In this document: positions 1-40,771 of the stretch, piece by piece
Layout: each line of letters begins with the position of its first letter
Numbering within the stretch: the first letter of the stretch is position 1
Source of the DNA: Bacteroidia bacterium
Lineage (GTDB): Bacteria; Bacteroidota; Bacteroidia; Bacteroidales; SM23-62
Reading direction: 5' to 3'
DNA length: 40,771 nt
Assembly: GCA_041480755.1 (NCBI GenBank)
Contig: JBGPAO010000003.1
Span: 1-40,771 of the forward strand
Translations under genes and position numbers: made by a program
The notes under the pieces: model-generated
Seen by the model: only the letters and a program-made list of their open reading frames with translations
Databases searched by the model: none
What the model was told of the DNA's origin: nothing

Positions 1-244
1 ACCTGATAAAAACTTTCTTTTTGCAAAAAATCATTAAAGCAACAAGTCGATATTTATTTCCACAGATATTAAATACAAACCGATTATTACCAACATAATC
101 TGCGCCCTTGAACAAACCTATGATGTCATTCACTTTTTCAGGATTTGACTTTTTCATCTTCTTGAACCAACGGCTTAGAGCAACTTTACTCTGGGGGTGA
201 TTAAATGTAAATTCACGTATAGCCTTTTTGGAGATCACACGCAT
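1..244 (-). CDS. higB: HigB/RelE-superfamily type II toxin (HigB_toxin-like), partial, runs off the window edge
   Basis: Not in the ORF track. Manual translation from ATG 244: MRVISKKAIREFTFNHPQSKVALSRWFKKMKK...ADYVGNNRFVFNICGNKYRLVALMIFCKKKVFIR. This fits the HigB pattern MRVI-x-K...HP...L-x-x-W...R-x-VFNI-x-GN-x-YRL. The frame is open to position 1. Confidence 0.85.
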   Translation of the reverse strand, partial: MRVISKKAIREFTFNHPQSKVALSRWFKKMKKSNPEKVNDIIGLFKGADYVGNNRFVFNICGNKYRLVALMIFCKKKVFIR

Positions 245-349
245 TATTTTAGAATTACAAATTTCAGAATAATATTTTATTTTTCAAAATTTCTTTCAAA
301 ATAAACTTTGTCCCTAAATCTTTCTGCTCACATACCATTCATTCACAAC

Positions 350-377
350 AACTTGGAACTCTGAACTTGGAACCCTG
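350..377. repeat. Degenerate heptamer tandem array (AACTTGG AACTCTG AACTTGG AACCCTG)
   Basis: Read directly; two 14-bp units, each made of two 7-mers. Confidence 0.7.
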
Positions 378-393
378 CCTGCCGGTAGGCAGG
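374..393. repeat. REP-like GC-rich palindrome CCTGCCTGCCGGTAGGCAGG
   Basis: Near-perfect 20-bp palindrome with CCTGCCT/AGGCAGG arms in an AT-rich intergenic region downstream of comM. It may also act as a terminator-like hairpin. Confidence 0.7.
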
Positions 394-426
394 TTAGAAC
401 CTCTTTCATACCCCCCCACCTACACC

Positions 427-468
427 AACTGAGAACCGAAAACTGAGAACCGATAACTGAGAACCTCT
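427..468. repeat. Tandem repeat, 3 x 14 bp (AACTGAGAACCGAA / AACTGAGAACCGAT / AACTGAGAACCTCT)
   Basis: Read directly; abuts the comM stop codon. Confidence 0.85.
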
Positions 469-2007
469 TTATCCTCCCCACCCTTCCCTGTCGAGATTCC
501 TGTAATTCACTGCTTCCGAAATATGGTAAGATTTAATATAGTCGCTTTCATCCAGGTCTGCAATTGTTCGTGATACTTTTAAGATTCTGTCATATGCCCT
601 TGCCGACAGGTTGAGTTTTTCCATGGCTGTTTTCAGTATGGAAAGCCCGGCCTGATCAGGACGGCAATAAGTATTCATCAACTTCGAAGACATCTGTGCA
701 TTGCAATGGATATTCCTGTGGCCTGAAAATCTCAGTTGCTGTATCTTCCGTGCTTTGACCACTCTTTCCCGTATGGTGCTGCTTGTCTCTGCAGGTTGCA
801 ACTGCGACATCTTATCAAATGGCACAGGCACTACTTCAATATGAATATCAATCCTATCCAGTAAGGGGCCTGAGATCCGGCTTAAATATTTTTGCACTGC
901 CCCGGCCGGACATATACATTCTCTTTCAGGATGGTTATAAAATCCGCATGGACAGGGATTCATGGACGCCACCAACATAAAACTTGATGGGTATTCTATG
1001 CTAAATTTTGCCCTTGAAATGGTAATCATACGTCCCTCCAGAGGCTGACGAAGTACCTCCAGAACATTACGTTTAAATTCGGGTAACTCATCCATAAATA
1101 AAACACCGTTATGAGCAAGGGAAATCTCTCCGGGCTGAGGATAAACACCTCCCCCGACCATTGCGATGTCAGAAATTGTGTGATGAGGATCCCTGAAAGG
1201 ACGCCTGGTCACAAGTGAAGAATTATGTTCTATCTTCCCGGCAACGGAATGAATTTTTGTTGTTTCTAACGCTTCTTCAAGTGAAAGAGGAGGGAGTATC
1301 CCGGGCAGCCTTTTTGCAAGCATAGTCTTACCGGACCCTGGCGGGCCAATCATAAGTAAATTATGTGAACCAGCAGCTGCAATCTCCAGCGCTCTCTTAA
1401 CTTTTACCTGCCCTTTCACCTCTGAAAAATCGTTGTCATAGTGATTTAAATTCAAGTAAAACTCTTTTTCAATATCAACCTGAACTGGATGGAAAGTCTC
1501 CTGACCTGAAAGAAAAGCTGTGACCTCCGTGATATTCGTCATGCCATAAATATCTATCCCCTTTATCACTGCCGCCTCCTTTGCATTTTCAGCAGGAACT
1601 ATAAGACCTTTGAATCCTTTCTCTTTGGCATTTATAGCTATCGGCAATGCTCCCCTGATCTTCTGCAGGGTGCCATCAAGTGAAAGCTCCCCCATCATGA
1701 CATACTTGTCGAGCTGACTGACAGGCAACAATTCGTAAACCGCAAGTATTCCCATGGCCAGCGGAAGATCATACGCTGAACCTTCTTTGCGTATATCAGC
1801 CGGTGCAAGATTAATTATCACCTTCCTGTGTTTCAGGTCGAATCCTGTGTTCTTCAGCGCTGCATCAATCCGCCTCTGACTCTCCTTCACCGCATTATCA
1901 GGAAGACCGACAATGAAGAAGTTAATGCCCTGGGACACATTGACTTCAACTGTAATTGTGGTTGCTGAAATGCCGTGGACGGCGGCAGCGTAAGTTTTTA
2001 CAAGCAT
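469..2007 (-). CDS. comM: YifB/ComM family Mg-chelatase-like AAA+ ATPase
   Basis: VGLPDNAVKES, NLAPADIRKEGSAYDLP, Walker A GPPGSGKT, GEISLAHNGVLFMDE, NPCPCG and C-terminal LSARAYDRILKVSRTIADL; 512 aa, intact. Confidence 0.95.
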   Translation of the reverse strand: MLVKTYAAAVHGISATTITVEVNVSQGINFFIVGLPDNAVKESQRRIDAALKNTGFDLKHRKVIINLAPADIRKEGSAYDLPLAMGILAVYELLPVSQLDKYVMMGELSLDGTLQKIRGALPIAINAKEKGFKGLIVPAENAKEAAVIKGIDIYGMTNITEVTAFLSGQETFHPVQVDIEKEFYLNLNHYDNDFSEVKGQVKVKRALEIAAAGSHNLLMIGPPGSGKTMLAKRLPGILPPLSLEEALETTKIHSVAGKIEHNSSLVTRRPFRDPHHTISDIAMVGGGVYPQPGEISLAHNGVLFMDELPEFKRNVLEVLRQPLEGRMITISRAKFSIEYPSSFMLVASMNPCPCGFYNHPERECICPAGAVQKYLSRISGPLLDRIDIHIEVVPVPFDKMSQLQPAETSSTIRERVVKARKIQQLRFSGHRNIHCNAQMSSKLMNTYCRPDQAGLSILKTAMEKLNLSARAYDRILKVSRTIADLDESDYIKSYHISEAVNYRNLDREGWGG

Positions 2008-2046
2008 TTATTTTTAATAATTAAGTGGATTACTTCTGATTTGAAC

Positions 2047-2075
2047 TAAATTCGAAAAAAGAAATTTCGAATTTA
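2047..2075. promoter_or_regulatory. Perfect 11-bp inverted repeat TAAATTCGAAA-N7-TTTCGAATTTA between divergent comM and the mutL operon
   Basis: Read directly; an operator or hairpin role is inferred. Confidence 0.45.
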
Positions 2076-2160
2076 TCCCCCCCCATTCCTTAATCCCCTT
2101 TTATCCAAAATATCGCTCCCCTCGCATTGATTTTTTTTATGACATCCCGATTTATTTGGA

Positions 2161-2168
2161 TAATTTTG
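2161..2168 (+). promoter_or_regulatory. Bacteroidota sigma-A -7 element (TAATTTTG)
   Basis: Matches TAnnTTTG, 17 nt upstream of ATG 2186. Confidence 0.6.
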
Positions 2169-2185
2169 CCGGATAAATATAACTC

Positions 2186-2464
2186 ATGGCATTACCCCGA
2201 TTCTTCAAATTGTCCAAACCCAGACAGTTCCATTATGAACCTGTGTTTTATAATGAAAGTAAAGAAAGAATGCAGGAAAGGATCCGTGAGGCTGAGCAGA
2301 AACTGGATGTTAAATCGGATGGACAGTTCAGAAGGACACTTACGAGAGGTTCAATTTCCTCCCGGCATCTTGGTAAAAGAAAAACCGCCAAACAATCAAC
2401 AATCCGGCTGATAATTATATTTTTTTTCCTATTATTGATCTCCTTTCTTCTCCTATACTTTTAA
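2186..2464 (+). CDS. Small hypothetical membrane protein (basic, C-terminal TM helix) upstream of mutL
   Basis: 92 aa with FFK-x-x-K-x-RQF-x-Y-x-P-x-FY and a C-terminal hydrophobic helix; follows a -7 box and ends 3 nt before mutL. Confidence 0.8.
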   Translation: MALPRFFKLSKPRQFHYEPVFYNESKERMQERIREAEQKLDVKSDGQFRRTLTRGSISSRHLGKRKTAKQSTIRLIIIFFFLLLISFLLLYF

Positions 2465-2467
2465 CGC

Positions 2468-4285
2468 ATGCCAGATATTATTAAATTATTGTCCGATTCG
2501 GTGGCTAACCAGATTGCAGCAGGAGAGGTTATACAGAGACCCGCTTCCGTTGTAAAGGAACTGATGGAAAATTCTATCGATGCCGGGGCTTCCAGCCTGT
2601 CGGTAATAATAAGGGATGCAGGAAAAACCCTTGTGCAGGTTATGGATAACGGCTGCGGAATGTCTGTTACAGACGCCAGGATGGCTTTTGAGAGACATTC
2701 GACCTCAAAAATATCCAGGGCTGAAGATCTTTTTGCAATTCATACGCTTGGATTTCGCGGAGAAGCTCTCGCATCTGTTGCAGCAGTATCAGAAGTGGTT
2801 GTGAAAACAAGAAGAACGGAAGATGAGATAGGTACAATGATTGAAATCAGCGGATCTGCTGTAAAGAACCAGGAACCTGTTTCCTGCCCTGCCGGAACCA
2901 ATTTCATGATAAAGAACCTTTTCTATAATGTACCTGCAAGAAGGAAATTTCTTAAAACCAATGCAATAGAATTAAAACACTCCATTAACGAATTTATTCA
3001 TGTCTCTCTTACACGTCCCGCGGTTCATTTTATCCTGACTCATAACGATACTGAAATTTATAATCTTCCTCCGGGAAATATAAAACAACGGATAATAGGC
3101 ATTTTTGGAAAAGGCATCAATCAGAACCTGATACCTATAAAAACCGAGACCACTATTATAACTATCAATGGTTTTATAGGCACGCCTGAATCTTCGCGGA
3201 AAACTTTCGGAGAACAATTTTTCTTCGTAAATGGCCGTTACATGAGGCATCCCTATTTCCATAAAGCAGTGCTTGAGGCCTATGAAGCCGTACTTCCCTC
3301 GGGAACTATTCCCACTTATTTTATCTATTTTGATATTCGGCCCGAATCAATCGATATAAATATCCATCCTACCAAAACAGAAATCAAATTTGAGGAAGAA
3401 CGGTCTGTTTTCCAGATACTGATGTCAACCTTAAGGGAAGCACTCGGCAGGCACAATATGGTGCCATCCCTTGATTTTGATACAACCGGAGTGATTGACA
3501 TCCCCATTTTTAAAAAAGACCAGGAAGTCAGACCTCCTGAAATTCAGATCAATCCTGAATTCAATCCGTTTTCCGGTGACAAATCAGGAATATCCGGACA
3601 GGAATCTTATCACCGGGAAACAGTAAGGAACTGGGAGCGATTGTATGAAGGTATCAGACATTCTGAGACCATTTCCGGACAGGATTCCCAGACAAAGATT
3701 GAATCAGATCAGAAAGATTTCAGAGTAAAACTGATTCAATATAAAAATAGATACATAATCGTTCCTGTAAAATCCGGGTTGATGATAGTTGACCAGAAGC
3801 GTGCCCATGAAAAAATTTTATACGAGAAATACCTGGATTCCCTGATGACGAGTAAAGGTCTGGCCCAACAGGAACTTTTTCCTGCTACAATTGAACTGAA
3901 TGCCGCAGATCATGCTATTTTGATGGATTTGCTGGATGATTTTGTACAACTGGGATTTGATATCCGTGACCTCGGCAATAATAATATTGTAATTAATGGT
4001 TTTCCTGCAGATGTGGAGCAAATTGAACCAAAAAGCATGATTGATTGTTTTCTCGAAGAATTTAAGCAATGCCAGTCTGATATTAAAGTTAAAGCACGTG
4101 AAAGGTTAGCCCTTTCAATTGCAAGAGCATCATCAATTGCATACCAGAAAATCCTGTCCGAAACAGAAATGAGAGACCTGATCGATAAACTATTCAACTG
4201 CACCAATCCGGGACAATTGGCAGATGGTAAAATCGTATTTACTATCTTTGCCTTCGATGAAATTGAAAAAAGGTTCAACCGTTAG
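2468..4285 (+). CDS. mutL: DNA mismatch repair protein MutL
   Basis: NQIAAGEVIQRPASVVKELMENSIDAG, DNGCGM, TLGFRGEALAS and DINIHPTKTE; C-terminal dimerisation domain. Confidence 0.97.
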   Translation: MPDIIKLLSDSVANQIAAGEVIQRPASVVKELMENSIDAGASSLSVIIRDAGKTLVQVMDNGCGMSVTDARMAFERHSTSKISRAEDLFAIHTLGFRGEALASVAAVSEVVVKTRRTEDEIGTMIEISGSAVKNQEPVSCPAGTNFMIKNLFYNVPARRKFLKTNAIELKHSINEFIHVSLTRPAVHFILTHNDTEIYNLPPGNIKQRIIGIFGKGINQNLIPIKTETTIITINGFIGTPESSRKTFGEQFFFVNGRYMRHPYFHKAVLEAYEAVLPSGTIPTYFIYFDIRPESIDINIHPTKTEIKFEEERSVFQILMSTLREALGRHNMVPSLDFDTTGVIDIPIFKKDQEVRPPEIQINPEFNPFSGDKSGISGQESYHRETVRNWERLYEGIRHSETISGQDSQTKIESDQKDFRVKLIQYKNRYIIVPVKSGLMIVDQKRAHEKILYEKYLDSLMTSKGLAQQELFPATIELNAADHAILMDLLDDFVQLGFDIRDLGNNNIVINGFPADVEQIEPKSMIDCFLEEFKQCQSDIKVKARERLALSIARASSIAYQKILSETEMRDLIDKLFNCTNPGQLADGKIVFTIFAFDEIEKRFNR

Positions 4286-4327
4286 GTCTTCTTAACCCAG
4301 GATTTAAGAACAAGTAAATCTCACAAA

Positions 4328-5149
4328 ATGAATACACCAGGAAGAGGATTTGCGAGTATTCCACCGGTACTGAAGAACCTTCTTATCATCAACGTACTTA
4401 TGTTTCTTGCCATGGTTGTGCTCCAGCGCACCATGAATATTGATCTGAACGAGAAACTTGGCCTGTATTATTTTAAATCAGAAAATTTCCGTCCGTACCA
4501 GTTCGTTACCCACATGTTCATGCATGGCGGTGTAACGCATATCTTCCTTAATATGTTCATGCTATGGATGTTCGGACGTGTTCTTGAACAGGTCTGGGGA
4601 GGCAAGCGATTTTTAATTTATTATCTTTTTACAGGCCTTGGTGCAGCTGCATTGCATATGTTTGTAACCCACCTGGAAATATCATCTCTCGTCAGAGAAG
4701 TTGCAGCTCTGACAAATACACCTTCACCAGAAGTATTTGCAAGTTTTCTGAAAGGAAATATTCCGAAATCATCTCCTCAATTATATGATTTTATCCAGGC
4801 TTGGACAGCTGATCCATCAAATCCCTCATACGCGAATGAAGCTGTTGATTTTGCAAATAAACTGGTCAAATCCAAAATGGATATCCCCACTGTAGGGGCA
4901 TCCGGTGCAGTGTATGGTGTATTACTGGCTTTTGGAATGATCTTCCCCAATATGCCCCTGGTACTGATATTTTTCCCTTTTTTCCCGATAAAAGCAAAAT
5001 ATATGGTCATCGCAATGGGTGTTCTCGAGCTGGTATATGGTATAAGCATGCCCGGAAGCAACGTTGCTCATTTTGCCCATCTTGGTGGTATGATTTTCGG
5101 CTTCATATTAATACGAATCTGGAAATCAACAACCCGTAATTATTACTGA
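4328..5149 (+). CDS. Rhomboid family intramembrane serine protease
   Basis: HMFMHGG..HIFLNM, catalytic GASG and AHLGG motifs; several TM helices. Confidence 0.93.
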   Translation: MNTPGRGFASIPPVLKNLLIINVLMFLAMVVLQRTMNIDLNEKLGLYYFKSENFRPYQFVTHMFMHGGVTHIFLNMFMLWMFGRVLEQVWGGKRFLIYYLFTGLGAAALHMFVTHLEISSLVREVAALTNTPSPEVFASFLKGNIPKSSPQLYDFIQAWTADPSNPSYANEAVDFANKLVKSKMDIPTVGASGAVYGVLLAFGMIFPNMPLVLIFFPFFPIKAKYMVIAMGVLELVYGISMPGSNVAHFAHLGGMIFGFILIRIWKSTTRNYY

Positions 5150-5211
5150 CGCAATTATTATTTTTGTTGAACGAAAGTTTTATTTAGTCTTAGAAGAGAT
5201 TAATTAATTAC

Positions 5212-6093
5212 ATGAGCATTGTTGACGAAATAAAGCAAACGTTTAAATCCGGATCAAGTCTTACAAGACTGATCTATATAAATCTTGCCATATTTATTGT
5301 TGTCAATATTGTCGAGATGTTTTATTTTATCCTGAATCGCCACGATTCCTATTCTGCCTTCTTACTGACCTTTGCTGTACCCGCTGACATTCACCTGCTT
5401 ATCAGGAAACCCTGGACTCTGATCACTTACATGTTTTTGCATAAAAACTTTTTGCATATCCTGTTTAACCTGTTATGGCTGTACTGGTTTGGACGGATTT
5501 TTCTTGAATATCTTGACGGGAAAAAACTCGTCGGTGTTTATATTCTGGGCGGATTGTCCGGTGCTTTTTTGTACATCCTGGTATATAATATTTTCCCGGT
5601 TTTTTTCAGCCAGCTTAAATTATCCTATGCGCTTGGAGCTTCTGCAGCTGTAATGGCAATTGTTATGTCAATCGCTGCTTATGTGCCTGGCTATTCGGTC
5701 TACCTTCTATTTTTCGGAAGGGTGAAAATTATTTATATCGCTATAATTGGATTCCTGGTGACATCAGTTTTTGATTTTTCTATTAATACAGGTGGTAAGA
5801 TAGCACATATCGGCGGCGCTCTGTTCGGATACCTGTTTACCCTGCAATACAGAAAAGGCAGGGATATTACAAGAGGATTGAGCCGGTTTTTGAGTGGTGT
5901 ATTTGGATTATTCAAACCACGGTCTAAAGTAAGCGTTTCCTACCGGAAATCAGAGACAGATTATGATCTTAATAAAAGAAAAAAAGATGAGCAAATTGAA
6001 ATAGATCGGATTCTTGATAAAATAGCCAAATCAGGATACGACAGCCTGACAAAAGATGAGAAGGAACTTCTATTCAGACAAAGCAAAAGCTGA
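5212..6093 (+). CDS. Rhomboid family protease with C-terminal DUF6576-like tail
   Basis: YMFLH..HILFN, GASA and AHIGG; C-terminal IDRILDKIAKSGYDSLTKDEKELLF. Confidence 0.92.
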   Translation: MSIVDEIKQTFKSGSSLTRLIYINLAIFIVVNIVEMFYFILNRHDSYSAFLLTFAVPADIHLLIRKPWTLITYMFLHKNFLHILFNLLWLYWFGRIFLEYLDGKKLVGVYILGGLSGAFLYILVYNIFPVFFSQLKLSYALGASAAVMAIVMSIAAYVPGYSVYLLFFGRVKIIYIAIIGFLVTSVFDFSINTGGKIAHIGGALFGYLFTLQYRKGRDITRGLSRFLSGVFGLFKPRSKVSVSYRKSETDYDLNKRKKDEQIEIDRILDKIAKSGYDSLTKDEKELLFRQSKS

Positions 6094-6133
6094 TTAGTGA
6101 CTGACACCAATTTTATTTTAAAAAAAGATTGAC

Positions 6134-7258
6134 TTGAAGAGACTGGTTTATAAATTCATATTGTATTTCAATATCATACTCGCACTCCTTATCATTTCAT
6201 CCCAGCTTTCAATTTATGTAAGTCCGGCAAAATTCTGGCCTTTTGCATTTCTGGGGCTTATTTATCCTTATATCCTTATTGCTAATATTATAATGATTGT
6301 ATTCTGGCTTCTGTTCAGAAAGAAAGAATTTCTCATCTCCCTGGTAGCTATTCTCACAGGATGGAATATACTGACCAGCGTGGTTCAACCTAATTTCAAT
6401 TTCCTTAAGAAGAAAGAGATCAGTGAAAAATATACGCGCAGCTTTCGTGAAGAAAATCAGATAATAAAGGTATTGAGCTTCAATGTCAGGGCATTTAATA
6501 TTTATAACTGGGAAAAATATAAGGATGCAAGAGACAGTATTTTCAGGTTTGTCCGCGAGGAAGATCCGGATATCATCTGTTTCCAGGAATACTATGTGCA
6601 GGAAAAAGGATTATTTGCGGCATCCAGGCTTTATAAATCATTAAAAAACACTCCATTCCGCCATGTCAACTACACTTTAGGCGATAATTCAAATTCCCAT
6701 TATGGGATGGCAACATTCAGTTCATATCCCGTTGTCGGAAAAGGAATCATTCGTTTTGAAAACACCTTTAATGCCGCCATTTATACTGATATCAATATTA
6801 ACGGCGACACAGTGAGAGTTTTTAATAATCACCTTCAGTCAGTTCATCTGAATGCACAGAATTACACATTCATCGACAGTCTCAGGCTCAGGTACAATGA
6901 CCAGCAGATTGATGAAATACTGGATATTTCTCACCGCCTGAAGGATGCATTTGTTAAGCGTTCAAAACAGGCTGATGTGATCTCGGGGAAAATAGCAGAG
7001 TCTCCTTATCCTGTAATTGTTTGCGGCGATTTCAATGATACTCCGGTCTCCTATACATATAAAAAGATAAAGTCAGGACTGTCTGATTCTTTCATTGAAG
7101 CAGGATCGGGTATTAGCAATACTTATCACGGGATAACCCCGTCCTTAAGGATTGATTATATTTTACACCATCCGGAAATGAAAGCTATTTATACTGAAAG
7201 GACCCGTCTGAAGTTATCTGACCATTATCCTCTTATCACTTATCTTAAGCTTGAGTAA
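6134..7258 (+). CDS. Endonuclease/exonuclease/phosphatase (EEP) family protein, membrane-anchored
   Basis: TTG start, N-terminal TM helices, SFNV, DIICFQE, HLQS, GDFND, RIDYI and SDHYP motifs. Confidence 0.92.
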   Translation: MKRLVYKFILYFNIILALLIISSQLSIYVSPAKFWPFAFLGLIYPYILIANIIMIVFWLLFRKKEFLISLVAILTGWNILTSVVQPNFNFLKKKEISEKYTRSFREENQIIKVLSFNVRAFNIYNWEKYKDARDSIFRFVREEDPDIICFQEYYVQEKGLFAASRLYKSLKNTPFRHVNYTLGDNSNSHYGMATFSSYPVVGKGIIRFENTFNAAIYTDININGDTVRVFNNHLQSVHLNAQNYTFIDSLRLRYNDQQIDEILDISHRLKDAFVKRSKQADVISGKIAESPYPVIVCGDFNDTPVSYTYKKIKSGLSDSFIEAGSGISNTYHGITPSLRIDYILHHPEMKAIYTERTRLKLSDHYPLITYLKLE

Positions 7259-8204
7259 ACGGCAGCTTGTTAAGATCTGCATTACCGCCTGACAGTATAA
7301 TTCCGATTCGTTTCCTTCGAAAATCGATTTTCCCTTCTACCAGAGCTGCAAAGGGAACTGCCGCAGATGGTTCGACAATGATCTTCATCCGTTCCCATAT
7401 CATCCTCATTGCATTAATGATGGATGATTCAGAAACAGTAATAATATCATCCACCTTTTTAACAATAATCTCAAAAGTGAGAGGTCCCAGTGAGGTTAAA
7501 AGTCCGTCAGCGATTGTATTGGGGTTAACAGATGGTATGATTTTCCCGGCATGGAACGATCGAAAAGCATCATCTGCATTGGCAGGTTCTACTGCTATGA
7601 CTTTCGTTTCGGGAGATATTCCCTTAACCGCAATTGCTGTACCGCTTATTAAGCCACCTCCTCCAACCGGTGCCATAACAATGTCTAAATTTGTTACCTC
7701 CTCCATTAGTTCTTTTGCACATGTCCCCTGTCCTGCAATAATATCAAAATGATTGTATGGCGGTATAAATACCGCACCGGTCTCTTCCAGTACTTTTTTC
7801 ATAGTGTTTTCTCTTGCTTCAAGGGTAGGCTCACAGAATGTTATTTTACCGCCATATCCTTTCACTGCCTTAATCTTTATTTCAGGAGCAGTCCGCGGCA
7901 TTACAATGTATGCAGGTATCCCTTTCATTCTTGCTGCAAGTGAAAGGGCTGCTGCATGATTCCCTGATGAGTGTGTACCAACCCCTTTCCTGGCTTCACC
8001 CTTCGGCAAAGACAGAATTGCATTCGTTGCCCCCCTGAACTTGAAAGCGCCGACTTTTTGAAAATTTTCGCATTTAAAATAAATTTCTGTGTTGAAAATG
8101 GCATTGATACTTTTTGAAGTCAGAACCGGTGTATGATGTACGAATTCATGTATCCGGCCATGTGCTTCAACTATATCCTTATATTCCGGTAAGTGTAATT
8201 TCAT
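7245..8204 (-). CDS. PLP-dependent serine/threonine dehydratase (serine racemase-like, no ACT domain)
   Basis: KCENFQKVGAFKFRGA (PLP lysine), SSGNHA, VGGGGLISG, VEPSAA and LSGGN. Confidence 0.92.
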   Translation of the reverse strand: MKLHLPEYKDIVEAHGRIHEFVHHTPVLTSKSINAIFNTEIYFKCENFQKVGAFKFRGATNAILSLPKGEARKGVGTHSSGNHAAALSLAARMKGIPAYIVMPRTAPEIKIKAVKGYGGKITFCEPTLEARENTMKKVLEETGAVFIPPYNHFDIIAGQGTCAKELMEEVTNLDIVMAPVGGGGLISGTAIAVKGISPETKVIAVEPANADDAFRSFHAGKIIPSVNPNTIADGLLTSLGPLTFEIIVKKVDDIITVSESSIINAMRMIWERMKIIVEPSAAVPFAALVEGKIDFRRKRIGIILSGGNADLNKLPFTQA

Positions 8205-8239
8205 AGATCTTTTATTAATAATTTTTCAATCCTGGAATA

Positions 8240-9088
8240 TCAATCTTTTGGTTCTTTCTTTCTGTATTCTTTTAATTTCTCAAGAACTTTCTCAATGATT
8301 TCATATTCAGTGCTTTTCAGTATAAATCCCTTGCTAAAATTACAGAATTTTATAAACTCATATAATTCCGGCCCGCTTAGACCAGTTATCCTCCCAAGCA
8401 TTTCAGGATTATATTTATATCCAACCTGTTTCCGGAATTCTTCCTCTTCCTGCAATTTCTTCAGTTTTCTTAATGATTTCCCTTCCTTGCTGACAAGGTT
8501 ATATATGGCAGTTATAGGACTTCCAAGACTGAGAGGTTCTATAATATCAAGTGTGTCAATACCCTTTCCAATATCTATAAAAACAGTAGGATTCGCCGGA
8601 TGTTCCGGCTCAGGCAGATCAAGATTCAAAAAATTATATTTGAACTGTTCATATGTTCCCAGCCTGTTTATGTCAATCTCCGGTATTGCATAGATCTTCG
8701 GGATCATACGGTAGGTATGAAATATGTTTATTCGCGCAACTGAATCGCTGATATAAATAGGTAAATCATAAAATCCAATTGCAGTCGCTATTAAAAGATC
8801 CTTAGGCCGGACATATATACTGAAATATCCAAGTGTGTCGCTTATAATTGCATAATTCCGTTTCTGATTAATAATATGGGAAAGTTGGACAGGATCTCCA
8901 GTCTGTTCATTAATAAGCTTGCCAGAGAATAATAGCACAGTATCACGGATCTCCTGGCCTGATGCAGGATTACAGAATTCAAACATTATCAGCACAACAA
9001 AGAGCTTAACTATGCATAAGTATCTTATTATCCATTCCCGAAATGGAGTGAAAATACTTCTGCGCCTGCCTGACCTTTTCAAAGCCAT
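8240..9088 (-). CDS. Exported protein with carboxypeptidase-regulatory-like N-terminal domain; start uncertain
   Basis: Signal-like segment ending ASG-Q; FSGKLI..TGDPV..SDTLGYFSI..TAIGF beta-sandwich pattern; C-terminal SPITAIYN..SKEGK and ITGL..L.EF..FC. Confidence 0.7.
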   Translation of the reverse strand: MALKRSGRRRSIFTPFREWIIRYLCIVKLFVVLIMFEFCNPASGQEIRDTVLLFSGKLINEQTGDPVQLSHIINQKRNYAIISDTLGYFSIYVRPKDLLIATAIGFYDLPIYISDSVARINIFHTYRMIPKIYAIPEIDINRLGTYEQFKYNFLNLDLPEPEHPANPTVFIDIGKGIDTLDIIEPLSLGSPITAIYNLVSKEGKSLRKLKKLQEEEEFRKQVGYKYNPEMLGRITGLSGPELYEFIKFCNFSKGFILKSTEYEIIEKVLEKLKEYRKKEPKD

Positions 9089-9197
9089 TTCTGTTGTTAA
9101 GTTATAAATATTCTTTAATTCTGCTCTTAGGATTGCTTATTGCGTGATTTAAACTCAATTACATGAAATTTAATTTGCTATTTAGAATAATTATAAA

Positions 9198-9205
9198 TAA
9201 CTTTG
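9198..9205 (+). promoter_or_regulatory. -7 element (TAACTTTG)
   Basis: TAnnTTTG 26 nt before ATG 9232; supports that start over 9163. Confidence 0.55.
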
Positions 9206-9231
9206 TACTCCTAATATTTTATATCCAAAAA

Positions 9232-9810
9232 ATGGCTTTTACATTACGTATTGGAGAGAAAGCGCCGGATTTCAAGCTTCCGGCAACAGATGGAAAAACC
9301 TATCAGCTGGGTGATTTCAAGGATAAATTTCTGGTTATATTTTTCACTTGCAACCATTGTCCATATGTACTCGGATCCGATGAGACAACAAGGATGACTG
9401 CGGAAAAGTTTTGGGACAAAGGAGTAAGATTTGTTGGCATAAATTCCAACAGTCCCAGGACCTATCCTCAGGACAGTTTTGATAATATGGTCAAACGGAT
9501 GAATCAGCTTAAATTCCCATGGTTATACCTTTTCGACGCCAGCCAGGACATTGCCCATGCCTTTGGTGCATTACGGACACCTCATTTCTTTGTTTTCGAT
9601 GAGAAGCGGTATCTGGTTTACACAGGCAGGGGACTTGATAATCCCCGTGAAGCGTCCAGAAGTAAGGTCAATGATTTGGACAGGACACTCACCGAGCTTA
9701 CGGAAGGCAGGCAGATCAGTGTACCACTTACAAATCCTATAGGTTGCACTATTAAATGGGAAGGTATGGACTCACACTGGATGCCCACCGATGCCAGGGA
9801 CCTGGTTTGA
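9232..9810 (+). CDS. Thioredoxin-fold AhpC/TSA-like redoxin (CNHC)
   Basis: [26 protein letters not shown]-x-GR-x-D and IGCTIKW; start moved to MAFTL. Confidence 0.9.
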
Positions 9811-10479
9811 CACTATTTCGCCGAGATCAATTATCTGAAGCTGAAATCTTGAGTTCAAAACCATTGCTGCAAGATCACAAATTTTGCAATCTGCTCCATT
9901 CATTACTTCAGAGTCTGAAGTTGCGATGATCCCTTCTTTTTTCAACATCAATTCTTTATCCGGATTATTGACCACAATTGCTTGCCCGTTCAGTTTTTTC
10001 TCCTTAAGGCATCCCCGTATATGTTCAGCCAGGTCTCCACTATATGAAACCGGATTATCAATGAAGAAAACAATCTCTGAAGGACCCGCTGTTACGAGAT
10101 ATTCCATTAAATAATCAACCGATCTCATAAATACTTTTTCACGATTAATTTTGGCATGGGTTTCGCCTGCATCCCTTATAAATCCGTCATTGCTTATAAA
10201 CACTATCCTGCCAAGCAAATAATTTGATATGATGAGTAGAACATTATAGGTGTCAATAAAAAGGACGGAATCCTTTATGTTATGTACCGACTTTTTATAC
10301 CTGTCAACTGCATCCTTTTTCCTTACTATACCCCGGTTGAGTAAAGTTCTCTGGGTTTTATTCAGGAGATACCGGTCTCCTATCAGTTTTAATATTGCCT
10401 TACGAGGATATTCATTTTCAATAAGATAGGAAAAATCCCTGATAGCTTGTATGAAATTTTCAGAAAAGATTTCATTCAT
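9772..10479 (-). CDS. DUF434/DUF5616-like protein (PIN-like fold suspected)
   Basis: N-terminal D..YL....YP...L..IGDRY.L..QR..L.R, then IDTYNVL, DGFIRD, D-x-PVSYSG and IATSDS; 3' end overlaps the redoxin gene by 39 nt. Confidence 0.8.
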
Positions 10480-10641
10480 ATCAGTAATTTATTGTAAAAG
10501 TAAAACATTTTGATGGTCCCCAATTTCGTTTTTCATTGATTTTCCGCAGAATTTCTGCCTTATTTTAGATTGTTTTCCTTTAAATTAATAGCTTGTTAAT
10601 TCATTATGCATTGAAAATTATTGTATTAGACTGTAATTGAT

Positions 10642-10649
10642 TAGATTTG
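10642..10649 (+). promoter_or_regulatory. -7 element (TAGATTTG)
   Basis: TAnnTTTG upstream of the SPOR gene. Confidence 0.45.
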
Positions 10650-10687
10650 TATTAATTGTAACTCAATATTAATTTAAATTCATAGTG

Positions 10688-11176
10688 ATGAAAAAAATCG
10701 CATACGTCCTTACACTTGCTCTGGTTACTTTTTCTGGATGTAAATTTGTTAATGAAAGAATACTTGGGAGGGAAGCTGACACACTTGAAATTTACACTTC
10801 AGACCTTGAAAGACAGCTCGCAGGAATTGAAAGCGAACATTTCTATGAGCTGGAAAAACTTAAAATGGAATCACAATCAAAGATTGATTCAATAATAAAT
10901 TACTATGAATCGCAGCTTTCCGGAAAAGGAAGGAAATATACAGGTGCAGCAACCGGTGCATATTATATTATTGTCGGAAGTTTCAAAACTCCCGGATATG
11001 CTGATAACTGGTCTTCAAAAGTCACAGCTATGGGTTATCCGGCTCAAATTGTCCCGATGGGATACTGGAACCTTGTATCAACCGGATCTTACACATCTCT
11101 GAGAGAAGCATCCAGGAACCTTGAAAAATTCAGAACAGCGGTTGCCCCTGATTCCTGGATCTACGTTGCAAGATAG
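10688..11176 (+). CDS. SPOR-domain lipoprotein
   Basis: Lipobox TFSGC, coiled-coil linker and C-terminal YYIIVGSFK..A...SWI SPOR pattern; GTG 10685 is an alternative start. Confidence 0.8.
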   Translation: MKKIAYVLTLALVTFSGCKFVNERILGREADTLEIYTSDLERQLAGIESEHFYELEKLKMESQSKIDSIINYYESQLSGKGRKYTGAATGAYYIIVGSFKTPGYADNWSSKVTAMGYPAQIVPMGYWNLVSTGSYTSLREASRNLEKFRTAVAPDSWIYVAR

Positions 11177-11192
11177 ATTATTATTTTCCTCT

Positions 11193-12401
11193 CTATGCAC
11201 TTCCAGTCATTATAAATAATGGCTGAAACTCAAAACTCTTATAATGAGGTCTTAGCCTGTCAGCATTATAATGTTTCTTCACATCAACGAGCTTTTTGGA
11301 ACTTGTTACCACATCAAGGGGAGCATTGTCATAACGGCCATTTCTCAATACAACCAGCCGCCCATGGATGCCTTTAAGTATCAGGTCAAGAGCAAGGTTT
11401 CCATAAGCCATTGGCACTATTGAATCAATGGCATCTGGATCACCTCCCCTGACTAAATAACCAAGACGCTGGTTAATGACATTTATCCGCTGGCCATGAT
11501 TATATTCTGATGAAAGATTATTAATTTTCTCGGAAATTATGTCTCCAATCCCGCCTAGCTTGGCATGTCCGAACATATCTTTCTCCTTATTTGAGAAGAC
11601 CATCTCCTCATGCTCATCCATCATGGCACCTTCTGAAACCAGCACAATAGAATATTTGCTCGGATTCCGGTTCCTGTCATCTACAAGCAGTTCAGTAAGC
11701 CGTTCCACTTTAAACTTAAATTCTGGTATTACACAACGGTTTGCAGCGCCAGCCATTGTAGGCAGCATTGCAGTAAAGCCTGCATATCGGCCAAAAACCT
11801 CAATAACCAGTATCCTTTCATGAGAACCTGCTGAAGTTCTGAGAGTATTGCAGAGACTGATGGTTCTTGTCACACAGGTACTGAAACCTATACAATAATC
11901 AGTCCCGGGAACATCGTTATCCATTGTCTTTGGTATTGCTATTACCTTTACACCTTCCTGGTACATCCTTACTCCATAACTCAGCGTATCATCACCGCCG
12001 ATAGGAATAAGGAAATCAATACCAAGAAAATCAAGATTCTTGATGATCTCAGGAGTCATGTCATTTATTTCCTTTGTGTACTTATCTTTCAAATGAGGAG
12101 GCACTATTGCCTGTGGAACATGGCTTGGCCTCGTCCTTGATGTATGAAGAAAAGTACCACCGGTCCTGCCGGCTTTATTAACAATATCCTCTGTGAGGGG
12201 CATGTATTTGTTGCTGTTATCGGCTTTTTTATCCCTGACCAGTTCCAGCAAACCACCCCAGCCACGCTTCAAACCAATAACCTGGTATCCTTCCCTTAAT
12301 GCGCGGATCGTTATGGCCCGTATAGCCGGATTCAAACCCGGAACATCCCCCCCACCAGTAAGAATGCCGATGGTCCCTTTTGTCTTTTTGATATTAACCA
12401 T
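11193..12401 (-). CDS. pfkA: 6-phosphofructokinase, probably PPi-dependent (mixed-substrate group III type)
   Basis: LTGGGDVPGLN, GGTFLHTSR, IGGDDT, PKTMDND, EVFGRYAG and LGYLVRGG. Confidence 0.92.
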   Translation of the reverse strand: MVNIKKTKGTIGILTGGGDVPGLNPAIRAITIRALREGYQVIGLKRGWGGLLELVRDKKADNSNKYMPLTEDIVNKAGRTGGTFLHTSRTRPSHVPQAIVPPHLKDKYTKEINDMTPEIIKNLDFLGIDFLIPIGGDDTLSYGVRMYQEGVKVIAIPKTMDNDVPGTDYCIGFSTCVTRTISLCNTLRTSAGSHERILVIEVFGRYAGFTAMLPTMAGAANRCVIPEFKFKVERLTELLVDDRNRNPSKYSIVLVSEGAMMDEHEEMVFSNKEKDMFGHAKLGGIGDIISEKINNLSSEYNHGQRINVINQRLGYLVRGGDPDAIDSIVPMAYGNLALDLILKGIHGRLVVLRNGRYDNAPLDVVTSSKKLVDVKKHYNADRLRPHYKSFEFQPLFIMTGSA

Positions 12402-12467
12402 TTTAGATGCTATTTATAAGTTTATTTTATCCAAAACGCGTAAATATATGAAATATTTAAAACCGCT

Positions 12468-12523
12468 GAATAGTTAAATTGCTAAATTGTTACATTGTTA
12501 AATTGTTACGATGACAGGATGTT
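12468..12523. repeat. Octamer tandem array (AAATTGYT consensus), left arm
   Basis: gaatagtt aaattgct aaattgtt acattgtt aaattgtt acgatgac aggatgtt. Confidence 0.8.
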
Positions 12524-12571
12524 AGAAGTATTTCGTCTTGAATTATGATTATTATTTTCTATATGCTATTC

Positions 12572-12659
12572 AGCAATTTAACAGTTTAACAGTTTAGCAA
12601 TTTAACAGTTTAGCCATACAGCCATTTAGCAATTTAACAATTTAACAGTTTAGCCATAT
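12572..12659. repeat. Octamer tandem array (ARCARTTT consensus, 11 units), right arm, inverted relative to the left arm
   Basis: agcaattt aacagttt aacagttt agcaattt aacagttt agccatac agccattt agcaattt aacaattt aacagttt agccatat; AGCAATTT and AACAATTT are reverse complements of left-arm units. Confidence 0.9.
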
Positions 12660-12666
12660 TATTACT

Positions 12667-12674
12667 TAATTTTG
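12667..12674 (+). promoter_or_regulatory. -7 element (TAATTTTG) for yidD
   Basis: TAnnTTTG 23 nt before ATG 12698. Confidence 0.55.
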
Positions 12675-12697
12675 CAGAATCTGGATTTAGAGGGATT

Positions 12698-12982
12698 ATG
12701 TGGCAAAAAATAAGGAACATATTATTGGAGATTGTTATATTCCCGATAAGACTTTACCAGTGGACCATATCTCCCTTGCTCCATCCTTCATGCAGACATG
12801 TACCGTCGTGTTCGCAGTATGCTATTGAAGCCCTTAAAATACATGGTGTTTTTACCGGAACATACCTCGCTTTCAGAAGAATAATCAGGTGCCACCCCTG
12901 GGGTACTTATGGTTTTGATCCTGTACCACCCAGGCCATATAGAATTTTCAAATTCAAAAAACTGAGTTCAGGAAAGCACTAA
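12698..12982 (+). CDS. yidD: Membrane protein insertion efficiency factor YidD
   Basis: YQWTISP...CRHVPSCSQYAIEALKIHG...RIIRCHPWG..GFDPVP. Confidence 0.95.
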   Translation: MWQKIRNILLEIVIFPIRLYQWTISPLLHPSCRHVPSCSQYAIEALKIHGVFTGTYLAFRRIIRCHPWGTYGFDPVPPRPYRIFKFKKLSSGKH

Positions 12983-12999
12983 AGATAATTTTAGCATCT

Positions 13000-14088
13000 A
13001 TGCACGAACACGGCCAGATAAACGGTCTCCTTGTAGAGGATATTCATTTCGAAAACATAGTGCAATTCCTTACAGAGATATTTAAACAGGCACTGGTCAT
13101 AACTTTATTTGTTATGATCATGATGCTGTTGATTGAGTACCTGACTGTTCAGACCAAAGGCAGATGGAGGAAACCTTTTGAAAGAAACCTGTTCCTGCAG
13201 ATTCTGTTCGCCGCAATAATGGGATTAATACCCGGATGTCTTGGAAATTTTATCGTTGTTGCACTTTTTGCACACCGCCTGATAAATTTTGCCGCCCTGG
13301 TCACAGCTATGCTTGCTTCTTCCGGAGACGAGGCTTTCATAATGCTGGCAATAATGCCAACCAAAGCACTCCTGTTATTTCTTGTTTTATTCTGTATATC
13401 AGTTGTTGTCGGGTTGATCCTGACCCTTTTTCCATTTGGAAAGGCAAAGATGTACCTTCCAATCAATCATTTAAGTTTGCATGAGCAGGATCCTGACTGT
13501 ACCTGTTTTGAACCATCACAGATATTGCCCCAGTTGAAAAAAATATCGTTTGAACGTGCTGTTTTGCTGGGAGGTGGAATAATATTTACCATTCTTATTT
13601 TAAGTGGTGACATAGGGTCTGAAGAGTGGAACTGGAGCAGGATAATCTTCCTGTTTGTTGCACTGGTTGAGGTTTTTATTACCGCCACTGTGCCCGATCA
13701 TTTTCTCATCGATCATCTCTGGGGACACGTAATACGAAGGCATTTCCTTAAAGTGTTCCTCTGGACCTTTGGAGCTTTTGTAATTATTCATACAGGACTG
13801 GAATTCCTGAATCTGGAAGTGTGGCTTAAAAATAATCTCATACTGGTTCTCCTTATTGCAGTAATTGTTGGTATCATACCTGAATCAGGACCCCATCTGG
13901 TTTTCGTTACCCTTTTTGCAAGCGGATCAATTCCTTTCAGTATCCTGCTGGCAAATTCAATTGTCCAGGACGGGCACGGAGCGTTGCCCTTACTGGCTGA
14001 ATCAAGAAAAAGCTTCGTTTATATGAAGGCCGTTAATTTTTCAGTCGGATTTCTTGCAGGTATTATTGGTATTTTAGCGGGATTTTGA
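13000..14088 (+). CDS. Putative multi-TM heavy-metal/manganese transporter (ArsP_2/DUF2899-like)
   Basis: About 10 TM helices; GLIPGCLG, SSGDEAF, IPESGPH and QDGHG motifs; His/Cys loop HLSLHEQDPDC. Confidence 0.8.
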   Translation: MHEHGQINGLLVEDIHFENIVQFLTEIFKQALVITLFVMIMMLLIEYLTVQTKGRWRKPFERNLFLQILFAAIMGLIPGCLGNFIVVALFAHRLINFAALVTAMLASSGDEAFIMLAIMPTKALLLFLVLFCISVVVGLILTLFPFGKAKMYLPINHLSLHEQDPDCTCFEPSQILPQLKKISFERAVLLGGGIIFTILILSGDIGSEEWNWSRIIFLFVALVEVFITATVPDHFLIDHLWGHVIRRHFLKVFLWTFGAFVIIHTGLEFLNLEVWLKNNLILVLLIAVIVGIIPESGPHLVFVTLFASGSIPFSILLANSIVQDGHGALPLLAESRKSFVYMKAVNFSVGFLAGIIGILAGF

Positions 14089-14129
14089 GATATGCAGACA
14101 ATTGTCTGAATGACAAATAATTTTTCTGC

Positions 14130-14137
14130 TACTTTTG
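14130..14137 (+). promoter_or_regulatory. -7 element (TACTTTTG) for dapD-GT4-tsaC
   Basis: TAnnTTTG 18 nt before ATG 14156. Confidence 0.55.
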
Positions 14138-14155
14138 TAAAAGAAATTCCTTATT

Positions 14156-14974
14156 ATGTTTACCCAATACCAGTTAAAAATCCAGGAAGCCTGGGAAGAC
14201 AGATTACTGCTGAAAGAAAACGACGTTAAAGAAGCTATTAATGCTGTTATTGAACATCTTGATAAAGGCCGGTTGAGAGTGGCAGAGCCCACAGATGATG
14301 GGTGGAAAGTTAACGAGTGGATCAAAAAAGCAGTTATCCTGTATTTTCTTATTAGGGAGCTCAAGGTTATGGAACTTGGTCCTCTTGAATTCCACGATAA
14401 AATTCCTGTTAAAAAAGGATATAAAGAACTTGGTGTAAGGGTCGTTCCCCATGCACTTGCGCGTTACGGATCATACCTTGCAAGAGGAGTAATTATGATG
14501 CCCTCTTATGTAAATATAGGTGCATATGTAGATGAAGGTACGATGGTGGACACGTGGGCTACAGTAGGTTCATGTGCTCAAGTCGGGAAATATGTTCATT
14601 TGAGCGGTGGTGTTGGCATTGGAGGTGTACTTGAGCCGGTTCAGGCTGCACCGGTTATAATCGAAGACAACTGTTTTATCGGATCACGCTGTATCATTGT
14701 TGAAGGAGTAAAAGTTGAAAAAGAAGCTGTTCTGGGGGCAAATGTTGTTGTGACTAATTCTACACGCATTATTGATGTTACGGGTGAAAAACAGATAGAA
14801 TATAAAGGAATTGTCCCGGCCCGATCAGTAGTCATTCCGGGAACATACACCAAAAAATTCCCTGCAGGTGATTACGGAGTGTCCTGTGCTCTTATCATAG
14901 GGAAAAGAAAAGAATCTACCGATAAAAAAGTCTCCCTCAACCAGACTCTGCGGGATTATAAAATACCAGTGTAA
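14156..14974 (+). CDS. dapD: 2,3,4,5-tetrahydropyridine-2,6-dicarboxylate N-succinyltransferase
   Basis: LDKGRLRVAEP, W.VNEWIKKA, MPSYVNIGAYVDEGTMVDTWATVGSCAQVG and HLSGGVGIGGVLEP. Confidence 0.97.
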   Translation: MFTQYQLKIQEAWEDRLLLKENDVKEAINAVIEHLDKGRLRVAEPTDDGWKVNEWIKKAVILYFLIRELKVMELGPLEFHDKIPVKKGYKELGVRVVPHALARYGSYLARGVIMMPSYVNIGAYVDEGTMVDTWATVGSCAQVGKYVHLSGGVGIGGVLEPVQAAPVIIEDNCFIGSRCIIVEGVKVEKEAVLGANVVVTNSTRIIDVTGEKQIEYKGIVPARSVVIPGTYTKKFPAGDYGVSCALIIGKRKESTDKKVSLNQTLRDYKIPV

Positions 14975-16092
14975 TGCGTATCGGATTTGACGCAAAAAGA
15001 GCATTCTTTAATTACAGCGGACTTGGTAATTACTGCCGTAATACTATTCAGTATCTGACCCAGCATTATCCTGAAAATGAATATCTCCTTTACATACCTC
15101 AAAAATCACTTACTCCTCCCTTTCAGAATGCTCCCGGCCGGCAGCTTATTTATCCTGATGGTCCGGTATCCGAATTATTCCCTTCATTTTGGAGAAGCTT
15201 TTTATTACCCCGAAAACTTTATTCAGATAAGATAAATCTGTACCACGGCCTGAGCAATGAGATTCCTTTCGGGATCCACAAATACAAAATTAAATCAGTT
15301 GTTACTATTCATGATCTTATCTTTCTAAGATACCCTGAATGGTATAACAGGATTGACAGGATGATCTATAAGAGAAAAACCCTTTATAGCTGCAGGAATG
15401 CCGACCGTATCATTGCTATTTCCAATCAGACCAGGGATGATATAATCGAATTTTATAAAATCAGTCCCGAAAAGATTGACGTTGTATATCAGGGATGTGA
15501 TCCTCAGTTTTATAAAGAATCAGCTCAGTCCCTGAAGGAGGAAATATTAAAAAAATACAATATTTCAGCCGGGTATCTTTTGTATGTTGGCACTATTGAA
15601 AAGCGCAAGAACCTGCTTAATATTGTTAAGGCGCTGCATTCAGGAAAAATTTCCAGGCCGTTGGTTGTTATTGGCAGACAAACCAGCTATGCAAAGGTTG
15701 TAAAAGAATATGTTGACACACATCAACTAAAGAATATCAGGTTTCTTGAAAATGTTCCCGGCCAGGATCTGGCTTCAATTTATCAGATGGCATCACTGTT
15801 TATTTACCCGTCCGTTTATGAAGGATTTGGAATACCCATCCTTGAAGCACTCTATTCAAAAATACCTGTCATTACTACATCAGGGGGATGCTTCAGGGAA
15901 GCCGGCGGTGAACATTCAATTTATATTGATCCTGAAAATATTGAACAGATTTCGGATTCAATAAAAGAAGTTCTCAATAATAATGAACTGCGGCTGAACA
16001 TGATCATTAATGGTTATGATCATGCCCTCAGGTTTAATGACAGGACTATTGCTCACAATCTTATTATGGTGTACCGGTCGGTTACAAATTAG
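14974..16092 (+). CDS. Glycosyltransferase family 4 (GT-B)
   Basis: MRIGFDAKR, TIHDL, VGTIEKRKN and PSVYEGFGIPILEA; TAATG coupling with dapD. Confidence 0.92.
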   Translation: MRIGFDAKRAFFNYSGLGNYCRNTIQYLTQHYPENEYLLYIPQKSLTPPFQNAPGRQLIYPDGPVSELFPSFWRSFLLPRKLYSDKINLYHGLSNEIPFGIHKYKIKSVVTIHDLIFLRYPEWYNRIDRMIYKRKTLYSCRNADRIIAISNQTRDDIIEFYKISPEKIDVVYQGCDPQFYKESAQSLKEEILKKYNISAGYLLYVGTIEKRKNLLNIVKALHSGKISRPLVVIGRQTSYAKVVKEYVDTHQLKNIRFLENVPGQDLASIYQMASLFIYPSVYEGFGIPILEALYSKIPVITTSGGCFREAGGEHSIYIDPENIEQISDSIKEVLNNNELRLNMIINGYDHALRFNDRTIAHNLIMVYRSVTN

Positions 16093-16106
16093 GCAACACT
16101 GAAGAT

Positions 16107-16691
16107 ATGGAAAAAGATTTACAGAATTCACTTGATGTGCTTAAGAGAGGTGGTATTATTCTCTATCCTACAGATACAATCTGGGGTATTGGTTGTGATG
16201 CCACTAACCAGGAGGCCGTAGACAATATCCTGAGGGTCAAAAACAGGCAGGATGATAAAGGTCTGCTCGTCCTGATTGACGATCCTGAAAAATTGTCATA
16301 TTTTGTTGCTGAAATTCCTGAAATCGCATGGGAACTGGTAACGATACCTGATCAGCCTTTAACTCTGGTATATCCCGGCGGAATCAATCTTCCGGCCAAT
16401 GTTTTACATAGTGACGGATCAGTGGGAATTAGAGTCACGAATGATATTTTCTGCAGGGAGTTGATTCACCGGCTCGGCAAGCCGCTTATTTCCACATCTG
16501 CAAATAAATCCGGGGAACCTTTTCCATCAACTTTTGCAGATATAGAAGAGGATATTAAATCTAATGTTGACTACATTGTTAAATGGAGACAAAACGACCT
16601 GTCCTTAAAAAATCCATCTTCTATCGTAAAACTCGGACTAAAAGGCGAGGTTGAAATAATAAGGCCGGGGATTCCCGGCCCTGAGAAATAA
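16107..16691 (+). CDS. tsaC: L-threonylcarbamoyladenylate synthase (Sua5/YrdC)
   Basis: ILYPTDTIWGIGCDA, VGIRV and STSANKSG. Confidence 0.93.
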   Translation: MEKDLQNSLDVLKRGGIILYPTDTIWGIGCDATNQEAVDNILRVKNRQDDKGLLVLIDDPEKLSYFVAEIPEIAWELVTIPDQPLTLVYPGGINLPANVLHSDGSVGIRVTNDIFCRELIHRLGKPLISTSANKSGEPFPSTFADIEEDIKSNVDYIVKWRQNDLSLKNPSSIVKLGLKGEVEIIRPGIPGPEK

Positions 16692-16705
16692 GTAAAATAT
16701 CTTAA

Positions 16706-17398
16706 TTATAATTTCCGTACTTTCCCGGATCCTGATACTGAAGCATCAATGGTGGGATTTCCGTTATAAAATACTGATCCGCTTCCGGAAACAGCTACAA
16801 TAAGCTCATTAGCCGCATATACTTTGCAATTCCCTGAGCCACTTATTCTTACATCTGTTTCCTTTGTCTGAAATTCATCGGCATTACAATTCCCTGAACC
16901 GCTGATTGCAATTGACATTTCATCAGCTGAACCTGCTACATCAATATTCCCTGAGCCGGAGATAGCGGCATCCACTTCGTCACACGAAATATCTTTAACA
17001 TTAATATTCCCGCTGCCGCTTAATTTTAATTCCATTTCATTAGCTTTTATTGCTGTTTCTGTGATCATATTTCCTGAACCTGAAAGATAGAGGCCTTCTA
17101 ATTCAGGTGTAGTAATCCAGATCCTGATTGGCATTTTGGATCTTACCCAGTTCTGGCTGAATCTTATCTTAAGTTCATCATTCTTTACTTCTGTAACAAT
17201 TAATCCGATTATCTCTTCATCAGCTTCAACTGTAAGTTTTGGAGTTGTACCCTGCGAAATATATACGTCACCACTAATACCCATACTGATCTTTGAAAAT
17301 GTTCCCACAGGACGATCTTCATTTTTCTGGGCTGATATGTTCATGACTGTAAGCAGTAAGCCGGCAGTAATCAGGAATAAAAATTTTCTTGTTCTCAT
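16706..17398 (-). CDS. Head GIN domain (DUF2807) exported protein
   Basis: Signal peptide ending ISA-Q and repeated SGSG beta-helix motifs. Confidence 0.9.
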   Translation of the reverse strand: MRTRKFLFLITAGLLLTVMNISAQKNEDRPVGTFSKISMGISGDVYISQGTTPKLTVEADEEIIGLIVTEVKNDELKIRFSQNWVRSKMPIRIWITTPELEGLYLSGSGNMITETAIKANEMELKLSGSGNINVKDISCDEVDAAISGSGNIDVAGSADEMSIAISGSGNCNADEFQTKETDVRISGSGNCKVYAANELIVAVSGSGSVFYNGNPTIDASVSGSGKVRKL

Positions 17399-17469
17399 AG
17401 TATATTTTTTTACATGTTGATTATTATAAACTAAAGACAGGATTAATTCAGATTTGCTGCATTAAATAA

Positions 17470-17985
17470 TCAGATTTGCAGAAAACCATCCGGAAGATCA
17501 ACCCTGATTAGTTTTTTATCAGGATTTATTTCCAGGATAATACCTTCCTGGATCGGTAGGAGGATTTCACGTTCCCTGTACTCACTCCTCAATAAATCAT
17601 TCCCCGGGATTTCAAGGATTCCAGTTGTTCTGCCGATAAAACCATCACTGACGTCAATAACCTTATACCCCGATAAGTCATTATCAGCTGGTTTCATAAG
17701 GGCATTTTTAAGTTCATTCCGGGGAAGCCAGATCTCTCTGTCCTTAAGTCTTTCTGCTTTTTCTTTTGTACTGATATCCCGGAATTTCAGGATAATCGCG
17801 TTATTTGAAAGGTTCTGCCAGGAGTCAATGAAAAAAGGAACCAGGAGTCCATCAATTTTTATCATTACATATTTCTGATCCTCACTAATCCCAATGGTGG
17901 TTATTTTTGTCCGGATAACCACCTCACCAGAAATACCCTTTGTTTTAATAACAGAACCAAGGAGCCTATATTCATCCCTGGTCAT
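17470..17985 (-). CDS. rimM: Ribosome maturation factor RimM
   Basis: G.VIKTKGISGEV, IDGLLVPFFI and PRC-barrel ending VDLPDG; directly downstream of rpsP; start moved to ATG 17985. Confidence 0.92.
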   Translation of the reverse strand: MTRDEYRLLGSVIKTKGISGEVVIRTKITTIGISEDQKYVMIKIDGLLVPFFIDSWQNLSNNAIILKFRDISTKEKAERLKDREIWLPRNELKNALMKPADNDLSGYKVIDVSDGFIGRTTGILEIPGNDLLRSEYREREILLPIQEGIILEINPDKKLIRVDLPDGFLQI

Positions 17986-17998
17986 ATTTGTTGTTTTA

Positions 17999-18823
17999 TT
18001 ATTCGGACTTCTCTTCTTTGTGTTCTTCGGAATTTTCTGCAGGTTCCTTACCTTCAGATTCACTTGTTACTTCCTGTCCTTCGCTTTTTTCTGCGGTTGG
18101 CTGTTCCTGTTCTGTCTTTTCTCCTTCAGCAGGTTTCGGCAGAGGTTTTTCGGCTTCGGTCATTTGTTCCTGGACATTTTTTTCATCCCCTGTTTCCTGT
18201 TTGCCGGCTTTTTTGTCATCAGCTGCTTCAGGAGTAACCTCTTGTGCCGGAGTTTCAGGTGCCGGAGTTTCAGGTGCCGGAGTTTCTGGTGCCGGAGTTT
18301 CAGGTGCCGGAGATTCAGCTTCCTTCTGTTCTCCTTCAGCTCCAGCTTCTTCCTGTTCGGCTAATTTGGAGATTTTCTTCAGGATTTCCTGTGCCCGTAC
18401 TTCTTTAACTTTCGATTCCTGTTCCAGATGCTCCCGTACATATTCCTCTTTCTCCTTTGAAATCCTTTCCCGTTTCTCATCAATCTTACTCTCTTTCTGT
18501 TTCATCCATTCATCAAATCTACGGTTTGCCTCTTCTTCAGTAAGGGCTCCTTTTTTAACACCTCCAAGCAGGTGTCTTTTCATTAAAATTCCCTTGTAAG
18601 ATAAAATTGCTCTTACAGTTTCGGTTGGTTGAGCGCCTTTATCCAGCCATTCCATCGCTTTATCAAAGCTGATGTCAATGGTAGCCGGATCTGTATTCGG
18701 ATTGTAAGTTCCTATTTTTTCAGTGAACCTGCCAGCCCGTGGCGCCCTGCTGTCTGCGATTACAATATGATAATACGCAAACTTCTTTTTTCCTTGTCTT
18801 GTTAATCTGATCTTTACAGACAT
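17999..18823 (-). CDS. rpsP: 30S ribosomal protein S16 with a long acidic C-terminal extension
   Basis: MSVKIRLTRQGKK..YHIVIADSRAPR.G...IGTYNP and GAQPTETV; 274 aa. Confidence 0.96.
   Translation of the reverse strand: MSVKIRLTRQGKKKFAYYHIVIADSRAPRAGRFTEKIGTYNPNTDPATIDISFDKAMEWLDKGAQPTETVRAILSYKGILMKRHLLGGVKKGALTEEEANRRFDEWMKQKESKIDEKRERISKEKEEYVREHLEQESKVKEVRAQEILKKISKLAEQEEAGAEGEQKEAESPAPETPAPETPAPETPAPETPAQEVTPEAADDKKAGKQETGDEKNVQEQMTEAEKPLPKPAEGEKTEQEQPTAEKSEGQEVTSESEGKEPAENSEEHKEEKSE
18244..18318. repeat. Coding tandem repeat, 5 x 15 bp (GTGCCGGAGTTTCAG), encoding PAPET repeats in S16
   Basis: Read directly; three exact units and two single-mismatch units. Confidence 0.92.
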
Positions 18824-18866
18824 ACGCTCATTTTTAGAATATTAAACCTTATTTTAATCAGGACTG

Positions 18867-18874
18867 CAAAGATA
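18867..18874 (-). promoter_or_regulatory. -7 element (TATCTTTG) for rpsP-rimM
   Basis: Minus strand reads TATCTTTGCA, 43 nt upstream of the rpsP ATG. Confidence 0.65.
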
Positions 18875-19018
18875 GATAAATCTGTATATTCTGAAAGTAA
18901 TTAACATAAATTTTTAATAAGGTACAGCATTTGCTGATTGATTCCTGAGCTTACAGATTTGTTAATTTCTTTCCTCATTTATTTATCAACATAGCCGGGT
19001 TTCCGTAAATCAATTTCT

Positions 19019-19026
19019 TAATTTTG
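19019..19026 (+). promoter_or_regulatory. -7 element (TAATTTTG) for dnaE
   Basis: TAnnTTTG 33 nt before ATG 19060. Confidence 0.5.
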
Positions 19027-19059
19027 TTTGTCGTTTCATTCATTCCAATCAGTTAATCC

Positions 19060-22000
19060 ATGAGCCCGTTCATACATCTTCACGTTCATAGTCAGTATTC
19101 AATTCTTGATGGTGCATCTTCAATTCCATTAATGCTGGATAAAGCCCGTGAGGATGAAATGAAAGCAGTTGCCATTACCGATCATGGTAATCTTTTCGGA
19201 GCTAAAGAATTTCACAATGAAGCAAAAAGCAAGGGTATAAAACCAATTATCGGATGTGAAGTTTATTTCGCAAAAAGAAGCCGTTTTGATAATAAAGAAA
19301 AAGACGATCGGAGCGGATTTCATCTGATACTGCTTGCCAAAAATAAGACCGGTTACAGGAACCTGATTAAACTTGTTTCCCTTGCATATATTGAAGGATA
19401 TTATTACAAACCCCGTATCGATAAGGAATTACTTAAGAAATATCACGAAGGATTGATTGTTACTACTGCCTGTCTTGGAGGGGAGATCCCTTCGCTGATA
19501 CTGAACGGTCAGTATGAACAGGCAGAGGAAGTTCTAAGGGGTTTTATTGAAATCTTCGGCGGTGATTTCTATCTTGAATTACAGCGTCATTATTCAGGGA
19601 ATCCTGTTGTTGACAATGACACTTACGCAAAGCAGCAAATTGTTAATGAAAAACTTATATCGTTCTCCAGAAAATATTCTGTCAAGCTCATTGCAACCAA
19701 TGACGTTCATTTCATTAACCAGGAAGATGCTGAAGCTCATGATCGCCTTATCTGCCTAAATACACAATCTGAGCTGGATGATCCAAACCGCCTCAGATAT
19801 ACAAAACAGGAATGGTTTAAGACTCAGGCTGAGATGAGTGAGATATTTTCAGATATCCCGGAGGCACTTGAAAATACTCTTGAGATTGTAGATAAAACTG
19901 AAAACTATGATTTGAACAGGGACCCTATAATGCCTGATTTCCCGCTTCCTGAGGGATTTGATGATCCTGATGAGTACCTTAAATACCTTACTTTAGAAGG
20001 TGCAAAGAAAAGATATAGTGAGCTATCCGAAGAAATCAAAAACAGGATAGATTATGAACTCAGTGTAATCAAAAAAATGGGGTATCCCGGTTATTTCCTG
20101 ATCGTCCAGGATTTCCTTAGAGCAGCCCGTGAAATGGGTGTGGCGGTAGGTCCCGGCAGAGGAAGTGCTGCTGGTTCGGTTGTAGCATATTGCACGAGGA
20201 TTACAGACATGGATCCATTGAAATATGATCTGCTGTTTGAACGGTTCCTTAATCCCGATCGTATTTCATTGCCTGATATTGATATCGATTTTGATGAAGA
20301 CGGAAGGGAACTTGTCCTTGATTATGTGGTTCAAAAATATGGAAAGGATCATGTTGCCCAGATAATCACATTCGGTACAATGGCCGCTAAAATGGCTATC
20401 AGGGATGTTGCCAGGATTGAAAAGCTCCCCCTGAGTGAAGCGGACAGGCTTGCTAAGCTCGTGCCCGAACGTCCTAACACTACCCTGAAAAAAGCCTATA
20501 AGGAAGTGAAAGAGCTTGAGGAGGCAAGGAATTCAAAAAATCCCCTTATCTCACGCACTTTGAAATATGCTGAAACACTTGAAGGATCTGTGAGACATAC
20601 AGGATTGCATGCATGTGGTATAATAATTGGGAGAGAAAATCTGATGGAGCATATTCCTATCTGTACCTCCAAAGAGACAGAATTGCTGGTTACTCAGTAT
20701 GATGGCAGTCACGTGGAATCGGCCGGGATGCTGAAAATGGATTTCCTTGGTTTAAAAACGCTCTCAATTATTAAAGATACAATAGAACTTATAAAAGAAA
20801 CCAAAGGTATCGAAATCAGGATTGAAGATATCCCCCTTGACGACGCACAAACATTTGAATTATACAGTATGGGAGATACCACAGGTCTTTTCCAGTTTGA
20901 ATCTGACGGTATGAAAAAGCACCTGAGGGAACTTAAACCTAACCGTTTCGAGGACCTCATTGCCATGAATGCACTTTACCGACCGGGGCCTATGGAGTAC
21001 ATCCCAAGATTCATCAACAGAAAACATGGAAAAGAAAAAATTGAATATGACCTGCCAATAATGGAGAAATATCTTAAGGACACATATGGTATTACTGTAT
21101 ACCAGGAACAGGTAATGCTTCTTTCACAGGCTATGGCAGGTTTTACCGGCGGTCAGGCTGATTCCCTTAGAAAAGCAATGGGCAAAAAGAAAAGAAAAAT
21201 GATGGACGAGCTCAGGGAAAAATTTATTGAAGGATGTGAGAAAAATAATATTAAGAGGAGGATAGCTGAAAAGACGTGGACGGACTGGGAAGCTTTTGCC
21301 CAGTACGCGTTCAATAAATCGCACTCAACCTGTTATGCATATGTATCTTACCAGACTGCCTGGCTGAAAGCTCATTATCCTGCTGAATTCATGGCAGCTG
21401 TGCTGAGCCGTAATATAAGCGATATTAAAAAGATCACGACATTCATGAGCGAAGCCCGGCGAATGGGTATGAAAGTCATGGGGCCAGATGTGAATGAGAG
21501 CCGGATCAAATTCACCGTTATTAAAGGTGATATAATAAGGTTTGGCCTTGGAGCGATTAAAGGGCTGGGAGAAGCTGCAGCTTCAAAAATACTTGCTGAA
21601 CGGGAGCAAAACGGTCCCTTCAGGGATATTTACGACTTTGTGGAAAGAGTTGATTTACAATCTGTTAATAAAAAAAGCCTGGAGGCCCTTGCTGCATCAG
21701 GAGCTTTCGATTGCTTCCATGAAATAAAAAGAGGTCACTATTTCGCAGAAGACATTAAGGGATCTAATTTTATTGAATGCCTTATTCGTTATGGCCACAG
21801 GGTACAATCAGACAGGCAGACATCGCAACAATCGCTGTTCGGAGATGGGGATAATATGCATTTCAGCCGGCCCCTGATTCCTGAAAGTGAAGACTGGCCT
21901 CTGCTTTATACACTTGATAAGGAAAAAGAGCTTATCGGGATCTATCTGACTGCCCATCCGCTTGATAATTACCGTCTTGAGATTGACCGGTTCTGTACAC

Positions 22001-22548
22001 ATTCACTTGCTGATCTGAAGGATTTAAAGCCACTTGAAGGTGCAGAAATTTTTATTGCCGGCCTGGTAAGATCTCATACTTCCGGCTTCACAAAAAATAA
22101 TAAACCATACGGAACAGTTTATATCGAAGACTATACAGACTCCTACAGGCTTGTATTATTCAATCTTGATTACGTTACCTTTAAGAACTTCTTTACTCCC
22201 GGATATGCGCTTATGATAAGGGCCGTTGTTCAACCAAGGCAGTTTGGGAATACCAGCGAACTTGAACTAAAGATCAGGAATATTACAATGCTGCCCGATG
22301 TAAGGGATGAACTCATTAAGACTGTAATGCTGAGAATGCCGATCATTGATGTAACATCTGATATTATAGGTGATCTGAAAAAAATTGTTCATAAGGGACC
22401 CGGTAAAGCTTTGTTAAGGTTTAATATTTACGATGCAGAAGAAAATATTAATATTGAAATGTTCTCAAGAAACCAGAGAGTTAGTGTTTCCGACGAATTA
22501 TTGAGCTACCTCGCAGGCAGACCGGAAATTGAGTTCAGATTGAACTGA
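19060..22548 (+). CDS. dnaE: DNA polymerase III alpha subunit
   Basis: PHP motifs HLHVHSQYSILDG and ITDHG, GPGRGSAAGS, catalytic PDIDIDF, YAFNKSH and OB-fold C-terminus; no intein seen. Confidence 0.98.
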   Translation: MSPFIHLHVHSQYSILDGASSIPLMLDKAREDEMKAVAITDHGNLFGAKEFHNEAKSKGIKPIIGCEVYFAKRSRFDNKEKDDRSGFHLILLAKNKTGYRNLIKLVSLAYIEGYYYKPRIDKELLKKYHEGLIVTTACLGGEIPSLILNGQYEQAEEVLRGFIEIFGGDFYLELQRHYSGNPVVDNDTYAKQQIVNEKLISFSRKYSVKLIATNDVHFINQEDAEAHDRLICLNTQSELDDPNRLRYTKQEWFKTQAEMSEIFSDIPEALENTLEIVDKTENYDLNRDPIMPDFPLPEGFDDPDEYLKYLTLEGAKKRYSELSEEIKNRIDYELSVIKKMGYPGYFLIVQDFLRAAREMGVAVGPGRGSAAGSVVAYCTRITDMDPLKYDLLFERFLNPDRISLPDIDIDFDEDGRELVLDYVVQKYGKDHVAQIITFGTMAAKMAIRDVARIEKLPLSEADRLAKLVPERPNTTLKKAYKEVKELEEARNSKNPLISRTLKYAETLEGSVRHTGLHACGIIIGRENLMEHIPICTSKETELLVTQYDGSHVESAGMLKMDFLGLKTLSIIKDTIELIKETKGIEIRIEDIPLDDAQTFELYSMGDTTGLFQFESDGMKKHLRELKPNRFEDLIAMNALYRPGPMEYIPRFINRKHGKEKIEYDLPIMEKYLKDTYGITVYQEQVMLLSQAMAGFTGGQADSLRKAMGKKKRKMMDELREKFIEGCEKNNIKRRIAEKTWTDWEAFAQYAFNKSHSTCYAYVSYQTAWLKAHYPAEFMAAVLSRNISDIKKITTFMSEARRMGMKVMGPDVNESRIKFTVIKGDIIRFGLGAIKGLGEAAASKILAEREQNGPFRDIYDFVERVDLQSVNKKSLEALAASGAFDCFHEIKRGHYFAEDIKGSNFIECLIRYGHRVQSDRQTSQQSLFGDGDNMHFSRPLIPESEDWPLLYTLDKEKELIGIYLTAHPLDNYRLEIDRFCTHSLADLKDLKPLEGAEIFIAGLVRSHTSGFTKNNKPYGTVYIEDYTDSYRLVLFNLDYVTFKNFFTPGYALMIRAVVQPRQFGNTSELELKIRNITMLPDVRDELIKTVMLRMPIIDVTSDIIGDLKKIVHKGPGKALLRFNIYDAEENINIEMFSRNQRVSVSDELLSYLAGRPEIEFRLN

Positions 22549-22649
22549 TCCCTGCAAATTAAAATCTGGTATGTTCATATAAATTATTTCATAATTAAAA
22601 CCAACTCATTATTTTTATCCCCGGGATTTAATTTCAAAATTTCACATAT

Positions 22650-22967
22650 ATGGCAATTGAAGTAACAGACAAGAATTTTGAGGAAATAGTTATTAATTCA
22701 GATAAACCAGTGATTGTGGATTTTTGGGCTAACTGGTGTGGACCCTGCAGAATGATTGGTCCTATAATAGATGAAATCGGTGAAGAATTTAAAGATAAAG
22801 CTGTAGTAACAAAACTTGATGTCGATAGTAATCCCTCGACAACGTTTAAGTTTGGGATAAGAAACATCCCTGCTGTTTTATTCTTTAAAAACGGACGCAT
22901 TGCCGACAAACAAATAGGAACCGTCCCCAAAAGTCGTCTTGTTGCCAAGTTGGAAGCTCTTCTTTAA
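22650..22967 (+). CDS. trxA: Thioredoxin
   Basis: VDFWANWCGPC; 105 aa. Confidence 0.97.
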   Translation: MAIEVTDKNFEEIVINSDKPVIVDFWANWCGPCRMIGPIIDEIGEEFKDKAVVTKLDVDSNPSTTFKFGIRNIPAVLFFKNGRIADKQIGTVPKSRLVAKLEALL

Positions 22968-22970
22968 TCA

Positions 22971-23546
22971 ATGATATCAAGAGTCTCTGTTTTTTGTGCA
23001 TCCAGTCAGAAAATTGACCCTGTTTATTTCAAAGATACCCTTGAACTGGGCGAAATTCTTACCAGAAATAACATAAGTGTTTATTATGGAGGCGGTGCTA
23101 TCGGCCTGATGGGATACCTTGCTGATACAATTCTTAAAAATGGCGGGCATATTACGGGAATAATCCCCCGGTTTATGATTGAACAGGGCTGGGGACATCC
23201 TGAGGTTGATCACATTATTGTCGGTGACATGCATGAAAGAAAGAAAAAGCTTGCTGAAACAGATGCTGTAATTGCTCTTCCGGGTGGCGTCGGAACTATG
23301 GAAGAACTGCTTGAGATGATAACCTTAAAACAACTTGGTAAATTGCTGGTTCCTATTGTGATCTTAAATACAAATGGATTTTTTGATCCTCTCCTGAAAT
23401 TATTTGGCCAGATGATTGAACAGCACTTCATGCGGGAAATCCATAGTAAAATATGGACTTTTGTTAATAAACCATCTGAAGTAATGGAGGCAATCAGGAA
23501 TGCTCCCGATTGGGATGGATCTGCAACAAAATACGCTCCCTCTTAA
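22971..23546 (+). CDS. LOG family (TIGR00730-like) nucleotide phosphoribohydrolase
   Basis: VFCASS, YGGG..GLMG, MHERK and LPGGVGTMEE. Confidence 0.93.
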   Translation: MISRVSVFCASSQKIDPVYFKDTLELGEILTRNNISVYYGGGAIGLMGYLADTILKNGGHITGIIPRFMIEQGWGHPEVDHIIVGDMHERKKKLAETDAVIALPGGVGTMEELLEMITLKQLGKLLVPIVILNTNGFFDPLLKLFGQMIEQHFMREIHSKIWTFVNKPSEVMEAIRNAPDWDGSATKYAPS

Positions 23547-26500
23547 AACCTGCGGCCAATTACAAGTATATCATCAATTTGTTCTATATCTCCCCTCCAG
23601 GCTTCAATTGTACTGTCCAGAATTGATCTCTGCTCCTCCATATTCTTATCCTGGATCTTCAGGAGGAGTTCTTTCATCGGTGCTGATTTGAATTTTTTTC
23701 CTGCAATTCCTCCAAACTGATCAGCATATCCGTCAGAAAATATGTAAATGGTATCCCCCTCCCTGATTTTTATGATATGATTTGTGAATATTTTTTCCTG
23801 AACATCCGTAACCGATCGGCCGATTGCGTAGTGATCACCCTTCGTTTCAGTAAGTTTCCCATTTCTTATCAAATAAATCGGATTATATGCTCCTGAGAAT
23901 TCCAGTACTTTTTCCTCCCTGTTATAGCATACCAGGGTCATATCCATCCCATCTTTAATAATGTTTTTTTCCTCAGCACCATGCTGCAGCGTATTGTTCA
24001 CCTCCTTGTCAAGATGCCACAGGATATCAGAGGGTTTCAGAATCCCATATTCTTTCACAATCTTGTTAAGCATGTTGTAGCCAATTATCGACATGAAAGC
24101 TCCCGGAACACCATGTCCGGTACAATCAACAGCGGCAATAAACTCTTTTCCATCCTTCTCGACCAGCCAGTAGAAATCACCACTGACTATAGCCTTGGGT
24201 TTAAACAGTATAAATGTCTGGCGGAATGGTATTTCCTGTGGAAGTATGGCAACCTGGATTCGTTTAGCATATTCGATTGAATCGGTAATATCCTTATTTT
24301 TCTGGGCAAGCTCTTCTTTCTGTGCGACTACTAATGCAGTCCTTTGCTTTACTTTCTCTTCCAGAATCCTGTTTTCGCGTCTTAACTTTTGTTCACGAAT
24401 TTTAATATAAAGAAGTATAATTCCGGACCCTGCCAGAATGCAAATCAATATGAACCACCAGGTCTGGTAAAACGGAGGCCTTATCTGAAAAGCAAACTGA
24501 ACAGGTTCCGAATTCCAAATACCGTCATTGTTCCTGGCCTTTACCATAAAAACATACTTGCCCGCCTTTAAAGCCGGGTAGGTGGCTGTTGTTTGATCTG
24601 TTTCAGGCATCCAGTCGATATCAGCTCCTTCAAGCTTAAATTTATACCTTACCGCATCCGGATTTATCAGGCATATGCTTGTAAAGTCAAAAATAACAGA
24701 ATTTTCATGGTGTTTCAGCTTCATACCCTGCTTCATCTCCCTATCCCCCAGGTTTATCCTCATTCCTGTAATGTGGGTGAGTGGTTCGATATTTAACCGG
24801 CGTTCAAGCTCAGGATCATACCTGGTAACACCGGCCACAGTTCCGAACCACATCCTGCCCTCCCTGTCCCTGAATACTGCATTATTTTTTGTCTCAATCC
24901 CCGTAAATCCGTTCTTTTTGCTGTAAGTGTATATCATATCTTCACTTCGGGAGAACTTATTAAGTCCCCTGTTGGTTCCGATATAGACATTATTTTCCTG
25001 ATCAACTGCAACAAGCGTTATCAGGTTGGCAAGCAGTCCGTTTTGTCTTGAGAAATGTGCAGCAACTGTATCTTCTGAAATTGCATAAACTCCCTGTCCT
25101 TCTGTTCCGGTCCATATCCACCCTTCCTTATCTTCTGTGATACAAGTCGGGGTAAATTCAGCATGAAGATCGACCTTCATTATCGTATCAGATAAAATCC
25201 TTGCCAGGCCCTTGCCGCGAGCACCAACCCATACTGTGCCCTTTGAGTCAGCAAAAATCGCAGAAATATCCGAACCGGGAAGACCATTGATCTGAGTCAA
25301 ACGTTCTACCTGATTATTATCGATATCATAGTAAAGAAGGCCATCTATTGTACCTACCCATAGATTATTCTCATTGTCTATCTCCATTGCAGTTACTATG
25401 CCCTGCCTGTTGTATGAATTCAGAAGAAAATTATAGTTGAACCTTGACTGGGACGGAATATATTCAAAAGTACCCGCATCATTTGTTCCGATCCAAATAT
25501 GACCATTACGGTCTTCCCTTATATATCTGATCTGGTTCCCCATCTGGTACCTCTCAGGAGTTACATGATGGAATTGTTTGTCTTTGCTTAATGATGGATT
25601 ATATATCGTTATGCCCGCATTGGTGCCAAACCAGTAATTCCCGGAACAGTCCTGAAGAATAGCCCATACCTGATTGTCAATGATCCCATCATTTGTCGAA
25701 TAGGATATGAAATGATCACCTTTAAAAATTGCCAGTCCATTTTCATTGGTTCCTATGAGAATATTTCCTTCGATATCCTCGGTAATACATCGAATCTTGC
25801 TGTCGGGTAATCCGTTTAAGGTGTTAAAATTCTGGATCCTGTCACCGGTGAACCTGCTGATTCCCCCACCCCAGGTTCCGGCCCAGATATTACCATATCT
25901 GTCCTCAAATACTGAATTGATTATATTATTTGCCAGTCCGTCACGGGTAGTATAAAACAAAAAAGAATCCCTGGCTGTCTCATATTTATAAAGCCCGCCA
26001 TTATGGGTACCAAACCAGAAATTCCCTTTTGAATCCTCCAAAAGAGTAATGATCTGGAAGTACAGTGGCATCTTTTCTATAACAAACTGTTCAAAATCGT
26101 TTGTATTCCTGTTATATTTTTTAATGCCGACATCAGTTACTAAATATAATGTGCTGTCTCTTCCAACATAAGATCTAAACACCTGATCGCTGAGTCTTTT
26201 TCCGAGGTATTGTTCATATCTGAGTTCCGTCATCAAAGCATCAGGATTCCATATACATACTGCACCACTACCTGCTGTTGCGATCCATAATTTGCCATCC
26301 TGATCAATTGAAAAAGAAGTAATATCGCTTTTAAGCAATTGAGATAAGGAATCAAGCCGCTCAAATTTTTTTCCGTTATAACGGGTTATGCCTCCGCCCT
26401 TATGTCCAAACCAGATTGTTCCTGAATTATCCTGGATAATTGCCTGTACACCGTTGATTGCAAGGCCATCTTCAGTAGTAAAGTTATCAAATAAAACTCC

Positions 26501-26725
26501 ATCAAACCGCGACACACCACCATCAGTTCCCAGCCACACATAATCATTTTTATCCTGGATTATAGTATAGACCTTGGACTGCGCCAGTCCCTGCTGAACA
26601 CTATATATGTCAAAGAAATAGGTCTGTGCTTCAGAAATTTGTAATTGAAAAAAGAGAACCAAAAAAAAAGCTATCCGCAACAGATTGCGAATAGCTTTTT
26701 TGAATCCCCCAAGTTCATGTACCAT
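23543..26725 (-). CDS. Membrane sensor phosphatase: beta-propeller (Reg_prop) repeats + Y_Y_Y + TM + SpoIIE/PP2C domain
   Basis: Signal ending SEA-Q; many D..G..W.GT..G repeats; YKFKLEG..W..Y..L..G.Y.F.VKA.N.DG.W; TM WWFILICILAG; PP2C motifs VSGDFYW, DCTGHGVPGA, DGMD, SDGYADQFGG and DDIL. Confidence 0.92.
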   Translation of the reverse strand: MVHELGGFKKAIRNLLRIAFFLVLFFQLQISEAQTYFFDIYSVQQGLAQSKVYTIIQDKNDYVWLGTDGGVSRFDGVLFDNFTTEDGLAINGVQAIIQDNSGTIWFGHKGGGITRYNGKKFERLDSLSQLLKSDITSFSIDQDGKLWIATAGSGAVCIWNPDALMTELRYEQYLGKRLSDQVFRSYVGRDSTLYLVTDVGIKKYNRNTNDFEQFVIEKMPLYFQIITLLEDSKGNFWFGTHNGGLYKYETARDSFLFYTTRDGLANNIINSVFEDRYGNIWAGTWGGGISRFTGDRIQNFNTLNGLPDSKIRCITEDIEGNILIGTNENGLAIFKGDHFISYSTNDGIIDNQVWAILQDCSGNYWFGTNAGITIYNPSLSKDKQFHHVTPERYQMGNQIRYIREDRNGHIWIGTNDAGTFEYIPSQSRFNYNFLLNSYNRQGIVTAMEIDNENNLWVGTIDGLLYYDIDNNQVERLTQINGLPGSDISAIFADSKGTVWVGARGKGLARILSDTIMKVDLHAEFTPTCITEDKEGWIWTGTEGQGVYAISEDTVAAHFSRQNGLLANLITLVAVDQENNVYIGTNRGLNKFSRSEDMIYTYSKKNGFTGIETKNNAVFRDREGRMWFGTVAGVTRYDPELERRLNIEPLTHITGMRINLGDREMKQGMKLKHHENSVIFDFTSICLINPDAVRYKFKLEGADIDWMPETDQTTATYPALKAGKYVFMVKARNNDGIWNSEPVQFAFQIRPPFYQTWWFILICILAGSGIILLYIKIREQKLRRENRILEEKVKQRTALVVAQKEELAQKNKDITDSIEYAKRIQVAILPQEIPFRQTFILFKPKAIVSGDFYWLVEKDGKEFIAAVDCTGHGVPGAFMSIIGYNMLNKIVKEYGILKPSDILWHLDKEVNNTLQHGAEEKNIIKDGMDMTLVCYNREEKVLEFSGAYNPIYLIRNGKLTETKGDHYAIGRSVTDVQEKIFTNHIIKIREGDTIYIFSDGYADQFGGIAGKKFKSAPMKELLLKIQDKNMEEQRSILDSTIEAWRGDIEQIDDILVIGRRF

Positions 26726-26741
26726 AAAGTTAGGCTTAATC

Positions 26742-29090
26742 TTACTTTAACATAAAAAAGAATGTTCCGTCTTCATCTTCCAAACCGGCAATTTTACCAA
26801 ATTGGGGCTTTTGCTGGTTATTCTTGACTACTGCCGTAGTAACTTTAGTTACGATGCTTTCAATTGGAATACATGCATCAGGACTGTTAGAAAGTGAATT
26901 GGCAAATGTCCTTGTAAATTGGGAATTATCAATTGCCAGTTGATAACCTGCTGAAGAGAAGACCTGTGACGATTTGAAACGGGTTGCCTGCCAGTCATCA
27001 CAACTCCTTTCCTTCAGATCTGACCTCATTGCCTGGTAAAAACTGGGTCCGGATTCACAGGCATCAGTAATAACCAGAGTATGAGTTACATAATTTGCAT
27101 ATGATTGCATTGAAGCTTTCAGCGCATTGATATTAAAATAAGTGAATTCATCCTCCCTTTTGGCATCTGTGGGGATCCAGTAACCTGTTTCATTGATAAA
27201 CTTACCATGCCCTGCATACCAGATCAATATTGAGTTCACCCGGTTGCTTCTGACAAGATCTCTCAATTCAATAGAGAAAAATCTTTCCATATCACTTTTA
27301 GTCATGTTCTTTTTATCCACAATATTATGTATCTGGTATTTTGCCAGGGCTGATTTCATCAGGCTTACATCTTTTGGTGGTCCTTCGAGGCTTGGAAATG
27401 TCTCATAATCCGAATTTTCAATGAAAACCGCCCATGTCTTGCCCATGGGATTAGCTGCTGATATTACAGCAGCATCACGGTTCAGTGTGAATTCAGCATC
27501 TGTTCTGTTACCATAAACATCTGTTACAATTACTGTGATTTTGTTTTTGTTCAATACATCGAGATTTGCAGAAAAAGAAGGATTGATCTCATCAGGTATA
27601 TAACTGGCCAAAACTCCGTTGATAAGTATGCTCTTAATAAGACTTTCATCCTCGATTTTACCCTCTACATAAACAGTCGGACTATTCGAATCAAGATAAA
27701 TCTGTCCATCATCTGATGCATATGGAGCTATAATAAAAACTCCCGGAGCACCTACTTCAGTGAAATTGATTGCATAGCGTCCTGATACCGTATTATCATA
27801 AACATCGGTAGCTGTAATTAAAACCTCTTCCTTATTATGTATATCCAGTGCAACCAGGAATTCATATTTTCCCGACTCCTCATTCCTGTTGACAGGTATC
27901 TGCTGGTTGTCAATTGTTAATGATTTAATATCACTTTCATCCTCAATCATACCTTTCATAGTAACAATAGCTGAACCCTTTGGAAATTGAAGCAAAGCTT
28001 CGTCTCTAAGTTGTGGTTCAAGAATTACAATGACCGGTTTATTGGCTTCCCTGTATAATTCGAATAGTCTTCCTTTAGTCTCTTCCATCAGTCTCTGCGC
28101 CTGAGGATCAGATCCTGATAATGGTGTAAGGGCTTCATAATCTTTTATTGCTGCTTTGTAGTTAGCTATCTGTTCATAGGAATATGCTCTTTTATATAAT
28201 GCCTGAGCGTTTTGGGGATTTATCATCAGAACTTTGGTAAAATCATTGATAGCGTTGGTATGCTGGGTGAAATCCTGGTAATAACAACCGCGTATAAAAT
28301 ACATCTCCTCATCGTCAGGATTCATAAGGATATTTTTTGATATGTCGTCAATTGCTTTCGGATAATCTAATTGCTTGATATATATCTTGCTCCTGACCAG
28401 GTATGCCTTTCTGTTATTAGGATCCAGCCCGATAGCATTATTAACATGATTAAGGGCAAATTGCACCTTATCCAGCTGCAGCCTCAGTTCTGCAAGGGAT
28501 ATATATGCGTTGACGTGTCTCGGATCTCTTCCTACAGTTTTAATAAAGTCCTCTTCAGCTGCGCTGAAACGGCCTAACTGTACATTTATCAATCCCCGTA
28601 AATAAAAATTCTCAGCTGTTTCCTTCAAGGTAAGAGCTGTATTACAGGTTGCCATTGCCTCTTCATACTTCCCCAGAGCCATAAGGGATTTTGCCTTAAT
28701 TACATATCCATCCGGATTGGTTTTTTTCAGGATAATTGATGCATCAGCTTTATCAATTGCTTTCTGATATTCCCCAAGCAGGAAATTTAATCTTGCACTC
28801 TGGTAAAAGACATCTGTATTATTACCCAGAAAAGTGGATGCCCGGTCATAATCCTCGGCTGCTTCTTTCAGCATGTTGATTCTCTCATAAGCATTCGCCC
28901 TTGCCAGGTAGGCATTGGCAAAATCTGGCTGCAGGTCGAGTGCTTTGGTGAATTGGTCGATGGCATCCTTATAATTACCAGCCGTAACAAACTCAACGCC
29001 GGTTTTAAAAAACTTTTTTGCATTCTGTGAAAATACAATTGCTGGTATGAACAATAAAAAAATAAAAATCAGAAATTTTGTAGTTCTCAT
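26742..29090 (-). CDS. Exported TPR + two Ig-like repeats + caspase-like (peptidase C14) protein
   Basis: Signal MRTTKFLIFIFLLFIPAIVFS-Q (start moved to 29090); about 9-10 TPR units; duplicated G.IEDES.IKS..I beta modules; C14 motifs YAGHG, GYWIP.DA and DACESG. Confidence 0.88.
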   Translation of the reverse strand: MRTTKFLIFIFLLFIPAIVFSQNAKKFFKTGVEFVTAGNYKDAIDQFTKALDLQPDFANAYLARANAYERINMLKEAAEDYDRASTFLGNNTDVFYQSARLNFLLGEYQKAIDKADASIILKKTNPDGYVIKAKSLMALGKYEEAMATCNTALTLKETAENFYLRGLINVQLGRFSAAEEDFIKTVGRDPRHVNAYISLAELRLQLDKVQFALNHVNNAIGLDPNNRKAYLVRSKIYIKQLDYPKAIDDISKNILMNPDDEEMYFIRGCYYQDFTQHTNAINDFTKVLMINPQNAQALYKRAYSYEQIANYKAAIKDYEALTPLSGSDPQAQRLMEETKGRLFELYREANKPVIVILEPQLRDEALLQFPKGSAIVTMKGMIEDESDIKSLTIDNQQIPVNRNEESGKYEFLVALDIHNKEEVLITATDVYDNTVSGRYAINFTEVGAPGVFIIAPYASDDGQIYLDSNSPTVYVEGKIEDESLIKSILINGVLASYIPDEINPSFSANLDVLNKNKITVIVTDVYGNRTDAEFTLNRDAAVISAANPMGKTWAVFIENSDYETFPSLEGPPKDVSLMKSALAKYQIHNIVDKKNMTKSDMERFFSIELRDLVRSNRVNSILIWYAGHGKFINETGYWIPTDAKREDEFTYFNINALKASMQSYANYVTHTLVITDACESGPSFYQAMRSDLKERSCDDWQATRFKSSQVFSSAGYQLAIDNSQFTRTFANSLSNSPDACIPIESIVTKVTTAVVKNNQQKPQFGKIAGLEDEDGTFFFMLK

Positions 29091-29169
29091 TTTATGCAAT
29101 TTATTGTTAAAATTAATAATATTATACGTATTGAAAACCATGTAAGTTGCAAAAAATCTTTGTGTTATA

Positions 29170-29177
29170 CAAATTTA
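29170..29177 (-). promoter_or_regulatory. -7 element (TAAATTTG) upstream of the TPR-caspase/sensor pair
   Basis: Minus-strand TAnnTTTG between the ribD stop and the TPR-caspase start. Confidence 0.45.
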
Positions 29178-29195
29178 TTTTGTCTAACAGGTATT

Positions 29196-30257
29196 TTAAT
29201 ATGAATCTTTGTTCCTATAAATCTTTAACAGACTTTCTGAGAATTCTAATTCTTCGACCGGTTCTGAACTAATGACCGGGGCCGGAACACCTTTTCCAAA
29301 AGTATTGTTGCCGGTAAAAATCCTTGCTTCATCCCATACATCATGCTTTAGGAACTCATCAATCAGTATTTTTCCCCCTTCAACAATGAGCGATTGTACA
29401 TTACTTGTGTAAAGAAAGTCAAGAACAGCTGGTAATGGATCTTTATTTTTTTCAAGCAGAATAAATTTCAGGTTGTTCTTATCACTTCTGGGTATATGAG
29501 TAAACACAATTGTTTCCGCAGAACCATCCATGATGTGCAGATCACCGGACAACCTTGCTTCCCTGTCGATAACAATACGTAATGGATCTTTACCTGGCCA
29601 GTTCCTTGTCGTCAATTGGGGATTATCCTTAATTACAGTCCTTGAGCCAACAAGTATAGCTTGCTCTTCAGCTCTCCATTTATGAACGAGGCGGCGGCAA
29701 GCCTCATCTGTTATCCAGGTGATCTTTCTTTTCGCATTCTCATTCCTTTCAAGATCAATAAAGCTGTCTTTTGTTTGCGCCCATTTAAGGATAATATAAG
29801 GCCGTTTTTTCATATAGAAAGTGAAAAATCTTCTGTTCAGGTGAAGGCATTCTTCTTTCACTATATCAGTAACAACATATATGCCGTTTTCCTTAAGCCA
29901 ATTGATCCCCATTCCACTGACTATTGGATTTGGATCTAATGTTCCTGTAATAACCACAGGAACTTTTTTTTCAACTATAAGCTTTGTACAGGGAGGTGTT
30001 TTACCATAATGAGAACAGGGTTCAAGATTTACATAAAGAACTGAGTTTTTTAAAATGGAAGGTTTTGAAATACTGTTAATTGCCATAACTTCAGCATGCG
30101 GGCCACCAAAAAAATTATGATACCCTTCACCTATAATACGGTCTTCACAGACAATAACACAGCCTACCATTGGATTTGGAGCAGTGCTGCCAAGCCCTTT
30201 TTCGGCAAGGTCAATACAGCGCCTCATATATTTTTCATGCCCCTCCAAAATGCTCAA
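29196..30257 (-). CDS. ribD: Riboflavin biosynthesis bifunctional deaminase/reductase
   Basis: PNPMVGCVIV, HAE, LEPCSHYGKTPPC, DNPQLT.R and VEGG; TTG start uncertain. Confidence 0.97.
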   Translation of the reverse strand: MSILEGHEKYMRRCIDLAEKGLGSTAPNPMVGCVIVCEDRIIGEGYHNFFGGPHAEVMAINSISKPSILKNSVLYVNLEPCSHYGKTPPCTKLIVEKKVPVVITGTLDPNPIVSGMGINWLKENGIYVVTDIVKEECLHLNRRFFTFYMKKRPYIILKWAQTKDSFIDLERNENAKRKITWITDEACRRLVHKWRAEEQAILVGSRTVIKDNPQLTTRNWPGKDPLRIVIDREARLSGDLHIMDGSAETIVFTHIPRSDKNNLKFILLEKNKDPLPAVLDFLYTSNVQSLIVEGGKILIDEFLKHDVWDEARIFTGNNTFGKGVPAPVISSEPVEELEFSESLLKIYRNKDSY

Positions 30258-30270
30258 AGAATATATATTT

Positions 30271-30278
30271 TAACTTTG
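30271..30278 (+). promoter_or_regulatory. -7 element (TAACTTTG) only 4 nt before the prmC ATG
   Basis: TAnnTTTG in the 25-nt ribD/prmC gap. Confidence 0.45.
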
Positions 30279-30282
30279 ATTT

Positions 30283-31197
30283 ATGAATACAGTTGCCGGT
30301 ACAATAGGAAAACTATGCGAATTTATCAAAATTGAGCTTAAGGGACTATATCCGGAGTTAGAAATTAACAGCTTAACGGATATAATAATTTCTCACCTTC
30401 TTGGCATCCCAAAACATGAAATCCACATCGAAAAAGAGAAACCAATCTCTGAAATGCACGAAATACGTTCTATTGAAATAGTAAAAGAGCTAAAGACCGG
30501 GAAACCTGTTCAATATATTCTTGGCTTTACTGAATTCTATGGATTATATATGCATGTATCTCCAGATGTGTTGATCCCCCGGCCTGAGACTGAAGAACTT
30601 GTGAAATGGATAATTGATGACCATGCATGCAAATCACCGGTTATCCTGGATGTCGGGACAGGCAGTGGTTGTATTGCCATTGCATTGAAAAAGAACCTGT
30701 TATCTTCAGCGGTTTATGCCTGCGACATTTCAGCTTCAGCTTTGAAAATCGCACAGGAAAATGCCAGTGTAAATGGTGTTGATATTGTTTTTTTTCAGCA
30801 GGATATTTCCAATACAGATATTGTAAAGTTTGCAAAGGAACCTGGAGGTGATCGTGCATTAACACAACTGGCACCCGAAGCCAATCCTGAATATGATATT
30901 ATAGTGAGTAATCCGCCTTATATCCCGTTAAGAGAAAAGCCGTTAATCAATATAAATATTTCAGGCTTTGAACCCGGGAATGCACTATTTGTTCCTGATG
31001 ATGATCCATTAATGTTTTACAGGCATATTGCATACTTCGGATTGAATCATTTGAAAAAGAACGGGCAAATATATTTCGAGATCCATGAAAAATCAGGCTC
31101 TGAGCTTAAAAAACTATTGGAGAAATCAGGTTACAGGAATGTAACTCTCCAAAGGGATCTTAACGGAAAAGACAGGATGATGAAATGTTTTATTTAA
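30283..31197 (+). CDS. prmC: Release factor glutamine methyltransferase
   Basis: PVQYILG, VLIPRPETEELV, LDVGTGSGCIA, VSNPPY and DLNGKDR. Confidence 0.96.
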   Translation: MNTVAGTIGKLCEFIKIELKGLYPELEINSLTDIIISHLLGIPKHEIHIEKEKPISEMHEIRSIEIVKELKTGKPVQYILGFTEFYGLYMHVSPDVLIPRPETEELVKWIIDDHACKSPVILDVGTGSGCIAIALKKNLLSSAVYACDISASALKIAQENASVNGVDIVFFQQDISNTDIVKFAKEPGGDRALTQLAPEANPEYDIIVSNPPYIPLREKPLININISGFEPGNALFVPDDDPLMFYRHIAYFGLNHLKKNGQIYFEIHEKSGSELKKLLEKSGYRNVTLQRDLNGKDRMMKCFI

Positions 31198-31227
31198 TAT
31201 TACAGTTAAAATTATGTCTTGCCAGAA

Positions 31228-31680
31228 ATGAACAAAAAAGAAGCTCTCTCAAAAACACGCTCTATATGCAGCCACCAGGAACAATGCAGGCAGGATATAC
31301 TGGTTAAATTATCAAAATGGGATGTCAGTGAATCTGATTCTGAAGAGGTACTTGAAAATCTTGAACGCCAAGGATTTATTGATCATTCAAGATATGCCGG
31401 CTCCTTTGCCAACGATAAATTAAAATTTAATAAATGGGGGAAAATAAAGATCAGATGGATGCTGAGACAGAAGGAAATTCCGGAAGATATTATTGAAAGT
31501 GCTCTTTCTCTCATTGATGAGGATGAATACATTAATACACTGGCTGGTGAATTAAGGAAAAAAGTTAAATCCCTGAAATCCCGGAATGAATATGATAAGA
31601 AAGGTAAGCTTGTACAGTTTGCTGCCCAGCGTGGATTCGAATATGAAATCATTTCAAAAGTGATTAATAAGATTTTATAA
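31228..31680 (+). CDS. recX: Regulatory protein RecX
   Basis: CS.QE.C, L....FID..RYA..F..DK..FNKWG..KI and RGF; TTG 31219 is an alternative start. Confidence 0.92.
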   Translation: MNKKEALSKTRSICSHQEQCRQDILVKLSKWDVSESDSEEVLENLERQGFIDHSRYAGSFANDKLKFNKWGKIKIRWMLRQKEIPEDIIESALSLIDEDEYINTLAGELRKKVKSLKSRNEYDKKGKLVQFAAQRGFEYEIISKVINKIL

Positions 31681-31739
31681 TTTTGCATAATTATTAACAG
31701 ATCCGGAAAACATTTATTATCCGGCATAACTTTGAAAAA

Positions 31740-32829
31740 ATGATAACTTCAGAACAGATCAAAGAATTAGTAAGGCGGGAGAATTCGCTGAGGAGGCATC
31801 TTTGACATCGATAACAAACTTGACCTGATTAATAAGAGCGAAGAAATCACCCACGCTCCTGATTTCTGGAATGATCCTCAATCTGCAGAAGAAAAACTGA
31901 GAGAGATTTCACGATTAAAATCATGGACGACCTCTTATAATAAGGTAAAAACCAATCTGGATGATCTTGGAGTGATGTATGAATTCTTCAATGAGGGGGA
32001 TGCGACTGAAAAGGATGTCACGGATCAGTACAACGCAACACTTAAACTTATTGAGGAGCTTGAATTCCGCAATATGCTGAGCAGTGAAGAAGACGTACTG
32101 GGAGCTATACTTAAAATAAATCCGGGTGCTGGAGGTACAGAAAGCCAGGATTGGGCAATGATGCTTATGCGTATGTATATCCGGTGGGGTGAAAGAAATA
32201 ATTATAATGTCAGGGAGATTGCTTATCTGCCGGGTGATGAAGCCGGGATTAAGTCTGTAACCCTTGAATTTACAGGAGATTATGCGTATGGTTACCTTAA
32301 AAGCGAGAACGGGGTTCACCGGCTGGTAAGACTGTCCCCCTTTGATTCAAATAACAGGCGGCACACTTCATTTGCATCTGTTTTCGTATCTCCAATTATT
32401 GATGATTCAATCGAAATTGTGATCAACCCATCTGATATTTCATGGGAGACTTACCGTTCCAGCGGGGCTGGCGGTCAAAATGTAAACAAAGTTGAAACGG
32501 CAGTGAGGTTACGGCATTTCCCTACCGGAATGGTAATTGAAAACCAGGAAACCCGGTCACAGTTAAAAAACAAGGAAAATGCCATGAAGATCCTGAGATC
32601 TCATCTCTATGAACTTGAACTCAGGAAAAGAAGAGAGATCCAGGCTGAAATAGAAGGACTGAAGAAAAAGATCGAGTGGGGTTCACAGATTCGCAGTTAT
32701 GTCCTTCATCCCTATAAGATGGTGAAGGATCTCCGGACTGATTATGAGACCTCGAATATACAGGACGTACTGGACGGCAATCTTAATGATTTCATTAAAG
32801 AATATTTGATGCATTATGGAGGTTCATGA
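31740..32829 (+). CDS. prfB: Peptide chain release factor 2 via programmed +1 frameshift (join 31740..31802, 31804..32829; about 362 aa)
   Basis: Upstream ORF MITSEQIKELVRRENSLRRHL ends at CTT TGA C. The +1 frame continues DIDNKLDL...FWNDP into the 31972 ORF, which has GTES.DW, SPF and GGQ motifs. Confidence 0.96.
31791..31806 (+). promoter_or_regulatory. prfB frameshift cassette AGGAGG-CAT-CTT-TGA-C
   Basis: Internal SD-like hexamer 3 nt before the slippery CTT-TGA-C. Confidence 0.93.
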
Positions 32830-32904
32830 TTTGTATCTGTATTTACATTAGTTTTCAAAAATCAGGATTTATGTTAATTTTAAAAAACTAAAAAACATCT
32901 GCCC

Positions 32905-33369
32905 ATGAACAGACTAATTCATTTTTCTTCATTAATACTTCTGTTTGTAATTATTTGCATTTCTTGTAAAAAAGATGATGAGTGGTATCACATTACTGCC
33001 TATGAAGAGAATCTTCACCGTTATGTAAATGAGTACCGCAAATCACAGGGAAAGAATGAACTTGTTCTGCAGTATGTCATGGTAGTTGAGGCACAGGGAC
33101 ATAGTAAAGACTGGGAAGCCAGCGGTGATCCTGTAACAGGTCTCCAGGAACGTTTCAAAACTGTGATTGAAAAAATCGGAGGAACAAACTCGGCAGCCAT
33201 CACTTCAATTGCATACAATCTGCCTCCCGATAGTGTTGTGAACCGCTGGATTGCGGATACCAGTATCCGGGCTATCCTGCTGGATGTATACACTCAGTCA
33301 GGACCGGGGATTGCGGAAGGAGATGATAATGCTATCTATATTACGCATATGTTTCTGAACATTCCATGA
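32905..33369 (+). CDS. CAP/SCP-domain-like lipoprotein
   Basis: Lipobox CISC; VNEYR..G...L....AQGHS, VVNRW and Y.TH.F CAP layout. Confidence 0.75.
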   Translation: MNRLIHFSSLILLFVIICISCKKDDEWYHITAYEENLHRYVNEYRKSQGKNELVLQYVMVVEAQGHSKDWEASGDPVTGLQERFKTVIEKIGGTNSAAITSIAYNLPPDSVVNRWIADTSIRAILLDVYTQSGPGIAEGDDNAIYITHMFLNIP

Positions 33370-33370
33370 A

Positions 33371-33419
33371 GCATGGAGCATGGGGCAGAGAGCTGAGAGC
33401 TTAGGGCGGAGAGCTGAGA
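33371..33419. repeat. Heptamer tandem array, 7 degenerate units
   Basis: gcatgga gcatggg gcagaga gctgaga gcttagg gcggaga gctgaga, starting 1 nt after the CAP gene stop. Confidence 0.8.
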
Positions 33420-33587
33420 GAAGGTTACAAGTCAGGTAATATTTGATTTTTGATATATTTTCTCTGATTAATCTTATGAACTTGATAAATCTGATAAGCC
33501 TTTTAAGCCCGGAATTTGTAATTCGGAATCCATATTATGGTTAAATAAGGTGAAAAACATTTATAAAACAATTTAATACTTAGTAAC

Positions 33588-34979
33588 ATGACCATAAGAA
33601 TAGAAAAGGACACAATGGGGCCCGTTGAGGTTCCTGCTGATAAGTATTGGGGTGCCCAGACCCAGAGATCAGTAAATAATTTCAAAATTGGTGACCAGCT
33701 TATGCCAATTGAGATCATATATGCATTTGCATACCTGAAAAAAGCTGCTGCACTGGTCAACCTTGATCTTGGCGTTCTGGCTGAAGAAAAAGCAAAACTG
33801 ATTGCAAAAGTCTGCGATGAGATCCTGGAAGGCAATCTTGACGACCAGTTTCCCCTGGTAGTATGGCAGACCGGTTCAGGAACTCAATCCAACATGAATC
33901 TGAATGAGGTTATCGCAAACCGGGCTCATGTTATTAAAGGCAACAAGCTTGGAGAAGGACAAAAACTAATCCATCCCAATGATGATGTAAATAAATCCCA
34001 GTCATCCAACGACACTTTTCCAACTGCCATGCATATTGCAGCTTATAAGATGATTGTAGAAAAAACTATTCCCGGTGTTAAAAAGCTGCGCGATACACTT
34101 GCCACGAAATCAAAGGAATTCATGCAAATAGTGAAAATCGGTCGTACACACTGGATGGATGCTACGCCACTTACACTGGGACAGGAATTTTCAGGATATG
34201 TTTCCCAGCTGGATCACAGTCTGAAAGCCCTCAGAAATACTCTTCCTCATCTTGCTGAGATAGCTCTGGGAGGAACAGCAGTCGGTACAGGTATTAACGC
34301 ACCCAAAGGCTATTCAGAAAAGGTTGCTGCTAAAATTGCGGAACTGACAGGATTACCTTTCGTTACTGCACCCAATAAATATGAATCACTTGCGGCCCAC
34401 GATGCTGTTGTAGAAGCCTCCGGTGCACTTAAGCGACTTTCAGTCAGCCTTATGAAGATGGCAAACGATTTAAGGGTTCTTTCTTCCGGTCCCAGGAGCG
34501 GAATCGGTGAAATCATGCTTCCTGCAAATGAACCCGGTTCCTCGATAATGCCCGGGAAAGTAAATCCAACCCAGACTGAAGCCATGACTATGGTTTGTGC
34601 CCAGGTAATAGGAAATGATGTGGCCATAAGTATTGGAGGCACTCATGGGCATTTTGAACTGAACGTTTTCAAACCGGTTATGATAGTAAACCTTTTGCAT
34701 TCAGCACGGTTACTCGGAGATGCATGTGTATCCTTTAATGATAACTGCGCAGCAGGAATTGTTCCAAACCTGGATACCATTAAGAAGCATGTTGAGAACT
34801 CACTGATGCTTGTGACGGCCCTTAATCCGCATATCGGCTATGAAAAATCTGCAGAAATTGCAAAAAAAGCTTTTTCTGAAAACACCACCCTCAGAGAAGC
34901 TGCACTCGCCCTCGGGTATGTGACGGATGCAGATTTTACCAAATGGGTCGATCCGAAAAAGATGGTCGGGGAAATCTAA
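33588..34979 (+). CDS. fumC: Fumarate hydratase class II
   Basis: [35 protein letters not shown] and signature [11 protein letters not shown]. Confidence 0.98.
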
Positions 34980-35009
34980 TATTTTTGGTTCTCGATTTGC
35001 AAGATTATA

Positions 35010-36524
35010 ATGTCATCTGAAGAAAAAAGAGAAAAGCTTTTCGAAGAGTTTCCGCCTGTTGCAACCAGCCAGTGGGAGGATAGGATCCGTGAAGATCTTA
35101 AGGGGGCGGACTATGATAAAAACCTGGTCTGGCGGCCTCCGGATGGTATTGTTGTACGGCCATACTACCGCAGGGAAGACATCGAAGAACTACCCTTCAT
35201 CGACAGCAAATCCGGTGAATATCCCTTTATTCTGGGAAACAAGACTAAGAATAATGACTGGGAAATCAGTCAGGATATTATCGTAAATTCTTTCCGGGAA
35301 GCTAATCAAAAAGCCATCTCTCTCCTCGGGAAAGGAGTGACATCTCCCAGGTTTATTCTGAATGGAAAACTACCCGGCAAAATAAATCAACTTGAGGAAT
35401 TGTTACGGGGGATTGACCTTCAGGTTGTTCCGGTTCATTTTAGCCTGCCCCCTGACGACTATTCTCTTCTAATCCTGTTATCTGGGCTCGCCCGGAAAAA
35501 AGGGATTGATCCGGCGCAAATCAAAGGCTCTGTTGATCTTGATCCCCTGGGGCATTTATTCCGGACAGGGAATTTTTTCGGGAACGCAGAAAAGGATATG
35601 CTTGATTTGAAAAATGCAATAAATTTCGGAGTAAAGCATCTTCCCTCATTCAGGATACTGGCAGTGACCCCTGAGGTATTTCATAATGCAGGTGCGACAA
35701 TAAGCCAGGAGCTTGGATTTGCGATAGCAACAGGAGCAGAGTATATGTCTGAACTGACAGATCTCGGATTAAATACAGGTTATATTGCATCAAGGACTTC
35801 ATTCCGTTTTTCAATCGGATCAGAGTATTTCCCTGAAATAGCAAAACTCAGGGCAGCAAGATTGCTATGGGCTGTAATAACAGATTCATTTACAGCCGGA
35901 CAGGCAGATCCATGCATAATGAGAATTGACTCATCTACATCGTCATGGAACCAGACTATCCCTGGTCAGTACAATAACCTGCTCAGGGGAACAACCCAGG
36001 CAATGTCTGCTATTCTTGGGGGTGCGGATTCTCTTATGGTATTACCATTTGATTATGCAACCGGGAATATCGGCGAATTCAGCGAAAGGCTTGCCAGGAA
36101 CATCCAGTTCATCTTACGGGAAGAGGCTTATTTTAACAAGGTTTCCGACCCGGGCGCCGGTTCATATTATATAGAAAACCTTACACATAAAATAGCAGAA
36201 AATGCCTGGAAGATATTTATCGACATTGAAAAAGAAGGTGGAATTTTGAATGCTTTCAGGAATGGGATAATCCAGGATATGATTGAAAAAACAGTGCGGG
36301 AAAAACTGAACAGGATTGAACAGAAAAAGGATAAAATTGTGGGCATAAACTGGCATCCTGACACCGATGAAAAGCCGGGTAGAAAACTGATAATTCAAGG
36401 GAACGAGGCCTCACCTGATGGAACAACAGTCGGAAGACCTCTCAGGAAATCCAGGGCAGTATTGGAATATGAAGAACATATGCTAATTCCTGATCAGTCA
36501 GGTAAAAAGATGAAGGAAAAATGA
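35010..36524 (+). CDS. mutA: Methylmalonyl-CoA mutase small (non-catalytic) subunit, short form
   Basis: LFEEFPP..W...[24 protein letters not shown] and [10 protein letters not shown]; ATGA overlap with the large subunit gene. Confidence 0.9.
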
Positions 36525-38659
36525 GGCCTGATTTTAAAAATATTGATTTCAGAAAGCATTCACCTAGCAAAGTGGCTGTCGGTGGAATTCCTGTGATTTC
36601 AGAGTGGATGACTGCCGAACAAATAAATGTCAAAAGCCTGTTCACCCGGGAGGATCTCGCAGACCTGGAGCATCTGGATTATGCTGCGGGAATACCCCCA
36701 TTTCTGCGCGGCCCCTATTCCACTATGTATGTTATGCAGCCATGGACTATCAGGCAATATTCGGGATTTTCCACTGCTGAAGAATCAAACGCTTTTTACA
36801 GGCGAAACCTTGCCGGCGGTCAGAAAGGGCTGTCAGTAGCCTTTGACCTGGCCACCCACAGAGGTTATGATTCCGATCATGAACGCGTGGTTGGTGATGT
36901 CGGGAAGGCTGGAGTCGCAATATCGTCCATATTGGATATGAAAATTCTTTTTGACCAGATCCCTCTTGATAAAATATCGGTATCCATGACCATGAACGGG
37001 GCAGTTCTCCCGATAATGGCATTTTATATTGTCACCGCCCTCGAGCAGGGTGTAAGTCTGGAGTCTCTTTCCGGGACTATTCAGAATGACATACTTAAAG
37101 AATTTATGGTGAGGAATACTTATATATATCCTCCTGAAGCCTCGATGAAGATAGTTGCCGATATTTTCAGGTTTACATCGAAGTATATGCCCAGGTTTAA
37201 CTCGATCAGTGTTTCCGGCTATCATATGCAGGAAGCCGGGGCGACAGCTGATATTGAACTGGCGTATACCCTTGCCGACGGACTCGAATATCTCAGGACA
37301 GGAATAAATGCCGGACTGGATATTGATACTTTCGCTCCAAGAATATCTTTTTTCTGGGGAATCGGTATGAATCATTTCATGGAAATTGCTAAGATGAGAG
37401 CAGCTAGGTTGCTATGGTCTAAAATCGTATCAGAATTCAAACCAAAGAATCCAAAATCACTTTCGCTGCGCACACATTGCCAGACATCGGGATGGAGCCT
37501 TACAGAGCAGGATCCGTACAACAATATATCCAGAACCTGTATCGAAGCTATGGCAGCAGCTCTTGGTCACACCCAGAGCCTGCACACAAATGCACTGGAT
37601 GAAGCAATCGCGCTGCCAACTGATTCCTCGGCAAGAATAGCCAGGAATACACAGCTGTACCTGCAGGAAGAAACTCAGATCACAAGATCCATTGATCCAT
37701 GGGCCGGTTCTTATTATGTCGAGTATCTTACTCATGAACTTGCCAATAGCGCATGGAGACAGATACAGGAAATTGAAAAGCTCGGCGGGATGTCCCGTGC
37801 TATCGAAACCGGCCTGCCAAAAATGAGGATCGAAGAAGCCGCTGCACGGAAACAGGCCAGGATCGATGCGAATAAAGATATTATTGTAGGACTGAATAAA
37901 TACCGCCCTGATACAGAGGAGCCGGTTGATATCCTCGAGGTCGATAACACTGCTGTCAGGGTTGCACAGGTAAAAAGACTGGATCAACTGAAGTCTGAAA
38001 GAGATACCGGAAAAGTCAGGGAAATACTTGATAAGCTTACAGAAGCTGCACGCACGGGTGAACAAAACCTCCTGGAACTTTCTGTCGAAGCAGCAAAAAG
38101 AAGGGCAACTCTTGGTGAAATATCTCTTGCTCTGGAAAAAGTATATGGCAGATATAAAGCTGTTATCCGTTCAGTTTCAGGTATTTATTCATCAGAATCG
38201 GCCGGGAATGAAAATTATAAACATGCCCGGGAACTTGCTGCCCGGTTTGCACAGAAAGAAGGCAGGCAGCCAAGGATCATGGTTGCGAAGATGGGCCAGG
38301 ACGGCCATGACCGTGGCGCCAAAGTAGTGGCGACGGGTTATGCAGATATCGGGTTTGATGTGGATATAGGACCGCTTTTCCAGACTCCGGCTGAAGCTGC
38401 CCGCCAGGCTGTTGAAAATGACGTTCACATTCTGGGAATATCAAGTCTTGCCGGGGGGCATAAGACACTTATCCCTCAGGTTATTAAAGAACTTAAAGAT
38501 CTTGGACGGTCAGATATAATGGTCATCGCAGGTGGTGTAATTCCTCCTCAGGATTATGAATTTCTTTACAAAGCCGGTGTTGTGGGAATTTTTGGACCCG
38601 GGACATCTATCCCGGTTACGGCCATAAAGATTCTTGAGATAATGCTGGAGGGGAGTTGA
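36521..38659 (+). CDS. scpA: Methylmalonyl-CoA mutase large catalytic subunit
   Basis: [11 protein letters not shown] (Tyr specificity residue), [13 protein letters not shown] and B12 motif [16 protein letters not shown]. Confidence 0.98.
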
Positions 38660-38702
38660 GACCTGTGGCTGTGTTAAAATGAATGAAATAAAAATATACT
38701 AT

Positions 38703-39215
38703 ATGAAGAAATATGTAACCGCCCTGATATTATTCCTGATCTTTATCACTGCCAGATCTCAGGATTTCAACAGGATTATTTTCGATCCGGAAAGTGAAGA
38801 GGAAATCCTCTATGGCCATTGTGATCGCGAAGGGCTTTCTTCCGGTCAGTTTGGAAGCTGGTTCGAGCCTGAATATGAATCCTACATGGTTGATGAAAGT
38901 ACCATGCTCACTATCGACCAGGATTTCTTTTTTACTTGCAATATAACTGTTGTACTTGGCACATGGTGTTCCGACAGTCAGAGAGAGGTGCCAAGGATTT
39001 TTAAGATTTTAGATCATATAGGATTTCCGGAAGATAATCTGAAACTTATATGCATCGACCGTTCAAAAAATGCTGAAGGAACTAATGTCTCTGATATGGA
39101 TATACAACTGGTACCTACAATTATTTTTTACCAGGGAGATACTGAAATTGGCAGAATTATTGAATCACCTGAAGTGTCTCTTGAATCGGATATGGCCGGT
39201 ATTTTGAAACAGTAA
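38703..39215 (+). CDS. Exported thioredoxin-like protein (WCSDS, CxxS type)
   Basis: Signal ending ARS-Q, LGTWCSDSQREVP, VPTII and EIGRIIE; ATG 38679 is an alternative start. Confidence 0.85.
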   Translation: MKKYVTALILFLIFITARSQDFNRIIFDPESEEEILYGHCDREGLSSGQFGSWFEPEYESYMVDESTMLTIDQDFFFTCNITVVLGTWCSDSQREVPRIFKILDHIGFPEDNLKLICIDRSKNAEGTNVSDMDIQLVPTIIFYQGDTEIGRIIESPEVSLESDMAGILKQ

Positions 39216-39301
39216 ATCTGAAAATTTCCCCTGTGTTTTAATCATTTGGCTGACAGATTATTCATCGCTGCTTTCTTAATGGGATTTTCCTCACATTTTA
39301 C

Positions 39302-39309
39302 TATATTTG
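39302..39309 (+). promoter_or_regulatory. -7 element (TATATTTG)
   Basis: TAnnTTTG 40 nt before ATG 39350. Confidence 0.45.
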
Positions 39310-39349
39310 ATAATTATTCATAACTGATCAAGATCAAATAATAACAGAT

Positions 39350-40069
39350 ATGGAAAACCAAACCACAACAACCGCCGGTCAGGGTATGGGTATAGCCGGT
39401 CTGTTGCTCGGAATTATTGCAATTCCTCTTGCAATTATCCCATGTACTTTTGTTCTCGCCTTATTGTTTGGGGCAGCAGGGATTGTCTTAAGTGCAGTTG
39501 GTCTCCACCAGGCAAATACATCTAACGGAACCAAGGGACTTCCGTTATCGGGACTTATTGTTTCAGTTGTCGGACTGTGTATTGCAATGATGTGGGGATT
39601 TTTCTTTGCATCATTATCTGATAATGGCCGGTTCTGGAAACAGGGCAAATTCTGGGAGCAATTTGAGAATATTGGTAATGAAGTAGGTAAGGATATTGAA
39701 GAATCCATGAAGGATGTAGAGGATGATTTTGATAAGGCTGGTAAGGATCTCGAAAAGACCCTTGAAGAATTGGAATCCGATTCAGCCAGACAAAATTTCA
39801 TCTGGGGGGAGGAAATCTCAGATGAGGAATTTGATAAGCTGCTGAATAGCTACGAAGAACTGATCGGTGATTATGTAAGACTTGTTGATGATGCTGGTGA
39901 TGGCGATATTGAAGCAATTGCCGAGTATGCCAAAGTCTCTGTCAAGGCTGTCGCCCTCGCCACAAAGCTTACATCTGTTGCTCCCAAATTGACAGAAAAG
40001 CAAAAGGAAAGGTTCAAAGAGCTTCAGAAGAAATACGAAGAGGCCCTGGAGAAAGCACAGGATAAATAG
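39350..40069 (+). CDS. Membrane protein: DUF4190-like N-terminal TM region + acidic coiled coil + DUF6591-like helical C-terminus
   Basis: GIAGLLLGI..IPC..GIVLS.VGL..A..KG...G TM pattern; C-terminal FD.LL.SYE..I..Y..L...A..GD..A..EY...LT..Q..RF. Confidence 0.7.
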   Translation: MENQTTTTAGQGMGIAGLLLGIIAIPLAIIPCTFVLALLFGAAGIVLSAVGLHQANTSNGTKGLPLSGLIVSVVGLCIAMMWGFFFASLSDNGRFWKQGKFWEQFENIGNEVGKDIEESMKDVEDDFDKAGKDLEKTLEELESDSARQNFIWGEEISDEEFDKLLNSYEELIGDYVRLVDDAGDGDIEAIAEYAKVSVKAVALATKLTSVAPKLTEKQKERFKELQKKYEEALEKAQDK

Positions 40070-40153
40070 TTCTCGGTTCTGGAGCCCCTGACAGTCAGTC
40101 GGGGGTTGACACGTTCTCAGTTCGGTTCTATCCTGCAGGTCGACAGTCAGGAT
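40068..40153. repeat. Heptamer remnants (AGTTCTC/GGTTCT) interrupted by GC-rich hairpins
   Basis: GTTCTCAGTT at 40113-40122 is the exact reverse complement of AACTGAGAAC at 427/441/455; hairpin CCCCTGAC-agtca-GTCGGGGG at 40085-40105. Confidence 0.6.
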
Positions 40154-40223
40154 GATAGATTCTGATTTACAACAAGTTTATTTCGAATTTCGGCATTTCG
40201 TGTTTCGATTTCATTGGTAATAT

Positions 40224-40622
40224 CTGGATAAACCCTATCATATCATAAATTTCGTTCTGGCTGGAATAATTATGATGATTTTCATTTATTCCGGCTTTTT
40301 TTCTGCTGAAAAGGATAATCACCCCATACCCTCATTTTATGAAGAATTGTACGGAGATATTATCGTAAGCAGCGGCCTTTCAAGAAGTTTTTCAGAAATT
40401 GTCAGGGGAAGGTTCAAATCTGCAAGAGAATATAATCAATACGGCATATCGGTATTTATATTTTTTTTCGTTCAGTTTATTCTGCGGTTTGTAATTAGTT
40501 TCATCCTCCTTAAAAAATACATCACATCAGGGAGATTAGTATTTATTGACGCTATATTTTCAATTTGCCTTTTTCTATTTTGTTTCAGAGGTTTTATACT
40601 GGCATTCATTCATAATTTCTGA
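40224..40622 (+). CDS. DUF2752-like small membrane protein; start uncertain (CTG 40224 or ATG 40272)
   Basis: The frame is open back to TAA at 40218-40220 and adds LDKPYHIINFVLAGII, completing the first TM helix; GLSRSF..I.RG.F..A..YN motif. Confidence 0.6.
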   Translation: MDKPYHIINFVLAGIIMMIFIYSGFFSAEKDNHPIPSFYEELYGDIIVSSGLSRSFSEIVRGRFKSAREYNQYGISVFIFFFVQFILRFVISFILLKKYITSGRLVFIDAIFSICLFLFCFRGFILAFIHNF

Positions 40623-40771
40623 AAGTATCATAATTCAAAGTGGATCTGATATTATCGGATAGAATATCAAGCTATTAAAGATATGTTAAAAACTCTGTAG
40701 CAATACTAAAATGGTGTGGAATTTGATATAAATTGATACAGGGCGGCAAGGCTAAAAGGTTGAAAGGTTAG

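Follow-up and report, generated by a model that had tools for sequence, protein, structure and literature searches.

A Recurrent Gene Pair in Bacteroidales Encoding a Predicted Exported Caspase-Fold Protease and a Propeller-Type Sensor PP2C Phosphatase: A Candidate Cell-Envelope Signalling Unit

Introduction

HTCS sensors bind glycan fragments, and in the DegS/RseA and SpoIVB-CtpB/SpoIVFB systems envelope signalling is controlled by PDZ serine proteases acting on anti-sigma or inhibitor proteins. SiaA/SiaB/SiaC(/SiaD) of Pseudomonas aeruginosa is, in the accessible parts of the papers describing it (PMC7647112 / bioRxiv 10.1101/674879, PMC7278518, PMC8457831), a threonine-phosphorylation partner switch. 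Within the C14 family, metacaspases and orthocaspases are treated in PMC6426788 and PMC5756287, and the accessible text of a 2012 survey (PMC3501461) catalogues bacterial C14 proteins that are fused to TPR and carry N-terminal signal or transmembrane segments. With exported TPR metacaspase architectures on record there, the premise of the original prediction for the locus studied here, namely that caspase-like proteins are mostly cytoplasmic, was overstated. Bacterial caspase homologues are numerous and few have a known job, those that are understood acting mostly in cytoplasmic defence or cell death; in Bacteroidota, sensor PP2C phosphatases that carry HTCS-like ectodomains are no less common and no better studied.

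Here we describe a window of 40,771 nt (contig JBGPAO010000003.1 of the Bacteroidia assembly GCA_041480755.1, from an uncultured member of the Bacteroidales) in which a gene for a predicted exported caspase-fold protein (gene 1) is followed by one for a transmembrane sensor phosphatase (gene 2). Gene 2 resembles the HTCS sensors of Bacteroides (4a2l/4a2m, 3v9f, 3ott/3va6) in that a Reg_prop double propeller and a Y_Y_Y domain precede one transmembrane helix; unlike these, it has PP2C as its output, the Pfam hits of its 1060-aa product including neither a histidine kinase nor a receiver or an AraC-type DNA-binding domain, and is co-encoded with a predicted exported protease. Gene 1 shares with C14 proteins (MALT1, metacaspases, orthocaspases) the caspase/hemoglobinase fold, the His-Gly and Asp-Ala-Cys motifs and the dyad, with pseudo-variants occurring in both, and it differs from catalogued C14 proteins in that its product escaped the Pfam C14 model in our scans, is predicted to be exported, contains two Ig-like domains and is paired with a sensor phosphatase. 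The scheme proposed below is like DegS/RseA and SpoIVB-CtpB/SpoIVFB in concept, a periplasmic or intermembrane protease, acting at or near the outer domain of a membrane protein, starting a cytoplasmic response; unlike in those systems, the protease would have a caspase fold, the receiver would be a Ser/Thr phosphatase, and cleavage is putative.

In literature coverage that excludes most subscription journals, no description of an exported caspase paired with a sensor phosphatase was found, nor a paper joining Peptidase_C14 and SpoIIE, nor anything on the pairing in work on Y_Y_Y, SpoIIE and propellers or on metacaspases, periplasmic proteins and partner switching, in line with the prediction that the pairing has no characterized example. 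Neighbouring genes for phosphatases, two-component proteins or kinases are likewise not discussed in the accessible part of the operon analysis in the 2012 survey (PMC3501461). The pair suggests an undescribed cell-envelope signalling unit. Its conserved and recurrent pairing provides a testable handle on both families and predicts a periplasmic signalling role for a caspase-fold protease, and with a likely downstream switch that can be named (SiaB/SiaC-type), phosphorylation of a defined small protein would serve as read-out.

Results and Discussion

Layout of the Pair and Domain Structure of Gene 1

The two genes lie among housekeeping genes of the window (dnaE, trx, LOG, ribD, prmC, recX and prfB), and that they are co-oriented and 16 nt apart, as predicted, is borne out by their reading frames:

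26742..29090, minus strand: gene 1, predicted exported protein with TPR, two Ig-like domains and a caspase-like (C14 fold) domain, 782 aa (reading frame, domains, fold, orthologue length)
26726..26741, minus strand: intergenic spacer of 16 nt between the gene 1 stop codon (26742-26744) and the gene 2 ATG (at 26725)
23543..26725, minus strand: gene 2, transmembrane sensor phosphatase, 1060 aa (reading frame and domain matches)

Counted from its first ATG, the minus-strand reading frame of gene 1 (26742..29141) encodes 799 aa, and residue numbers given here for gene 1 refer to this translation; its orthologues are about 782 aa long, which fits a start at ATG 29090. Its features are as follows:

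29028..29090, minus strand: putative signal peptide, type I, no lipobox Cys (judged by eye from the translation)
28107..29024, minus strand: TPR region of about 9 repeats, residues 40-345 (Pfam TPR_1 1.5e-28, TPR_2 1.6e-27, TPR_16 and others)
27462..28049, minus strand: two Ig-like beta-sandwich domains, residues 365-560 (Glucodextran_B match and AlphaFold2 model)
26745..27461, minus strand: caspase/hemoglobinase-fold domain, residues 561-799 (AlphaFold2, Foldseek, conserved dyad, weak NCBIfam match)
27207-27209, minus strand: codon of His645 (dyad conservation)
27057-27059, minus strand: codon of Cys695 (dyad conservation)

By eye, the protein opens at ATG 29090 with a basic n-region, a hydrophobic core and a small-residue cleavage site. 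The middle part, scanned alone, matches Glucodextran_B (30.2 bits, 4.2e-07, cut-off 27), and in an AlphaFold2 model of residues 365-799 (pLDDT 93.1) the Ig-like domains have all-beta secondary structure at a pLDDT of about 90-97. Pfam Peptidase_C14 (PF00656) did not match the gene 1 protein, even when its last 240 aa were scanned at E<=10, and the NCBIfam model caspase_w_EACC1 matched at 2e-10, under its cut-off; the precomputed annotation does list PF00656 for orthologues with about 87% identity across residues 365-799, and caspase paralogues score 55-82 bits against it. When the model was compared with the PDB in Foldseek, the best matches were to the MALT1 paracaspase (E 2.9e-11, probability 1.00), with caspases 1, 3, 8 and 9 and metacaspase 7qp0 as further matches, all at probability 1.00. 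A PDB sequence search with the caspase part returned a weak MALT1 match (E 0.18) in whose alignment the His-Gly motif is paired. Both the His-Gly and the Asp-Ala-Cys motif are present, and His645 and Cys695 occur in 115/115 full-length orthologues. The model and its structural matches confirm the caspase fold of this domain, and both residues of the His/Cys dyad are intact at the canonical positions. Of the TPR, Ig and C14 protease originally predicted, the repeats, the Ig-like domains and the fold stand (Pfam, AlphaFold2, Foldseek), the fold being shown by structure where the Pfam C14 model misses the protein. We infer that the gene 1 product is a soluble periplasmic protein and predict it to be a catalytically competent caspase-type protease, its TPR and Ig-like domains probably recruiting a protein or peptide partner. 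A reading as a CRISPR-linked TPR-CHAT or defence protein was set aside, there being no CHAT domain among the Pfam hits, housekeeping genes on the flanks and a predicted signal peptide on the protein.

The Sensor Phosphatase

The product of gene 2 is divided as follows:

24482..26623, minus strand: predicted periplasmic ectodomain, Reg_prop double beta-propeller and Y_Y_Y, residues 35-748 (Pfam and PDB matches)
24398..24466, minus strand: single transmembrane helix, residues about 754-776 (read by eye from the translation)
23546..24388, minus strand: coiled-coil linker and predicted cytoplasmic PP2C domain (SpoIIE family, SiaA-like), residues 780-1060 (Pfam, NCBIfam, PDB)

Pfam matches the protein to Reg_prop (1.2e-54), Y_Y_Y (1.7e-16) and SpoIIE (1.4e-15; PF07228, 58.2 bits at a cut-off of 25), and the ectodomain matches the PDB sequences 4a2l/4a2m (3.7e-61), 3v9f (3.6e-60) and 3ott (2.8e-31). 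The signal peptide, HTCS-style Reg_prop/Y_Y_Y ectodomain, single transmembrane helix and SpoIIE/PP2C domain ascribed to gene 2 beforehand were all recovered in these matches and the translation. In an alignment of 40 sensors, the Asp motifs that bind metal in PP2C (D850, D867, D925/D928, D998 and D1051/D1052) do not vary. The SiaA model (NCBIfam NF038263) aligns only with residues 779-1060, through the C-terminal 280 residues of the model (3.1e-57), and the full-length score of 194.5 bits lies under the equivalog cut-off of 700; the PP2C part further matches PDB 6k4e (5.8e-35). Judged from these matches, the gene 2 PP2C is expected to work like the catalytic part of SiaA, yet it is not a SiaA equivalog: unlike SiaA, for which we know of no protease partner, the gene 2 protein has an HTCS-type double propeller for sensing, in place of SiaA's N-terminal part.

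Promoter Box and Junction

Two elements bear on the transcription of the pair:

29170..29177, minus strand: TAAATTTG, candidate Bacteroidota-type -7 box, 79 nt before ATG 29090 and 18 nt past the ribD stop
26655..26707, minus strand: terminator-like hairpin with A6, a 17-bp stem including one G-U, a 4-nt loop and U9 (scan and folding)

The box TAAATTTG is the only minus-strand TAnnTTTG match within 25473-29296. Because TAnnTTTG is no more frequent in the window than expected by chance (39 observed vs 40.75 expected), the box named in the original prediction is not evidence on its own; ribD, which has the same orientation, ends just 18 nt upstream of it and may be read through into the pair. 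The 17-bp hairpin itself (26701..26664) and the U9 run after it do not figure in the original prediction. They lie inside the gene 2 reading frame, the hairpin within its first 62 nt, in a region about 24-70 nt from its start that encodes the Lys/Arg n-region and first Phe residues of the signal peptide. The hairpin folds at -33.6 kcal/mol (z -5.79, 0/200 shuffles), a terminator-like hairpin is found at 20/57 junctions vs 39/3205 background windows, and 12/15 of its base pairs show compensatory changes. The conserved hairpin at the junction qualifies the single operon behind one box that had been proposed. A search for RNA sequencing runs covering 25200-28200 of the window listed none. We regard co-transcription of the two genes as a reading of the layout in which the hairpin probably stops some transcripts before they extend into the sensor gene, and partial termination of this kind would yield much more protease than sensor; the same hairpin could instead mean that the two genes are largely expressed separately.

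Conservation of the Pairing

Adjacency was counted in three partly overlapping sets. The two genes adjoin in 18/23 determinable related genomes (27 genomes having the caspase gene), at 26/34 determinable loci (37 loci found with the single caspase domain as query) and at 23/25 determinable sensor-orthologue loci (32 found). The adjacency holds across at least five distinct neighbourhoods: a pyrH-type kinase and a transposase upstream with SiaB and SiaC downstream (L031), a response-regulator cyclase and a kinase upstream with YceD and FabH downstream (L035), Mdh and PHO4 (L022), Dxs and OmpA (L005), and an inverted dnaE (L009). Outside the syntenic block to which the window belongs, diverged paralogous modules of a C14 gene and a sensor gene, at 28-37% identity, keep the C14-then-sensor order. 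At 7 loci a 445-aa exported Peptidase_C14 protein (82 bits) stands ahead of a sensor 36-37% identical to that of the window, at 2 loci a 432-aa C14 protein (80 bits) stands ahead of one 32-33% identical, and at 1 locus a 263-aa caspase-only protein is followed, after 14 nt, by a sensor 44% identical. In the sensor tree the caspase-linked sensors form two fully supported clades (40/41 rows and 8/8 rows). The adjacency is conserved, contrary to the refuting outcome named with the original prediction, and since the pair is kept through changes of its flanks and recurs in diverged form, a functional link between the caspase and sensor genes is likely on these comparisons.

The link is not obligatory. 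At L001-L004 (one genus) and L030 the order is LOG, TPR-caspase, ribD, without the sensor, and in three such genomes (85-90% complete or of completeness not known) no sensor orthologue was found with all candidates scored. In at least 6 species the caspase is kept while a sensor orthologue either is not detectable or lies elsewhere; the two genes are about 24 kb apart in G109, the sensor and two TPR-caspases sit on separate contigs in G112, a caspase-only gene lies 89 kb from the sensor in G050, and in G062 a TPR-caspase is present with the sensor not adjoining. Other exported caspase paralogues have no neighbouring propeller-PP2C sensor at 16/17 loci of an order-wide, small and score-picked sample of caspases other than orthologues, in which no locus has a propeller sensor with a different output behind the caspase, and the four other caspase paralogues of the window's own genome are also not beside such sensors. 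Much of the adjacency, moreover, falls within a single block of housekeeping synteny (ribD - pair - LOG - trx - dnaE), so that part of the conservation of the pair is plain synteny.

The most serious alternative, which we consider unlikely but well worth entertaining, is that the two are neighbours without a shared mechanism: a general periplasmic TPR-caspase behind which a sensor gene was inserted once, to be kept there by synteny and a shared promoter. It would account for a caspase that is more widespread than the sensor and retained where the sensor is missing, for the unlinked genes of G109, G112 and G050, for the synteny of the block in most loci and for the terminator-like hairpin at the junction. 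It is opposed by the persistence of adjacency in at least five flanking contexts, by the modules of 28-37% identity that keep the identical gene order outside the block, and by the lack of room in the window for a promoter of the sensor's own, given the 16-nt gap and no minus-strand TAnnTTTG inside gene 1.

Output Pathway and Working Model

An output through RsbV/RsbW partners had been envisaged. The genome to which the window belongs (91% complete) contains one STAS gene only, a 119-aa open frame on contig C284, its HATPase_c_2 hits (one over cut-off) are confined to large ORFs of 353-891 aa, and among them no small kinase is clearly of the RsbW type; the genome does contain 11 SiaC-type and 4 SiaB-type genes over cut-off. 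With a SiaA-like PP2C beside these counts, RsbV/RsbW is not supported as the output, and SiaB/SiaC was preferred. The locus is like the SiaA system in the match of its PP2C to the C-terminal part of SiaA and to 6k4e, in the presence of both families in the genome and in the gene order at L031, where genes for a kinase of the SiaB family (156 bits, cut-off 85) and a protein of the SiaC family (146.5 bits in Pfam) come directly behind the orthologous pair. Unlike in the Sia system, the SiaB and SiaC genes are not adjacent to the pair in the window, and no diguanylate cyclase stands beside those examined in its own genome.

We lean slightly towards the view that the two genes form a conserved functional cell-envelope unit in which the protease sets a sensor PP2C acting on a SiaC-type protein. 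In our three-step working model, every step of which we infer, the protease would work at or next to the ectodomain in the periplasm, where it may make or trim the ligand that is sensed, or bind or clip the ectodomain itself. This action would set the activity of the PP2C domain, whose target would be a SiaC-type phosphoprotein; the PP2C would remove the phosphate and a SiaB-type kinase would put it back, kinase and phosphoprotein both being encoded elsewhere in the genome. A complex prediction for the caspase domain (560-799) and the ectodomain (35-755), each with its own alignment, returned no verdict (score 0.00) and speaks neither for nor against binding.

That proteolysis is irrelevant to signalling, the caspase-like protein being a non-cutting co-sensor whose caspase-fold, TPR and Ig-like domains bind the ectodomain or a ligand, in the way that periplasmic binding proteins tune other membrane sensors, appears improbable to us. 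Among 55 diverse representatives the catalytic His is lost in 7/55 and the Cys in 4/55, and in a distant clade without the sensor link Thr replaces Cys in 5/6 loci, so that some lineages keep the fold for a role other than catalysis; unlike the dyad, Cys714 and Cys757 do not vary (55/55). Periplasmic partners that switch a sensor also exist, as with ChiS and its chitin-binding protein (described in the accessible part of PMC12704726). Against a co-sensor, His and Cys are retained in every sensor-linked caspase, all 115 close orthologues and the sensor-linked paralogues included, the Cys-lost variants are those not beside a sensor, and the caspase domain is better conserved than any other gene 1 domain (mean identity to the window residue 0.835 vs 0.51-0.68). 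Least probable by far is a reversed direction in which the PP2C/SiaB/SiaC switch regulates expression or export of the caspase as an effector, for example of envelope remodelling or a programmed response: co-location of the genes and the absence of a diguanylate cyclase beside the SiaB/SiaC genes examined would suit it, but the protease gene lies upstream and would be transcribed first, the caspase is retained in genomes without the sensor, and nothing ties SiaC-type proteins to the promoter of the pair.

The protease-to-phosphatase model can be extended, in a form that we offer as speculative and on the whole doubtful, to exported caspase-fold proteases being dedicated periplasmic partners of propeller-type sensor phosphatases. 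Periplasmic proteolysis, by ectodomain cleavage or by release of a ligand from a TPR-bound protein, would then gate a transmembrane PP2C that in turn drives the SiaB/SiaC switch, the arrangement would be widespread in environmental Bacteroidales, and the hairpin would set the protease-to-sensor ratio; if true, signalling by a protease-gated Ser/Thr phosphatase would form a class not known before. The hairpin sequence serves at once as signal-peptide codons and as terminator-like RNA, an overlap of constraints that could explain the stoichiometry of the two products.

Two Predicted Exported Proteins with Intact Active Sites

Two minus-strand open reading frames fill positions 23543–29141, with the start of gene 2 lying 16 nt past the stop codon of gene 1:

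26742..29141, minus strand: gene 1, caspase-fold protein, 799 aa counted from the first ATG
23543..26725, minus strand: gene 2, sensor phosphatase, 1060 aa

Orthologues of gene 1 measure about 782 aa, in agreement with the originally predicted start at ATG 29090, which opens a predicted signal peptide (read by eye from the translation) with a basic n-region and a hydrophobic core and without a lipobox cysteine. Pfam places about nine TPR repeats in protein 1 (TPR_1 1.5e-28 and related families) and, with the middle part scanned alone, an Ig-like Glucodextran_B domain (30.2 bits vs a cut-off of 27). Its C-terminal 240 residues give no match to Pfam Peptidase_C14, even at E ≤ 10, the NCBIfam model caspase_w_EACC1 matches at 2e-10, under the model's cut-off, and the top PDB match to the caspase part by sequence search is a weak one to MALT1 (E 0.18). 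Because these profile matches are weak or absent, the fold was checked by structure prediction. An AlphaFold2 model of residues 365–799 (numbering of the 799-aa translation), built on 55 sequences and with a mean pLDDT of 93.1, comprises two β-sandwiches followed by an α/β domain, and a Foldseek search of the PDB matches it to MALT1 paracaspase (E 2.9e-11), caspases 1, 3, 8 and 9, CED-3 and yeast metacaspase, all with probability 1.00. The active site is intact: His645, in a His-Gly motif, and Cys695, in an Asp-Ala-Cys motif, are both kept in 115/115 full-length orthologues, in which no other part of the protein is as well conserved as the caspase domain. Of 55 more diverse sequences, 48 retain the His and 51 the Cys, and every one has Cys714 and Cys757, a pattern that would be compatible with a structural disulfide in a protein that is exported.

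Protein 2 consists of a predicted signal peptide, a Reg_prop double propeller (Pfam, 1.2e-54), Y_Y_Y (1.7e-16), one hydrophobic helix and a SpoIIE-family PP2C domain (58.2 bits vs a cut-off of 25), so that the domain description originally offered for both genes, namely signal peptides, caspase fold, Reg_prop/Y_Y_Y ectodomain, single helix and PP2C, proves correct. By sequence, the ectodomain is a homologue of the sensor domains whose structures are solved from Bacteroides hybrid two-component systems (4a2l/4a2m, 3.7e-61; 3v9f; 3ott), and the last 280 residues are homologous to chain 6k4e (5.8e-35). The C-terminus also matches the C-terminal part of the NCBIfam SiaA model at 3.1e-57, far under the equivalog cut-off. 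The PP2C metal-binding aspartates do not vary across 40 aligned sensors.

Conservation and Recurrence of the Pairing

The two genes had been proposed to form a functional pair, and their adjacency is conserved in other genomes in three sets that overlap in part through shared species and some shared contigs. A caspase-gene orthologue (E ≤ 1e-30) occurs in 27 of 60 related genomes, including 24/24 of the same family; counted by coordinates, and by inspected loci where doubtful, the sensor follows directly in 18 of the 27, is cleanly missing from the locus in four genomes of one genus (order LOG / caspase / ribD), lies 89 kb from a caspase-only gene in one (genome G050), and is cut off by contig ends in four. 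Searching with the caspase domain yielded 37 species-level loci, of which three are not judgeable; the sensor is directly downstream in 26 of the remaining 34. The eight loci that lack it are L024, L030, L040 and five of a distant clade (35–38% identity). A search with the sensor gave 80 loci, 32 of them orthologues (≥44% identity); the caspase gene precedes in 23 of the 25 judgeable ones, seven others beginning at a contig end, and is absent upstream at locus L065 and at a remnant, L071. An order-wide draw that took a single genome from each family gave caspase-domain matches (E ≤ 1e-25) in 22 of 81 genomes, and among the other judgeable genomes with the orthologous type the pair is adjacent in six of eight, the exceptions being genomes G062 and G050.

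In most of these loci the pair lies within a common block, ribD – pair – LOG – trx – dnaE, and this, taken alone, would weaken the argument for the pairing. The pair nevertheless stays intact in differing flanks. At L031 an amino-acid kinase family gene and a transposase lie upstream and SiaB and SiaC genes downstream; at L035 a response-regulator adenylate cyclase and a histidine-kinase-type ATPase precede the pair and YceD and FabH follow it; malate dehydrogenase and a phosphate transporter lie downstream at L022, and Dxs and an OmpA-family gene at L005; at L009 the pair is adjacent and dnaE is inverted. More telling are diverged paralogues found in the sensor search, which have their own caspase gene directly upstream and lie outside the syntenic block. 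Seven loci have the order Kelch-like lipoprotein, 263-aa exported protein, 445-aa exported Peptidase_C14 protein (82 bits) and 1081-aa Reg_prop/Y_Y_Y/SpoIIE sensor, with 36–37% identity to the window's sensor and about 30% to its caspase; in two loci a 432-aa C14 protein (80 bits) precedes a sensor of 32–33% identity; and at L082 a 263-aa caspase-only protein (55 bits) lies 14 nt ahead of a sensor of 44% identity. Orthologous and diverged modules coexist in single genomes (L056 with L072, L017/L052 with L074, L078 with L077), and contig C34 of the window's own genome carries, at its edge, the beginning of a diverged module. Since the pair persists in altered flanks and recurs outside the block, synteny alone does not explain the pairing.

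In a FastTree phylogeny of 56 sensors, the caspase-linked ones fall into two fully supported clades (40/41 and 8/8 rows); the pairing, with one or two origins, is kept across deep divergence. What all versions of the module have in common is the caspase domain, the N-terminal parts varying from TPR + Ig through Ig-like only to none, and His and Cys are kept in all sensor-linked caspases, with Thr replacing Cys in 5/6 loci of the distant unlinked clade. These Thr-bearing TPR-Ig-caspases (35–38% identity; L042, L044–L047) have no adjoining sensor, and their neighbors include a DUF7033 protein and an ABC ATPase. The two additional co-oriented exported genes ahead of caspase and sensor at L072–L077 and L083 encode a putative lipoprotein of ~530 aa, Kelch-like, and the 263-aa protein, which has no Pfam match and a homologue of which adjoins the caspase on C34.

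The link is not obligatory. Scoring of every candidate revealed no sensor orthologue in genomes G024, G023 and G110, which hold only paralogues (33% identity, or 40% over the C-terminal half). G109 has its sensor (52% identity) and its caspase on one contig, ~24 kb apart, and in G112 the sensor stands alone, two TPR-caspases (46% and 43% identity) being located on other contigs with no sensor adjoining. The complete chromosome of G113 carries a 481-aa TPR-Ig stub without caspase domain at the ribD site (L153) and, ~590 kb away, a C-terminal sensor remnant by trx and dnaE (L071), which looks like one rearrangement with its breakpoint inside the pair that broke both genes. Exported caspase paralogues likewise lack an adjoining sensor in 16/17 sampled loci and in four further cases in the window's own genome. 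In none of those 17 loci, a small sample picked by score, is the caspase followed by a propeller sensor whose output is other than PP2C. The closest sensor paralogue of that genome (C85:1-4159, 33% identity) is preceded not by a caspase but by an unrelated exported protein, and each propeller-PP2C sensor may have its own exported partner. The protein ahead of the C85 paralogue is 322 aa long and conserved (loci L122 and L125), with no family among the Pfam models tested; Carboxylicivirga has two further exported proteins ahead of that sensor paralogue.

Promoter Candidate and Hairpin at the Gene Junction

The pair is flanked by housekeeping genes, with rpsP, rimM, dnaE, trx and LOG on one side and ribD (same strand, directly upstream), prmC, recX, prfB, a CAP-domain protein, fumC and methylmalonyl-CoA mutase on the other. 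Two transcriptional elements come into consideration:

29170-29177, minus strand: candidate promoter box TAAATTTG, the next minus-strand match being only at 25472
26701..26664, minus strand: terminator-like hairpin from a terminator scan, 17-bp stem with one G-U, 4-nt loop, A6 before and U9 after

The single box predicted ahead of the pair is present, but motifs of the TAAATTTG type occur at chance frequency (39 in the window vs 40.75 by chance) and ribD ends 18 nt before it, so that the box is no more than a candidate promoter and the pair may or may not be transcribed independently of ribD.

The hairpin falls within the coding sequence of the sensor, 24 nt past the ATG. A 106-nt stretch spanning it folds at −33.6 kcal/mol (z −5.79; 0/200 shuffles fold as well). 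The element with its flanking runs (26655-26707, minus strand) is formed by the codons of the sensor signal peptide, the A-run being the Lys-Lys codons of the n-region and the U-run the first Phe-Phe codons of the hydrophobic core. It is conserved: a stringent scan, requiring a perfect stem of 8 bp or more and then a T-run, finds a hairpin at 20/57 distinct caspase-to-sensor junctions vs 39/3205 other 200-nt windows of the same loci, and several further junctions have one with a mismatch. In an alignment of 13 junctions, chosen for a scan-positive hairpin, which biases the percentage of paired positions and not compensatory changes at homologous coding positions, both-side, pair-keeping changes occur at 12/15 predicted pairs. 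As the stem is kept by compensatory changes in orthologues, the same bases serve both protein code and RNA structure. In the diverged modules the hairpin sits in the intergenic spacer. The window's sensor has no room for a promoter of its own, so its mRNA must read through the hairpin, which probably acts as a partial terminator or attenuator and would then set a high protease-to-sensor ratio.

Output Side of the Sensor

RsbV/RsbW partners had been proposed for the phosphatase. In the window's own genome (91% complete, 532 contigs) we found one STAS gene, and HATPase_c_2 matches only within large ORFs, which lends this output no support. The same genome has 15 SpoIIE matches as well as 11 SiaC-family and four SiaB-family kinase matches over cut-off, with SiaB–SiaC pairs on three contigs and a SpoIIE–SiaC pair on a fourth; none of the SiaB/SiaC genes lies within the window. 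This set looks like a many-input phospho-switch network. At L031 a SiaB-family kinase (156 bits, cut-off 85) directly follows the orthologous pair, together with a SiaC-family protein (Pfam 146.5 bits; NCBIfam 103 bits, under the equivalog cut-off of 150). On the strength of this gene order and the own-genome set, the sensor is best read as a putative one of many inputs to a SiaB/SiaC-type phospho-switch, and such a downstream switch is plausible.

The own-genome switch contigs are C153, C103, C138 and C157 (loci L127–L130), SiaB-family here meaning Pfam DUF6272. C103 has one ORF with two tandem SiaB-type domains, and on C153 two SiaC genes flank a CtpB-like S41 peptidase. No diguanylate cyclase was found beside the own-genome SiaB/SiaC genes examined.

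Proposed Mechanism and Relation to Known Systems

Of the original interpretation, the pairing stands, being conserved and recurrent, and the RsbV/RsbW output is not supported. We consider a functional link between caspase and sensor somewhat probable. Protease and sensor ectodomain would meet in the periplasm, where the protease could alter PP2C activity by cutting either the ectodomain or a ligand precursor bound to the TPR and Ig parts; direct contact or cleavage between protease and ectodomain seems doubtful.

A 2012 C14 survey (PMC3501461), whose text holds no passage on phosphatase, two-component or kinase neighbors, documents bacterial C14 homologues that carry TPR repeats and have a signal or transmembrane segment at the N-terminus. 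The ectodomain is of a known kind (HTCS sensor domains) and so is the PP2C switch (SiaABC). We found no description of the caspase–sensor–phosphatase combination, and no paper treating Peptidase_C14 together with SpoIIE, in a literature search whose coverage excluded most subscription journals. The pair is a variant of two known kinds of system, the membrane sensor that has an accessory periplasmic protein as partner and the phosphatase switch of SiaA type, and the combination matters in that it gives an exported caspase-fold protease a testable role.

In the ribD-side flank, the prfB ORF as listed (31972-32829) starts within the PCRF domain (profile positions 68–194), which would fit the programmed +1 frameshift usual for release factor 2, its first part then being encoded in a different frame.
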